From an uncultured bacterium (GTDB taxonomy: Bacteria > Patescibacteriota > Minisyncoccia > Phycocordibacterales > CAIZLB01), in assembly GCA_903936565.1 (NCBI GenBank), contig CAIZVZ010000007.1, positions 1 to 58,801 on the forward strand: 58,801 nt of DNA, in the 5' to 3' direction. The notes below the pieces were generated by a model that had not been told where the DNA came from, ran no database searches, and was given only the letters and a program-made list of their open reading frames with translations. Shown one piece after another: positions 1 through 58,801 of this stretch (its first letter is position 1; every line of letters starts with the position of its first letter). A program made the position numbers and the translations under genes.

Positions 1-321
1 AAACTATCCATCGACAAGAAGGGAAGAACATATCAGATACTAACCGTTGAACCAAATGACACAATAGACATCAGTATCAAGAATACAAACAAGACTCTTC
101 CTATTACAATCTTCGACAACAATCCAATCAAACCAAACAAAGACAAGAACAACAACATTACTCTATCCTTGAACGCTCCAAAAGAGCAGGGGACAAGGGT
201 GCTAACTGTTGGAGACTTGACTCTGGAGATTAGGGTGAAGGTACAAGCTCCTGCACCTGTGCCGAAGGTGGAGAAGAAGTTGACTCCTATTGTGAAGATG
301 TGGAAGTGGTTTGTAAAATAA
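1..321 (+). CDS. Partial CDS (3' end only), hypothetical protein
   Basis: Frame 1 is open from the window edge (KLSIDKKGRTYQILTVEPN...KMWKWFVK) to TAA at 319-321; not in the ORF track because the start is outside the window. Confidence 0.7.
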   Translation, partial: KLSIDKKGRTYQILTVEPNDTIDISIKNTNKTLPITIFDNNPIKPNKDKNNNITLSLNAPKEQGTRVLTVGDLTLEIRVKVQAPAPVPKVEKKLTPIVKMWKWFVK

Positions 322-394
322 AAGACCGAGAATGGTGCTGTGGCACATTATAATATTCTTTGAACAATCAATTAATCTTGCTATACTAAACACT

Positions 395-562
395 ATGAAG
401 AAAATTAGAACAATACTTGTGTTTCTTGGTTTATTGATTGCACTTATACCAGCATTCCTATCGGTTTGGGGAGGAGTAAAGAATTGGATTGTAACAATTC
501 TTGGTTTATTAGTTGCTGTTTTATCTTATCTATACATTCATGCGCAGCAAACAAAAAAATAG
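395..562 (+). CDS. Small two-TM membrane protein
   Basis: ATG 395 follows TGcTATACT; two hydrophobic stretches (MKKIRTILVFLGLLIALIP...). Confidence 0.6.
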   Translation: MKKIRTILVFLGLLIALIPAFLSVWGGVKNWIVTILGLLVAVLSYLYIHAQQTKK

Positions 563-1997
563 CAATTGGAAATATATTAAGCACCTTCTTGGTGGCAAAA
601 ATGTACCCTACATCTTAGGAGGGGTATTTTTGTTAATCTTAGTTTTATTTGTTTTGCCTAACATATTCTCTGTAACGTTCGACGCGAGCCATATGAAGGC
701 GGATGTCAATTCTGCTGTGCCAATTTCATCTGCTGCAATTACGTCATCAACAGACATGATGGCATCTGAAGGAAATAGTCAGGTGCTATCAGCGTCATCT
801 ACTGCTAACTCCATGTCAGGAATGGAATTTGATCCAAATAATCCAATAATTAAAACTCAAGCTGGTGCAACGCACTTAAAAACACCAACGCCATTAAAGG
901 CTGTGTATATATCTAGTTGGGTAGCTGGTTCAAATGATATCAAAAATAGAATTAAAAAATTAATAATAGATACGGAACTTAACGCTGTGATTATTGATTT
1001 TAAAGATTCAACAGGAATGCTTTCTGCAGAAACCGGTGTACCTGAAATAGATGGTATGGGTTGTGTCGAGCATAGAATTAAGGATGTTAAGGGTCTTATA
1101 AAGGAATTCCATGATCAGGGTATTTATGTAATAGCCAGAGTCGCGGTATTTCAAGACTCTTGTTTGTCAAAAAAATATCCAGAGTATGCAGTTAAAAGAA
1201 AAAGTGATGGGGGTATTTGGAAAGATAGAAAAGGAATCTCTTGGGTATATGCTGGTTCAAAGGAAGTTTGGGATTACAATGTAAAGATTGCTAGGGTTGC
1301 ATATTCTATTGGTTTCGATGAGATTAATCTTGATTATATAAGATTCCCATCCGACGGAAACATGAAGGATATATCTTACCCAGTCAACATTGTTGCAGAT
1401 TCTGTTGTACAAAAGTCAAAGACTATAAAAAGCACATCTACAATATCCGCTTCGTCAACAAAGCTTGCTGGAACCGATGCTCCACTTGAGGTGAGTGAGG
1501 TTTCTGATACAACAATTAACACACGAGCTAATATTCTTTCAAGATTCTTTGCTTATATGGATAAGGAACTTAGAAAGAGTGGGGAAGATAGGCCAAAGAT
1601 TTCGGCTGATGTGTTTGGTATGGTTGCAACTAATACAGATGATTTGGGAATAGGGCAGGTGTTGGAGAAAATATTACCATACGTTGATTACATGTCTCCA
1701 ATGGTTTATCCATCACACTTTGCATCAGGTTGGAATGGTTATACAAAGCCAGCTACAAGACCGTATGATGTTATTCATGTTTCTATGAGTAAAGCAGTGG
1801 CGAGAGCGAAAGCGATGGGGCAAGATCCTAAAAAGCTTCGTCCATGGCTTCAAGATTTTAATTTAGGTGCAACCTATACTCCGGAGATGGTTAAGGCGCA
1901 AATGCGGGGGGTTTATGATTCTGGATTGGATAGCTGGATGATTTGGGACCCTGCAAATAAATATAGTAGTTCAAAGCAAATTTTGTCGAAGGAATAG
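540..1997 (+). CDS. Membrane-anchored putative glycoside hydrolase (DUF4015-like TIM barrel)
   Basis: N-terminal TM, Ser/Thr linker, motifs LNAVIIDFKD, GFDEINLDYIRFP, SPMVYPSH, RPWLQDF; start moved to ATG 540. Confidence 0.75.
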   Translation: MRSKQKNSNWKYIKHLLGGKNVPYILGGVFLLILVLFVLPNIFSVTFDASHMKADVNSAVPISSAAITSSTDMMASEGNSQVLSASSTANSMSGMEFDPNNPIIKTQAGATHLKTPTPLKAVYISSWVAGSNDIKNRIKKLIIDTELNAVIIDFKDSTGMLSAETGVPEIDGMGCVEHRIKDVKGLIKEFHDQGIYVIARVAVFQDSCLSKKYPEYAVKRKSDGGIWKDRKGISWVYAGSKEVWDYNVKIARVAYSIGFDEINLDYIRFPSDGNMKDISYPVNIVADSVVQKSKTIKSTSTISASSTKLAGTDAPLEVSEVSDTTINTRANILSRFFAYMDKELRKSGEDRPKISADVFGMVATNTDDLGIGQVLEKILPYVDYMSPMVYPSHFASGWNGYTKPATRPYDVIHVSMSKAVARAKAMGQDPKKLRPWLQDFNLGATYTPEMVKAQMRGVYDSGLDSWMIWDPANKYSSSKQILSKE

Positions 1998-2060
1998 TTT
2001 GTGGCTTCTCGCTGGTAATAAAACTTTTTTCGCATTATACTGTATATAAATAATTAATAT

Positions 2061-4142
2061 ATGTACGACGAAGAAAAAGTAACATACTTTGGTTTAACTG
2101 ACGCGAGAAATAAGCGTGTGCGATTTGGCATTAAAGCAAAAGATAGAGCTCGTCATGTCTATACTATTGGAAAGACTGGAATGGGAAAATCAACTCTTCT
2201 AGAAAACTTAGCTGTTCAAGATATTCAGAATGGGGAAGGGCTTGCCTTTATTGATCCCCACGGAAAGTCTGCTGATTTGCTTTTGGAATATATACCAGAG
2301 CATCGTAAAAAAGACGTCGTGTATTTTGCTCCTTTTGATCTTGATTATCCTATCGCCTTTAATGCCCTTGAGGATGTCGATGTTACGAAGAGGTATCTTG
2401 TTGCAAATGGTTTGATGAGTGCGTTTAAAACAATCTGGGTTGATGCATTTTCTGCTAGAATGGAATATATTTTGAATAATATAATGCTTGCACTCTTGGA
2501 GTACCCGAGCTCAACTTTGATGTCAGTTAATAGAATGCTCACGGATAAGGATTTTAGAAATGCTGTGGTTGCTAATGTTACAGACCCTACAGTTAAAGCT
2601 TTTTGGGTAGATGAGTATGCAAAGTATACAGAAAAGTTTGCCGCAGAAGCTGCTCCTGCAATTCAGAATAAGGTTGGACAATTTGTAGGTAATCCTCTTG
2701 TGAGAAATATTATAGGTCAACCTGTATCTGGCTTTGATATTAGAGATATAATGGACAATAAGAAAATTTTGATAGTTAACTTATCAAAAGGACGTGTAGG
2801 GGAGGCTAATGCAAATCTATTGGGTGCAATGTTGATTACAAAGATTTATCTTGCTGCCATGTCGCGCGCGGACTTAAAAGAAGAAGAATTAAAAAATACT
2901 CCCCAGTTTTATTTATATGTTGACGAGTTTCAAAACTTTGCCAATGAAACATTTGCGGATATTTTATCAGAGGCTAGAAAATACAAATTAAGCTTAACTA
3001 TTGCTCACCAATATGTAGAACAGATGACAGAAGATGTGAGGGCTGCTGTTTTTGGAAACGTAGGAACAATGATTACATTTAGAGTTGGAGCATATGACGC
3101 TGCTGTTTTTGAAAAAGAATATTCACCGGAGTTCACCGCAGAGGATATGGTCAATCTTCAACAGTATCAAATGTATTTGAAGCTGATGATCGACGGCGTA
3201 ACTTCCAGGCCATTTTCTGCAATAGGAATGCCCCCAATCGCAAGGCCTGAAATTTCCTATGTTGAGGAAATAATTAACCTATCAAGGTCACAGTTTGCTA
3301 ATCCAAGAGAAAAGGTAGAAGAAGATATAAGAGATTGGCACATGCAAAAGATTGGAGCTAAAGAGGTGGTAAAAAAGACGAGTGAAAAATCATCAGCTTC
3401 CGAGCGTTCGTCGTCCGATAGACCTTCATCTTCTCGATCGTCGGAAAGATCTTCTTCGTCAGATAGATCCTCTGAGAGAGCATCTGGTAGGTCATTAGAA
3501 AGATCTACTGAAAGGTCACGCGATAGATCTTCTGAAAAAATAAATGAAGGCAGAGCAGAAAGAGCTCCACGACAAGAACCTCGTGGCCGTGATATTGAGC
3601 GAGATCGTACTGTCATGAGCCGTAGAGATGAGGCTGCAATTCGAGCAAGAGATGAAGACAGGCCTGTGATTGCAAGAAGGTCAGTAGAAAAACCAGTAGA
3701 TCACTCGATTGATAAGTCAGCGGAACTTGCTGTGGAAAAGATGTTTGAAAGCCCTGCTGTTACCATGGCAACAGACACTGTTGTTGCGCCCGCTGTTACA
3801 CCGGTCGCACCTAAGCCTAGTCATGTATCATTAAATACCTTATCGCATGGTAATGAAAATAAAGTAAAGAATCAGCAAAAGGATATTAAGCCTGAAAACG
3901 TAGCAGCCTTACGTGAAGCATTGCTTTCTGTAATGGGGGATAGTGAAATAAAGGTTGAGACTAAAGAGATTAAGGAATCTGTCGATGCGAATAAGGTTAT
4001 GGAAAATAAAGATAACCTTACGAGCAATGAGGTTAAGTATGATGCTGGGGAGTTAAAAAATAAGCAAGAAGAAGACAAGGCTTCTCACGCGGGAGCTCTA
4101 ACACCAGACGATCTTAAGAGAATTTTAGATATCAATCAATAG
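2061..4142 (+). CDS. VirD4/TraD-like (type IV secretion coupling / HerA-FtsK family) ATPase with disordered C-terminal tail
   Basis: Walker A GKTGMGKS, IDPHG, Walker B LYVDEFQNF, LSEARKY..L..AHQ; Ser/Arg/Glu-rich tail. Confidence 0.85.
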   Translation: MYDEEKVTYFGLTDARNKRVRFGIKAKDRARHVYTIGKTGMGKSTLLENLAVQDIQNGEGLAFIDPHGKSADLLLEYIPEHRKKDVVYFAPFDLDYPIAFNALEDVDVTKRYLVANGLMSAFKTIWVDAFSARMEYILNNIMLALLEYPSSTLMSVNRMLTDKDFRNAVVANVTDPTVKAFWVDEYAKYTEKFAAEAAPAIQNKVGQFVGNPLVRNIIGQPVSGFDIRDIMDNKKILIVNLSKGRVGEANANLLGAMLITKIYLAAMSRADLKEEELKNTPQFYLYVDEFQNFANETFADILSEARKYKLSLTIAHQYVEQMTEDVRAAVFGNVGTMITFRVGAYDAAVFEKEYSPEFTAEDMVNLQQYQMYLKLMIDGVTSRPFSAIGMPPIARPEISYVEEIINLSRSQFANPREKVEEDIRDWHMQKIGAKEVVKKTSEKSSASERSSSDRPSSSRSSERSSSSDRSSERASGRSLERSTERSRDRSSEKINEGRAERAPRQEPRGRDIERDRTVMSRRDEAAIRARDEDRPVIARRSVEKPVDHSIDKSAELAVEKMFESPAVTMATDTVVAPAVTPVAPKPSHVSLNTLSHGNENKVKNQQKDIKPENVAALREALLSVMGDSEIKVETKEIKESVDANKVMENKDNLTSNEVKYDAGELKNKQEEDKASHAGALTPDDLKRILDINQ

Positions 4143-4161
4143 TAGATATTGTTTTTTTAAA

Positions 4162-5043
4162 CTATATCTTAACCCAGTCGAGCGGAGTAACGTCATTTGT
4201 GTTTGCTCTAGGGTCTCTAATCCAACGCTTTGGAGCGATGACAATTTTAGTCTTCTTTGGATTGAGCCATGCACCCCACCAGCTAAAGGAAGAATTGGCT
4301 ATAATGTTATGACTGCATTGACTCATGAGGTACATATCCTCCGCATCCTTTATCTCAGGTCTTGATACGCAAATGTAAGGGACCTCAGTCTTAAGATTTT
4401 CTTTGACCCAAGCAATATCATCTGAAAAGACGAATAAGACAAGTTGTTTTCCGCACAACTTTGATTGTAGGGTGGAAATTGCCTTGTAATAATATGTCAG
4501 GTCTAAAGTTCCGTGATATGCATTTGTATATTTATCTGTGATGAAATCACATCGTCTAATATGAAGAGATGTGCTGACACCTCCGTTATCGTCGACCTGC
4601 TTAATCCTGTCTTTAAAAAGTTTTGCCTTTTCGCTAAGTTTCTCTTTTAAAACAAGATCGTGTCGAAGTGTTGTTTCTATATCTGAGAAATATTTTTCAC
4701 TTTGCCATCTTCCATTTAGCGTAGATCCATCTTTGGCTTCTAGGTTTTTTGGTTCAAAAATATAACCATTATATGGATTGGCGATGTTTTTAATTGTATC
4801 TATGACTTTATCAAAATAGACTTTAACTAGGTCAATTCTAGAATTACTGTTCGCGTTTGAAGTTTTTGCTTGTATGTTGAAGTAATTTAATTGAAACTCC
4901 CTATACAGATCTCCAAATTCCTGGTCTTCAAATTGAGATACGTCAAGAATCAGGGGAGTCTCAAGTTTAAGGGAAACAGCCCTACCGAATGCATATTGAA
5001 ATAGCTGGTTTCCTAAACCACCCTTTAATTTGACCGTTATCAT
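4162..5043 (-). CDS. Alpha-1,2-fucosyltransferase family glycosyltransferase (GT11)
   Basis: GGLGNQLFQYA, HIRRCD (HxRRGD-like), FSDD, NSSFSWWGAWL; start moved to ATG 5043. Confidence 0.88.
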   Translation of the reverse strand: MITVKLKGGLGNQLFQYAFGRAVSLKLETPLILDVSQFEDQEFGDLYREFQLNYFNIQAKTSNANSNSRIDLVKVYFDKVIDTIKNIANPYNGYIFEPKNLEAKDGSTLNGRWQSEKYFSDIETTLRHDLVLKEKLSEKAKLFKDRIKQVDDNGGVSTSLHIRRCDFITDKYTNAYHGTLDLTYYYKAISTLQSKLCGKQLVLFVFSDDIAWVKENLKTEVPYICVSRPEIKDAEDMYLMSQCSHNIIANSSFSWWGAWLNPKKTKIVIAPKRWIRDPRANTNDVTPLDWVKI

Positions 5044-5160
5044 ATCGTCATAGTGTACGATTTTTAATGATTTTTTACAAATAGACAGATGGGCGAGTTT
5101 GTGTTTTGTAGCCAATTATGGCTAAAAATAATAAAACAACTGTGATATACTACCCCCATT

Positions 5161-7545
5161 ATGAATAAAACAAACACTTCGATTTGCGAATTTTTGAAAT
5201 ACGCAATAATTAGCCTTGTATTTTTAGTTCCTTTCGCTGACCTGATAATTGGGGAGTCGCTGTATTTTCCATTTATAACAGGTAAGGGTTTTATCGCAAG
5301 AGCTATAATTATAATAATTGCCTTACTGTATACATCTTTGGTTGTTAGGGACAGAAGTTACTTACCTAAAAAGAGTCCTATAGTATGGTCTGCAACAGCA
5401 TTTATTGTAGTTTTGTTTCTTGCTACCGTTAACTCTGTTGATCCCTGGAGGAGTTTTTGGAGTAATCAAGAGAGAATGGAGGGTTTTGCAACCTTGCTTG
5501 AGATGTTTGTTTTGTTTATTGCCGCAGCTGGTGTTTTTGGTAATTTCTTTGCACAAAAGTCAAAGGAGAAAAATATTATTGGGGCATGGCCGTCTGATTT
5601 TGGAGTTTGGAAATGGTTTCTACACACAATGTTGGTCTTGAGTGTTATTATGGGAATCTACGCATTCTCTCAAATGAAGTCTGCTGATGATCGTATCTTT
5701 GGAACACTTGGGAATTCTTCGTACTTGGGAGGTTATGCCATGGTCCACTGTTTCTTGGCGCTTTATATGGCAATCGACTCTATCAAACGAATGATGTTTT
5801 CTTTCAAGCAGATACCTGTAAAAGCAAGAGAGAATACCATCTTTGCCGATGTTATTGTAGCTGTCCTTTGTGTTGCGGTTGGAGTGTTTAATCTTGCTGT
5901 ACTATATCAAACTGGTACAAGAGGATCGTTTGTTGGTTTACTTATTGGTTTGCTCATAACAGCTGTAATTTGGGCTATCTTTGAAAGAAAACTACCTATA
6001 TTTAGATGGATTGGAATCGTTTCTATTATCATCGTGGTAGCTGTGGTTTCAGTGCTTGGTCTTACAAAGAATACAACATTTGTAAAAAGTAATTATTTGG
6101 TAAATAGATTTGCGCAGTTAATTACTTGGGATTTTGGAAAGGTTTTGGCTGACCAGGGTCATTCGAGAAAGATGATTTGGGGAATGGCTTATGAGGGTGT
6201 TAAAGAAAAGCCAGTACTAGGATGGGGACAAGATAATTACTCATATGTCTTTGCTAAATATTATGACCCAGCTATGTATGGGCAGGAGCAATGGTTTGAT
6301 AGAACGCACAACGTATTCTTTGACTGGCTAATTGCTGCAGGATTATTGGGTTTACTGGCGTATCTTGTGTTATTCTTGTCTGCTATCTATACGCTATGGA
6401 GAAAGACTGACGATAATTGGAGTGTAACTGAGCGTGCTGTTCTGACTGGAATGTTAATTGCGTATTTCGTCCACAATTTTTTTGTGTTTGATAATCTGGC
6501 AAGTTATATTTTCTTCTTTATAATTCTTGCATTTATAAATACTCGCGGACAAGGGGGAAGAACCCTTACTCACAAACCGCTAGTTGCCGATGATTATGTG
6601 TTGATAGTTGATATTGTGGCGGTTATAGTTTTGGCATATGTAATGTGGATTTCAGTTTTGTCACCATATAACTCAAGTGGAAACTTGATTAAGGCAATGC
6701 AGGATAAACAAAAGGTTCTGGTTGATAATAAAGAGCAAATTGTTTCTACTGATCCAAAGTTGAGGTTTAAATTAATTAAGGGTGTACTTGATGCAAATGA
6801 TTTAACCAGATCGGAGTCTCGCGAAAGATTGGTGGATATTGCTGCATCGATAATTATGCAGGTCAATAAGACCGATCCAGCACTTGCAAAGGAGGTCTAT
6901 GACTATACATTAGATCAATACGCCAAAGAAACAGCAGGCTCAAAGACAGACCCTAGACCGTGGTACTTCCAATCAATTTTCTATCAGAAGCTTGGAATGT
7001 ATGATAAATCATTGACGGCTATTCAGCAGGCATCAAAGCTTTCTCCAACAAAACAATCTTTCCTATTCTCAGAAGGTCAAATATTGTTGACTATGAAAAA
7101 GACAGATGAAGCGATGTCTGTATTTAAAAAGGCTTATGAATTAGATAAAAGAAATCCAGAAGCTCTAAAATACTATTCATTTAGTCTAATCGAAAATGGT
7201 AAAATAAATGATGTTGACCAACTGTTAAGCGATCACGTTAAATATAATTCAGCTTTCAAAGCAGAGACTATTTGGAATGACCCTGTGATTTTGCAGGCAT
7301 TAATGGACATAAAGAATTTTGATAAGGCAATTGCGATTGCAAAGAAAAAAGTGGATGATAATCCAAGTGATATTCAATCCCTAATTTCACTCTCTGCTGT
7401 ATATCTAAAATCAGGTGACAAATGGTCAGCGATTGAGGCGTTAAAAAAGATTAAGATGATTGAGCCTGGATATGCGTCTGATGTTGATAAGTATATTAAA
7501 GATATCCAGGATGGTAAGGATCCTTCAGCTCAAAATGCGAATTAA
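5161..7545 (+). CDS. O-antigen ligase (Wzy_C) family membrane protein with C-terminal TPRs
   Basis: Many TM helices, GTLGN, TGTRG, PVLGWG, DRTHN motif, TPR-like helical C-terminus. Confidence 0.85.
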   Translation: MNKTNTSICEFLKYAIISLVFLVPFADLIIGESLYFPFITGKGFIARAIIIIIALLYTSLVVRDRSYLPKKSPIVWSATAFIVVLFLATVNSVDPWRSFWSNQERMEGFATLLEMFVLFIAAAGVFGNFFAQKSKEKNIIGAWPSDFGVWKWFLHTMLVLSVIMGIYAFSQMKSADDRIFGTLGNSSYLGGYAMVHCFLALYMAIDSIKRMMFSFKQIPVKARENTIFADVIVAVLCVAVGVFNLAVLYQTGTRGSFVGLLIGLLITAVIWAIFERKLPIFRWIGIVSIIIVVAVVSVLGLTKNTTFVKSNYLVNRFAQLITWDFGKVLADQGHSRKMIWGMAYEGVKEKPVLGWGQDNYSYVFAKYYDPAMYGQEQWFDRTHNVFFDWLIAAGLLGLLAYLVLFLSAIYTLWRKTDDNWSVTERAVLTGMLIAYFVHNFFVFDNLASYIFFFIILAFINTRGQGGRTLTHKPLVADDYVLIVDIVAVIVLAYVMWISVLSPYNSSGNLIKAMQDKQKVLVDNKEQIVSTDPKLRFKLIKGVLDANDLTRSESRERLVDIAASIIMQVNKTDPALAKEVYDYTLDQYAKETAGSKTDPRPWYFQSIFYQKLGMYDKSLTAIQQASKLSPTKQSFLFSEGQILLTMKKTDEAMSVFKKAYELDKRNPEALKYYSFSLIENGKINDVDQLLSDHVKYNSAFKAETIWNDPVILQALMDIKNFDKAIAIAKKKVDDNPSDIQSLISLSAVYLKSGDKWSAIEALKKIKMIEPGYASDVDKYIKDIQDGKDPSAQNAN

Positions 7546-8407
7546 GAATTTGTTTAAAATTTTAGTGATCATACTAGCTCTAATTGGGCTGGTATTTTCA
7601 TGTGTGTTTATTGGTATGCAGTTTGGGATATTTAACGTTAAGGGTTCGATAGATAATCGTAATAGATTCTTTACGGCAACAGACGATAGCCAATCCTTGA
7701 TTTCTAAAATTCAAGCTGGTTTTAGAAACAGCATGGAGTCTACTAGAAAAACGGTTTTTCCTGATATAAGTTTTGCTTGGGTAAAATCAGATGAGTGGAT
7801 AGCGCTTAGCGGAGCGCTTACAAAAGACAGAGAGGTAATTAGGAAGGCCGCAGCTGATGCATCGATTAGTCCAAGAATTTTAGTTTCAGTCGTAATTGCT
7901 GAGCAAATTAGATTCTTTACATCTGACAGAGAAAACTTCAAAAGAGTTTTTGAGCCACTAAAGATTCTAGGTACGCTTTCACAGTTTTCTCTAGGAGTTA
8001 GTGGCATAAAACCTGAGACTGCAAAACTAATTGAAGATAATTTGAAAGATCCTAAAAGTGAATTTTATATCTCTAAAGAATATGAACACATTCTAGATTA
8101 CAAAGAAGGGGATGGTGATATATATAGTAGGTTAACGGATGAACATAATCACTATTATTCATATTTGTATACCGCGCTGTTTATTAAAGAAGTTGAGGCT
8201 CAATGGTCTCGCGCTGGATATGATATTTCAAACAGACCAGAAATTTTAGCAACAATTTTCAATCTTGGTTTTAATAAATCGTCTCCAAAAAAGGATCCAG
8301 AAGTTGCCGGATCAATCATTAGTATCGCGGGAGAAAAAATTTCTTTTGGAAGATTATCATACGAATTCTATTATTCTGGTGAGTTACTAGATATATTTGG
8401 TTTTTAA
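7535..8407 (+). CDS. Membrane-anchored hypothetical protein (DUF1402-like, possible lysozyme-like fold)
   Basis: N-terminal TM; SLGVSGIK and GYDISNRPEILATIFNLG segments; ATG 7535 overlaps upstream gene end. Confidence 0.5.
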   Translation: MRIKNLFKILVIILALIGLVFSCVFIGMQFGIFNVKGSIDNRNRFFTATDDSQSLISKIQAGFRNSMESTRKTVFPDISFAWVKSDEWIALSGALTKDREVIRKAAADASISPRILVSVVIAEQIRFFTSDRENFKRVFEPLKILGTLSQFSLGVSGIKPETAKLIEDNLKDPKSEFYISKEYEHILDYKEGDGDIYSRLTDEHNHYYSYLYTALFIKEVEAQWSRAGYDISNRPEILATIFNLGFNKSSPKKDPEVAGSIISIAGEKISFGRLSYEFYYSGELLDIFGF

Positions 8408-8573
8408 TTTGTTTTATCAAATTAATTTTTATTAGTTTAGATTTTTAATAATTATTTATTTCAAAAATAAATTCTACAGAATTACGTTGTAAATAAATAA
8501 TAAAATAGAATTCAAAAAAAGTAATTAATTTTATTTATCTAAAAAATATTTTTTAAAAATAAAAATTAAAAAG

Positions 8574-8582
8574 TTATCCACA
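8574..8582 (+). promoter_or_regulatory. Perfect DnaA box TTATCCACA
   Basis: Exact consensus in an extremely AT-rich intergenic region, inside the inverted repeat AAAAGTT..AACTTTT. Confidence 0.55.
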
Positions 8583-8693
8583 ACTTTTTTGAAAATAAAA
8601 TTGTTATTAATGAAAAAATGTTAGATAATTAACTTAACTACATGTGCATCGTCGGCGCGTGTAACATTAAAAAAATAATTTAAATTAAATTTT

Positions 8694-8807
8694 ATGGCAG
8701 CAAAAAAGAAAGTAGCAAAGAAGGCAGTAAAGAAGGCAGCTCCAAAGAAGAAAGTTGCAAAGAAGGCAGCTCCAAAGAAGAAAGTTGCAAAGAAAGGAAA
8801 GAAATAA
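8694..8807 (+). CDS. Small Lys/Ala-rich histone H1-like protein (37 aa)
   Basis: MAAKKKVAKKAVKKAAPKKKVAKKAAPKKKVAKKGKK*, own terminator; below the ORF-track cutoff. Confidence 0.8.
   Translation: MAAKKKVAKKAVKKAAPKKKVAKKAAPKKKVAKKGKK
8731..8790 (+). repeat. Perfect 30-bp tandem repeat x2 encoding KKAAPKKKVA
   Basis: agaaggcagctccaaagaagaaagttgcaa at 8731-8760 and 8761-8790. Confidence 0.95.
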
Positions 8808-8832
8808 TTTGACGATTATTTCCCACTTTAAT

Positions 8833-8863
8833 AAAAATCTCGCGCAAGCGGGTTTTTTATTTT
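8833..8863 (+). terminator. Intrinsic terminator
   Basis: aaaaatctcgc-gcaa-gcgggttttttatttt hairpin plus U tract. Confidence 0.7.
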
Positions 8864-8945
8864 GCCAAAAAACGGCGTGCTCTTTAAAGGGTGGGTATTA
8901 TTCCACCCTTTATATAGTCCTCATTTTATGCTACCATAGCCACCT

Positions 8946-11537
8946 ATGACCATTATATCCGACCTGTTTTCGATCTCTAAAAAGCAAGTAAAAAAGTACC
9001 GAAAAATCGTTGAAATAGTTAATCAATTGGAGCCTAAAATACAAGCTCTTTCTGATGAGGGGCTTAAAGCTAAAACGCTTGAGTTTAGAGAGCAACTTAA
9101 TTCTGGTGCCTCACTTCAGGATATATTACCTGAGGCTTTTGCGGTTGTTAGGGAAGCATCTCACAGAACATTAGGACAACGCCATTATGATGTTCAGTTA
9201 ATTGGAGGAATGATATTGCACGACGGAAACATTGCAGAAATGAAAACTGGAGAAGGAAAGACTTTGATGGCAACTCTCGCTGTCTACTTAAATGCTGTAT
9301 CACAAAAAGGAGTTCATGTCGTCACAGTTAATGATTATCTTGCAAGAAGAGATGCGACATGGATGGGACAAATTTACTATGCACTTGGACTATCAACCGG
9401 AGTAGTTAATGAAGGTGAATCATATCTATACGACCCATCTGTAGTACTCGAAAACAAAGGAGAAGGGGAGGAGGAAAAATTAGAGAAAAAAGAAGATGAG
9501 GTTGGATCATTTAAGATTGTTTACGAACTCCTGCAATCTACAGATAAAAGAACAGCGTACAATGCTGATATAACTTATGGAACAAATAATCAATTCGGTT
9601 TTGATTACCTGCGCGACAATCTAGAACAAAGACCAGAAGATTTGAGACAAAGAGAATTTAATTATGCAATCGTTGACGAGGTTGACTCGATTTTAATTGA
9701 TGAATCAAGGACGCCCTTAATTATCGCTTCACCTTACGCGGACTCTGGAAATCTATACGTGACGTTTGCGGAAATTTCAAAACAATTAGAAAAGGAAACT
9801 CATTATATTGTCGATGAAAAGTTTAAAGCTATTTCCGTCACAGACGCGGGGATTGACGCTGCCGAGAAGGCGTTAGGGGTAAGTAATATATATAGTGAGG
9901 GAGGTGTGAAGTATGTCCATCACATGGAGACTGCGATTAGAGCAAAGGCGCTCTTCCATAAAGATGTGGATTATATTGTAAAGGATAATGAAGTTGTAAT
10001 TGTTGATCCCTCAACTGGAAGATTACAACCAGGTAGAAGATGGTCAGAAGGATTGCACCAGGCGATTGAAGCAAAAGAAGGGGTAGAGATAAAGAAAGAA
10101 TCAAGAACTTATGCATCAATTACATTTCAGAACTATTTTAGAATGTATCCAAAGCTCGCTGGTATGACAGGAACTGGACTAACTAGTCAGGAAGAATTCC
10201 TAAAGGTATACGGACTCGATGTTATTGAAGTTCCAACACACCGTCCAGTTGCTCGTATTGATAAAACAGACTTAATTTTTAGAACTGAGCCAGCGAAGTT
10301 TAGAGCAATCGCTAGGAAAATTAAGGAGTTAAACAAAGCGGGTCAGCCAGTCTTGGTTGGTACTGTTTCAATTGAAAAAAATCAGCTTCTATCAGACTTT
10401 TTGAAGAAAGAAGGTGTTCCTCATACATTACTTAATGCAAAACCAGAGTTTGCTGAAAGAGAAGGAGAAACTGTGGCTCAAGCAGGTAAAAAGGGTGCCG
10501 TGACGATAGCAACTAACATGGCTGGACGTGGAGTCGATATTAAATTAGGAGGCGCGCTTTGCTCTAAGGAGCAGTATGAGGAGGTAAAAGCGCTTGGAGG
10601 GCTTTATATTATTGGAACAGAAAGACATGAGGCCAGAAGAATCGACAATCAGCTAAGAGGTAGAGCTGGAAGACAGGGAGATCCTGGAGAAACTCAATTC
10701 TATGTTTCTTTTGAAGATGATTTGATGAGAATTTTTGCTAATGATTTTCTTAAAAGTGCATTGGATAAACTTGGGGTAGATGAGGATCAGCCAATCGAAA
10801 CTAGAATTGTTTCTAAACAACTTGAAATGGCTCAGAGAAAGATTGAGGGAATACACTTTGATTCAAGAAAGCACACTCTTCAATATGACGATGTTCTAAA
10901 TCAGCAACGTACAAAGGTTTACGCTAGAAGAAAAAGAATTGTTCTCGCAACCCCTGATGAGGTTGAGACAGAACTCGAAATGTTCTTGGTGGTGGCAACT
11001 GATGAGGAAAAAACTGCAATCGAAAGTCGACGTAAGCAATTTAGAGATGGAGCAATAGTAAATGGTTTTGCTGAGGCTGATGCTGATAAGCCATTTCTAT
11101 ATACTGCAAGAAACATAATGTTACAGACAATAGACCTGTTTTGGGTTGATCACTTGGAGATGATGGAATATTTGCGCTCAAGTGTATCTCTAAGATCTTA
11201 CGGTCAAAGAGATCCTCTTGTTGAGTACAAGACTGAGGGACTTAGAATGTACAAGGATATGGAAAATGCTATCGCAAATGAAGTTACAAGACTTGTGCAA
11301 TTGGTAAGTGGGGAAATCGCTGTAAATAATAATCCAATCAAGACTGTTGGTCTGAGGGCTGATAATACATTGGGAGATCAATCTGGAGGTGCGGTGGGCG
11401 GGGGAGTTTATGCTGGCGATATGTCTAACGCGGCAAACTTTGTAAAATCTAATGCGCACAATGACGATAAGGTAGGGAGAAACGACCCTTGTCCATGTGG
11501 ATCTGGTAAGAAATATAAAAAGTGTCACGGGCAATAG
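8946..11537 (+). CDS. secA: Preprotein translocase ATPase SecA
   Basis: EMKTGEGKT, DEVDSILIDE, ATNMAGRG, C-terminal SEC-C motif GRNDPCPCGSGKKYKKCH. Confidence 0.98.
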   Translation: MTIISDLFSISKKQVKKYRKIVEIVNQLEPKIQALSDEGLKAKTLEFREQLNSGASLQDILPEAFAVVREASHRTLGQRHYDVQLIGGMILHDGNIAEMKTGEGKTLMATLAVYLNAVSQKGVHVVTVNDYLARRDATWMGQIYYALGLSTGVVNEGESYLYDPSVVLENKGEGEEEKLEKKEDEVGSFKIVYELLQSTDKRTAYNADITYGTNNQFGFDYLRDNLEQRPEDLRQREFNYAIVDEVDSILIDESRTPLIIASPYADSGNLYVTFAEISKQLEKETHYIVDEKFKAISVTDAGIDAAEKALGVSNIYSEGGVKYVHHMETAIRAKALFHKDVDYIVKDNEVVIVDPSTGRLQPGRRWSEGLHQAIEAKEGVEIKKESRTYASITFQNYFRMYPKLAGMTGTGLTSQEEFLKVYGLDVIEVPTHRPVARIDKTDLIFRTEPAKFRAIARKIKELNKAGQPVLVGTVSIEKNQLLSDFLKKEGVPHTLLNAKPEFAEREGETVAQAGKKGAVTIATNMAGRGVDIKLGGALCSKEQYEEVKALGGLYIIGTERHEARRIDNQLRGRAGRQGDPGETQFYVSFEDDLMRIFANDFLKSALDKLGVDEDQPIETRIVSKQLEMAQRKIEGIHFDSRKHTLQYDDVLNQQRTKVYARRKRIVLATPDEVETELEMFLVVATDEEKTAIESRRKQFRDGAIVNGFAEADADKPFLYTARNIMLQTIDLFWVDHLEMMEYLRSSVSLRSYGQRDPLVEYKTEGLRMYKDMENAIANEVTRLVQLVSGEIAVNNNPIKTVGLRADNTLGDQSGGAVGGGVYAGDMSNAANFVKSNAHNDDKVGRNDPCPCGSGKKYKKCHGQ

Positions 11538-11608
11538 AGTTGGTGCAATATGTAATGTTTGTTTTGAAGCCGAGGATATTGCAGTAATTTGTGCTATAAT
11601 ACCCGTCT

Positions 11609-12061
11609 ATGTCAAAATCAACAATATCATTTTTGGTGTTTATAATTTTAGTCGTTGTAATTTTTATTAGTGCATCAGTTTTTTCAAATCTTGGTAAAAG
11701 TGATGCTCCTGTAGTTGTGAATCCAGTTAGTACTTCTACCCCTGTAAGTGGAACAAGTGCAGTACCAACCTCAGCTTCGACAGCTGTTGGTGTAGTTAAA
11801 ACGGATACAACAGTAAATGCACCGGCTGGAATAACTATGGCTGAAGTGCAAAAGCATAACGCAGGATCAAGTTGTTGGACAGCTGTTAATGGTGGAGTCT
11901 ATGATTTGACAAGCTTTACTTCTAAGCATCCAGGTGGATCGAGTGCTATTTTAAGTCTATGTGGAATTGACGGTACATCCGCTTTTATGGATCAACACGG
12001 TAATCAAAAGCGTCCAAATAATGAATTAACTGGCCTTAAAATAGGGGATTTAGTAAAATAA
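11609..12061 (+). CDS. Membrane-anchored cytochrome b5-like heme/steroid-binding domain protein
   Basis: N-terminal TM, Ser/Thr linker, HN...CW.AVNG.VYDLT.F...HPGG...G.DGT.AF..QH. Confidence 0.88.
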   Translation: MSKSTISFLVFIILVVVIFISASVFSNLGKSDAPVVVNPVSTSTPVSGTSAVPTSASTAVGVVKTDTTVNAPAGITMAEVQKHNAGSSCWTAVNGGVYDLTSFTSKHPGGSSAILSLCGIDGTSAFMDQHGNQKRPNNELTGLKIGDLVK

Positions 12062-12076
12062 TATAATCTTATTAAA

Positions 12077-12502
12077 ATGAACAAATACTCTGCAACTGTT
12101 TTAAGAATTGGTATCGCTCTTGTTTTTTTATGGTTTGGAACACAGCAGATAATTGATCCGAGTGTGTGGACATCATATATTCCTGAGGGGGTTGTGGACA
12201 TATTCTCATTAAGTGCATTGAAACTAGTATATTTAAATGGACTTTTTGAAATAATCTTTGCATCAGCGTTACTTCTCGGTTATTTCACAAGATTCTCTGC
12301 ATTACTTTTAGCATTACACATGCTTGATATTACATGTATTGTCGGATTCGACGCTGTCGGAGTTAGGGATTTTGGATTGGCAATTGCAACAGTTGCAATA
12401 TTTATGCATGGAGTAGATAAGTTCTCACTAGACTATTTTTCTAAAGACACATTGGAGAGAATAGAATACAGAGAAAGTGTTAATAAGGTTAAGACGAGTT
12501 AG
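12077..12502 (+). CDS. DoxX family membrane protein
   Basis: LRIGIALVFLWFG, G..EI....LLLG..TR, RDFGL. Confidence 0.8.
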   Translation: MNKYSATVLRIGIALVFLWFGTQQIIDPSVWTSYIPEGVVDIFSLSALKLVYLNGLFEIIFASALLLGYFTRFSALLLALHMLDITCIVGFDAVGVRDFGLAIATVAIFMHGVDKFSLDYFSKDTLERIEYRESVNKVKTS

Positions 12503-12570
12503 TTACCAGTATTTTTTATTTTTCTTACGATAGAAGACTAAAAATATCTTTTGCTGTATAATTATTGTAT

Positions 12571-13626
12571 ATGAGTAAAATAAACAACAAATCACAAATA
12601 TTTTTTGGGGTGGCGCTCGCCATTGTTTTTGTGTTGTCCGTTTTGGTCCTCTCTCCATTTCTAACCACACTTGCGCTTGCTGTTATTATCGCAGTACTAC
12701 TTAATCCAGTCTACAAAAGTATCGCAAGGTTTTTCTTTAAAAATAAAACGATTGGGGCACTGGTGACCATCTTATTATCTGGAATACTGATATTTGTTCC
12801 AATATATTTTCTTTCTGCTCAACTGTTTGTTGAGGCCCAAAATTCATATAATTCCCTTGGTATTTCAAGTGCAACCAGTATTCATAATTTAAATCACACT
12901 ATTAATTCTAGTCTTAAGACAATAATTCCAAATGTTGATGTTCATCTTGAAACATATCTCGGGGACTTGTATTCGTGGGTAATTTCCAATCTCGGGGCAT
13001 TCTTCTCAGGAACATTTGATGTGTTCCTTAAAACTCTGATTGTGTTGATTTCGTTATTCTTCCTATTAAAAGATGGAGAGTCTATACACAAGAGTATTAG
13101 AGACATGATTCCCATTTCGGGCGAGTCCTATGATTATCTGGTTAAGTCCACTAAGACTATTATTAATTCTGTGGTATTCGGTTCAATATTTGTCGCTGTA
13201 CTTCAGGGCGTAATCTCGGGAATTGGATTCTCAATTTTCGGTATACCAAACGCGGCGTTGTGGGGGACTGTAGCAACAGCAGCAGCTTTTGTGCCTGGTT
13301 TTGGGACGGGTGCATTGTTCATCCCAATGATGATTTATGCTTTTCTTTACGGATCGATATTTCAGGTTATTGGATTATTGTTGTGGGCAATGGTGTTTAT
13401 AAATGCCATAGAGACATTTTTGAGACCTATGATTATACATAAATCAGTTAATATACACCCTCTATTCATATTGTTTTCAATCCTTGGAGGAATCAGTTTA
13501 TTCGGTCCGGTTGGTTCAGTTCTGGGGCCATTGATTTTAGGTCTATTATTTGCGATGATAAGAGTCTACAAAATGAAGGAGATCTCAATTACTAAAGAAG
13601 GTGAAGGTAAGGCTAATAGGGCGTAG
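12571..13626 (+). CDS. AI-2E family transporter
   Basis: Multi-TM; FFLLKDG, LRP, HP..ILFSILGG..LFG..G.VLGP. Confidence 0.88.
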   Translation: MSKINNKSQIFFGVALAIVFVLSVLVLSPFLTTLALAVIIAVLLNPVYKSIARFFFKNKTIGALVTILLSGILIFVPIYFLSAQLFVEAQNSYNSLGISSATSIHNLNHTINSSLKTIIPNVDVHLETYLGDLYSWVISNLGAFFSGTFDVFLKTLIVLISLFFLLKDGESIHKSIRDMIPISGESYDYLVKSTKTIINSVVFGSIFVAVLQGVISGIGFSIFGIPNAALWGTVATAAAFVPGFGTGALFIPMMIYAFLYGSIFQVIGLLLWAMVFINAIETFLRPMIIHKSVNIHPLFILFSILGGISLFGPVGSVLGPLILGLLFAMIRVYKMKEISITKEGEGKANRA

Positions 13627-13638
13627 TGGCAAGATAAA

Positions 13639-13684
13639 AGATTTTCAAGTGTAAAAACGCGTCGAAATCAGCTGGTTTTGACGA
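13639..13684 (+). repeat. Dispersed ~46-bp double-hairpin element, copy 1
   Basis: AGATTTTCAAGTGTAAAAACGCGTCGAAATCAGCTGGTTTTGACGA; aligns with 26692 and 27733. Confidence 0.7.
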
Positions 13685-13720
13685 GGGTGAAGGAAAAATA
13701 AAGAAAGTTAAAAAATAAAT

Positions 13721-14821
13721 ATGAAGAAAACATTCAATAATATAAAAAAAACAATAATACACAAAACAAAAGAAATAGTTAACTTGGAAACTGGCAAAGC
13801 TGGTGGAAAGGAAGCTGGTCATGTTTTGCTTGTGACGCACGGATCAAACTTTCATCCTGATGATGTCTTTGCAACCGCTACAGCACTTTTGTATTATGGA
13901 GTCGACAAGACGGGGCTTGGTAAATTTCTTCATGGATATAATGAAATAACAGAAAAGCACAGTGGTGAGTTTGTAAGAGTTGTTCGAACATTAGATAGAA
14001 AAGTGATGGATAAGGCAACTGTTTTAATGGACATTGGAATGGAATACGATGAGAAGTTAAATAGATTTGACCACCATCAAGAAGGTGGTGCTGGAAAGAG
14101 AGACGAAGGAACTCCATATGCTTCATTTGGTTTAGTTTGGAAAAAGTTCGGTAAGAAGATTGTCGGCAATGTGGAGGTTGCAGAGTATGTAGATAAAATG
14201 TTGGTTAAGCAAATTGATGCAATGGACAACGGAATTGAAATTGCACAAAGTCTTTTTTCTGATGGTGCAAAGCCGCTTTTGTTTGAGGAATTGATAAAAT
14301 TAGATTGTGATCTCGTATATAGTCTGGGACTCAGTCCGCAGGAGATGAGTAAGGTTTTTGATAAGACGTTCTTTAAATTAATTCCAATTGCGCAGAAAAT
14401 GATTATTTTAACAGCACTCAAGGGATTTGCACTTATTGATGCAAGTAAGAAACTTGATCAATTGTACAATAAGATGACGGATAAGAGGGTAATTATAATG
14501 GAGAAAAAGTTACCATTTAGATTAGCTGGTTACAAGGAAATATTATTTTCAGTTTATCCATCAACTAGGGGTGGATGGAATGCACAGGTAGTTCAAATCA
14601 CTGAAGGGCTCTATGATTCCAGAACTCACTTTCCACAAGCTTGGGGAGGTAAAACTCCAGAGGAGTTACAAAAGATAACCGGTGTACCTGATGCAGAATT
14701 TTGTCATATAGGTAGATGGTTGGCTGGTGCTGGTAGTAAAGAGGGAGTACTTAAGATGGTCCAATTAGCACTAAAGGAGATAGAAGAAGGGAGAGTGCCT
14801 GTCAAAATGACACTTAGCTAA
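13721..14821 (+). CDS. MYG1 family protein (DHH-like hydrolase/exonuclease)
   Basis: THGSNFHPDDV, FDHHQ, YASFGLVW, IDAMDNG, FP.AW.G, DAEFCH. Confidence 0.9.
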   Translation: MKKTFNNIKKTIIHKTKEIVNLETGKAGGKEAGHVLLVTHGSNFHPDDVFATATALLYYGVDKTGLGKFLHGYNEITEKHSGEFVRVVRTLDRKVMDKATVLMDIGMEYDEKLNRFDHHQEGGAGKRDEGTPYASFGLVWKKFGKKIVGNVEVAEYVDKMLVKQIDAMDNGIEIAQSLFSDGAKPLLFEELIKLDCDLVYSLGLSPQEMSKVFDKTFFKLIPIAQKMIILTALKGFALIDASKKLDQLYNKMTDKRVIIMEKKLPFRLAGYKEILFSVYPSTRGGWNAQVVQITEGLYDSRTHFPQAWGGKTPEELQKITGVPDAEFCHIGRWLAGAGSKEGVLKMVQLALKEIEEGRVPVKMTLS

Positions 14822-14954
14822 TATACTGGATTAAATTCAACAATAAGGCTCTGGGTGTGCTAAAATTCCGTGAAATGATGGAATATTAGCTATTCTGTGG
14901 TAGGATTACCAATAATAAGTAACGATTAGCTAATTTAAAACAAATACAATATAT

Positions 14955-15971
14955 ATGGCATTTATAGATGAAATGACAATTAGGATTAAGGCTGGAAATG
15001 GAGGAGATGGTGTTGTTAGGTGGCTGCATGAAAAATTCAAGGAATTCGGCGGTCCTTCTGGTGGAAACGGAGGAAAGGGTGGGCACGTCTTTGCAAAGGC
15101 TGTTCGCGATACATGGTTGCTATCTCGTTATCGTCACACAAAAGAATTCGTTGCTCAAAATGGACAGCATGGAGGTGGTAGAAGTATGCATGGAGCAAAT
15201 GGAGAGGACTTATTTATTGAAGTCCCAGTTGGAACAATTTTAACAAACCTAGAAACTGGTGAGGTCTTTAGATTAGATCAAGAAGGACAAGAGACGATGA
15301 TTCTAAAAGGAGGGAATGGGGGTCTTGGAAACGAAAATTTTAAATCATCAACTAATCAAACTCCAGAGGAGCACACTTTAGGAAAAGCGGGGGAGGAAGG
15401 TAACTTTCATATTGAAGTTGAAATTATTGCAAGCGCTGGACTTATTGGACTTCCTAATGCAGGTAAGTCATCGCTCTTAAATGCATTAACTAGAGCGGAA
15501 GCAAAAGTTGGAGCATATCAATTCACAACACTTGAACCAAATCTTGGAGATTTGTATGGTCATATTCTTGCAGATATTCCAGGCCTTATTGAAGGAGCGG
15601 GAGAGGGGAAGGGTCTTGGTCATAAATTCCTAAGACATGTGAAGAGAACCAAGATGTTGCTTCACTGTATTTCTATTGAAAATGAGATTGAATCAACGGG
15701 TGGAAAAGAGGGCGGAATAGAAGAAGTCTATAACACCATAAGGGCCGAGCTTGAAACTTTTGACGATGAGCTTGCAAGCAAAGAGGAGATAATACTATTT
15801 ACAAAATCAGACTTGCTAGAGCCGGGGGAGGCAAAGAAGATTGCAGATAAATTTATGAAAGCAAGATTTGGCAAATCATCTGGAGCGGACAAAAAATACT
15901 TTGTCATTTCAGTATACGATGTGGATGCGACAAAGAATCTTTCAGATGAGTTGGTGAAGATTTTGGGATAG
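14955..15971 (+). CDS. obgE: GTPase ObgE/CgtA
   Basis: Gly-rich Obg fold, GLPNAGKS, YQFTTLEP, DIPG, TKSD. Confidence 0.97.
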   Translation: MAFIDEMTIRIKAGNGGDGVVRWLHEKFKEFGGPSGGNGGKGGHVFAKAVRDTWLLSRYRHTKEFVAQNGQHGGGRSMHGANGEDLFIEVPVGTILTNLETGEVFRLDQEGQETMILKGGNGGLGNENFKSSTNQTPEEHTLGKAGEEGNFHIEVEIIASAGLIGLPNAGKSSLLNALTRAEAKVGAYQFTTLEPNLGDLYGHILADIPGLIEGAGEGKGLGHKFLRHVKRTKMLLHCISIENEIESTGGKEGGIEEVYNTIRAELETFDDELASKEEIILFTKSDLLEPGEAKKIADKFMKARFGKSSGADKKYFVISVYDVDATKNLSDELVKILG

Positions 15972-16105
15972 ATGAGCCCTATGGCGAGCCCGAGGCGATT
16001 CTGCTGAATCGTCTGCTGAATCGTCCAAACGACGAGCCCTGTGGCGATTCTGCTGAATCGTCTAGTGAATCGTCCAAACGACGATTCTGGTGAATCGCCT
16101 ACTGG
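15971..16105. repeat. Degenerate ~12-bp tandem repeat array in obgE-gatB spacer
   Basis: Units GGCGATTCTGCT / GAATCGTCTGCT / GAATCGTCCAAA / GACGAGCCCTGT repeated, with a higher-order ~49-bp duplication. Confidence 0.85.
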
Positions 16106-16147
16106 ATGTCGGTTGTCAAACTCCTATATTTATACTATCTTATATCT

Positions 16148-17749
16148 ATGACATCAACAGACTTAAAGACTGGGGACGCGGAAAACGCATCGGCAATATT
16201 GCCTGAAAACACCTATATTTCTCCTACAACAGGTAAAACCTATTACCCTGTAATTGGTCTTGAAATTCATGCGGAACTTAGGACTAATTCTAAAATGTTT
16301 TGTTCTTGTAGGAATAACACGGATGAAGAAAATCCTAATGTTAACATTTGTGCAATTTGTATGGGTCACCCTGGAACACTTCCTGTTATAAACAAAGAGG
16401 CAGTTAAGCATGTAATAAAAGTAGGAACTGCAATCGGTGCAAATATCGCCGACTATACAGAGTGGGATCGTAAAAACTATTTCTATCCAGATATTCCAAA
16501 AGGATATCAGATTTCTCAGTACGCATTCCCACTAATTAAAGGGGGTGTAATTAATGTTGATATTGGAGGTGGTAAGACACTATATCCAGTTGAAATTACA
16601 AGAATTCACCTTGAGGAAGATACTGCAAGTTCAAGTCATACTAAAGGTGACTTTAGTCTAGTTGATTTTAACAGAGCTGGTGTTCCTTTGATGGAGCTAG
16701 TAACTGAGCCTGTAATTCACAGCGCAAAAGTTGCTGGTGCATTTGCAAGAGAGCTTCAGTTGCTACTTAGATATTTAAATGCAGGTCACGCTAATATGGA
16801 AAAAGGGGAGATGAGAGTTGAGGTAAATATTTCCGTTTCAGAAACACCAGGAGTCTTTGGTACAAAAGTTGAAGTTAAAAATCTAAACTCATTTAGATCT
16901 GTTGAGCGTTCAATTGAATTTGAAATAAAGCGTCATGTTGATGTAATTGAAGAAGGAGGAAAGATTGTTCAGGAAACTAGAGGGTTTGACGAGACAACGG
17001 GTAAGACTTTTTCACAACGCGCAAAAGAAAACTCAAATGACTATAGATATTTCCCAGACCCAGACCTTCCAAAGATTTTTATATCTGAAATTCCAGAACT
17101 TACCCCTGATAAAATAAAAGCAGAAATCCCTGAGCTTCCTTGGGAGAAGCGAGCTAGATATAAGAAGGAGTATGGCATGAAGGATGAAGACGCTGAGATG
17201 TTTGTGCAGAATGATGTTTTCAGAGGCTTCTTCGATTCATTTGTTAGCGCTGAAAATTCAAGTGATACTTCTGTTGCCCCCACTCATTCTCCAGAAAAAA
17301 TTAAATTGGGAATCAACTACATTACATCAGACATTGCCGGCTTGGTTAAAAACACATCAGGTACAAATATTCAAATTTCAGTTCCATATTTTATTGAAAT
17401 GATTGAAATGATTGATAAGGGGGAGTTGTCTTCTCGTGCGGCTAAAGATATTTTAATGAAATATTGGGGGGAGAAATTGACTGATGGAACTTTTGTAAGT
17501 AATACAAAGGAGGAAACTCGATCTCCAAAACAAATTGCGGAGGAGGAGGGTTTAATTCAGAAGAACGATCCTGAAGCTCTTAAGAAAATGATTCAAGAAA
17601 TCATAGATGCAAATGCTGGGGTGGTAGCAGAATATAAAGCTGGAAAAGAGGCGTCTCTGCAATTTCTATTGGGACAAGTAATGAAGGTAAGTAAGGGGGC
17701 GGTGAATCCGGGTTTGGCCAAGGAAACACTCATGGAGATGCTTAAATAA
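16148..17749 (+). CDS. gatB: Asp-tRNA(Asn)/Glu-tRNA(Gln) amidotransferase subunit B
   Basis: VIGLEIH, RKNYFYPD.PKGYQISQ, HLEED, DFNRAGVPLME, DYRYFPDPDL; start moved to ATG 16148. Confidence 0.97.
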   Translation: MTSTDLKTGDAENASAILPENTYISPTTGKTYYPVIGLEIHAELRTNSKMFCSCRNNTDEENPNVNICAICMGHPGTLPVINKEAVKHVIKVGTAIGANIADYTEWDRKNYFYPDIPKGYQISQYAFPLIKGGVINVDIGGGKTLYPVEITRIHLEEDTASSSHTKGDFSLVDFNRAGVPLMELVTEPVIHSAKVAGAFARELQLLLRYLNAGHANMEKGEMRVEVNISVSETPGVFGTKVEVKNLNSFRSVERSIEFEIKRHVDVIEEGGKIVQETRGFDETTGKTFSQRAKENSNDYRYFPDPDLPKIFISEIPELTPDKIKAEIPELPWEKRARYKKEYGMKDEDAEMFVQNDVFRGFFDSFVSAENSSDTSVAPTHSPEKIKLGINYITSDIAGLVKNTSGTNIQISVPYFIEMIEMIDKGELSSRAAKDILMKYWGEKLTDGTFVSNTKEETRSPKQIAEEEGLIQKNDPEALKKMIQEIIDANAGVVAEYKAGKEASLQFLLGQVMKVSKGAVNPGLAKETLMEMLK

Positions 17750-17814
17750 AAACTTTAGGAATTCTTTACAAAACTTTCATAAGGACATTAGGGTAGTTTT
17801 GCTAAACTGCCTCG

Positions 17815-18204
17815 ATGTTAAAAAGATTTCTAGAGTGGATACATACAAAAAGTAAAATAGACGGAAAAGAAAGAAAAATAAACTCAATACTGGAAGGGGG
17901 AGTATATTGGTGTTCTTTGGGTGAAAATATTGGTGATGAAGAAAACGGTAAGGGAGATATTTTCCGCCGGCCCGTTTTGATATTTAAAAAGTTCAACAAC
18001 AACATATTTTGGGGGATACCTATGAGTACAAAGAATAAAGAAAATAAATATTATGTTAAGGTCTTACTTAAGGACGTGGAGCAATCAGCAATGATTTCTC
18101 AACTTAGGATTCTAGACACTAAAAGACTTGATACCTATATCGGATACATATCAAAACCTGATTTTATAAGAATACAAAACGCCGTAAGAAATCTTATAAA
18201 ATAA
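17815..18204 (+). CDS. PemK/MazF family endoribonuclease toxin, copy 1 (no adjacent antitoxin ORF)
   Basis: G.VYWCSLGENIGDEENGKG..FRRPVLI, GIPMST, SQLR..D.KRL. Confidence 0.85.
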   Translation: MLKRFLEWIHTKSKIDGKERKINSILEGGVYWCSLGENIGDEENGKGDIFRRPVLIFKKFNNNIFWGIPMSTKNKENKYYVKVLLKDVEQSAMISQLRILDTKRLDTYIGYISKPDFIRIQNAVRNLIK

Positions 18205-18209
18205 ACAAC

Positions 18210-18262
18210 CGTTAAGCCCGAGCTCTTTTGGAACTCGGGCGTTTGGGACAACCCATTTGTGG
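18210..18262 (-). ncRNA. Candidate structured antisense RNA at toxin 3' end, copy 1
   Basis: Minus-strand GGG-UUGU-CCC and GCCCGAGUUC-CAAAA-GAGCUCGGGC hairpins downstream of a minus-strand promoter; conserved at 34116-34168; 3' end unknown. Confidence 0.55.
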
Positions 18263-18266
18263 ATAT

Positions 18267-18294
18267 ATAATATCAAACACTGAATTCTTGTCAA
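18267..18294 (-). promoter_or_regulatory. Antisense sigma70-type promoter convergent on toxin 1
   Basis: Minus strand TTGACA-16 bp-TATTAT with TGn extension. Confidence 0.7.
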
Positions 18295-18437
18295 ATCTCG
18301 TTTTCTTATCGTCAACCTTTTGTAAAATAGACTTAAAACCTCGGAATGATATAATAGAACCAAGTTACTATTAATTATATAAAAACACCCAGTGTGGGCC
18401 AACAAAGATAAAAGCCCAGATTGGCATTCATAAAAAT

Positions 18438-19466
18438 ATGTCACAAACAAGAATTGCCATTAATGGCGCAGGAAGAATAGGTAGAGCTTTTTTGAAATTA
18501 GCTATTACAAATCCAGATTTACAAATTGTTGCAATAAATGACTTGGCAGATATTGAAAATATCGCATATCTCTTAAAATATGATTCAGCTTATGGAAGAA
18601 GTGGACTAGATGTCAAAGCTAACAAAGAAACTGGAACACTGACCATTAACGGTCAAGAAGTTAAATATCTTTCAGAAAAGGATCCTGCAATGCTTCCTTG
18701 GAAAGATTTAGCGGTAGATATTGTTCTTGAATCAACAGGTCTATTTGTTTCTCGAGTAAAAGCAGAAGCACATATTACCGCTGGAGCAAAGCGAGTTGTG
18801 GTTTCAGCCCCAACAAAGGATGAAGCTGGCGCACCTCAAGCCGCAACAGTTCTTATGGGAATAAATGAGGCTGATATAGCAACTTGCCCAGTTACTTCAA
18901 ATGCATCCTGTACAACTAACGCAGCAAGTCCTCTTATCTCAATCTTGAATGAAACTATTGGAATTGAATCTGCAATTCTAAATACAGTGCACAGCTACAC
19001 AGCTAGTCAATCACTAGTGGATGGACCAAACAAAAAGGACTGGAGAGAGGGGAGAGCAGCTGCAATGAATATTGTCCCATCTTCAACCGGTGCAGCAATC
19101 GCTGTTACAAAGGTTATCACTGATTTAACAGGAAAGTTTGATGGAGTTTCAATGAGGGTACCGGTTGTTACAGGGTCTATTGTTGATGTTACTTTTATTG
19201 CAAAGCGTACAACTACAAAAGAGGAGGTAAACGAAATACTTAAAAAGGCTTCGCTTGATGCAAGATGGAGCGGTGTGTTTGAGGCCTCAGAAGAAGAGTA
19301 CGTTTCAAGAGATATAATTGGTAATTCTCACGCATCAATCGCTGATCTTAAACTAACAAGGGTGGTGAATGGAAATTTGGTGAAGGTTTTGGCGTGGTAC
19401 GATAATGAGATGGGGTATACACACGCGCTTTTACAGCATGTTCTGAAGGCGAGTAAACTAATTTAG
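18438..19466 (+). CDS. gap: Type I glyceraldehyde-3-phosphate dehydrogenase
   Basis: INGAGRIGR, SNASCTTN, NIVPSSTGAA, WYDNE.GY. Confidence 0.97.
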   Translation: MSQTRIAINGAGRIGRAFLKLAITNPDLQIVAINDLADIENIAYLLKYDSAYGRSGLDVKANKETGTLTINGQEVKYLSEKDPAMLPWKDLAVDIVLESTGLFVSRVKAEAHITAGAKRVVVSAPTKDEAGAPQAATVLMGINEADIATCPVTSNASCTTNAASPLISILNETIGIESAILNTVHSYTASQSLVDGPNKKDWREGRAAAMNIVPSSTGAAIAVTKVITDLTGKFDGVSMRVPVVTGSIVDVTFIAKRTTTKEEVNEILKKASLDARWSGVFEASEEEYVSRDIIGNSHASIADLKLTRVVNGNLVKVLAWYDNEMGYTHALLQHVLKASKLI

Positions 19467-19535
19467 TAATACATGAGTAATAAAAATACGATTGTCGCTA
19501 AGTGATAAGTTTTATATTGTAAATATTATAATGAT

Positions 19536-20156
19536 ATGAAGATTATAAGGTCAGTACCAACTCGCGAAGTTAAAAGATGTTTTGTTGTTGCCAAATTGTT
19601 TGCCGACCGAAAACATTTTGGTCATATGAAAATATTGAAATCAGAAGAAGATTATATTGTTCGACTCAATGAAACCAAAAAGAAGGTTATAAAAATGAGC
19701 AACAAACAGCTCGATGCAATACTTGCTGGTAGTTGGAAGAAAAGACTGAGTTCATATAATGAAGCAGACTGGTATATAGCCGAAGCCTATCCATCATAGC
19801 TCGGAGTGTGGAATAGGGTAGGAGAGATGCCGCTTCGGTGGACAAACCGTTCTCTGGTGGAAACAGCAAAAACAGTTAAGTGGGCGTTGAATCGTAAGAA
19901 TGGTTTTAGGAATAAAAGGATAAGAGCAGCTCATGCAATAAGGGGAATATTGAAAGTTGGTATTAATGTAATACAAAAGGAGGATTACTTGCTCCCTATA
20001 GTTTTTAAATGTGATACAGGGACTCAAGGCCGATATCATCTAAAACATAAGACTACAGGGGACATTGAAGATGGTTGCATGAGAAGCATTGCTCTGGCTG
20101 TCTCTGGAGTGCAAAGGATAAAGATATACTTTGGTATACCCAAGAAAAAGGCCTAA
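19536..20156 (+). pseudogene. Basic hypothetical protein interrupted by one in-frame TAG (19797-19799)
   Basis: ORFs 19536-19799 and 19806-20156 share a frame: ...AYPS*LGVWNRVG... Confidence 0.65.
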
Positions 20157-20240
20157 ATTACAACAAATATTTCCACACGAGGACAGTTGTTGTTGTGTCT
20201 CTGGGTGATATAATGTGTAAATAGAAATTAATTAAATAAA

Positions 20241-20552
20241 ATGAGTAAAATTACGATTTTCAAGATAGGTTTGGCTGGGGGAATTTATAAGCTTTTAACG
20301 ATACTCTTCGTTGTTTCTGTTGCTCACACTCATATAGTTTTCTTTAGAAGAATGGTGATGATTACAATGCAAAACTTTGGAGCGTTTGGCTTTAATCCTA
20401 ATACCTTTTCAGGTGTATTGTCAGGATGTCTGTGGGGATTTGTTGCAGGCTTCATCCAATTCGGTGCTATTGCTCTTATATTCAATATACTTTCGACAAA
20501 GAATATTGTTACAAAAACATGGTCTAAGTGGTTTAGAAGTAGCAAACAATAA
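20241..20552 (+). CDS. Small membrane protein
   Basis: Two hydrophobic Gly-rich helices; TATAAT upstream. Confidence 0.65.
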   Translation: MSKITIFKIGLAGGIYKLLTILFVVSVAHTHIVFFRRMVMITMQNFGAFGFNPNTFSGVLSGCLWGFVAGFIQFGAIALIFNILSTKNIVTKTWSKWFRSSKQ

Positions 20553-20566
20553 TTAAACACAAAAAC

Positions 20567-21076
20567 ATGAAAATATTTATAGCGTCTGATCATGCGGGGT
20601 TTGAACTTAAAAAAGCAATCATTGAAGATATAACTTTTTCAGGGCATACCGTGATAGATTGTGGGGCTGATGAATACGATGAGGATGATGATTATCCATT
20701 GATAGTTTCAAAAGCTGCTAAGGCAGTTTCAGAAGCGGAGTCGGCAAAGAAAGCGGGGGAATTGGAATTTACAGATGGGGAGGTCCGTGGAATTGTAATT
20801 GGTGGATCGGGCCAAGGTGAGGTTATAGTTGCAAACAAATTTCCTCACATAAGAGCAGTACTTTATTATGGTGGAACACAAGAAATAATTTCGCTTTCTC
20901 GTGAGCATAATGATTCTAATGTCCTATCACTAGGGGCGAGATTTATAACAGAGGGTGATGCAATAATGGCTGTTAGATTGTGGCTCGGTACTCCATTCAG
21001 TCAAGAAGATCGTCACGTTAGAAGAATGGAACAAATAGAAGAACTAGAGATGGAGACGGGTGACTCATTATATTAA
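20567..21076 (+). CDS. rpiB: Ribose-5-phosphate isomerase B (RpiB/LacA/LacB)
   Basis: ASDHAGFELK, DDYP, GGSGQGE, ANK, REHNDSNVLSLGAR, RH.RR. Confidence 0.93.
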   Translation: MKIFIASDHAGFELKKAIIEDITFSGHTVIDCGADEYDEDDDYPLIVSKAAKAVSEAESAKKAGELEFTDGEVRGIVIGGSGQGEVIVANKFPHIRAVLYYGGTQEIISLSREHNDSNVLSLGARFITEGDAIMAVRLWLGTPFSQEDRHVRRMEQIEELEMETGDSLY

Positions 21077-21100
21077 TATTTTTTAAACTCACAATAATCA

Positions 21101-21853
21101 ATGTCAAATTCACATAAAGACGGGGTACGCAATTCTGTAACCCCTAAGACAGAAATAATTCCTGCAGTAATGGCATCTTCATATGAAGATTTGACATTTA
21201 AGGTGGCTGCTATGAATGGAATTGCAAAACTCTTGCAAATTGATGCAATGGACGGTAAATTTGTAGAAAATAAATCATGGCCCTATATCAAGTCAGAAGA
21301 TAGAGATTTTATAAAGATAATCAAACAAGAGGACGGTCTACCGGATTGGCAGGAATTTGATTTTGAAATTGATTTGATGATTAGAGATGTTGAAAACGAA
21401 GCTTCAAAGTGGATTGCCGCTGGAGCGAGTCGTTTGGTGATTCACTATAAGAGTGAGCCAGAAGAGATTATAAAGAGAACATTGAGAGACTCTAAAGAAA
21501 AGGGAGTAGAGGTTGTTGTAGACTTTGAACTCGATATGGAAATTGAAGAAATTATCAAGATCTTGCATAATTTCAAAAAGGAAGAAATTGAGATAGACGG
21601 CGTTCAGGTTATGGGAATAGATAGAATCGGTTTTCAAGGAGAAAAGTTTGATCATAAGGTTCTCTCATATGTAAAAGAATTACATAAAGAATTTCCTGAT
21701 TTAATTATTTCTGTCGATGGTGGTGTTAAGCCGGAATATGCAAAGCCGCTAGCTGATGCAGGAGTGCACCGTCTCGTTGTTGGCTCTGCAATCTTTGAAG
21801 ATGATTCACCTAGAGATGCATATGAACACTTCAGATCTGTTTTGGATTGCTAA
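21101..21853 (+). CDS. rpe: Ribulose-phosphate 3-epimerase
   Basis: QIDAMDGKFV, GFQGEKF, SVDGGV, VVGSAIF; context between rpiB and transketolase. Confidence 0.88.
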   Translation: MSNSHKDGVRNSVTPKTEIIPAVMASSYEDLTFKVAAMNGIAKLLQIDAMDGKFVENKSWPYIKSEDRDFIKIIKQEDGLPDWQEFDFEIDLMIRDVENEASKWIAAGASRLVIHYKSEPEEIIKRTLRDSKEKGVEVVVDFELDMEIEEIIKILHNFKKEEIEIDGVQVMGIDRIGFQGEKFDHKVLSYVKELHKEFPDLIISVDGGVKPEYAKPLADAGVHRLVVGSAIFEDDSPRDAYEHFRSVLDC

Positions 21854-21944
21854 GTTTAGAAAATACATCACTGGCCTCATACGTACATGCGGGATTTTTA
21901 AAATTCCTAAATACTTTTTTGGTTTTTTAGGATATAATATAAAT

Positions 21945-22802
21945 ATGTCATTAACAGATGATCAAGTCTCTTTAATAAAAACAAAAGCTAAGGAAATAAG
22001 AATTTCTATTGTGAAGATGTTGGCAGAGGCGCGGTCTGGTCACTCGGCTGGAGCGCTTGGTATGGCAGATATTTTTTCAACTTTATACTTCAGCGTGCTT
22101 GGAAAGAACGATAAATTAATATTGTCCAATGGTCACATTTGTCCAGTGCTATACGCGTCTCTCGCTGAAGCTGACATAATACCAAAGGAGGAATTGATGA
22201 CACTTAGAAAGTTTGGATCAAAATTGCAGGGCCACCCTCATAGAAATTTTCTGCCAATACTCGAAACATCATCTGGTCCACTTGGCTCTGGCCTTTCACA
22301 ATCGGTTGGTGTAGCTATTGCTGATAAGATGGATGATAAGAATTATTCCAAATTACCAAAGCGATTTATATATTGTCTAATGTCTGATGGGGAATTAGAC
22401 GAAGGACAAAGCTGGGAAGCTGTAATGCTTGGCGCAAAAGAGAAGCTGGTAAATTTAATTGCAATAATAGATAGAAACAATATTCAAATCGGGGGAGATA
22501 CAGAGAAGGTGATGCCACTATCGCCTTTGGGTGCAACGCTGTTTGATAAATGGAAAGCTTTTGACTGGTATGTTCAGGAAGTTGATGGGCACAATATTGA
22601 GGCAATTAATTCCGCAATAATTAAAGCGCAAACTAATCTTGCTAGACCTTCGGTTATTATTGCCCACACTGTGCCAGGAAAGGGGGTAATCTACATGGAG
22701 GGAAGGTATGAATGGCATGGGATTCCACCAGGAATACAAAACGTCAAAGGTGCACCAGAAAAAGAAAAACAGCTAGAAGTGGCGTTGCAAAATCTTTCAT
22801 AA
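21945..22802 (+). CDS. Transketolase, N-terminal (ThDP-binding) subunit
   Basis: SGH, LS.GH, LQGHP, SGPLGSGLS, SDGELDEG..WEA, DRN..Q, WHG; start moved to ATG 21945. Confidence 0.93.
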   Translation: MSLTDDQVSLIKTKAKEIRISIVKMLAEARSGHSAGALGMADIFSTLYFSVLGKNDKLILSNGHICPVLYASLAEADIIPKEELMTLRKFGSKLQGHPHRNFLPILETSSGPLGSGLSQSVGVAIADKMDDKNYSKLPKRFIYCLMSDGELDEGQSWEAVMLGAKEKLVNLIAIIDRNNIQIGGDTEKVMPLSPLGATLFDKWKAFDWYVQEVDGHNIEAINSAIIKAQTNLARPSVIIAHTVPGKGVIYMEGRYEWHGIPPGIQNVKGAPEKEKQLEVALQNLS

Positions 22803-22857
22803 AATTTCACAAAATATCACTTTGTAAAAATGACATATGGGGTTATAATAGAAATAT

Positions 22858-23538
22858 ATGTTATTCCTAGACAAAGTATCAAAGAGATATGCCGATAATA
22901 CGGATGCGCTAAATGGCGTTAGTTTGTTAATAAAACCAAAAGAGTTCGTTTCAATAGTGGGGCATTCTGGTGCGGGAAAGACCACATTGCTTAAAATGAT
23001 TTTAGCAGAAGAGAAGCCAACAGAGGGTGATGTTACATTTGAAAATATAAATATTCATAAAATCAGAAAGTCTGACATGAATGAATACAGAAGACGTATT
23101 GGAACAGTCTTTCAAGATTTTAGATTACTTGCTGATAAGACAGCGTATGAAAACGTGGCATTTGCTATGGAAGCAGCCGGAAGGACAGAGGAGGAGATTC
23201 ATGCTGATGTTCCACATGTTCTTGAGTTAGTTGATCTTGGTACGAAGATGCATAATTTTCCACATCAGCTCTCAGGGGGTGAGAAGCAGAGAGTGGCTAT
23301 CGCTCGTGCAATCGTTAATCAACCAGATATAATTATTGCCGATGAGCCAACTGGAAACCTTGATCCAAAAACTGCGTATGAAATTGTGCAGATTCTTAAG
23401 AAAATTAATGACCTTGGTACAACTGTTATTTTAACAACACATAATACTGGTGTAGTAGATCATATTGGTAAAAGAGTCATTTCGATGAGAGATGGAATGG
23501 TTGTAATGGATAGCGATAAAGGTGAGTTTGTAGTTTAA
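22858..23538 (+). CDS. ftsE: Cell division ATP-binding protein FtsE
   Basis: GHSGAGKT, VFQDFRLL, LSGGEKQR, ADEPTGNLDP; upstream of ftsX. Confidence 0.93.
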   Translation: MLFLDKVSKRYADNTDALNGVSLLIKPKEFVSIVGHSGAGKTTLLKMILAEEKPTEGDVTFENINIHKIRKSDMNEYRRRIGTVFQDFRLLADKTAYENVAFAMEAAGRTEEEIHADVPHVLELVDLGTKMHNFPHQLSGGEKQRVAIARAIVNQPDIIIADEPTGNLDPKTAYEIVQILKKINDLGTTVILTTHNTGVVDHIGKRVISMRDGMVVMDSDKGEFVV

Positions 23539-23563
23539 TTAAAAGATATAATAAAATAAAGTC

Positions 23564-24493
23564 ATGATTTGGACAAATATAAAAAGAACATTAAAGTCAG
23601 GTTTTGTGAGCTTTTGGAGAAACGGTTCAGTTTCTCTAGCTTCAGTTTTGGTGATGATTGTGACGCTACTTGTTATATCGTCAATAATCTTTATTGGGGC
23701 AATGCTCAGCTCAACACTTAAGACAATTGAGAGTAAGGTGGATATCAATGTTTATATTACTCAAACTGCAAGTGATACAGATATTACGTCTCTTCAAAAA
23801 TCAATTAAGAATTTGCCAGAGGTTGCAACAGTCACTCTAACTTCAAGAGAAGAAGCGTTGACGCAGTTTAGACAAAAGCATCAAGATGATGAATTAACAC
23901 TTAAGGCACTAGATGAGATTGGAACAAATCCACTCGGGGCTAGCTTTAATATTAGAGCAAAAGATCCATCACAATATGAGACAATCGTTAAATTCTTAGA
24001 TAGTCAGAAGACCGGAGTTGATGGAAGTGGGGCGGGGATAATTGAGAGAGTAAACTATTCAAACAATAAAGCTGCAATTGATGCATTGAATAGAATAATG
24101 ACATCATCAAGAAAGTTGGGAACAATCGTTGTAACATTCTTTGCGCTTGTTTCTATCTTGATAACATTTAATACCATTAGGCTTGCGATTTATATATTCA
24201 GAGAGGAGATTGCGGTGATGAGACTGGTGGGAGCGAGTGAGATGTATATTAGAGGTCCGTTTGTTACTGTTGGTTTGATGTACGGAGCTGTAGCTGGAAT
24301 CATAACTCTAATCCTACTTTATCCAATGACATATTATGTTGGGCCACTCACGTTTAATCTAGGGACCGGGCTCAATGTATTTAATTACTACATAGGAAAC
24401 TTCGGTCAAATGTTCTTGGTGGTAGTTGGAACTGGGCTAATACTAGGGGCGGTATCGAGTTACTTGGCAGTGAAGAAGTATTTGAAGGTATAA
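23564..24493 (+). CDS. ftsX: Cell division permease FtsX
   Basis: TM1, large extracellular loop, NTIRLAI..REEI.VMRLVGA...YIRGPF. Confidence 0.93.
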   Translation: MIWTNIKRTLKSGFVSFWRNGSVSLASVLVMIVTLLVISSIIFIGAMLSSTLKTIESKVDINVYITQTASDTDITSLQKSIKNLPEVATVTLTSREEALTQFRQKHQDDELTLKALDEIGTNPLGASFNIRAKDPSQYETIVKFLDSQKTGVDGSGAGIIERVNYSNNKAAIDALNRIMTSSRKLGTIVVTFFALVSILITFNTIRLAIYIFREEIAVMRLVGASEMYIRGPFVTVGLMYGAVAGIITLILLYPMTYYVGPLTFNLGTGLNVFNYYIGNFGQMFLVVVGTGLILGAVSSYLAVKKYLKV

Positions 24494-24524
24494 TCCAAAA
24501 CCCCAAAAACATAATAAAAACTAG

Positions 24525-24556
24525 CTTTAAAGCCCCTTGTTTAAGGGGCTTTAAAG
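24525..24556. terminator. 14-bp perfect inverted repeat between ftsX and tRNA
   Basis: ctttaaagcccctt-gttt-aaggggctttaaag. Confidence 0.5.
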
Positions 24557-24575
24557 TGATATTCTGTAAGCACAT

Positions 24576-24646
24576 TGCGGGATCGTCTAATGGTAGGACT
24601 ATGGTTTCTGGAACCATGTATCTAGGTTCGAATCCTAGTCCCGCAG
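24576..24646 (+). tRNA. tRNA-Gln (anticodon CTG), CCA not encoded
   Basis: Acceptor TGCGGGA/TCCCGCA, D-loop TAATGGTA, anticodon arm ATGGT-TTCTGGA-ACCAT, T arm CTAGG-TTCGAAT-CCTAG. Confidence 0.96.
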
Positions 24647-24660
24647 CAAATTTTAGAGCC

Positions 24661-24706
24661 TTATTTTTTTACCTGTTTTGGGTGGGGTAATATGGGGTTC
24701 GAACTT
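24661..24706 (+). repeat. Imperfect direct repeat, left copy
   Basis: ttattttttt-acctgttttg-ggtggggtaatatggggttcgaactt, matches 26751-26797. Confidence 0.75.
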
Positions 24707-24744
24707 ATTTTATTAAAATAAGGGTTGTGTTATCATGTTGTTAT

Positions 24745-25815
24745 ATGAAAAAATACTTAAAAATAATTTTCTTAATTGTAATAATAGTACTCGTTGTATT
24801 AATTGTCGTAAATAAAAGAGGTTCAAACACTCCAACTGATAAGGTTACCTTTGGTTGGTTTGGTCCTCTTTCAGGTCCAGTGGCTTCTCTTGGAGAACAA
24901 AATCTAAGAGGTGTTCAATTGGCTATAAAAGATTATGGACACGGTAGAGTTAATTTAAAAACAGAAGATGACCAATTTACCGTTAAGTCATCAATTAGTG
25001 CATATGAAAAACTTAAGGCAGAAGATGTCTTCATGATGCTGTCGCCAACATATAATGGAATTATGGCTTTAGCACCTACAGCAGATAAAGATAAAATGCT
25101 TGTGGCAAATAGTATAGATTCAAGTAGTGAAATTGCAAAAGCAGGAGAATATGTTTTAGGTATTGGTTATTATGCTGATGGACATGGTACAAATTTTGCA
25201 CGAAAAATAGAAGCCTCTAATGCAAAAAAAGTAGCCATTATTTATAATCAAGGTGAGACTTTTACAAAACTAATTGTAGATTCATTTAAACAACAATATA
25301 AGGGAGAAATTGTCATGGTTGAGGGATACAAACCTAACGATACTGATTTCAGAACTGTTATAAGTAAATTAAAGAGTAGTAATGTAGACACCGTCTTTTT
25401 GATTGGTTGGGACGAGTCAGGTTTCTTTATTAAACAGTCTGGTGAATTAAACTATACTCCTACAGTGTTTGGGCTAGCGAGCTTTACAAGCCCTGGCTTT
25501 CTTGGCAATGCTGGCAAAACAAAAATTCCAATGTATTACCTTGGTTGGGACCAAGAATCTAAGGAATATAAAGACATTGTCCTTAAATATAAGACGGAGT
25601 ACAAGGATGAACCATCACAACCTCTCTTTGTTGCTTTAGGTTATGATGCTATGACTTTAGTATTAAAAACTTTAGATAAAAATACGAACCCTGAAGAGTT
25701 TCGAAAGAACCTTTATAAAACTTCTGTGAATGGTTTAACAGGTACGCTTAATCTTGATGATGATGGTATTGTCAGGGGCATTACTGCACAGAGTCGTTTA
25801 TTTAAAGTTCAATAG
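24745..25815 (+). CDS. ABC transporter substrate-binding protein (LivJ/LivK-like, PBP type 1)
   Basis: N-terminal TM, G..GPLSGP.A.LG, EDD, TDFRT.I.KLK, GYDA, GLTG...D..G; no permease nearby. Confidence 0.85.
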   Translation: MKKYLKIIFLIVIIVLVVLIVVNKRGSNTPTDKVTFGWFGPLSGPVASLGEQNLRGVQLAIKDYGHGRVNLKTEDDQFTVKSSISAYEKLKAEDVFMMLSPTYNGIMALAPTADKDKMLVANSIDSSSEIAKAGEYVLGIGYYADGHGTNFARKIEASNAKKVAIIYNQGETFTKLIVDSFKQQYKGEIVMVEGYKPNDTDFRTVISKLKSSNVDTVFLIGWDESGFFIKQSGELNYTPTVFGLASFTSPGFLGNAGKTKIPMYYLGWDQESKEYKDIVLKYKTEYKDEPSQPLFVALGYDAMTLVLKTLDKNTNPEEFRKNLYKTSVNGLTGTLNLDDDGIVRGITAQSRLFKVQ

Positions 25816-25863
25816 TATTAGACGCATTCATATTTTTAGAGTCATCCAAATTAATTAAAATAC

Positions 25864-26592
25864 ATGAAGTCAAATCCAGAATTGACACCACCACAAGAAC
25901 AAAAATCAGGTAACCCAAAATGGGAAAGCGATGTGAGAAACATGTTTTCAAAATTGAGAGGTTCGCCAGAGGTTACTGAAGTAGAAATTGATGGTGTACG
26001 ATTGAAAGTATTTCCTGGTGTCTTTTCTCCCGAAATATTTTTTGAAAGTCAGTGGTTTGCAGAAAAAATAGCAACACTTACAGAAGGAAGGAAATTATTA
26101 GAGATTGGACCAGGCACAGGAATTATTGGACTATTTTCTGCCCTTAAAGGAGCTGAGGTTACGGCGGTTGATGTAAATGAAAAAGCTATAGAAAATACCG
26201 AGCTAAACTTTGCCGAACATGGCTTGGTTGTAGATGCACGGTTGGGTAGTGTATATGAGCCATTGGATTCATCGGAACAGTATGACATTATCTTTTGGAA
26301 TCATCCATTTAATAAAACAAGTCAGGAAGATTCAGATCCTTTTTTGAAGTCGGTCTTTGATTATGAATACAAACATTTAGAAACTTACATATCTGAAGGG
26401 GGAAGACATCTTGCAGAAAAAGGTAGATTACTTTTGGGAACAAGTAGTATTGCAAACCTTAAAGAAATAGAAGAAATCGCCAATAAGCACGGATATCATT
26501 TTGTGTTGGTGGATAAAATAGATAGGGAAACAGAAGTTGATGGCTCAGCCATTGATTTTAGAATATACGAGTTTGTTCCAATTAGAGCCTAA
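25864..26592 (+). CDS. SAM-dependent methyltransferase (PrmC/HemK-like)
   Basis: PGVFSP, LEIGPGTG, AVDVN, DIIFWNHPF (NPPF-like). Confidence 0.85.
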   Translation: MKSNPELTPPQEQKSGNPKWESDVRNMFSKLRGSPEVTEVEIDGVRLKVFPGVFSPEIFFESQWFAEKIATLTEGRKLLEIGPGTGIIGLFSALKGAEVTAVDVNEKAIENTELNFAEHGLVVDARLGSVYEPLDSSEQYDIIFWNHPFNKTSQEDSDPFLKSVFDYEYKHLETYISEGGRHLAEKGRLLLGTSSIANLKEIEEIANKHGYHFVLVDKIDRETEVDGSAIDFRIYEFVPIRA

Positions 26593-26691
26593 GATTTGTA
26601 ACAGAATATGTTGTGTTACTGATCTTCATCATACTCACTTTCACCCTCTCATACATCACCACCAGTTCGGAAATACTCAAACATCCCCAGC

Positions 26692-26738
26692 CGATTTTTA
26701 AGCGTAAAAATCGCGCAGAAATCAGCAGATTTCTGCGT
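26692..26738 (+). repeat. Dispersed ~46-bp double-hairpin element, copy 2
   Basis: CGATTTTTAAGCGTAAAAATCGCGCAGAAATCAGCAGATTTCTGCGT. Confidence 0.7.
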
Positions 26739-26750
26739 AGATCTTGAGGT

Positions 26751-26797
26751 TTATTTTCCAACGTGTTTTTGTGTGGGGTTATATGGGGTTCGAACTT
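26751..26797 (+). repeat. Imperfect direct repeat, right copy
   Basis: ttattttccaacgtgtttttgtgtggggttatatggggttcgaactt. Confidence 0.75.
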
Positions 26798-26870
26798 TTT
26801 AGTTAATATTATATTATCATAAATAGATAAACTTTATAATAATTGATATTTGAGATATAATTTAAAGTAT

Positions 26871-27122
26871 ATGAAACTAGATAAAGACTTGATATTGCCA
26901 TACATTATTATATTAATAATACCAATTGTCACAATTTATAAATTATTATATGTAGGTACAACTTTAGAGATAATATTAACTGTAGTAATTGCTTCGTTTA
27001 TGATTTTCAGTTTTATAAAACAAATAAAGGTAATAGCTATGATCTTATGGTTTACTCTTTTTTATCAGCTTTTAATTGTAGCTAATTTCGAAATTGGTTT
27101 AATAAATTTAATGTCTAAATAA
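26871..27122 (+). CDS. Small hydrophobic membrane protein
   Basis: Three hydrophobic segments; TATAAT 9 nt before ATG 26871; very AT-rich. Confidence 0.5.
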   Translation: MKLDKDLILPYIIILIIPIVTIYKLLYVGTTLEIILTVVIASFMIFSFIKQIKVIAMILWFTLFYQLLIVANFEIGLINLMSK

Positions 27123-27308
27123 GGTATTATCATCATAGGTGATTACATATCTGAACAATTTTCAATCTCTGGAATCGAATAGTGGACTAAGTCAACTGGC
27201 GCGAAGAATTGATATTAAGAGTTAGAAGGTCTGGTCTACATAATTACTTTGTAAAATCAGGACTAAAATAAAAGAAATTACTCTTACCTTGCATCAAAAG
27301 AGTTCTAA

Positions 27309-27740
27309 CTTCGTGTAGGAGGGCCAGCTGGAATATCGGAAGTTGATGAGAATGGATTTCTAAAAAAAATCACAGAGCGTACTCATATTGAAAAAACGCC
27401 AAACGGCGCAAGGTATAAAGACGGGGAAGATTTCAAAGATTTGACTGGTGGGGAAGTAACATCAATGAATTTCTTTGGATTTACTCCTTCATATTTTAAA
27501 TATTCCGAAAGTATGTTTAAAGAATTTCTTCAGCAAAATCAAGAAAATCTTAAGGTAGAATTTTATGTTCCTTTTGTTGTTAACACGCTTGTAAGCGAGG
27601 GGAAGATAAGGCTAAAAGTTCTCTCAAGTAACACAGAGTGGTTCGGCATAACATATTTAGAAGACAAGCCATTTGTGGAGGAGAAGTTGAGAGATTTGAT
27701 TAAAGAGGGAGTGTACCCGGAGGGGTTATGGTCGATTTAA
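27309..27740 (+). pseudogene. C-terminal remnant of a sugar-phosphate nucleotidyltransferase-family gene
   Basis: Frame open from 27309: GISEVDENGFLKKITERTHI...SMNFFGFTP...EFYVP.VV...WFGITY.ED; N-terminal half and proper start missing. Confidence 0.7.
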
Positions 27741-27778
27741 AGCGTTAAAAGCGCGTCAAAATTAGCATATTTTGACGA
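27733..27778 (+). repeat. Dispersed ~46-bp double-hairpin element, copy 3
   Basis: CGATTTAAAGCGTTAAAAGCGCGTCAAAATTAGCATATTTTGACGA. Confidence 0.7.
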
Positions 27779-27825
27779 TAGAAATTCAATGTCATTAACT
27801 AATAAAAACATGTTATTATAAATAC

Positions 27826-28476
27826 ATGAAATTACCAGTTACTATCATTTCTGTAGTTTTGCTGATTTTGGTAACATCTTTTTATACAAATAAAGGAAAA
27901 GGCGAATATATGAAAAACGCAATTATAATACACGGCTATAACAACAAAGCAGAATATTTAGATTCTACTCGTCCATCGCCATCAAATGATCATTGGATAC
28001 CTTGGCTACAAAAGCAACTCATTTTGAAGGGTATTGAAACACAGACACCTGAGATGCCAGGATTCCATGAGCCTAATTATGAAAAATGGAAGGAGATGTT
28101 GGAGAGATTTGAGCTTAACGAAGATACGATTTTGATCGGTCATAGTTGCGGAGGGGGATTCTTGGTGCGTTGGCTAAGTGAAAACAAACAAAAGGTTGGA
28201 AAGGTTGTTTTGGTTGCACCTTGGCTTGATCCAGAAAAGAACATTGATCCAGAATTTTTTAATTTTGAAATAGATTCAGATATCGCATCAAGAACATCGC
28301 AATTATATATACTGTACTCAACTGACGATGACCCACAAATAATTCAGAGTATTAATATTCTTAAGAAGAAATTAAGCGGTGCAACTTTTAAGGAATTTAC
28401 AAACAAAGGCCATTTTGTTTTAAGTAGTCTAAAGTCAGAAAAGTTTCCTGAGCTTTTAGAATTATTATCACAATAA
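27826..28476 (+). CDS. RBBP9/YdeN family alpha/beta hydrolase
   Basis: IIHG, W.PWL, GHSCGG nucleophile elbow, LVAP, S.DDP, GHF. Confidence 0.88.
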   Translation: MKLPVTIISVVLLILVTSFYTNKGKGEYMKNAIIIHGYNNKAEYLDSTRPSPSNDHWIPWLQKQLILKGIETQTPEMPGFHEPNYEKWKEMLERFELNEDTILIGHSCGGGFLVRWLSENKQKVGKVVLVAPWLDPEKNIDPEFFNFEIDSDIASRTSQLYILYSTDDDPQIIQSINILKKKLSGATFKEFTNKGHFVLSSLKSEKFPELLELLSQ

Positions 28477-28485
28477 ACCAACTAC

Positions 28486-29061
28486 ATGACACCTGAACAA
28501 ATAAAAGAAAGCCTAGAACACAATCATCAAATTATAATTAAGACGCTAGACGCATGTCCAAATATTGTTTTGGTTGGAACTGGTAATCCAGTTCTCAGAC
28601 AAAAGGCACAGCCGGTTTCTCTCGAGAGGGGAATTGAAACAGGTGAAGAATTAAAAAGCACTCTAAAAAAATATCGAGAAATTGCTGGATACGGTAGAGG
28701 TCTAGCTGCACCGCAAATAGGGAAGAATGAATCAGTTTTTGTAACCTATGTTGATGATAAATTCAAAACTTATATTAATCCAAAAATACTTGAAAAATCA
28801 AAAGATTTCTATCTGTATAGAGAGGGATGTCTTAGTTGTGCTTATACAACCGCCGATGTTAAGCGCCCCCGTTCAATAACTATTGAATATACAGATGAGA
28901 ATGGTTCCATTATAAAAGACGAAGTTGATGGATTTCTTGCGAGACTATTGCAGCATGAATATGACCACTTAGAGGGTGTTTTGAATATCGATGTGGCTGA
29001 AATAGGGGGATTGGGCCCAAGGTTTTCCGATCCACTGAAGGAGGAGTTGAGGGAGTGTTAA
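28486..29061 (+). CDS. def: Peptide deformylase
   Basis: G.GLAAPQIG, EGCLS, QHEYDHLEG. Confidence 0.93.
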   Translation: MTPEQIKESLEHNHQIIIKTLDACPNIVLVGTGNPVLRQKAQPVSLERGIETGEELKSTLKKYREIAGYGRGLAAPQIGKNESVFVTYVDDKFKTYINPKILEKSKDFYLYREGCLSCAYTTADVKRPRSITIEYTDENGSIIKDEVDGFLARLLQHEYDHLEGVLNIDVAEIGGLGPRFSDPLKEELREC

Positions 29062-29088
29062 TTTATTCATTAAAAATAATCACAAAGT

Positions 29089-29646
29089 ATGTCCTACTGT
29101 CAATTTGTAAAAGATAACAAAGACCCCAAGAAAGATGTTCATAAAAAATACCATGACAAACATTATGGTTTTCCTATTCATGATGACAACGAACTCTTTG
29201 GTAGACTAATCCTTGAAATCAATCAGGCTGGTCTAAGTTGGGAAACTATTCTTAAAAAGGAAGAAGGGTTTAGAAAGGCATACCATAATTTTGATATTAA
29301 AAAAGTTGCAAAGTACACTGAGAAGGATAGAGAGAGATTGATGGGGGATGCAGGTATTATTAGAAATAGACTAAAGATCAATGCAGCAATCGAGAATGCC
29401 AAAACAATTATTCAAATTCAGAAAGAATTCGGTACGTTTGAGAAATGGATAGAAAAGCATCACCCAAAGACAAAAGAAGAATGGGTCAAACTATTCAAAA
29501 AAACTTTTAAATTTACTGGCGGAGAAATTGTAAATGAATTTTTAATGAGCATTGGATATCTTGAGGGCGCACATGTAAAAGGATGTCCAGTTCATTCAAT
29601 GATTTTGAAGAAGAAACCGATGTGGGAAAGAGTAGGGCAGAGATGA
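29089..29646 (+). CDS. tag: DNA-3-methyladenine glycosylase I
   Basis: YHD..YG, LEINQAGLSW.TILKK, IIRNRLKI.A, FKFTG, H..GC. Confidence 0.93.
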   Translation: MSYCQFVKDNKDPKKDVHKKYHDKHYGFPIHDDNELFGRLILEINQAGLSWETILKKEEGFRKAYHNFDIKKVAKYTEKDRERLMGDAGIIRNRLKINAAIENAKTIIQIQKEFGTFEKWIEKHHPKTKEEWVKLFKKTFKFTGGEIVNEFLMSIGYLEGAHVKGCPVHSMILKKKPMWERVGQR

Positions 29647-29705
29647 TCATTAGTTGTGTGTAAATGTCGGGTGATTCAAAACTCCTTTCGTGATAATATT
29701 ATTAC

Positions 29706-30620
29706 ATGAAAACTACACAAAAGGGATTTGTTGTTCCATTGGTAATTGGAATCATTGCTGTGTTGGCGGTAGGTGGTGGGGCATACGTTTATAATCAAAA
29801 AAACAAAAGCACAACTTCGCCAACTGAATCATCTGGGGTGTCTACATCGACACTAGAATCAATCCCGTCTTCGACACCAGCACCAGTATCCGCCTCTGAA
29901 AATTCAAATTATGCTCCGAAGAATGTCAGTCAGGATATTCAAAAGGTGTATACAGAAGCACAGCAGTACCAAAAAGGGTTAAATAAAGACCAATTGTTTG
30001 CCATGAGTAATAAGGCAGTTGATAGAAAGGTAGAAAATATTGATACATCAAGTTATGTCTACACCAAAGCTATGGGCTATCAGTTCAAAACTCCATGGGG
30101 TGAGGGGATAGAATCAGAAAAAACCAAAAAATCTCCAACACTAAAACAGATTGAATTTAGTAATGGTAAAAAATTATTATTGATTTGTGGCACAACTACT
30201 CCTAGATATGAATTCATACACGGAGATCCAATCAGTAACGATCCTTATCCAAAAGAGGATGTTGATCAAATGTTGAGAGTTTTGGGGAATAAGGCAGACT
30301 CTGGATTTGATTTTGTAAACTTTTATCTTTCAACCTCGGTAGATGATATAAAATATAGTAAAACATTAGATGAGGCCCTGGGTATTTCAAAACTTCTGAC
30401 TCTAAAATCGACACAAAAATATACAAGACCAGCTTACAGAATTAATTTAGTAAACATAAAAGGTTTCCAGTTTGGAGTGCCATCATCAAATAGTTCATTA
30501 AATATCAAGATATTTCCAAACGATGGTAGTCAGTGTGAAATGATGGCTAATGAAAGTAATAAGATAACTCAAAGCGATTTAGATGTCATCTGGTCTACTT
30601 TTTCTATTGTAACAAAATAG
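29706..30620 (+). CDS. Exported protein with prepilin-like N-terminus
   Basis: MKTTQKG/FVVPLVIGIIAVLAVGGG then Ser/Thr/Pro linker. Confidence 0.6.
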   Translation: MKTTQKGFVVPLVIGIIAVLAVGGGAYVYNQKNKSTTSPTESSGVSTSTLESIPSSTPAPVSASENSNYAPKNVSQDIQKVYTEAQQYQKGLNKDQLFAMSNKAVDRKVENIDTSSYVYTKAMGYQFKTPWGEGIESEKTKKSPTLKQIEFSNGKKLLLICGTTTPRYEFIHGDPISNDPYPKEDVDQMLRVLGNKADSGFDFVNFYLSTSVDDIKYSKTLDEALGISKLLTLKSTQKYTRPAYRINLVNIKGFQFGVPSSNSSLNIKIFPNDGSQCEMMANESNKITQSDLDVIWSTFSIVTK

Positions 30621-30710
30621 GCCAATCCTTACCCAGCTTGAAGATATAACTGGTTGCATAATGGGTGGTGAGCTTATATACTTATTATGAATAACCTAAT
30701 TTATAAAACC

Positions 30711-30989
30711 ATGAATGGAAACATCGAATTTGGCGACGAACAACAAGCTTCAAATCCTAGATTTTTATATAGCCGATTGCAAGTTTCTGCAGAAAAACCG
30801 GGAGTAGTTAACTTCTTAATAAACCATAAGATTGTCAAAAGTGAGAATGGAGCGAATGTGTTTTTGATTTCCTTGACTTTATTGTTTTTGGCGACATCCG
30901 TTTTATTTTTCATGTATGGGTCTGGTTTTTTTGATGGTAAAAAGAAGGACGGTCAATCTATTGTTGATATATACTATAATACAAGATAA
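30711..30989 (+). CDS. Small single-TM protein upstream of pilin, copy 1
   Basis: Paralog of 31680-31955 (NPRFLYS..Q.S.EKPGVVNFLINHKIVK); start aligned to the paralog. Confidence 0.75.
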   Translation: MNGNIEFGDEQQASNPRFLYSRLQVSAEKPGVVNFLINHKIVKSENGANVFLISLTLLFLATSVLFFMYGSGFFDGKKKDGQSIVDIYYNTR

Positions 30990-30991
30990 AT

Positions 30992-31573
30992 ATGAAAAAA
31001 ACGAAAAAAGGATTTACTCTAATTGAACTACTTGTTGTTATATCGATAATATCGTTATTGTCTAGCGTAGTACTTGTGGGTGTTGGAGGCACTAGAAATA
31101 AAGCAAAAGAAAAAGCATTTAGATCTGAAATCATGCAGTTCGTGAATGCGTTAGAGTTGTATCGGAACGATAATGGGGGCAAATACCCTTTTGAAGTCGA
31201 TTCTGCAGTGTCTTCATTCCCATATTTTTATTCAGGTAAGAATAATCCATTGTCAGCACCATTGGAGAATACGGATTACACGTCATCTTTTAATTTATCT
31301 AGTGCAATGTCTAAATATATGAAAACACTACCTAATCCGAGAGGTAGTGACGTCGTTAATGCTGCTTGGGTCTTCGTGGTCAATTCACCAAATACATTTA
31401 ATGCTAAATATCGATGTAAGGGAGATTCTGTTGTTCCAAAATATGTAATACATTTAGAGAGCACTTTTTGGGGCTCGGGCTTTGAAGACTGGCCTATTGC
31501 TCAATTGTCTTATACCAACTTCACCACAGTGCCATCTGATTTGCCGTCTACCCATTGTTTCTCCTTGAAATAA
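30992..31573 (+). CDS. Type IV pilin / pseudopilin, copy 1
   Basis: KKG/FTLIELLVVISII N-methylation motif; two C-terminal Cys. Confidence 0.92.
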   Translation: MKKTKKGFTLIELLVVISIISLLSSVVLVGVGGTRNKAKEKAFRSEIMQFVNALELYRNDNGGKYPFEVDSAVSSFPYFYSGKNNPLSAPLENTDYTSSFNLSSAMSKYMKTLPNPRGSDVVNAAWVFVVNSPNTFNAKYRCKGDSVVPKYVIHLESTFWGSGFEDWPIAQLSYTNFTTVPSDLPSTHCFSLK

Positions 31574-31679
31574 CTTAGTCCCCCTGTTGTTGAGTGCTTA
31601 TTTCTGAGCTTTAAAAGTTTATTATTTATGTTTCAAGGTGCTATAATAAAGAAACCTAACAAACCAACTTACAATAATC

Positions 31680-31955
31680 ATGAACAGTAATATTGAATTC
31701 AACGAAGAACAGCAAGCTCCAAACCCAAGGTTTCTATATAGTAAATTTCAAGCTTCCACAGAAAAGCCAGGGGTTGTAAATTTTTTGATTAATCACAAGA
31801 TTGTTAAGGATGAAAGGGGGGCAAATTCTATATTGATGGGAATCACCGTTTTATTTATTGTACTCTCTGTTTTTTTGTTTATGTATGGCAATGGTAGTTT
31901 TAGTGGCGTAAAACCTGACAATGTTTCTGTCGATCCATTTAATAGGTTAAATTAA
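31680..31955 (+). CDS. Small single-TM protein upstream of pilin, copy 2
   Basis: Paralog of 30711-30989. Confidence 0.75.
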   Translation: MNSNIEFNEEQQAPNPRFLYSKFQASTEKPGVVNFLINHKIVKDERGANSILMGITVLFIVLSVFLFMYGNGSFSGVKPDNVSVDPFNRLN

Positions 31956-31961
31956 ATTATT

Positions 31962-32519
31962 ATGAAAAAAACAAAAAGGGGATTTACATTAATTGAACTT
32001 CTGGTGGTTATATCGATAATATCCCTTCTCTCTAGTGTTGTGATGGCGAGCGTGAATGGCGCCAGAACTAAAGCTAAAGAAAATGCATTTAGATCGGAAA
32101 TTATGCAATTTGTGAATGCTTTAGAAATGTACAAAAACGATAAAAAGGTATACCCACTCACGAACACATCGGATGGTAATCCGTATTTCTATGGTTCATA
32201 TAATGACGATGTTACACCATCCGAAAATACGATTGGAGGAGTGGCTTTTTTGTCATCTGAAATGTCGCCTTATATCAAATCTTTTCCAAAAGCAAGAGGT
32301 CCATCGCATACACCTGGGTGGTTTTACATGGTCAATAACTCTTCTACCAATAAGGTGAGATGTACTGGAAGTGTCAGCATACCAGAGTATGTGATTGTAA
32401 TGTATCCAACATATTGGGGATCCAATTTTAAGGATTGGCCTACTTACGAAACTTCCCCTGATAATTTTACTAGTATAATATTACCATGGGCAGGATCACG
32501 CTGCTTCTCTCTTAAGTAA
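31962..32519 (+). CDS. Type IV pilin / pseudopilin, copy 2
   Basis: KRG/FTLIELLVVISII; ends RCFSLK like copy 1 (HCFSLK). Confidence 0.92.
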   Translation: MKKTKRGFTLIELLVVISIISLLSSVVMASVNGARTKAKENAFRSEIMQFVNALEMYKNDKKVYPLTNTSDGNPYFYGSYNDDVTPSENTIGGVAFLSSEMSPYIKSFPKARGPSHTPGWFYMVNNSSTNKVRCTGSVSIPEYVIVMYPTYWGSNFKDWPTYETSPDNFTSIILPWAGSRCFSLK

Positions 32520-32579
32520 TAAATTTATCCAAACTATTAATCACAGACCCGCTTGTGTGTTTTGGTGTATAATATAACT

Positions 32580-33557
32580 ATGAAAACCTCAAAAATAATT
32601 CTAATTATTATCGGCGTGATTGTGGTAATTTCCGCAATTGTCTTTGTCGTCGGTGGATATGGATTTGGTGGAAGTAAAAACGGAAACGGAGATAATGATT
32701 TGCTAAATAACGGAGTAGGAAATTCTCAGGTTAAAGCCTATGACGCAACTTACAAAATAAACGGTCAAGAAGTTAAACTTGAAAACGGTATGTCGAGTAC
32801 AAACTCCGCCACAGGTTCCGCATCAAAGATGGTCACCAAATATTTTGGAAATGATGTGAAAGGGGATTTTGATAAGGATGGAACAGAGGATACTGCATTT
32901 ATCGTAACTCAAACAACAGGCGGATCCGGTGTCTTTTATTATGTAACAACTCTTTTGAATAAAAAGACTGGGCAAGTTGGAGTCGATGCAGTTTTGTTGG
33001 GGGATAGGATTGCACCACAGTCAATGTCCGTTGGGCCAAACAATACGGTGGTAGTAAATTATGCTGACAGAAATCCCGGAGAGAGTTATGCAACTCAACC
33101 TTCTGTTGGTAAGACTATAGAATTAAAGGTAGATACAAGTATAGATCCTGTAACAGGACAGCCTGTTGCACAATTTGGAGAAGTTGTACAAAACTTTGAA
33201 GGTGAGGCGGACCCTGCAATCATGACGCTTAGTATGAAAACATGGGATTGGGTTAATACTACTTATAGTAACGACAAGGGAACATCACCTAGAGTTCCTG
33301 GAAAATTTACTTTGACTCTGAAAGCGGATAAAACTTTTTCAGCGACAACTGATTGTAACGGTGTAGGCGGGGAATATGTCGTAAAAGGAAATCAAATATC
33401 GTTCACAAAAATGATGTCCACTCTGATGTTCTGCGAAGGTTCACAAGAGGCAGACTTTTCGAATATGATTGGCGAGGTGCAGAACTTTCTGTTCACCTCC
33501 AATGGCGAGCTGGTCTTGGGTCTACAGATGGATAGTGGTTCTATGTTTTTTAAATAA
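32580..33557 (+). CDS. Membrane-anchored META-domain (HslJ-like) protein
   Basis: N-terminal TM; GDFDKDG..D, GGSGVFYY, LGDRI domain shared with 49440; C-terminal TDCN..GG.Y...STLMFC. Confidence 0.8.
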   Translation: MKTSKIILIIIGVIVVISAIVFVVGGYGFGGSKNGNGDNDLLNNGVGNSQVKAYDATYKINGQEVKLENGMSSTNSATGSASKMVTKYFGNDVKGDFDKDGTEDTAFIVTQTTGGSGVFYYVTTLLNKKTGQVGVDAVLLGDRIAPQSMSVGPNNTVVVNYADRNPGESYATQPSVGKTIELKVDTSIDPVTGQPVAQFGEVVQNFEGEADPAIMTLSMKTWDWVNTTYSNDKGTSPRVPGKFTLTLKADKTFSATTDCNGVGGEYVVKGNQISFTKMMSTLMFCEGSQEADFSNMIGEVQNFLFTSNGELVLGLQMDSGSMFFK

Positions 33558-33722
33558 AATTAGGTAAAAGAATACACACCGCCGCAATCCTTTTTTGGGT
33601 TTAGAAGGGTTTCTCAATTTTCTCATGTTTGCTTAATTTGGGTTAAAATCCGTCTAAAGTTTTTGATATTTCTTTAGAAAATCTTCATCAGAAATTTGGG
33701 GTTAATTTGTCATTATCTTTTG

Positions 33723-34121
33723 ATGCTAAAAAGATTTTTAGAATGGATAAAAGCAAAGATATATATAAATTCTCAAATAAGAACTGGTACAGTAATCAAC
33801 GAGAGGGAGGTTTATTGGTGCGCTTTGGGTGAAAATGTTGGTGATGAAGAAAATGGAAAGGGAGATATGTTCCGCAGACCTGTTTTGGTGTTTAAAAAGT
33901 TCAACAATAATATTTTTTGGGGAATACCAATGAGTACTAAAAACAAAGAAAGTTTTTACTATATTAAGGTGACACTAAGAGATATTGAACAGTCCGTCAT
34001 ACTTTCTCAACTTAGATTGTTGGGCACGAAGAGACTAGATACAAAGATAGGATATCTATCAGAACTCGATTTCTTAAAGATTCAAGATTCAATTGTAAAT
34101 ATAATAAGATTCAAACGTTAA
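33723..34121 (+). CDS. PemK/MazF family endoribonuclease toxin, copy 2 (no adjacent antitoxin ORF)
   Basis: Close paralog of 17815 (MLKRFLEWI, YWCALGENVGDEENGKGDMFRRPVL, WGIPMSTKNKE). Confidence 0.85.
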   Translation: MLKRFLEWIKAKIYINSQIRTGTVINEREVYWCALGENVGDEENGKGDMFRRPVLVFKKFNNNIFWGIPMSTKNKESFYYIKVTLRDIEQSVILSQLRLLGTKRLDTKIGYLSELDFLKIQDSIVNIIRFKR

Positions 34122-34168
34122 GTCCGAGCTCTTTTGGAGCTCGGACGTACGGGATAGCCCATTTGTAT
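34116..34168 (-). ncRNA. Candidate structured antisense RNA at toxin 3' end, copy 2
   Basis: Minus-strand GGG-CUAU-CCC and GUCCGAGCUC-CAAAA-GAGCUCGGAC; compensatory change vs copy 1. Confidence 0.55.
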
Positions 34169-34172
34169 ATAT

Positions 34173-34200
34173 AGTTTATCAAAAGTTTTTTTGCTGTCAA
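34173..34200 (-). promoter_or_regulatory. Antisense sigma70-type promoter convergent on toxin 2
   Basis: Minus strand TTGACA-16 bp-TAAACT with TGn extension, same geometry as copy 1. Confidence 0.7.
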
Positions 34201-34252
34201 GCTCCCGTTTTTGGTGTATAATTATTTTATCATCAATAAATAATATAAATAT

Positions 34253-34630
34253 ATGGAAGCATCTATAATCACAGCTCAAATTTTAGGATTAGTTTTCTTT
34301 ATGCTCGGAATATCATTAGTAGCAAATAAAAAAGTTGCCCTCTCTTTGGTTGAAGAGTCAATAAAGAGTCCTGCAATTTTATGGCTATTTGGTTTTATAT
34401 CGGTAACTATGGGGGCCATAGTTCTTGCGTTTAATTCATCATGCAATTCGGGTTTGGAAATCTTCATCACGATCATTGGTACTTTAGCTTTAATAAAGGG
34501 AGTAGCAATTCTGATATTCCCAAATGCTATAACGTCACTTTATAAAAAAGTTAAAAATGGAAATACACTTTCATGGGTGGGAGTTGTTGTTTGTGTTTTG
34601 GCGCTAGTTTTGCAGTCTTTCACTAAATAA
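34253..34630 (+). CDS. Four-TM membrane protein
   Basis: Four hydrophobic helices, LIKG...L..P. Confidence 0.7.
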   Translation: MEASIITAQILGLVFFMLGISLVANKKVALSLVEESIKSPAILWLFGFISVTMGAIVLAFNSSCNSGLEIFITIIGTLALIKGVAILIFPNAITSLYKKVKNGNTLSWVGVVVCVLALVLQSFTK

Positions 34631-34655
34631 TTTAATACTATATAACTAAAATATT

Positions 34656-35102
34656 ATGGAACCGATCAAAAAAATGGGAATAGGATTTGGTGTGATGATC
34701 CTAAGGAATGGGAAGGTTCTTTTGGGACAACGGCATGTTGATCCGATAAAAGCTAGCAGTGAAATGCACGGCGAAGGAACCTGGACAATGCCCGGGGGCA
34801 AGCTTCATTTTGGAGAAAGCTTTGAAGAGGGTGCAAAGCGAGAAATAATGGAAGAGACGGGGGTAATGGTTAACGCCAATGATTTGGAGGTAATAAGTGT
34901 TACAAACGACATTGTGCCAGAGGCGCACTTCGTAACAATTGGAATGATTCTTAAAGAGTATTCTGGGGAAGCTAGGGTTATGGAGCCTGATGAGATTACG
35001 GTCTGGGATTGGTTTCCTCTGGATCAACTACCTTCACCACTGTTTCCACCAAGTCAGAAGATTTTGAATAACTACAAGGAGGGGAAGATGTATAAGTATT
35101 AG
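34656..35102 (+). CDS. NUDIX hydrolase
   Basis: Nudix box GGKLHFGESFEEGAKREIMEETG. Confidence 0.92.
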   Translation: MEPIKKMGIGFGVMILRNGKVLLGQRHVDPIKASSEMHGEGTWTMPGGKLHFGESFEEGAKREIMEETGVMVNANDLEVISVTNDIVPEAHFVTIGMILKEYSGEARVMEPDEITVWDWFPLDQLPSPLFPPSQKILNNYKEGKMYKY

Positions 35103-35160
35103 TCCTAAAATCTAAACCACTAGCAAATTTAATGTGCTAAAATGTAAGCACGCCTTTCAT

Positions 35161-36474
35161 ATGAAAAATAATCACTACACCTTATACACTGTTCTGTTCC
35201 TGATTATTTCCTGTGCATTTGTGTCCACCGTTTACTATCAGCAAAAAACAAACGCACTTGTGATTATGGTACCCGCACAAGAGCAGGTTGCAAATGTGTT
35301 AATCTCGGATGTTGGCACATCTTCAAAACCTATTCAATCAAAAAACACCAACAGGATAACATTTATAGCTGTGGGAGATATAATGGTTCATCAAGATCAA
35401 CTTAATTCTGCTTATGACAAAAAAACTGACTCTTATGATTTTTCTGAATATTTTAAAAATATAAATTCATATCTAAAAGATGGCGATATGGTATATGCCA
35501 ACCTTGAAACATCTGTCGCTGGAAAAGAGTTAAAGTATTCTGGTTATCCAAAATTCAATGCCCCAACAGAATTGCTTGAGGAGTTGAAGAAGAATAATTT
35601 TACACACCTTTCTGTGGCGAATAATCATGCACTCGACAGAGGGTGGGTGGGTCTTTCGAATACTATAAGAAATGTAAAGGATGCGGGGATGATTCCACTC
35701 GGAGCACGTGAGGTGGGTGCCTCAACATCAATACAAAGCTCACCTCAAAAAAACACATCTATTGATACGGGTGCGGTCACGGCCGCTTCATCTTCAGTTG
35801 TAAATTATCAAATAACAGAAAAGAATGGAGTGAAGGTTGGCTTCCTTTCCTATACGTATGATACCAATGGTTTTACATTACCAAAGAACAAGAAGGGTAT
35901 GATTTCCTATATTGATAAAGAACAAATTGTTAAAGACCTTGATGATGTAAAGAAACAGGGAGTGGATGTCATTATTGTGGCATATCATTTTGGTGTGGAA
36001 TATCAAAAATTTGAGACCTCACAGCAGCGTGAGTTGGGGCAACTTGCTTGTGACAACGGCGCTAATTTTATCATAGGAACTCATCCGCATGTTTTGGAGC
36101 CAGTTAGATATTTGACTAATTCAAATGATAAAAACAGTACTTGTATGATAGCGTACTCCCTTGGTAATTTCATATCTGGAATGCCAAATCTCTATACTGA
36201 CTTGGGGGGAATTCTGAAGATTAAAATATCAAAAATGTCAGAGGCTACGGAATACGAACGCGGTAGGATCGGGATAATTAAAAAGTCTTTCATGGGAACA
36301 TGGGTCAAGAGAGGGTTAGATCAAGATGGAAGAAAGTATTTTACAGTTGTTCCAATGCAAAAAGAATTAATACCAACCGATATTGAAGTTACGACAAGCG
36401 AAGCGAAACGCCTAGATATTTACAGAAACTTCGTGCATACAAAAATTGATGTGGAGCTTACAAACGTCGAATAA
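35161..36474 (+). CDS. CapA family (PGA_cap) metallophosphoesterase-like protein
   Basis: AVGDIM, NLET, ANNH.LD.G, HFG.EY, G.HPHV, YSLGNF. Confidence 0.9.
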   Translation: MKNNHYTLYTVLFLIISCAFVSTVYYQQKTNALVIMVPAQEQVANVLISDVGTSSKPIQSKNTNRITFIAVGDIMVHQDQLNSAYDKKTDSYDFSEYFKNINSYLKDGDMVYANLETSVAGKELKYSGYPKFNAPTELLEELKKNNFTHLSVANNHALDRGWVGLSNTIRNVKDAGMIPLGAREVGASTSIQSSPQKNTSIDTGAVTAASSSVVNYQITEKNGVKVGFLSYTYDTNGFTLPKNKKGMISYIDKEQIVKDLDDVKKQGVDVIIVAYHFGVEYQKFETSQQRELGQLACDNGANFIIGTHPHVLEPVRYLTNSNDKNSTCMIAYSLGNFISGMPNLYTDLGGILKIKISKMSEATEYERGRIGIIKKSFMGTWVKRGLDQDGRKYFTVVPMQKELIPTDIEVTTSEAKRLDIYRNFVHTKIDVELTNVE

Positions 36475-36542
36475 ATTAGTGTTTAATCCACCGATTTATT
36501 CGTCAGTTCCAGTTTGACTATTGATGTAGCGTATTCAAATAA

Positions 36543-36575
36543 AAAATACACCAAGTTCTAGATTTGGTGTATTTT
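36543..36575. terminator. Bidirectional intrinsic terminator between convergent genes
   Basis: aaaatacaccaag-ttctaga-tttggtgtatttt. Confidence 0.7.
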
Positions 36576-36598
36576 GTATGTTGAATAATTTTTTATCT

Positions 36599-37297
36599 CT
36601 AGTTTCTTGGAAGTGGAGGAGGGATTCTTCTGCCTTCACCTTGTCTATTGTCACGTCTCTCGCGGTCTTCTCCCGCGGTAGATGTTCCATTTTCCCGATC
36701 TCTTCTTGGAGGCATCATTCTAGTTGATGTTCCATCTTCTCCATCTCGGCGTGGTGGCATCATGTTTGTTGATGTCTCAACTCTATTGTTGTAATTTTCC
36801 CCTAGTCTAAGTGGGGCTTTTGATGGATCCCACACTCTCGCAACTTTCGCTACAATTATTTGTGTTGTTTGATCCATGATTCCATGTACCCCTACAAAAT
36901 CACCGACAACTATTTTTGCAGCATCAGTTTGCTGAAAACCACTTGGAAGTTTTGAAAGATCAATTGTCCAAACACCTCCCCATGTCTTTACGGATAAAGT
37001 ATTATTACTTACCGCGGTCACAACTCCTCTCAAAACAGTGTCGCCATTTGATGCTACCGTTAGGACAACTTCCTTTCCTCCACGCATTAGGCGACCTTTT
37101 TTGTCGGCCCTAACTCCATCGCCCATACCTCTGTCATCATTTTGTGAATTATCACCCATCATATTACCTGGTTGATTTCTATCCACTTGTATTGGTGGAG
37201 GAATCTGCTGAGTTGAGGTGGATACAACTTCCGCACTCGCGATGCCTGAGATTGCAATCACAGCAACCAACATAATTATAATTTTGTATCTATGCAT
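36599..37297 (-). CDS. Secreted protein with small beta domain (DUF5666-like) and disordered repeat tail
   Basis: Signal peptide; G.VTAVS..TL.V...VGDFV.V.G; two 15-aa repeats TST.MMPPRRD.E.G. Confidence 0.65.
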   Translation of the reverse strand: MHRYKIIIMLVAVIAISGIASAEVVSTSTQQIPPPIQVDRNQPGNMMGDNSQNDDRGMGDGVRADKKGRLMRGGKEVVLTVASNGDTVLRGVVTAVSNNTLSVKTWGGVWTIDLSKLPSGFQQTDAAKIVVGDFVGVHGIMDQTTQIIVAKVARVWDPSKAPLRLGENYNNRVETSTNMMPPRRDGEDGTSTRMMPPRRDRENGTSTAGEDRERRDNRQGEGRRIPPPLPRN

Positions 37298-37373
37298 TTT
37301 GTTTATATAAATAACGAATAAAAGCTGAAAAACTGTATGTGACTATTATATCATTTTGTTGTAGTATAACCAC

Positions 37374-37925
37374 ATGAAAAAAGAAATTGAGGTGAAGGCA
37401 AAGGTGTCTGACTTAAATATTGTCAAAATTGAGCTTGAAAAGCTAGGTTGCGTTTTCGGGGAGCCGGTAGTTCAAGACGATACCACTTTTGTAAACTTCG
37501 ACACGGATTACGCTAATTTTATGAAGGATACTAATTTTCTCCGAATTAGAAAAACAAAAGACAAAATATTTTTTAATCTTAAACGACCACAAAGTAATGA
37601 GATGGATTGTATAGAGAGGGAGGTGGAAATAAACGACGCTGATCAAATGATCGGAGCAATAGAGCTTCTTGGATATCATAAGGCGGTGAATGTTGTTAAG
37701 ACGAGAACAAAGACAATGTATAATGGTATGGAAATTTGCTTAGATGAGGTGAAGGACCTCGGTTCTTTTATTGAAGTTGAAAAGATTGTCGATGGTGATG
37801 GGGAAGAAGTTCAGAATGAGCTCTTTATTTTTCTTGAAACATTGGGGGTCAAGAGGAAAGATAGGGTGATGAATGGATACGATACGATGGTTTATTTGAA
37901 GAATGGTTCGAATTACCCAGCTTAG
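37374..37925 (+). CDS. CYTH domain protein / class IV adenylate cyclase-like
   Basis: EIEVK, LRIR, V.K.R, LDEV..LG.FIEVE, GY. Confidence 0.9.
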   Translation: MKKEIEVKAKVSDLNIVKIELEKLGCVFGEPVVQDDTTFVNFDTDYANFMKDTNFLRIRKTKDKIFFNLKRPQSNEMDCIEREVEINDADQMIGAIELLGYHKAVNVVKTRTKTMYNGMEICLDEVKDLGSFIEVEKIVDGDGEEVQNELFIFLETLGVKRKDRVMNGYDTMVYLKNGSNYPA

Positions 37926-38038
37926 ACTGATGTATATAAATAGGTGAAGCTTATCCATTAAATTAGTATATTAGAGATATATATAGTATACTCCTCGAGT
38001 CGCATTTAATAAGATATAAATTAATTTAAAATACTAAT

Positions 38039-38233
38039 ATGACAGATATAATAAACAATGACGGTGTGGTTGCAGAAGTAACAGCAGCTCCTGAGGCAGA
38101 AGAGGCAACAGAAGTTGTTGCTACAGAGGGAGGTGAGAATGAGGGAACTACAGTTGCTGAGGACGCAGAGGGAACAGAAGCTCAAGCAACAGAAGAAGAT
38201 GCTCCAGTTGCAGAAGATGAGGTTACAGCGTAA
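38039..38233 (+). CDS. Small highly acidic Glu/Ala/Thr-rich protein
   Basis: 64-aa ORF with no Lys/Arg, AT-rich leader, own terminator. Confidence 0.7.
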   Translation: MTDIINNDGVVAEVTAAPEAEEATEVVATEGGENEGTTVAEDAEGTEAQATEEDAPVAEDEVTA

Positions 38234-38264
38234 GTAAAATTAGAGAGCAATCTCTATACTAGGC

Positions 38265-38287
38265 ACCCCGAGATTCGGGGTTTTTTA
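38265..38287 (+). terminator. Intrinsic terminator
   Basis: accccga-gat-tcggggt followed by T tract. Confidence 0.75.
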
Positions 38288-38321
38288 GTGCCTCAAATTA
38301 TGTTTTTTATGTATGTAAATG

Positions 38322-38361
38322 AAAACCCACCGGGACAGCCTGAAGGCCTATCTCGGTGGGT
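38322..38361 (-). terminator. GC-rich terminator of the high-GC ORFan
   Basis: Minus strand ACCCACCGAGATAGGCC-TTCA-GGCTGTCCCGGTGGGT-TTT. Confidence 0.65.
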
Positions 38362-38410
38362 GTACGCCCAGTGGACGATTTGGTTTAGGTTATTTGGTTA
38401 GTTTTCGACG

Positions 38411-39190
38411 TTACTTCTTTCCTGCAAGGACTTCAGTAACGTCCTGTTCGACCAGCGCCAAGAGCTGGTTGTATATTTTCATGACAGCAGGTCCGTCGTG
38501 AAGACGGCGGAGCACGAACTCCGTCAGATACATGTCCTTCGGAGCCTTGGGGGCGGGTGTGTTCCGTTGGAAGGAGTCTTGCCTCAGGAATGCTTGCGCA
38601 ATCTCCTCAGCAGACAGACCTTGTTCCAAAAGTTCGGCCCGCAGTTCATGACGGCCGCAGCTCCACACTTTTGTCTCCTTGAACTTCACCACAGCCTGCC
38701 GGTAGGCTAGGTTGTACTCCACCAGGTTGAATTCATGGCGAGCGTGCTTAACGACTTCCAGCAGGGAGTTGTTGAACTCCAGGCTTTCCGCCGCCAGTTG
38801 CTTCTTGAGTTCTGGGCGGCAGATGCCGTAAACTTCCAACATCGTGTCGCCTTTGTGAAGTTGCTGCTTCATGCTGGCGGCCACAATGGTCCGGAGGTCG
38901 AAGAACGTATCATCGCTCTCCAGGTTGGTTGTGTTTTGGTTATCTCCCACCTCGAGGTGGTTGTACATGCTGGACCGTGCCTGGAAGTACAGGCGTTGAA
39001 AGTCCGTCTGGTTCTTACCGAAGTTAAAACCGTAGGATTTGGCTGCTTCTTGGACGAGTTGCGCGGTGATGACCTCCTTTGCTTTGTGGGCTAGGAGTCT
39101 CCCCATGACGGCCCCCACGGCTTCTTTGCCGAAGGCGGCGCCGAGTGCGATGGTGGCGATGGTGCTGGCTAATGCGAGTTTGCTTTTCAA
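38411..39190 (-). CDS. Hypothetical protein with atypically high GC
   Basis: 259-aa ORF (TTG start), sampled lines 52-65% GC, own promoter and terminator. Confidence 0.7.
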   Translation of the reverse strand: MKSKLALASTIATIALGAAFGKEAVGAVMGRLLAHKAKEVITAQLVQEAAKSYGFNFGKNQTDFQRLYFQARSSMYNHLEVGDNQNTTNLESDDTFFDLRTIVAASMKQQLHKGDTMLEVYGICRPELKKQLAAESLEFNNSLLEVVKHARHEFNLVEYNLAYRQAVVKFKETKVWSCGRHELRAELLEQGLSAEEIAQAFLRQDSFQRNTPAPKAPKDMYLTEFVLRRLHDGPAVMKIYNQLLALVEQDVTEVLAGKK

Positions 39191-39265
39191 TTGATTTATT
39201 CTAACGTTGTTTAGACGACTCCAAATCTATTCCAAGAGCGGAATAGCGTGAGCAATCTGCCTAGT

Positions 39266-39329
39266 ATAATACCACATATGCATGTTTTGTCAAATGCCTG
39301 AATTTGACAAAACCCCCAACATAGTACAT
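39266..39329. promoter_or_regulatory. Back-to-back divergent promoters
   Basis: Minus TTGACA(39293-39288)-16-TATTAT; plus TTGACA at 39304 toward the helicase; the two -35 boxes form inverted repeat gttttgtcaaat..atttgacaaaac. Confidence 0.65.
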
Positions 39330-39506
39330 ACTATATAGGTAAGTTAATCTCTCATTGGTTTTGGGTGGATATTCCACACAAAGTATACCTTTTCGAAACT
39401 TTAGAGATTTCTAGTCGCCTTACGTTATCTCTAAAGACTAATTCAGTTTTCCATAAATAATACATGGAAATCAACCCTCTTTCTATTAAGAAAGGGCTTA
39501 AATAAT

Positions 39507-41123
39507 ATGTTCAAAAAACAATCTTCTAGTAATAGAAACAATATTACTCGTGGTACAGGGGGCGCTCGTAAAACAGGTGGACCTCGTACAACAAGTGCAC
39601 CCAAATCAGCTTCAAACGCTGCTTTTACTGGTGTCTACGGCGGTTCATTAAATAAGGGTGCGACAAGTGCTCACAGTGCACCAAGATCAAGTTCTGCTCC
39701 ATCAACTCGCGCAAGTGTATATGGTGGCTCATCTTCATCTCGTTCGTCTTATTCAGCTCCAGCTCACTCTGGTCACTCATATAATTCACGTGCAAGTTCA
39801 CGTGATGGTGCATCATTTGGTGGCGGATACAGTAGTGGTCCATCTCGTGGTGGTTACTCAGGATCTTCATCTAGCTCACGCGGCGGTTACGCTGGCGGAG
39901 GGGCAAGTAGATTCGGAGGAAGTCGCTCAGGCGGAAACTCTTCCGGCTCAAGATTTGGTGGCAATGGTGGTCGTGGTGGTTTTGGTGGAGGAAATAGGGG
40001 AAGAGGACGTGCATCTTCAGGTGGACGCCTTGATATTTCAAGATTTATCAACAAAGCAGTTGTGGGAGAAAAAGTAGAAGCCTACGTTCCAGAGCACACA
40101 TTTGCTGATTTTAAAATTGAAGAGTCTCTAAAGAAAAGTGTTATCGCAAAAGGATACATCACACCTTCTCCAATTCAAGACAAAACAATTCCTCATATTC
40201 TAAATGGAGAGGACCTAGTTGGTATTGCAAACACAGGTACAGGGAAGACTGCTGCGTTTCTTTTGCCACTTATAAATAAGGTAATAAAAAATCCTGATGA
40301 ACAAGCAATCATAATGGCACCAACAAGAGAGCTTGCAATTCAAATTGATCAAGAATTACAATCCTTTATTAAGGGAATGAAAATCTATTCAGTTTGTTGT
40401 GTTGGAGGTGCTCCAATCGGAAGACAAATTTCTGAATTAAAATATTTCAATAACTTTATTATTGGAACACCAGGACGTCTTAAGGATCTTATCGATAGAA
40501 AGAAACTGAATCTTTCACATTTCAAAAACCTTGTACTAGATGAAGCTGACAGAATGTTGGACATGGGATTTATTAACGATATGAAATACGTTATGAGTCT
40601 TATGCCAAAGGATAGACAAACTCTATTCTTCTCAGCGACACTTTCACCTGATATTGAAAGAATCATTAATGACTTCCTAAATAATCCTGTTCGTATTTCT
40701 GTAAAGACTAGAGATACTGCAAAGAACGTTGATCAAGATGTTGTCTTCGTAAGAGGGGGACAAAAGATTGATATTCTTCACGATCTTCTAATCAATCCAG
40801 AATTCCAAAAGGTTATAATCTTCGGAAGAACAAAACACGGAGTAGAGAAGCTTACAACAATGCTTTCAGAGCGTGGTTTTAAAGCGGCTTCTATTCATGG
40901 TGATAAAGTTCACACTCAACGTCAACGTGCTCTTAAGGCATTTAAGGACGGTGAAGTTCAAATGCTTGTTGCAACAGACGTTGCTGCACGTGGGTTAGAT
41001 ATTCCAAACGTATCTCACGTTATCAACTATGAACTTCCAGAAACTCACGATGACTATGTTCACCGAATTGGAAGAACAGGTAGAAGTGACAAGACAGGAA
41101 AGGCGTTGACATTCGTTGACTAA
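39507..41123 (+). CDS. DEAD-box RNA helicase with long Gly/Ser/Arg-rich N-terminal extension
   Basis: Q motif, TGTGKT, PTRELA, TPGR, DEAD, SAT, TDVAARGLD, HRIGRTGR. Confidence 0.96.
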   Translation: MFKKQSSSNRNNITRGTGGARKTGGPRTTSAPKSASNAAFTGVYGGSLNKGATSAHSAPRSSSAPSTRASVYGGSSSSRSSYSAPAHSGHSYNSRASSRDGASFGGGYSSGPSRGGYSGSSSSSRGGYAGGGASRFGGSRSGGNSSGSRFGGNGGRGGFGGGNRGRGRASSGGRLDISRFINKAVVGEKVEAYVPEHTFADFKIEESLKKSVIAKGYITPSPIQDKTIPHILNGEDLVGIANTGTGKTAAFLLPLINKVIKNPDEQAIIMAPTRELAIQIDQELQSFIKGMKIYSVCCVGGAPIGRQISELKYFNNFIIGTPGRLKDLIDRKKLNLSHFKNLVLDEADRMLDMGFINDMKYVMSLMPKDRQTLFFSATLSPDIERIINDFLNNPVRISVKTRDTAKNVDQDVVFVRGGQKIDILHDLLINPEFQKVIIFGRTKHGVEKLTTMLSERGFKAASIHGDKVHTQRQRALKAFKDGEVQMLVATDVAARGLDIPNVSHVINYELPETHDDYVHRIGRTGRSDKTGKALTFVD

Positions 41124-41175
41124 TCTTCAAATGGTCAAGGTGGTTTCCGCCGTCGTGATTTAAATAGTTAAATAC

Positions 41176-41209
41176 AAAAAACACCTCAAGTAAAACTGAG
41201 GTGTTTTTT
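41176..41209 (+). terminator. Intrinsic terminator
   Basis: aaaaaacacctca-agtaaaac-tgaggtgtttttt. Confidence 0.8.
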
Positions 41210-41290
41210 GTTGCTACGGTATCATATTCGCCTGTGGACATATTGTATTTCAATGTGGAGGGATATTATAATATTTGATATAGTAAGCAC

Positions 41291-41647
41291 ATGAATAAAA
41301 AAATATCAAAGGTTGTTGCTGTATTAGCTTTGTTATCGCAGGTCTTAATTCCAGTTTGGTGGGCTGCAGTAGCTGCTTCCTTTTATTATTTTTGGATAGA
41401 AGGAATTATAGAAGGCGGAGGTATAAATATTTATGGTGAATATGAAGGAAATATACTCTGGGGCTTATTGTCCATTTATTCGATAATTGCTGCATTTTCT
41501 GCTATTAAAGAATCTTTTTCTAAATTAAGTGTTCAAAAGCAAAAGGGGGGCCGGGGAAATGCTGTGTTTTTTTTGATAAACATATTAACTATCATCCTGG
41601 TCGCCGTTGTTGTCTTTTTAAACGGAGGTCTTATTCCAAGAATATAA
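41291..41647 (+). CDS. Three-TM membrane protein
   Basis: Hydrophobic segments; no family recognised. Confidence 0.65.
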   Translation: MNKKISKVVAVLALLSQVLIPVWWAAVAASFYYFWIEGIIEGGGINIYGEYEGNILWGLLSIYSIIAAFSAIKESFSKLSVQKQKGGRGNAVFFLINILTIILVAVVVFLNGGLIPRI

Positions 41648-41760
41648 TCTGTTATTTTCAAATATAGTCGGTGGACTTCTGTGGGTTTTGTGATAATCTT
41701 TTTTTGGGTAAGTTCTCTCACGTGAGGTTTGAGGATTATACTCTTAGAATCGAGGTACTA

Positions 41761-42126
41761 ATGTCAGCTATTAAAAGATCGAAAGAGCACAGAGATACGC
41801 CTACTAGGCACATCGTATTCAAAATCAGGCGACCAATCGATACTGAAGCTATCGCGAGATCAATTGGCGGTCCACCTGAACATGTTGTTCCTTTGGCTGT
41901 CAGAAAGATCGGACCGAGCCCTAAGTGTCGTCCGCAGGGTAAACGGGTGTTGGAATGTGATTTCAGAAGTCTTACTCCCGAAAAAGATGGAAGTAATCGC
42001 GTGGTCGCAGACGGCTTCGTCCGTCTTTCCAAAGCTGGTCAGCCGGTTCATTTTAGACTGGTGTTTTGCACCAAGCCTGTGGCTGGACAATGTAGCTACG
42101 GGTCGCTCACGGTGATCACTTCTTAG
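41761..42126 (+). CDS. Hypothetical basic protein, GC-enriched ORFan
   Basis: ATG 41761 with GAGGT upstream; promoter TGGACT-16-TAATCT at 41672-41699; terminator at ~42180-42208. Confidence 0.55.
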   Translation: MSAIKRSKEHRDTPTRHIVFKIRRPIDTEAIARSIGGPPEHVVPLAVRKIGPSPKCRPQGKRVLECDFRSLTPEKDGSNRVVADGFVRLSKAGQPVHFRLVFCTKPVAGQCSYGSLTVITS

Positions 42127-42292
42127 GGTGAGTCGGTTTCTGGGATTCAATTAAACCAACTTGTTACTCGCCGCAGACGAAGCCACCGATCCCAGCGGTG
42201 GTTTTTAATATGATTTAACTTAAATAATGTTGTATAATGATAACAAGTAAGTTTTTGTCGGTTTTATTATTATAAAATATTATTTTAAACTC

Positions 42293-44248
42293 ATGATTTA
42301 TATATTACTAATTATTATTTTGGCGATTGTTTTCTTTGCGAAGATGTCGGATACTAATGGTCGCATAGACCAATTGCGAACTGAGCTTAATAAGTTAAAG
42401 CAGCAAATTGGTGCGGGGCAAGGTGGTACTGTTCAAGGTGCTGGGCAGAGTGCTAGTGTGGCAGCAAGTGCAACATCAAACTCCCAGACTCATCACCAAC
42501 CCCACGCTTTGTCTCATGCTCAGCCTGGTGTTTCCAAATCAGAACTTTCCTCTGCAGAAGCTTTGTATATGAAAAAAATGCATGAGTCAAAAGAGCGATC
42601 AAATGAACCTCGATCGGAAGATGTTTTTTTGGCATGGATCAAAGAAAATTGGCTTCTCAAAATTGGAGTCTTGATGATTCTTGTTGGATTCGGCTGGTTT
42701 GTCAGCTATGCATTTACACACAATTGGATTGGTCCAGTTGGTAGAATTGCAATTGGAGTTGTTGCGGGGGCACTGATTGCATTTTTTGGAACAATGAGAC
42801 TCGGCAAAAACTTAACACAAGGAATTCTCTTTACCGTACTTGGTTCAGCACTTGTCATAATATCTATTCTATCCGGACAGTACTTCTATGAGTTCTTTAC
42901 TCCACTAATGGCGCTCGGATTAATATTTCTCGTAGCTTTCTATGTAACTTTAACAGCGCTCGCGTATTCGACAGAAAAGTTAGCAATATATGGACTCGTA
43001 ATCTCATTATTTGCTCCGCTTCTTTCTCATGTTGCGTTCGATCTTCAGCCAGTTTCAATGTATTTGTACTTACTTATTATATCCATCGCGACAATCTGGG
43101 TCTCTGTCGCAAAGGGTTGGAGAGCTGGTCTTCCAATTGGAATCACAGGTATATTATTGTATAGCATACCAATAATCACAAGTTCTCGTTATTCAGTTGA
43201 TAGTTTTTTCCTAGCAGAACCATCTAAATACACCACCTTAGCGCTAGCTTATATAATTTCATTCTTATATTTATTCATCAGCGCATGGAGTTTGATACAA
43301 AAAGATTCAATAGAAAAAACAGCAACTGGAAAAACAGCTGGCGCAACAGCAGGCGACGTGTACCTAACGATTGTAAGTACAATAATGATTCTTGGCTTTA
43401 CAATGAGTCTTGTGCCAACAGTTTACCAATCGTTAGTCCTTGCGTTATGGATGATTGCCTTTGCAATATCAGGATTTGTCGTATTCCAGACCACGAAGAA
43501 TGAAAAGCTGTTTTACATTCACTCACTTGTTGCAATACTATTCTTGGCAATAGCAACGTCGGTTGAATTAAGTGGAAAGACCTTGACCGTAGCTTTTGCG
43601 ATTGAAGTTGCAATAATTGCAATTGCGTCATTCTTGGTTACAAATAGAATAAATATTGCCAAAGCATTTGGGGTGTTAATGGTTGTTCCCTTGCTCATGT
43701 CCTTGGAAAGTGTGGTCTCCGAAAATTGGTCTTATGACAGCGGTGCGGGAATTTTCCATGCTGACTTCGCAATATTACTTTTGATGGCTGTACTGCTCGG
43801 AGTACTTGGAGCATTCTATCGTGCTAATAAGCAATTAAACAGTGACGGTACAGAGAATAGAGGATTTGGTTTTCATCATTTAGCTATAATTATCTCTACT
43901 GCGTATGTATTTGGTATAATTTGGTTATCGTCTCACTCGGTTATGGCAAGTCAGGATACAGCCGTTCTGTTCAGTCTATTTATATATACGATCGTTGGAC
44001 TTGTATCATACTTCGTCGGACTATTCAATGAATATCATGTGTTAAAAAGATACGGTGCGGTTGTCCTGTCATTGGTTGTACTCCGATTAATTCTTGTTGA
44101 TGTTTGGCAAATGGAATTGGCACTCCGTGTTGTAACATTCATCGTCCTTGGTGTTATGTTTATTAGTACAGCTTTTATTTCCAAAAAACAAAAGGCAGAA
44201 CATCCTGAAATTGTCGCAGAGGAGATTAATAATACATTACATAATTAA
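42293..44248 (+). CDS. DUF2339 family multi-pass membrane protein
   Basis: NWLLKIG....LVG...FV.YA....WIGP..R, many TMs, L.LVD.W..L..RV..FI.LG. Confidence 0.85.
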
Positions 44249-44249
44249 T

Positions 44250-45470
44250 ATGAAAAATAAATCACTCTTAAGTGGATCGGTATTGGCCATCTTCGTTCTT
44301 GTCCTAATTCTATCCTTCCAGTCCGCATATGCTGTTGTTAAAGATTGGCAACCGGTAACGGCGGTTGCAACAAGTACAAACGAAGAGATGCTTCGTGTGT
44401 ATAAAAATTATGTAAAATTACCAACACAAAACATTGTGGTACCAACGGTGTTAGAAGTTCCTATTGATACAAATCAAATATACAGTGACTACTTCGGCGT
44501 ATATAACGAAACTCAGAAAAAGTTTATTCCACATCTATTTATTGATAATACTCAAATTGATGGAAATAGTGTGAAGGCGATAGATAGTAATACAAATGAA
44601 GACTTAGCTGGGTTATTTGACGGCAGACATGAGACAATGAAGGATTTTTATCTGAATAAGGGTGAGGATAAAAGTTTGGCAAAGATATCCATTTATTATT
44701 CAAAACAAATTAAATCAAATTCATTAAGTATATCTTTTGATTCCTATGTTTCTATGCCAACAGCTGTTACTCTAAAGGCATATGTTGGCGGGGCAGAGGT
44801 GGTGGTTTTGAATAAATTAAAACCAACTTCTTCAACAATTAATTTCCCTGAGACACTCTCTGATAAATGGATATTGGAGCTTGAATATTCTCAACCGCTT
44901 AGAATTTCTGAAATTCATTTTAGAGATGCTTTGAATTCATACTCAAAGAAGTCTATAAGATTTTTAGCGCTACCACAAAATAGTTATAAGATTTATGCCA
45001 ATCCAGAAACTGTAAATAGTTCATATGTCAATTATCAAGAAGCCCCAAATCTTTCTTCTTCAATTGGTGTGAAGCGTGTCACATCAGCGCTTTCCGTTTC
45101 ATCTAACCCAGCATTTGTTTTGAGTGATACTGATGGGGATGGTATTCCAAACGTAGCTGATAACTGTATTAGTACGCCAAACTTTGACCAAGCAGATATG
45201 GATCAAAATGGTAGGGGAGATGTTTGCGATGACTTTGATAGGGATGGGATAATAAATTCGATGGATAACTGTGTAGATACTCCAAACTATGATCAGAGAG
45301 AAACAGATGGTGATAAGATTGGTGATGCGTGTGATACTGGAGAAAGTAGATTCACTGAAAAATATCCTTGGATTGTTTGGGTGGGAATCGGATTTGCAAC
45401 TGTCGTCTTCTTGTCCCTCTTGTTTATTGCTGGGAATAAGATTAGGAAGGAGAGAGCGATGCTGGGGTAG
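44250..45470 (+). CDS. Surface protein with thrombospondin type-3 (Ca-binding) repeats and C-terminal TM
   Basis: [12 protein letters not shown]...N.DQ.D.D..G.GD.CD repeats. Confidence 0.88.
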
Positions 45471-45523
45471 CTGGAAGTACAACAAAAAAGATAATTAAAA
45501 CATCTTATTATATAATACTAATT

Positions 45524-45994
45524 ATGAAAAAAACTATAAAGATTTGCCTTGTAATTTTGACTGTCGTTATTATTGTCATTTTAGGAGGATTAAGCTATTT
45601 ACTTACGGGTCGAATTATCCCTTCATATTCCTGTGGCGAATCTTTCGATAGGGAGTTTACTAGAGCTGTATTGAGTAACGACGTCAATTCATGGTCTAAT
45701 ATGAAAGATAATATAAATTACCCAGCCAAGGATCCTGTTAGTGGTGGGTTTTATTGTAAGCCACCAAAAGTGGGTATGATGTCTGATAGATATTCAATCA
45801 GAAAAAATGATTTCAAAAGTAGTTATTTAGAGGCTTTTGCAGAAGCTACAAATAATATTGAAGCTTGTAAGCTAATTGATGGAGGTGGTTCAAAGATTGT
45901 TTGTGTATTAGGTGTTAGACGCGCAACTGGAAATAAGGATTACTGCGCTTTAATTACAGATGATGATTTAATAAGAAAAAAATGTCTGCAATAA
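45524..45994 (+). CDS. Membrane-anchored Cys-containing hypothetical protein
   Basis: N-terminal TM; C-x-x-I...C repeats at the C-terminus. Confidence 0.65.
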   Translation: MKKTIKICLVILTVVIIVILGGLSYLLTGRIIPSYSCGESFDREFTRAVLSNDVNSWSNMKDNINYPAKDPVSGGFYCKPPKVGMMSDRYSIRKNDFKSSYLEAFAEATNNIEACKLIDGGGSKIVCVLGVRRATGNKDYCALITDDDLIRKKCLQ

Positions 45995-46051
45995 TTTGGT
46001 AGTTCTAAACTGACTAGGGCGCTAATTCTGTGAGCGTGATATAATCTTAGT

Positions 46052-46591
46052 ATGGGCAATGAACAAATAACTAACGTAAAATATCCGAACGTAAAATGTC
46101 ATTTCTCATCGCGAGATTTTGGCTTTATATGTGATTCTGCAGAAGATGAGTATACATGTCGCCCTTCGGTGTATGTTGTTGTTTTTGACAATGATCAAAA
46201 CATAGCTACTCTTGAATTTAGAAAGGGAGTTAAAAATATCTTCTGTTTGCCTGGAGGCGGAGTTGAAGATGGGGAAGACTTTATACAAGCTATAGTCAGA
46301 GAAGCGAAGGAGGAAATAGGGTGTAACTTAAAAAATATTGAACAGCTGGGGAGTTTTGAATCATTTTGTAATAAAAGTAAGCGTCGTTTTGAAAACATTA
46401 TATTTAGGGCAGACCTGGATGGAGAAAAGGGGGAGCCTATGCCAGCAGAAGATTATGAACAAGGTCTTGTTGTTGTTTGGAAAACAATGAGTGATCTTAA
46501 ACAGCAATTGGAAGAAATTAGTATGGCAGATAAAGATAAAATAGAGTTTAGGTCTCTGTTTGTCTTAAAGATGTTGTCTCTTATGCTATAA
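46052..46591 (+). CDS. NUDIX hydrolase
   Basis: LPGGGVEDGEDFIQAIVREAKEEIG. Confidence 0.9.
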   Translation: MGNEQITNVKYPNVKCHFSSRDFGFICDSAEDEYTCRPSVYVVVFDNDQNIATLEFRKGVKNIFCLPGGGVEDGEDFIQAIVREAKEEIGCNLKNIEQLGSFESFCNKSKRRFENIIFRADLDGEKGEPMPAEDYEQGLVVVWKTMSDLKQQLEEISMADKDKIEFRSLFVLKMLSLML

Positions 46592-46601
46592 TTGACACCC
46601 T

Positions 46602-47762
46602 ATGGATTACAACAAAAAATCGTTAGCATTACACAAAAAAAATAAAGGAAAGATAGAAATAAAATCAAAGGTTCCCCTTAAGACAAAAGAGGACCTTTCT
46701 TTGGCTTATACCCCAGGAGTTGCTGAGGTTTGTAGATTGATTGCAAAAGATCAAAAGCAAATGAATTCATATACTATGCGTGGCAATATGGTGGCCGTTG
46801 TTACTGATGGTTCAGCAGTATTGGGTCTTGGAAATATTGGTCCATACGCTGCGATGCCTGTGATGGAAGGTAAGGCTGTGCTATTTAAGGAATTTGCAAA
46901 TGTTGATGCATTTCCAATTTGTCTAAATACACAAGACCCAGATAAATTTATTGATGCAGTAAAATTGCTGGAACCAACCTTTGGGGGGATAAATCTAGAA
47001 GATATTTCTGCACCTAATTGTTTTTATATTGAGGAACGTTTGAAGAAGGAAATGAATATTCCAGTTTTTCATGATGATCAACATGGAACAGCGATTGTTG
47101 TTTTAGCAGCCCTTCTGAATGCATTGAAAATTGTAAAGAAAAATATTGGAGAAATTAAAGTCGTGGTAAATGGAGCTGGTGCTGCCGCGACCGCGGTTTC
47201 AAAGCTGCTAATTAAAGCTGGAGTACCTGCTGGTAAGATGATTCTTGTTGATAGTAAGGGGGCGATTTATGATGGGCGAGAGGGGCTCAATTCTTCCAAG
47301 CAAGAAATGGCGAAGATCACAAATAAGAAGAAAGTGATGGGACTGCTTGATTCAGCGCTTAGGGATGCTGATGTCTTTATCGGTGTATCTGTTGCCAATG
47401 CATTAAAGAAAGAGTGGGTAGCTGAGATGGCTGAGAATCCAATTGTTTTTGCAATGGCAAACCCTAATCCTGAGATTTCATATGAGGATGCAATGCATGC
47501 GAAGATTGCGGTTTTTGGAACAGGAAGATCTGATTATCCAAATCAAATAAATAACGTATTAGTTTTTCCGGGAATTTTCCGTGGTGCGCTTGATTGTGGT
47601 GCAACAAAAATTACAGAAGAAATGAAGGTGGTTTCTGCGCACGCCATCGCGTCCCTTGTTAAGAAAAATGAATTAAAAAAGGATTATATAATCCCAAGCC
47701 CATTAGACAGAAGGGTTGCAAAGGTGGTGGCAAAAGCGGTTACGAATTCTTGTAAAAGGTAG
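46602..47762 (+). CDS. NAD(P)-dependent malic enzyme
   Basis: LAYTPGVA, VTDGSAVLGLG, PVMEGK, INLEDI, FHDDQHGT, GAGAA, TGRSD.PNQ.NN. Confidence 0.95.
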   Translation: MDYNKKSLALHKKNKGKIEIKSKVPLKTKEDLSLAYTPGVAEVCRLIAKDQKQMNSYTMRGNMVAVVTDGSAVLGLGNIGPYAAMPVMEGKAVLFKEFANVDAFPICLNTQDPDKFIDAVKLLEPTFGGINLEDISAPNCFYIEERLKKEMNIPVFHDDQHGTAIVVLAALLNALKIVKKNIGEIKVVVNGAGAAATAVSKLLIKAGVPAGKMILVDSKGAIYDGREGLNSSKQEMAKITNKKKVMGLLDSALRDADVFIGVSVANALKKEWVAEMAENPIVFAMANPNPEISYEDAMHAKIAVFGTGRSDYPNQINNVLVFPGIFRGALDCGATKITEEMKVVSAHAIASLVKKNELKKDYIIPSPLDRRVAKVVAKAVTNSCKR

Positions 47763-48024
47763 TGTTCTTGGTCCATATCGAAAATGACTAATAAAATTGG
47801 TACAGGTGGCTCAGTAGGGGCTTAATATGTGTGTCTATTTAAAAACTTGTCTTTTTGTCATTTACGATGGCTAAATTGGTGAATATTAACCTTTTTAGAC
47901 GGTGGGTGTATAATATCAGGGTGGGGCATGTCGGAGGTATCTTCATGACTCCCTGTACAAAACAAATATAATGTAGATATGTAACGACGCTCGATATTAA
48001 TCTTAAAAAATTAAATTAAAATAT

Positions 48025-48306
48025 ATGACTGACACAGCAAGGACGACACTATGGGTAATTATCATTCTGGTATTGGTTGGAGTTATTTGGTGGTTTGTTG
48101 GTATGAATCCAGATCAACAAAATCCTAATACTCAACCAGCATCAGTACAACAAGTTGATATTCCAGTGGCTACAACTACAGAACCTGTGGTTGAAGACGC
48201 TAGTACATCGATTTCTATTCAAGACAAGACAGATGCAGCACTTGAATCTGATTTAAACAAAGTTGATGAACAATTAAAAACACTAAAATCTGATTCTACA
48301 AATTAG
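48025..48306 (+). CDS. Small single-TM protein
   Basis: N-terminal TM, low-complexity linker, short helical tail. Confidence 0.7.
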   Translation: MTDTARTTLWVIIILVLVGVIWWFVGMNPDQQNPNTQPASVQQVDIPVATTTEPVVEDASTSISIQDKTDAALESDLNKVDEQLKTLKSDSTN

Positions 48307-48348
48307 TTTTAATTTGATAGAAATAAAATTTATTAATTAAATAAATAT

Positions 48349-49323
48349 ATGAAAAACACAAAATTAAAATTAATCTCCGGATTGACTTTAACGTTGGCTT
48401 TATCGTTTGCATTTTTACCATTCTCAGCTGGGGCTACATCAACAACTACAGCTCCAACACTTAGATCTAAAATTCAAGCAAGACCAACTTTGATGGCTCA
48501 AAATAAAGAAAAGGGAACTTCAACATTAAGGGAGGCAAGAGAAAAGACAAGAGTAAATTCAACCTCGACAAAAGGTATTAAGGAAGTTAAATTACCAAAG
48601 ACTGTTACAGAGGGTATTGCAAAAGCAGATACAGAAATTGCAAAAAGAATTGATAGTCTAAATCAGACATTAGAGAAAATTTCTTCAATGAAAAATGTTT
48701 CTGACTCTGAAAAGGCATCAATTAAATCTGATGTTCAATCAGAAATAACAAAGTTGGAAGCTTTGAAATCAAAAATTGATTCAGATACAGACTTAGCTAC
48801 AATCAAAAAAGATTTAGCTTCGATCTCAACTGGCTCAAGAATTTATATGTTGGTTATTCCTAGGATGAATATCTTAGCTTCTGTTGACAAGGTAAATACT
48901 ATTTCAACAATGATGGAGACTGTTGTTGCAAAACTTACAGTAAGAGTCAGTGAGCTTAAGGCGACCGGGACAGATGTTGCGGCTGTCGAAACAGCGCTGG
49001 CAAATGTCATAAAGAAGATAACAGACGCAAGAAGTGAGGCATTAACTGCACAAACTTCAGTTTCTGATCTAGTTCCTGATAATGGTGATAAGGCTAAAAT
49101 TGAATCAAATAATGTGAGTCTAAAGGCAGCTAAGGCAAATATTAAGACAGCCAATCAAAATCTCAATGACGCCAGAAAGGCCATTTCAAATGTTACAACT
49201 TTTCTAAAGGCCCCTGAGGAGGACTTTGGAAAGATTGAAAAGATTGATAAAAATGAAGCGAAGGCTGCAAAAGGTAAGGCGGTAAAAGAAACTTCAACAA
49301 AGAAGAAGTCAGGCCAGAATTAA
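48349..49323 (+). CDS. Secreted coiled-coil protein
   Basis: Signal peptide, Lys/Ala/Thr-rich heptad-like helices. Confidence 0.75.
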   Translation: MKNTKLKLISGLTLTLALSFAFLPFSAGATSTTTAPTLRSKIQARPTLMAQNKEKGTSTLREAREKTRVNSTSTKGIKEVKLPKTVTEGIAKADTEIAKRIDSLNQTLEKISSMKNVSDSEKASIKSDVQSEITKLEALKSKIDSDTDLATIKKDLASISTGSRIYMLVIPRMNILASVDKVNTISTMMETVVAKLTVRVSELKATGTDVAAVETALANVIKKITDARSEALTAQTSVSDLVPDNGDKAKIESNNVSLKAAKANIKTANQNLNDARKAISNVTTFLKAPEEDFGKIEKIDKNEAKAAKGKAVKETSTKKKSGQN

Positions 49324-49439
49324 TTTCCAAATCATAAGATAAGGGGATTTTAATTTAATAACAAGACTGCTCAGTAGGTGATTTGAAAGAATCTTCCACC
49401 GAGCATTTTTGTTTGCCTTTTTAGTGTTATAATTAGGCT

Positions 49440-50027
49440 ATGGAAAAGCAAAACAAAAAAACTACCAAAATAATAATAGTAATTTTACTTTTAATTATAT
49501 TAGGGCTTGTCGTCTATGTTTTTGTAAACAATAAACATCAAAATCCAAACAAGTTCATAAATGTAGATAATAGTGCAACAAGTACTAAGAATGTTAATTT
49601 TGACCCACTAAACTTTACTTATACACTTGAAGATGAAAAGGTAACATTAGTTAACGGAATATCTACCACAGACATCGTGCCGGGCTCAGTGGAGAAATTA
49701 GAAACGACTGTTTTTGAAAAGCCAGCAGTTGGTGATTTGAACAGTGACCAAAAGAATGATTCAGCGCTCCTGTTAGTCCAGGATTCTGGTGGAACCGGCC
49801 TGTTCTATTATCTGGTGGCTGTAGTGTCTGATGTGGGGGTTGTTAAAAACACAAATTCAATTTTTATCGGCGATAGAATTGATCCGGTTGGCATCTCAAT
49901 TGAAAATGGAAAGATTAAATTAAGTTACGTTGATAGAAATATGGGTGATCCAATGACGTCGGAACCTACAGTGAAGACGACCAAGACTTTTGAGGTAAGG
50001 AATAATGTTTTGACTGAAGTTAAATAA
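49440..50027 (+). CDS. Membrane-anchored protein, paralog of N-domain of 32580 gene
   Basis: GDLNSD..D, GGTG.FYY, IGDRI, Y.DR..G.P. Confidence 0.75.
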   Translation: MEKQNKKTTKIIIVILLLIILGLVVYVFVNNKHQNPNKFINVDNSATSTKNVNFDPLNFTYTLEDEKVTLVNGISTTDIVPGSVEKLETTVFEKPAVGDLNSDQKNDSALLLVQDSGGTGLFYYLVAVVSDVGVVKNTNSIFIGDRIDPVGISIENGKIKLSYVDRNMGDPMTSEPTVKTTKTFEVRNNVLTEVK

Positions 50028-50083
50028 TTAAGTTTGAAATTTCTGGAGTGAACTATATTCGCGTTAATTAAAATCTGAAGCAA

Positions 50084-50305
50084 ATGCTGATACATGTAAA
50101 AATTAAACCAGATAGTAAAGAAGACAAAATCGTAGAGAAAAACGACACTAGTTTTATTGTCTATGTAAAAGAACCGGCTGAGGATAACAGAGCAAATAAA
50201 AGGTTGGTAGAGTTGTTGGCTGAGAGATTTAATATTGTAAAATCAAAAATAAAAATTGTAACAGGTCATCATGCGCCTTCTAAAATTTTGGATATTATGA
50301 ATTAG
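50084..50305 (+). CDS. DUF167 (YggU-like) protein
   Basis: V.IKP.S, VKEPA...RAN..L..LLA..F.....I.IV.G....K. Confidence 0.85.
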   Translation: MLIHVKIKPDSKEDKIVEKNDTSFIVYVKEPAEDNRANKRLVELLAERFNIVKSKIKIVTGHHAPSKILDIMN

Positions 50306-52188
50306 TCTCTAAGAGCTCGAAGTGCATTTAATATCACCAATACATCAATGGCTTCTTGAAGTATCGCACCAGAGATTGGCTTGATATAACCGAGTAGGGC
50401 AAAGATCATTGCAATAACACTTAGCCCCATTCCGATGAAAATGGATTCGAACGCAATCCTCATCGTCTTTTGACTTATTTCTGTCAGCTCCAAGACCTTG
50501 GCAGTGTCATCTGATGTTATGATAGCGTCAGCTGTGTCAGTTGAGGTTGTTGAGCCGTGATAACCAAGTGCAATTCCAACTGTGGCCCTACCGATTGCTG
50601 GTGCATCATTAACTCCATCGCCAATCATAATGACCTTCTTTCCTTCTAATTCGTATTGTTGTACCAAGTTCATTTTGTTTTCAGGAAGGCAATTGGCTAC
50701 AATTCTGGAGAATCCAAGTTCTTGGCCAATCTTTTCCGCTCGCTCTTGCGTGTCGCCAGTCACCAGTACAATCTCGGAACCAGTCTCTTTGATTTTTGTA
50801 AGAATGGTTGCTATGTCGTCTCGGATTTTGTCAGAGAAGATAATGATTGCTGCTGCTTTATTATCGATGCCGATGTATACAGCCATTTCACCATTGTCTT
50901 TTGCTTGTTTCTCAATACTTCTTGCTTCATCGCTAATTTCAATACCAAGGGACTGCAGGAATGATCCACTTCCGTCCCTAACTTTTATTTCGTTATCCCC
51001 GGTCTTAATTATTCCACTTATACCTTTACCAATAGTTTCTTCAAATTTTTCTGGAATAAATAAATCCAACTTTTTTTCATTCGCATAGGCCACAACGCTT
51101 TCAGAAAGAATATGAGTAGAGAATTGCTCAAGAGACGCCGAGAGAGCGAGAACTTTTTCTTCGCTGAAGTTTGCGCCGTCAAGTAAAATAATTTCTTTAA
51201 CTTTTGGTGTTCCAAAAGTTAGCGTTCCAGTTTTATCAAAAAAGAATGAATGAGCTTTTGTAATATTTTCAAATACTCCGCCGTGCTTAACAACGATCCC
51301 TTTCTTTGCCGAACGGCTCATTCCAGCAATGAACGCAATGGGTGCTGCAAGAATTAGAGGGCAAGGGGTGGCTACGACAAGAACGGCAACTATTAATTTA
51401 GGATCAATCATCCATGCGATGCCGGCGATAACAAAAGTTATGGCTGTAAAAATTAGACTAAACTTATTTGCTAGTCGAACAGTTGGTGCTTTTTTATCTT
51501 GTGCTTTTTCAACAAGCCTAATGATTGAAGAGAAGGTGCTTTGCTCATGGTTAGTTGTGGTCTTAATATAAATTATATCAATTGTATTAATACTTCCACT
51601 CCAAATTCTAGAACCGATTTTAACATCTCTTGGCATTGGCTCACCGGTGATCATGGACTCATCGATTGAAGAGATTCCAGATACGACTACTCCATCAACA
51701 GGTGTAACCTCTCCGCGTTTAATCATTAGTGTATCCCCAATGTTTATTTGTTGTACGGTGATGTCTTCAAAATCAACACTCTCAGCTGGGTCCGTTTTAT
51801 TTTCACCTATCTTTCTATTTACTCTATGTGCTTTAGTCGGTGCAAAGCGGAGAAGATTTTCTAGTGCATTTTTTGCTTGACCCTCAGCATACTTTTCAAG
51901 TGATTCACCTCCCGAGAGCATCAGCAAGATTATTCCTCCAGCGATATGTTCTCCAATTACAACGGTTGATATGATGGCAACAAGAGCGATCAAGTCGACT
52001 CCAAATTGCTTTTTGTAAGTAGATAGGGTTATGTTGTAGAGGGTGGGAAGAGTGCCTAATATTGTTATATAAAGTATTAGCCTTTCAATATGGGCCCCTA
52101 TTCCTGTAGTCCTAAATATCACGTAGGTAATTAAAGCAAGGAGAATAACTACAGCAATCAGAGTATTTAGATTTATGTATTTTTTCAT
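50302..52188 (-). CDS. Heavy-metal translocating P1B-type ATPase (P1B-5-like)
   Basis: TGE, TPCP, DKTGT, GDGVND, QE..D.....N; no N-terminal CxxC domain. Confidence 0.93.
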   Translation of the reverse strand: MKKYINLNTLIAVVILLALITYVIFRTTGIGAHIERLILYITILGTLPTLYNITLSTYKKQFGVDLIALVAIISTVVIGEHIAGGIILLMLSGGESLEKYAEGQAKNALENLLRFAPTKAHRVNRKIGENKTDPAESVDFEDITVQQINIGDTLMIKRGEVTPVDGVVVSGISSIDESMITGEPMPRDVKIGSRIWSGSINTIDIIYIKTTTNHEQSTFSSIIRLVEKAQDKKAPTVRLANKFSLIFTAITFVIAGIAWMIDPKLIVAVLVVATPCPLILAAPIAFIAGMSRSAKKGIVVKHGGVFENITKAHSFFFDKTGTLTFGTPKVKEIILLDGANFSEEKVLALSASLEQFSTHILSESVVAYANEKKLDLFIPEKFEETIGKGISGIIKTGDNEIKVRDGSGSFLQSLGIEISDEARSIEKQAKDNGEMAVYIGIDNKAAAIIIFSDKIRDDIATILTKIKETGSEIVLVTGDTQERAEKIGQELGFSRIVANCLPENKMNLVQQYELEGKKVIMIGDGVNDAPAIGRATVGIALGYHGSTTSTDTADAIITSDDTAKVLELTEISQKTMRIAFESIFIGMGLSVIAMIFALLGYIKPISGAILQEAIDVLVILNALRALRD

Positions 52189-52265
52189 GGTATTTAATCA
52201 TTATTTTACAACTTATTTGGGGATTTTGCATTACCCTAGAAAAGATATTAGAATAAAGAGAAACC

Positions 52266-53948
52266 ATGCCCAAAACAATAAAATCAAAATCAGATAAAAA
52301 ATCAGTAAAAAACAGTCATAAATATATATTTGTAATCGGAGGAGTAATGTCAGGAGTTGGGAAGGGTATAACCACTTCATCAATTGGAACAATTCTTGAG
52401 GCAAAGGGGTATAAGATAAATATAATGAAAGTCGATCCGTATCTAAACGTAGATGCGGGGACAATGAACCCCACCGAGCATGGTGAGGTTTTTGTTATGG
52501 ATTCAGGACTTGAGACTGACCAGGACATGGGAAACTATGAGAGATTTTTGAATAGATCTCTAAAGAAGGAAGATTACATGACATCCGGAATGGTTTATAA
52601 ATATGTTATAGACAAAGAGCGTGCACTTGGCTTTGGTGGAAAATGTATTGACGCTGACAATATCAGAGATGAAATTGTTACAAGATATGAATCATCTGCA
52701 AAGACTAATCAATCAGATGTAACGGTAGTTGAAATTGGTGGAACAGTTGGAGACTATCAGAACGTTATGTTTATTGAAGCGGCGCGTGTTATGAAGCTCC
52801 GTCACTCAAGAGATGTCGTCTTTGTTATGGTTTCTTATATGCCAATTCCAAACAAGATTGGTGAGATGAAAAGTAAGCCAACACAGAATGCAATTAAGCA
52901 ATTAAACTCATATGGAGTGCATGCTGATTTTATTATCGCAAGAAGTGAACTTCCTGTTGATAAAAAGCGTAAAGAAAAAATCGCATTCTCTTGCAATGTT
53001 CCTGTTGAAAATATAATATCCGCACCTGACATAGATAGTATATACGATGTGCCAGTCAACTTTGAAAAAGATCATCTTGGAGAGATGATAACTAGAGCAT
53101 TGTCTTTACCTCACAAAACTACAAATATGAGAGGTTGGAAAGGTTTTGTAGCGAACGTAGCAAAAGCAAAAGAAACAACTTCAAGAGAAGTTAAAATCGC
53201 AGTAGTTGGAAAATATTTTGATTCAGGTGACTTTGTTTTTTCAGATGCATATGTTTCTGTAATTGAAGCAATTAAGTTTTCTGCATACAAGCTTGGTGTA
53301 AAGATAAAGTTATCTTGGTTAAATTCTAAGGATTTTGAGAAGGATCCAAAAAAGATTAATGATTTAAAGGCCTATGATGGAATAATTGTTCCGGGAGGGT
53401 TTGGTAATTCGGGAATTGAAGGTCTTATTAAGACGATAGAATTTGCCAGAATTAACAAGATTCCATACTTTGGACTTTGTTATGGAATGCAGTTGTTGGT
53501 CATCGAATATGCTAGAAATATATTGGGATGGAATGATGCAAATACCGCGGAGATCGAACCCACATCTAGCCACTTGGTTATCGATATAATGCCAGATCAG
53601 AAGATTAAACTTGATAACGGTCATTACGGCGCTTCAATGCGTTTGGGGGCGTACGATGCCATTATAGAGAAGGGGACATTGGCCTATAAAGCTTATGGAA
53701 AGACGGAAATTAGCGAAAGACATAGACATAGATATGAGGTCAATCCAGTGTTTGTGGAGGAAATAAAGTCAGCGGGACTGGTCTTTTCTGGAAAATCGCC
53801 AAATGGAAAATTGATGGAAATTGCTGAGCTTCCAAAGAGCGAACACCCATTCTTTTTGGGCACACAATTTCACCCTGAGTTTCTGGCAAGACCACTTGAT
53901 CCGCATCCTCTTTTTACTGAATTTATGAAGGCTATTTTGTCTGCATAG
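52266..53948 (+). CDS. pyrG: CTP synthase
   Basis: GGVMSGVGKG, DPYLNVDAGTM.P.EHGEVFV, GLCYGMQ, ERHRHRYE, QFHPE. Confidence 0.98.
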   Translation: MPKTIKSKSDKKSVKNSHKYIFVIGGVMSGVGKGITTSSIGTILEAKGYKINIMKVDPYLNVDAGTMNPTEHGEVFVMDSGLETDQDMGNYERFLNRSLKKEDYMTSGMVYKYVIDKERALGFGGKCIDADNIRDEIVTRYESSAKTNQSDVTVVEIGGTVGDYQNVMFIEAARVMKLRHSRDVVFVMVSYMPIPNKIGEMKSKPTQNAIKQLNSYGVHADFIIARSELPVDKKRKEKIAFSCNVPVENIISAPDIDSIYDVPVNFEKDHLGEMITRALSLPHKTTNMRGWKGFVANVAKAKETTSREVKIAVVGKYFDSGDFVFSDAYVSVIEAIKFSAYKLGVKIKLSWLNSKDFEKDPKKINDLKAYDGIIVPGGFGNSGIEGLIKTIEFARINKIPYFGLCYGMQLLVIEYARNILGWNDANTAEIEPTSSHLVIDIMPDQKIKLDNGHYGASMRLGAYDAIIEKGTLAYKAYGKTEISERHRHRYEVNPVFVEEIKSAGLVFSGKSPNGKLMEIAELPKSEHPFFLGTQFHPEFLARPLDPHPLFTEFMKAILSA

Positions 53949-54035
53949 TTTATATCTCGTGCTGTTGCTGGTGTAGACTTAGTTTATTATAAATGATAAC
54001 ATTTTGACGAATTAATGTTCTTTGATGTTGCCGGT

Positions 54036-54086
54036 TTAGCTGTACCTTTTGGGATGCAAAATTTGTGTATCAAAAGGTACAGCTAA
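54036..54086 (+). promoter_or_regulatory. Long leader hairpin (16-bp perfect arms)
   Basis: TTAGCTGTACCTTTTG ... CAAAAGGTACAGCTAA. Confidence 0.6.
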
Positions 54087-54106
54087 CCAAGTAAGGAAGC
54101 TGTCAC

Positions 54107-54715
54107 TTGATAATCCACACTTATAACATTGAAATGAAAAATTGCTTCATGGCATCTGTTGTCTCGGGCGGAAAAAGCCTGTCGTTTATTCCACGGTTAC
54201 TCATTCAGTTTGGTCGTCTAACTGGTTTCGTTAGTTACGACACCCGACCGGTTGATCAACCTTCTCCTGAACCCCCGTTGGCGTTTGAACATAAGGGTAA
54301 GGGGGTCGTAGGATCGCTAGCTCTAGTCAGAAGGCCGGCCTTCAATGGCTCTTCTAAAAACTGGTGGTTAGTTTGCGCAACTACGGATGATTCACTTCTA
54401 CCCATAATGCATGCAGTCGATAACTTCGTTGGCAGCCCCAACTTGGATTATCCATATCGGTGGAATTGTATCGTTGATAGCATGTGTCGGCTGGTTAAAA
54501 TTGATCACCACATCGAAGTTCCCTTTAGTGGACTGAATTTTTCGGGTGGCATTTTGACTATAAGTAGCGACAGTGATGATGCATGTTGGAAAAAGATGGT
54601 GGCATGTATGTTACTACTGTTTGTGCCCGGTGTATTCACAGTTGAGTCTCAAGGTTCGGTATCCATCAATTTGAACTCAGTGAAGTTTATACCGACTAAG
54701 CAAACCACCACCTAG
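54107..54715 (+). CDS. Hypothetical protein, GC-enriched ORFan
   Basis: TTG 54107 preceded by TAAGGA (alternative ATG 54134); promoter TAGACT-17-TAACAT at 53974-54002; GC-rich terminator ~54753-54786. Confidence 0.55.
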   Translation: MIIHTYNIEMKNCFMASVVSGGKSLSFIPRLLIQFGRLTGFVSYDTRPVDQPSPEPPLAFEHKGKGVVGSLALVRRPAFNGSSKNWWLVCATTDDSLLPIMHAVDNFVGSPNLDYPYRWNCIVDSMCRLVKIDHHIEVPFSGLNFSGGILTISSDSDDACWKKMVACMLLLFVPGVFTVESQGSVSINLNSVKFIPTKQTTT

Positions 54716-54796
54716 TCCTTCGACCCCCCCCAGCCCCGTAATCCAGCGAAAAGCCCGCCACCTTTCGCAGAGGTGACGGGGTTTTCGTTTAACTTT

Positions 54797-55438
54797 TTAT
54801 TTTGCCTCAAACATTGCAAAGTCGTTCTTGAACAAGAATTTGGACATATTATAAATCGTATATGTAATAAAGAATGCAGAGAGAACATCAATTGAATAGT
54901 GGAGATGTCCCATCAGTACGATAACTCCAAAGAATACTGATGTGATGAAAAATAGTATTCCAAGGACTTTTTCTTTCCAGAATATCAAGCAAAGCAAGAA
55001 TGGTAGACCTGTGTGGGCTGAAAAGAATAAGTCTCCGCCGAATGTAAATAATTTCATCCAGTTGGCTGAATCTAATCCAATAATTAGCCTGTCTGGAAAA
55101 GGACCGATGTGTGTTAGGGAGACGAATGCACTTCTGATTAAAATGAAAAGGGCAATGCTTTTAAGAATAAAAGGTATTTGATGCGGCTTATTTATGCAGT
55201 ATACAAGAAGAACTGCCCACATAACTATTGGTCCATAAACGAATATGTTGTGGACATCATAGACCGGGATATTACTTAGAACAATGTCGTTCACATGGTT
55301 ACTAGCACTAAAGGTGGCAAATCTACCAGCATAGAAATTGGCTACAAGCGCTAGCCCCAGAAGAATAAGTCCGTCTATGATTGCAACTGTGTAAGTTTTA
55401 CTTTTTAAATACGCTAAGTGTTTTGGGTTGATATTCAT
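54797..55438 (-). CDS. PAP2 superfamily, sphingomyelin/IPC synthase-like membrane phosphotransferase
   Basis: GDLFFSAHT and HYSIDV motifs, about six TMs. Confidence 0.8.
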   Translation of the reverse strand: MNINPKHLAYLKSKTYTVAIIDGLILLGLALVANFYAGRFATFSASNHVNDIVLSNIPVYDVHNIFVYGPIVMWAVLLVYCINKPHQIPFILKSIALFILIRSAFVSLTHIGPFPDRLIIGLDSANWMKLFTFGGDLFFSAHTGLPFLLCLIFWKEKVLGILFFITSVFFGVIVLMGHLHYSIDVLSAFFITYTIYNMSKFLFKNDFAMFEAK

Positions 55439-55631
55439 AATATAAGATGTTGTGCTATTTTAACATTGTTTTATGAAGAGACAAAGGGTTTGACCCATTG
55501 AAATATCGTTTATATTGTTGTCCGAATTTTGTCGGGATGAAAGAATATACATTTCCTCGCGTAGTACTATAATAGTAGGTGTAAGATGATGTCCGCAAAA
55601 GGTGCCTACAAGGTATGCGATATATATAAAT

Positions 55632-56213
55632 ATGACTGATATTGTACACAAAACAGATGAAGAATTGTCAGTCCTTTTAATGGCATCAGATTATTCTGCC
55701 ATGGCTGTTTTGATTGATAGATATCAGGCTCCCTTAACTAGATATTTGAGACGTATCGGTGTTTATAAAGAGGAAGATGTTAAGGATTTACTGCAAGATA
55801 TTTTTATTAAAATATATAAGAATATTAATTCATTTAACAAAGATCTATCGTTCTCATCTTGGGTTTATAGAATTTCACATAATGAAGCAATTAGTTTCTT
55901 TAGAAAAAATAAAGCCCGACCAGAGGGGAACATGATTGACGACAGCGAGGAGGTGCTTTTTAAGATTGAAGATGAAAGTATTGACTTGGCGGAAGAGATT
56001 GACCAGGGTTTAAACGGAAAGCTTCTACAAGAGGTGATGTTAGAGCTTGATCAAAAATATAGAGATGTTTTGGTCTTGAGATATTTTGAAGATAGAGATT
56101 ATGAAAATATCTCAGATATTCTACAGATTCCCAAAGGGTCTGTAGCGACGCTGATTCACAGGGCAAAGAATCAGCTAAAAGAAAAAATGAAAAAAATATG
56201 GAAAATAAAATAA
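55632..56213 (+). CDS. ECF RNA polymerase sigma factor
   Basis: DLLQD.F.K, FSSWVYRI.HN, region 4 Y..I..IL..P.GSV....HRAK. Confidence 0.93.
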   Translation: MTDIVHKTDEELSVLLMASDYSAMAVLIDRYQAPLTRYLRRIGVYKEEDVKDLLQDIFIKIYKNINSFNKDLSFSSWVYRISHNEAISFFRKNKARPEGNMIDDSEEVLFKIEDESIDLAEEIDQGLNGKLLQEVMLELDQKYRDVLVLRYFEDRDYENISDILQIPKGSVATLIHRAKNQLKEKMKKIWKIK

Positions 56214-57241
56214 ACAATAAACAAAGCAATAAAGAAGTTGAGGCAGAGGAGATGAAGGGGGTGGGGGAGTTGTCCAACAACGAGAATCTGAAATCAAAAA
56301 TTTTGGAGCTTATTGAGAGGGACAAAATTAAACCAACTTCCAAAATATATTTTTCTGTAAGAGACAAGGCGCTTTGGTCACTTCTTTTAATTTCCATGAT
56401 ATTCGGCTCAATTGCGTGCTCTGTTATGATCTTTTCGTTCACAAACTCTGAAGCTGGATTTTATGATATGACAAATGACAGTTTCTTAGATTTTATGCTA
56501 AACATGACCCCATATTTATGGGTCATTTTGTTTGTTGTTTTTGGATTAATAGGTTATGAAAACTTTAAGCACACAAACAAAGGTTACAGATATTCTTTCA
56601 GTTTAATTGTTGTTGTAGGATTAGTTATTAATATCGGATTGGGGGCTATATTGCACTCTCTCGGTGTCTCAAAAATAATAGAGCATGACTTCTCCTCAGA
56701 TAATTCATTTGTGAGATCCTCAGATTCTTTGAGACGAGCTAGTTGGAATCAGCCAGATAAGGGGATTATTTCAGGGCAGGTCGTATCGTTTTCTGATGGT
56801 GGTTCAACTTTTATTTTAAAGGACTTTAATGGTAATCTATGGACCGTGTCTTCAATGTATATTCCAAACGTGAGTTGGGATCTGATTTCGACATCTTCAG
56901 AAATTAGAGTGATTGGGGTTAGGCAAGATGTATATTTTCCATTAATATCTACTTCTACAGTACTAGGTGTTAAGCCTGCTGGCTTGATACCTTCTGGATT
57001 AGCAACTTCATCTGGCATTATTTTGAATGGAGAAGCTTCCACTACACCATATATAGGTAGTGTGGTTGCCTGCTATATATTGCCATGGAATACAGATGAC
57101 TATGTTTCTGGTATATCCAAAATTAAGGGAGCATTAGTTAATCCAAATGATAGTGAAAGAAATCTTTCCGATAAGCGTAATAACAATTGTAGGGCAATCA
57201 AGTCCTATAACATTATTAGAAGCATGGTTGAATTGAAATAA
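56198..57241 (+). CDS. Membrane protein, probable anti-sigma factor partner
   Basis: Overlaps the ECF sigma stop; three TMs plus extracellular domain. Confidence 0.6.
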   Translation: MENKINNKQSNKEVEAEEMKGVGELSNNENLKSKILELIERDKIKPTSKIYFSVRDKALWSLLLISMIFGSIACSVMIFSFTNSEAGFYDMTNDSFLDFMLNMTPYLWVILFVVFGLIGYENFKHTNKGYRYSFSLIVVVGLVINIGLGAILHSLGVSKIIEHDFSSDNSFVRSSDSLRRASWNQPDKGIISGQVVSFSDGGSTFILKDFNGNLWTVSSMYIPNVSWDLISTSSEIRVIGVRQDVYFPLISTSTVLGVKPAGLIPSGLATSSGIILNGEASTTPYIGSVVACYILPWNTDDYVSGISKIKGALVNPNDSERNLSDKRNNNCRAIKSYNIIRSMVELK

Positions 57242-57375
57242 TAAAAATTTAAATTTAATAAGCTTTTTATTCACAGGCAGGGATGGTGGATCTTAAAAGC
57301 ACAATCATCAAAACAACAACAATAATAAACATATCTACAATTTAATATTTTATAAAAGTAAGAAATCTAATGACA

Positions 57376-57412
57376 AAATACGCTCCACAGAACTGGGCGT
57401 TTTTTGTTTTTT
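57376..57412 (+). terminator. Probable intrinsic terminator
   Basis: acgctc-cacagaact-gggcgt followed by long T tract. Confidence 0.5.
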
Positions 57413-57435
57413 AAAAAATGATTTATAATAGAAGT

Positions 57436-57723
57436 ATGACTGATAAAATAGATGTAATAAAAGTAAAAGAAGAAGTTAAGGCTGGCAAGGCTTATCTTTT
57501 GGACGTTAGATCCACAGAAGAGTTTGCGCAGTTTGCATTACCAGATTCAATCAATTTAAGTGTTGAAGATATTGAGTATGGCAAGGTCCCAGAAATTCCA
57601 AGAGACTCTAAAGTTTATGTTTATTGTATGTCTGGTGGTAGGGCGGAGAAGGCGGTTTCACTACTTAATATGATGGGATTTGCTAACACCATCAACGCTG
57701 GGGGAATTATGAATTTGATATAA
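57436..57723 (+). CDS. Rhodanese-like domain protein
   Basis: LLDVRS.EEF, VYC.SG.RA..A...L...GF....N.GG. Confidence 0.92.
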   Translation: MTDKIDVIKVKEEVKAGKAYLLDVRSTEEFAQFALPDSINLSVEDIEYGKVPEIPRDSKVYVYCMSGGRAEKAVSLLNMMGFANTINAGGIMNLI

Positions 57724-57800
57724 ATCCTAAAAGTGCTACAATTATTTGTAACATTAACAAAAAAGAAAAAATAATATCGATAATACTAGCGGTAGCGATA

Positions 57801-58691
57801 TTGATAGTTTTAATTTTCATAATTAATAGAACTAATTTATTAGCTAGCTATTCAAATAGCATAACAGCATTGGTAAAATCAGGTGTTTCAAATGTCTATT
57901 ATTCAGACCAAGCTGAAGGACCCTCTGGTTCTGGTTCGCAGTCAGGATCTGATTCTGGTTCTTCAGATGAGTATATCGATGATAGAGATACCTTTGTACC
58001 GGTTTTTGACCAAGCTAATAAAGATAGTCAGTGTGCGAATGGGGTTATAACCAAGGAGGATGGACAGATGGATAAATATACATACGTCGGATATGACTGT
58101 ACTTTGGGACTTAAGCGTTATACAAATATTAAATTAACTGGAACTAAATGCGCAGAAAGTAATGGTGGTTGTGGTACATGGTATGTTGATGGATTGGGTA
58201 AAATAAAATTCGATTATATGAAGTGTAAGACTGTTGTTAAGAGTAGCTCTACAGCTTCATGTAATTTAACACCTGAAGATCAGACTCCTTTACCTAATGG
58301 TGATCCAGCTTTTTGTGTCACATTGTCTGGTCAGGCTCCTAATGCTGATATCCCTGTAAACCCTTGTAAAGTAATCAAACATACATTTACTGTTGTTCCA
58401 ACAAAAGGAGCGGTATCATTTTTTGGTAAAAATCATTATGATAATGTCAATTTGATTAGACAAATGACAAAGGAAGAACAACAGGCTTTGTGTAATAGGA
58501 ATCCTAAGTGTCGCAGAGATACAGGTCCAGGAGGCTATATCTCAGGTGATCCAGAATTTGGATTGAATAATGCGGCTATAGAATATGAGAGAGGTCTAAC
58601 TGGTGTATTCTCTGAAAATACTGTAACTGTTCCAGGTTGTAAATCAACAGAAACTTGGATTTGCAAATGGAATTATCAGTACGGAGAATAA
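57801..58691 (+). CDS. Membrane-anchored Cys-rich extracellular protein
   Basis: Hydrophobic N-terminus (frame open further upstream), Ser/Gly linker, about a dozen Cys. Confidence 0.7.
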   Translation: MIVLIFIINRTNLLASYSNSITALVKSGVSNVYYSDQAEGPSGSGSQSGSDSGSSDEYIDDRDTFVPVFDQANKDSQCANGVITKEDGQMDKYTYVGYDCTLGLKRYTNIKLTGTKCAESNGGCGTWYVDGLGKIKFDYMKCKTVVKSSSTASCNLTPEDQTPLPNGDPAFCVTLSGQAPNADIPVNPCKVIKHTFTVVPTKGAVSFFGKNHYDNVNLIRQMTKEEQQALCNRNPKCRRDTGPGGYISGDPEFGLNNAAIEYERGLTGVFSENTVTVPGCKSTETWICKWNYQYGE

Positions 58692-58711
58692 GATTATTAT
58701 AAGTTAAAAAG

Positions 58712-58720
58712 TTATCCACA
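58712..58720 (+). promoter_or_regulatory. Perfect DnaA box TTATCCACA
   Basis: Same flanks as the 8574 copy (AAAAAG-TTATCCACA-ACTTTTTT). Confidence 0.55.
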
Positions 58721-58738
58721 ACTTTTTTTGCTAAATAT

Positions 58739-58767
58739 TTGACAGTGAACGCTCGTTCACCTATAAT
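58739..58767 (+). promoter_or_regulatory. Consensus sigma70 promoter with palindromic operator in spacer
   Basis: TTGACA-GTGAACGCTCGTTCACC-TATAAT (17-bp spacer, palindrome GTGAAC-N4-GTTCAC). Confidence 0.85.
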
Positions 58768-58801
58768 TTAATTACATTAAAAATAATTAAATTAATAAAA
58801 A

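Follow-up and report, generated by a model that had tools for sequence, protein, structure and literature searches.

Type II toxin-antitoxin systems consist of a toxin and a protein antitoxin. To our knowledge the MazF/PemK family, which is among the best-studied toxin families, is treated as strictly type II. In the type I systems txpA/RatA and bsrG/SR4 of B. subtilis, and par Fst RNAI/RNAII of E. faecalis, the antitoxin is a convergent RNA that overlaps at the 3' end. SymE/SymR of E. coli, also of type I, has a nuclease-type toxin. SymE adopts the AbrB/MazE fold, and the region covered by SymR is the 5' end with the start codon. The Rfam family RF02913 (pemK) is reportedly a motif that Weinberg et al. 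(2017) described from Firmicutes. We know of almost no regulatory RNA in CPR organisms. Here we describe CPR loci for which a two-gene module, comprising a MazF/PemK toxin and a putative RNA antitoxin, is the best explanation.

Toxin genes and the DNA around them

The 1.04-Mb genome contains three PemK/MazF genes. Two are inside the window, that is, the whole 58,801-nt stretch of DNA that was analysed. The third has the same architecture and is on another contig of the genome (G000:C5, locus L002). Copy 1 is flanked by gatB and the gene for GAPDH. Next to copy 2 are genes for a protein with a META domain and for a membrane protein of 125 aa. A first-pass annotation had listed a series of elements at both window loci, and all of them were found at the positions it gave. 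The features are as follows.

17745 to 17814, plus strand: conserved block upstream of toxin copy 1, from the three-copy alignment, with an extended -10 (TGC TAAACT, 17800-17808) 6 nt before the ATG
17815 to 18204, plus strand: PemK/MazF-family toxin gene, copy 1, 129 aa (PF02452, E = 2.2e-11), MazF barrel plus N-terminal helix
18196 to 18260, minus strand: putative convergent RNA of copy 1, beginning at about 18260 with an A that lies 7 nt past the -10; hairpins P1 (18255-18244) and P2 (18240-18216)
18267 to 18294, minus strand: small-RNA promoter, copy 1, -35 TTGACA (18294-18289), 16-nt spacer ending TG-A, -10 TATTAT (18272-18267)
33653 to 33722, plus strand: conserved block upstream of toxin copy 2; its extended -10 (TGT CATTAT, 33708-33716) ends 6 nt short of the ATG (33723)
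33723 to 34121, plus strand: copy 2 of the PemK/MazF-family toxin gene, encoding 132 aa when read from the conserved ATG (PF02452, E = 5.6e-9), 67% identical to copy 1
34102 to 34166, minus strand: putative convergent RNA of copy 2, beginning at about 34166; hairpins P1 (34162-34149) and P2 (34146-34122)
34173 to 34200, minus strand: small-RNA promoter, copy 2, TTGACA (34200-34195), 16-nt spacer with TG, TAAACT (34178-34173)

The two open reading frames had been called paralogous PemK/MazF genes, and both match PF02452 (PemK_toxin). The scores of 44.3 and 36.6 bits are above the curated cut-off of 23.1 and place both proteins in the family. For copy 2, we prefer the ATG at 33723 as start to the upstream TTG at 33696; it is this ATG that matches the other copies in the alignment. 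The AF2 model of copy 1 has a pLDDT of 85. Among the top Foldseek matches listed for the toxin, all are MazF/PemK-type toxins (MazF-mt9, MazF-mt1, SaMazF and EndoA, E of about 1e-6) and there is no ToxN-type chain. The best PDB profile match is B. subtilis EndoA (E = 6e-8), and the closest solved relatives by profile are EndoA and the S. aureus MazF group. Across 23 toxin sequences R52-P53 is invariant and S/T71-72 is conserved. We take this Arg and Ser/Thr to be the active-site residues identified in the literature on B. subtilis and E. coli MazF. The modelled fold is thus the MazF/Kid SH3-like barrel with a conserved active-site Arg and Ser/Thr. Judged by this fold and by the Arg-Pro and Ser/Thr motifs, the toxin looks like an active MazF/PemK endoribonuclease. 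A family-specific N-terminal helix (residues 2-17) is added to the MazF core, and M1, K3, F5, W8 and K12 are invariant. As a soluble MazF-fold protein of 129-132 aa, the toxin is not the small hydrophobic peptide usual in type I, a rule to which exceptions are known. A PADLOC search gave zero matches.

Similarity of about 35 bp upstream of both toxins had been noted previously. This similarity is real, and reaches approximately 70 nt before the ATG. The extended -10 sits 6 nt 5' of the ATG in all three toxin genes, and a spacing of 6-7 nt is kept in most homologous loci. In both upstream blocks we interpret the extended -10 as the toxin's own promoter. With the box only 6 nt before the ATG, the toxin mRNA is probably leaderless. 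Further upstream, the copy 1 block contains the conserved element TTCTTTAnAAAA. On the other side of the toxin gene, similarity between the copies ends exactly at the -35 hexamer of the convergent promoter, the spacer of which has diverged.

No ORF of at least 30 aa that fits as an antitoxin was found beside any of the three toxin copies, in agreement with the initial description of both window toxins as lacking one. An adjacent, co-transcribed gene for a protein antitoxin, as defines type II, is not present. The MazE/AbrB domain PF04014, the one antitoxin fold searched for, is absent from the 98%-complete genome.

The predicted convergent RNA and its linkage to the toxin

The sequence TTGACA-16-TGn(TATTAT/TAAACT) had been read on the minus strand downstream of each toxin. 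It is present at both loci, TG included. These are the top promoter-like sites of each region, matching the consensus at 11 of 12 (copy 1) and 10 of 12 (copy 2) positions, and are near-consensus sigma-70 promoters. Among 43 aligned homologues, 40 retain the TTGACA, and the TG and -10 are conserved too. Conversely, spacer identity is only 0.46, as expected from the earlier remark that the boxes had been kept while the spacer diverged. The predicted starts near 18260 and 34166, also proposed at first pass, agree with the -10 spacing.

The predicted RNA is approximately 55-65 nt long. It comprises a 5' tail, a P1 hairpin of 3-5 bp, a short linker and a GC-rich P2 hairpin. The 5' tail is ACAAAU, and for copy 1 the A/U-rich 3' tail covers the toxin stop codon (18202-18204). 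For copy 2, P2 abuts the stop codon (34119-34121) and the RNA tail overlaps the last toxin codons. The element had been described as ACAAAUGGG-N4-CCC followed by a 10-bp stem with a CAAAA loop, and this folds as proposed. The folding energies are -24.1 kcal/mol for copy 1 (z = -3.8; covariance-model matches of 92 and 93.5 bits) and -24.2 kcal/mol for copy 2 (z = -5.2; 92.8 and 93 bits). Two finer observations on the stem also hold. There is a C-G to U-A exchange between the copies, and the U.G pair of copy 1 is real; the minus strand folds with -24.1 kcal/mol compared to -20.2 kcal/mol for the plus strand. The block had been argued not to be a plain plus-strand terminator, and a scan of the window for terminator-like sites found none on the strand of the toxin. 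Among distant members, P2 is followed by a U-tract, and only on the RNA strand. Taken together, the conserved convergent promoter, the terminator hairpin on the RNA strand and the tail over the toxin stop codon predict, in silico, a cis-encoded antisense RNA gene overlapping the toxin transcript, as in type I.

In the alignment of homologues, 13 of 13 base pairs change on both sides and 92% of cells are paired. The observed score of 0.52 was reached by none of 500 shuffles, and slid controls gave at most 0.14. RNAalifold found no structure in a plain MAFFT alignment, where the variable hairpin is misaligned; a hand-given structure and realignment with the covariance model were used instead. 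The RNA strand has 33 G.U pairs compared to 6 A.C pairs, and the strand antisense to the toxin folds more stably in 34 of 42 sequences; both counts come from sequences related by descent, in an alignment fitted to the structure model. The promoter, both helices and the strand are conserved and covarying across toxin identities down to approximately 35%.

The covariance-model search suggested at first pass couples the RNA to PemK 3' ends. In 50 family genomes, 49 of 65 matches face a PemK 3' end convergently. The link is tight, as had been supposed, but not strict, since about a quarter of the strong matches are orphans. Starting from the toxins, an RNA match accompanies 32 of 36 close toxins (at least 150 bits), and 29 of 36 toxins in five genomes at a lenient threshold. 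The RNA element was visible by eye in all six of six apparent exceptions, and accompanies every intact toxin that was inspected. In named CPR assemblies, 30 homologous loci were compared, and the convergent arrangement is present in 27. At the phylum level, 20 of 25 loci from 16 genomes carry the RNA; one (L071), where the toxin match is partial, is ambiguous. The geometry is fixed across the phylum sample, with P2 abutting the toxin stop codon. When 150 phylum genomes were searched whole, with 27 candidates scored per genome, only two had matches at E of 1e-3 or below. This reflects the thresholds, since the same model finds 20 of 25 when the loci are searched directly. Among loci of viral PemK homologues, two of eight have a convergent match (L094, 42.5 bits; L090, 26 bits). 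Of 19 exact matches to a conserved 16-mer on viral contigs, 18 are not the motif and arise by chance, and one (L110) has a weak match of 24.9 bits. The comparative evidence backs each testable part of the original proposal, which was a self-contained module of about 550 bp with an antitoxin-less toxin and a convergent structured RNA.

The RNA diversifies alongside each toxin paralogue. A genome has between 3 and 9 toxin paralogues that have diverged from one another, each with its own co-diverging RNA, and these include tandem arrays of three diverged modules (L014). Tail variants across the family are ACAAAU, ACAUUC, AUAUUU and ACUUUU. The genomes that hold these 3-9 modules each are 0.6-1 Mb in size.

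No Rfam family accounts for the element. At gathering score, Rfam gave no family in the window except a tRNA and, at E of 10 or below, only chance matches (snoRNAs and csRNA). A pemK-associated motif had been raised as a check on novelty, and RF02913 does not match the RNA at either window locus, even at E of up to 10. The best RF02913 score genome-wide is 19 bits (gathering 34.8), on another contig. An integron attC reading of the GTTAAGC-like core by the hairpin of the window copies was rejected by eye; the core is not kept in distant members and there is no second core. RF02913 is labelled Cis-reg in a script quoted in bioRxiv 10.1101/2021.11.03.467129, and the main text of PMC5737381 does not mention the pemK motif. 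At the level of literature listings and abstracts, neither an RNA antitoxin for a PF02452 toxin nor the motif in CPR/Patescibacteria is reported.

Proposed control of the toxin by the RNA

We infer transcription, RNA ends, pairing and neutralisation from the sequence elements, their conservation and covariation, the strand and the linkage to the toxin. These suggest that the small RNA is probably the toxin's antitoxin or a negative regulator of it. For the specific form of this control, antisense action at the toxin 3' end, similar to type I, is slightly favoured over toxin binding similar to type III; we put it forward tentatively.

According to the antisense model, the toxin gene would have a promoter of its own, the extended -10, and yield a monocistronic mRNA that lacks both a leader and an intrinsic terminator of its own. 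The near-consensus promoter on the opposite strand would yield the RNA of approximately 55-65 nt, which P2 and the following U/A-rich tail would end at the toxin stop codon. Toxin transcription must then run through the RNA gene. Hence, the 3' end of the toxin mRNA would be fully complementary to the small RNA. An abundant small RNA would pair with this 3' end, nucleated by the tail and by loop-loop contacts, and the duplex would be cleaved; the genome encodes RNase III. With its 3' protection gone, the toxin mRNA would give little toxin. If transcription stopped or the locus were lost, the small RNA would decay and the toxin would accumulate. Pairing of the RNA with the 5' end of the toxin mRNA was ruled out. 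Across 22 loci there was no more complementarity to the first 40 nt than in shuffled sequences (mean z = 0.07). Control would therefore act only via the 3' end, with no direct block of translation.

In close relatives, identity is higher in the 5' tail and P1 (0.93-0.94) than in P2 (0.68-0.74). Pure cis-antisense action does not need this pattern, which fits recognition by a trans factor or by the toxin protein. In the corresponding alternative, which we consider somewhat unlikely, the RNA would neutralise the toxin protein in the manner of type III. The 5' tail and P1 would fill the RNA-binding groove of the dimeric MazF and mimic a substrate or product without being cleavable, and P2 would be terminator and stabiliser only. 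The linker between the hairpins keeps a CG/ACGA motif, which is consistent with such binding. Variants of the tail and P1 also track toxin subfamilies, but this can be plain co-descent. Orphan RNA copies with intact promoters, and without any cis target, persist in genomes with several toxin paralogues, as a trans-acting protein binder might. The EndoA and S. aureus MazF group, to which the nearest profile relatives belong, cuts U^ACAU. A small RNA with the A of (U)ACAU as its first nucleotide looks like the fragment left 3' of such a cut. Conversely, close relatives already differ at position 2 of the tail (C, U or A), which speaks against a site that is strictly recognised. In the type III systems known, the antitoxin is a series of tandem repeats encoded upstream on the toxin's own strand. 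Here the RNA is convergent, and the one tandem repeat at the window loci is a 16-nt stretch of AAGATTC within the coding sequence of copy 2. The toxin has weak HMM similarity to CptIN, a type III toxin (E = 0.0065, 16.3 bits), far below the cut-off of 90, and the fold matches are to classical MazF. A canonical MazF/PemK toxin neutralised by a single-unit convergent RNA, the 5' end of which mimics the cleavage product in the dimer groove, would combine the layout of type I with the biochemistry of type III; we regard this combination as unlikely.

Orphan RNAs bear on a further alternative. Of the 65 strong matches, 16 do not adjoin a listed PemK gene. They are located after dnaK, ndk, an ABC-F gene or hicBA, and three genomes have a conserved variant that precedes a NADAR gene. 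Such contexts would be expected if the RNA were a real gene but not an antitoxin, for instance an independent sRNA with a regulatory or housekeeping function, or an "insulator" made of promoter and terminator that prevents read-through from gene to gene, and if PemK cassettes simply tended to insert or persist beside it. However, most orphans can be demonstrated to have been left behind by toxin deletion and keep remnants of the toxin end. Sister genomes show this for both window copies: at the syntenic positions the toxin is gone except for its last codons, and the RNA is kept. The presence of the RNA at each inspected intact toxin, the constant position of P2 at the stop codon and the co-diversification with toxin paralogues, unlike a single housekeeping RNA, make this reading quite improbable. 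Very unlikely, finally, is restraint of the toxin by an unlinked protein antitoxin, as documented in PMC2701414 for the solitary MazF of Myxococcus and MrpC, or by self-inhibition through the conserved N-terminal helix, with the RNA only fine-tuning expression; there is no MazE-type domain in the genome, a single unlinked antitoxin is hard to reconcile with 3-9 diverged toxins that each have a co-diverging RNA, and an inhibitory helix leaves the conserved RNA gene unexplained.

Comparison with described systems

The RNA is probably an antidote of a kind not described for the MazF/PemK family. If the modules work as proposed, a phylum-wide branch of this family uses RNA instead of a protein antitoxin. 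This would blur the classification into types I, II and III, explain many "orphan MazF" annotations in CPR genomes and add a compact, abundant small-RNA family to CPR organisms. For a genome of 0.6-1 Mb, maintaining 3-9 modules is costly, which points to an important function, for example in phage defence, addiction or episymbiont growth control. If the product-mimic reading were true, it would be a new toxin-antitoxin architecture across Patescibacteria, with up to nine copies per genome of less than 1 Mb and probably serving phage defence or addiction.

Like RF02913, the CPR element is a conserved structured RNA by pemK genes; the RF02913 model differs in having no match at the window loci. 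The type II systems MazEF and PemIK (Kis-Kid) share the toxin family, the fold and the catalytic-site motifs. Conversely, the CPR module has no flanking antitoxin gene, a monocistronic start that looks leaderless, an added N-terminal helix and a genome without a MazE/AbrB domain.

The likeness to type III systems (ToxIN, CptIN, TenpIN and AbiQ/antiQ) is in a Kid/MazF-like-fold endoribonuclease, control by non-coding RNA and no protein antitoxin. The multiple diversified copies also suggest a defence-like role. Type III antitoxins are upstream, same-strand repeat arrays processed by the toxin, whereas the CPR RNA is single-copy, convergent and repeat-free. Furthermore, by HMM and fold the CPR toxin is a classical PF02452 MazF, and falls outside the ToxN/AbiQ, CptN and TenpN families.

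In SymE/SymR, as proposed here, an antisense RNA controls an RNA-cleaving protein toxin and not a membrane peptide. The CPR toxin differs in having a MazF fold, and its RNA is at the toxin 3' end. The convergent type I systems share with the CPR module a 3'-overlapping convergent antisense RNA, a strong promoter, hairpins at the overlap and an expected RNase III-dependent decay. Their toxins are small hydrophobic membrane peptides, whereas the CPR toxin is a MazF/PemK endoribonuclease. The CPR RNA is also much shorter, has a conserved 5' tail and P1, and overlaps just the last codons and 3' UTR of the toxin gene.

Toxin genes and their surroundings

The window contains two PemK/MazF genes, for which the first-pass annotation had noted that neither adjoins an antitoxin ORF. 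Both Pfam matches are significant:

17815-18204, + strand, PemK/MazF toxin copy 1 (Pfam PemK_toxin, E 2.2e-11)
33723-34121, + strand, PemK/MazF toxin copy 2 (Pfam PemK_toxin, E 5.6e-9)

The start of copy 2 was taken to be the ATG at 33723, which is in register with the other copies; the ORF list has an upstream TTG instead. The two proteins are 67% identical. Copy 1 is flanked by gatB and GAPDH, copy 2 by genes for a META-domain protein and a small membrane protein. As proposed, no candidate antitoxin ORF adjoining either toxin was found in the window flanks. Rfam gave a single match at gathering score in the window, a tRNA gene (24576-24646, + strand, 60 bits). A search of the whole genome (1.04 Mb, 21 contigs, 98% complete) identified a third toxin copy on contig C5 (locus L002, 1420-1818). 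On one side is a 375-aa ORF with a weak rve integrase-core/transposase match (L002:17-1144, + strand, E 0.004) and on the other a RelB antitoxin with a truncated YafQ-like toxin (L002:1995-2491, - strand). This suggests a mobile-element or TA-island context.

The AF2 model (pLDDT 85) shows a MazF barrel to which an N-terminal helix (residues 2-17) is added; a C-terminal helix is also present. All top Foldseek matches listed are of MazF/PemK type (MazF-mt9, MazF-mt1, S. aureus MazF, EndoA and E. coli MazF), and of the solved structures, B. subtilis EndoA is the best profile match (E 6e-8). Arg-Pro and Ser/Thr motifs, conserved in 23 sequences, align with the MazF active site, in which Arg and Ser/Thr presumably act. 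PADLOC gave no match. Similarity to CptIN, a type III toxin family, is weak (16 bits against a cut-off of 90) and does not amount to membership.

All three copies have in common non-coding blocks of ~70 nt 5' and ~95 nt 3' of the coding sequence, which extends the upstream similarity already seen for the two window copies. Exactly 6 nt 5' of each ATG is TGn followed by a -10-like hexamer (TAAACT, CATTAT or TAGACT), and a gap of 6-7 nt recurs in most homologous loci. We infer an extended -10 promoter that would produce a leaderless toxin mRNA. Such a promoter would leave no space for an upstream antitoxin in the same transcript. A conserved TTCTTTAnAAAA(n)TTCAT element is found ~40-60 nt upstream of the ATG (window 17745-17790 and 33653-33700; L002:1355-1395). 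Its position exceeds what a -35/-10 promoter requires, and it might be an UP element or operator.

The convergent RNA gene

Similarity of the 3' block stops exactly at a minus-strand TTGACA in all three copies. Reading along this strand, each copy has TTGACA, a 16-nt spacer ending in TTTGA, and TATTAT or TAAACT. These pairs are the top promoter-like sites in the regions of copies 1 and 2. Six nucleotides, an ACAAAU tail and hairpin P1 (GGG-N4-CCC) follow the -10 element. After a linker of 4-5 nt comes P2, a GC-rich 10-bp stem with a CAAAA loop, and then CUUAACG with an A/U-rich tail that crosses the toxin stop codon. Folding of the predicted RNAs gives P1 and P2 (z-scores -3.8 to -6.6). In copy 1, a U.G pair gives the minus strand a fold-energy advantage of 3.9 kcal/mol over the plus strand. 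Promoter, hairpins, strand-specific G.U pairing and all other details of the first-pass description were confirmed.

Two covariance models were used: R1 (21 sequences, structure supplied by hand) and R2 (43 matches). The statistics that follow derive from related sequences in an alignment fitted to the model: double-sided changes occur at 13 of 13 base pairs, with 92% of cells paired; none of 500 shuffles reached the observed covariation values, and sliding the partners collapsed the signal; read antisense to the toxin, the alignment has 33 G.U pairs against 6 A.C combinations; and for 34 of the 42 distinct sequences the antisense fold is the more stable. The promoter points antisense to the toxin, and TTGACA is present in 40 of the 43 sequences at a spacer identity of only 0.46. 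More distant members have a clear U-tract 3' of P2 on the antisense strand (e.g. GGGGGAUAUUUUUAUG); their toxin strand has an A-run before P2 and no U-run after it. Hence, P2 would be a one-way terminator for the small RNA. Taken together, promoter, G.U, fold and U-tract evidence are consistent with an RNA antisense to the toxin. A scan of both window regions found no intrinsic terminator of the toxin gene on the toxin strand.

Linkage to the toxin, and RNA genes without one

Scanning one genome per species, we found 30 loci with toxin relatives (35-76% identity), all in CPR/Patescibacteria-type assemblies (labels include Parcubacteria, Paceibacteria, Vogelbacteria, Peregrinibacteria, Doudnabacteria and 'Saccharibacteria'). 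The downstream element was seen in almost all, with an R2 match at the toxin 3' end in 27 of these 30 named-assembly loci. L016, where the gene is truncated near a contig end, had no such match; L031 and L032 had weak R1 matches only. Among 50 genomes of the window's taxonomic family, the toxin profile gave 169 matches, spread over 41 genomes (up to 9 in a genome of 0.6-1 Mb), and R1 gave 65 at E <= 1e-3 in 27. At least 49 of the 65 converge on a toxin 3' end, as judged against 150 of the 169 toxin matches listed. For toxins scoring >=150 bits, 32 of 36 have a convergent R1 match. Three of the other four are pseudogenes or gene fragments; the fourth, on G023:C1, is intact and on inspection has a divergent form of the element. 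With a lenient threshold, 29 of 36 toxins in five genomes had a convergent match. All six exceptions inspected by eye (five of these seven misses, and G023:C1) have two hairpins behind a convergent -35/-10 pair. In a phylum-wide sample of 150 genomes, 16 from many families encode the toxin subfamily. R2 matched the toxin 3' end at 20 of 25 loci from these 16 genomes, L071 being ambiguous since its toxin match is partial; only 3 of 23 R2 matches were elsewhere. Hence, linkage between the RNA and this toxin subfamily is old and close to universal.

Three diverged PemK genes stand in tandem at L014:934-2498, each with its own diverged convergent RNA element (1321-1418, 1869-1967 and 2376-2498). 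L013 and G001:C1:244875-245949 each contain two tandem modules. Modules behave as self-contained units of duplication.

Several relatives have the PemK domain as the N-terminal part of a 469-493-aa or 768-782-aa open frame (L050 on G044:C79, G040:C4, G042:C2, G024:C8, G023:C28, G015:C24, G014:C7:10802 and G007:C73); at L050 the RNA element is found where the long ORF ends and not where its PemK domain does. On two predicted viral IMG/VR contigs, a PemK homologue is faced by a convergent RNA match (L094:1501-1906, 42.5 bits; L090:781-1245, 26 bits), and the nearest ESM-Atlas cluster also has Uroviricota members. CPR phages may carry the module, or the contigs may be misclassified. At L007, a gene for an NYN-domain putative RNase (619-1125, + strand; PF01936, E 3e-12) has a convergent TTGACA/-10 promoter and terminator hairpin over its 3' end (1092-1179, - strand, 27.6 bits), with no clear P1 seen there. 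The layout may also serve other RNase toxins in these genomes.

In the family genomes, 16 strong R1 matches do not adjoin a listed toxin. At the syntenic site of copy 2 in a sister genome (G003:C11), the toxin promoter and nearly all coding sequence are gone; approximately the last 20 nt of the toxin gene and a complete RNA gene remain. At the copy 1 site, the RNA gene directly follows gatB on G003:C20, and G005:C40 has gatB, ~85 nt of unrelated sequence, a different RNA allele and GAPDH. Other orphans follow dnaK, ndk, an ABC-F gene and hicBA, and at the 3' end of the L045 orphan the last toxin codons survive. Toxin-less RNA genes with intact promoters number at least nine, and no intact toxin without the RNA was found among those inspected; this is the pattern that a toxin/antitoxin dependency predicts. 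Partially deleted RNA genes would go undetected by the model, so that selection for orphan retention is putative.

At L046:101-803 and L047:224-993, a hicB-like/hicA pair (HicA, PF07927, E 3e-11) is faced by a convergent orphan element 45-60 nt downstream. In these toxin-antitoxin islands, a PemK gene appears to have been deleted and to have left the element as its remnant. A diverged element in the window's genome (G000:C6:63309-63406, + strand, equivalent to L037:1501-1598; also L052:901-1000 and L054:901-1000) scores 46 bits (R1) and 64 bits (R2). It shares the promoter and has a P1 of ACAAAUAGAC-UUUU-AGUC and a terminator hairpin, ~5-15 nt upstream of a NADAR-domain gene (PF08719, E 2e-14) on the same strand. 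Three genomes of the genus share this conserved layout, with no toxin nearby. The element's role could be that of an orphan antitoxin, or it could serve the NADAR gene as a leader.

Modes of action and known systems

That a small-RNA gene is linked with the toxin has good support; its role is inferred. Lacking a terminator, the toxin mRNA must read through the RNA gene and would thus carry, at its 3' end, the complement of the entire small RNA. The chain that we tentatively favour, at somewhat less than even odds, is antisense pairing of the RNA with this 3' end, cleavage of the duplex and then loss of the mRNA's 3' protection; the genome encodes RNase III. Pairing with the toxin 5' end was tested and rejected. 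The main rival, a rather doubtful one, is that the small RNA binds the toxin protein directly. The 5' tail and P1 are near-invariant among close relatives (0.93-0.94) and P2 is free to covary (0.68-0.74), which argues for binding because a purely cis-antisense RNA needs no such invariance. An sRNA with a role unrelated to neutralisation is unlikely. Control of the toxin by an unlinked protein, or by its N-terminal helix, is less likely again; the genome (98% complete) has no MazE/AbrB-type domain.

No Rfam 15 family matches the small RNA element, and this includes the pemK motif RF02913, the first-pass annotation having pointed to a pemK-associated motif from Firmicutes as a possible precedent. 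The main text of PMC5737381, which describes RF02913 in its supplements, does not mention pemK. Full-text literature searches found no report of an RNA antitoxin for a PF02452 toxin, or of such a motif in CPR. An array of repeats upstream and a toxin of ToxN type define type III systems, and the module has neither. Type II systems are defined by a protein antitoxin, which the module lacks. The module is laid out like those type I systems of Firmicutes that are convergent and overlap at the 3' end. Its gene arrangement is that of type I, with a toxin atypical for that type.
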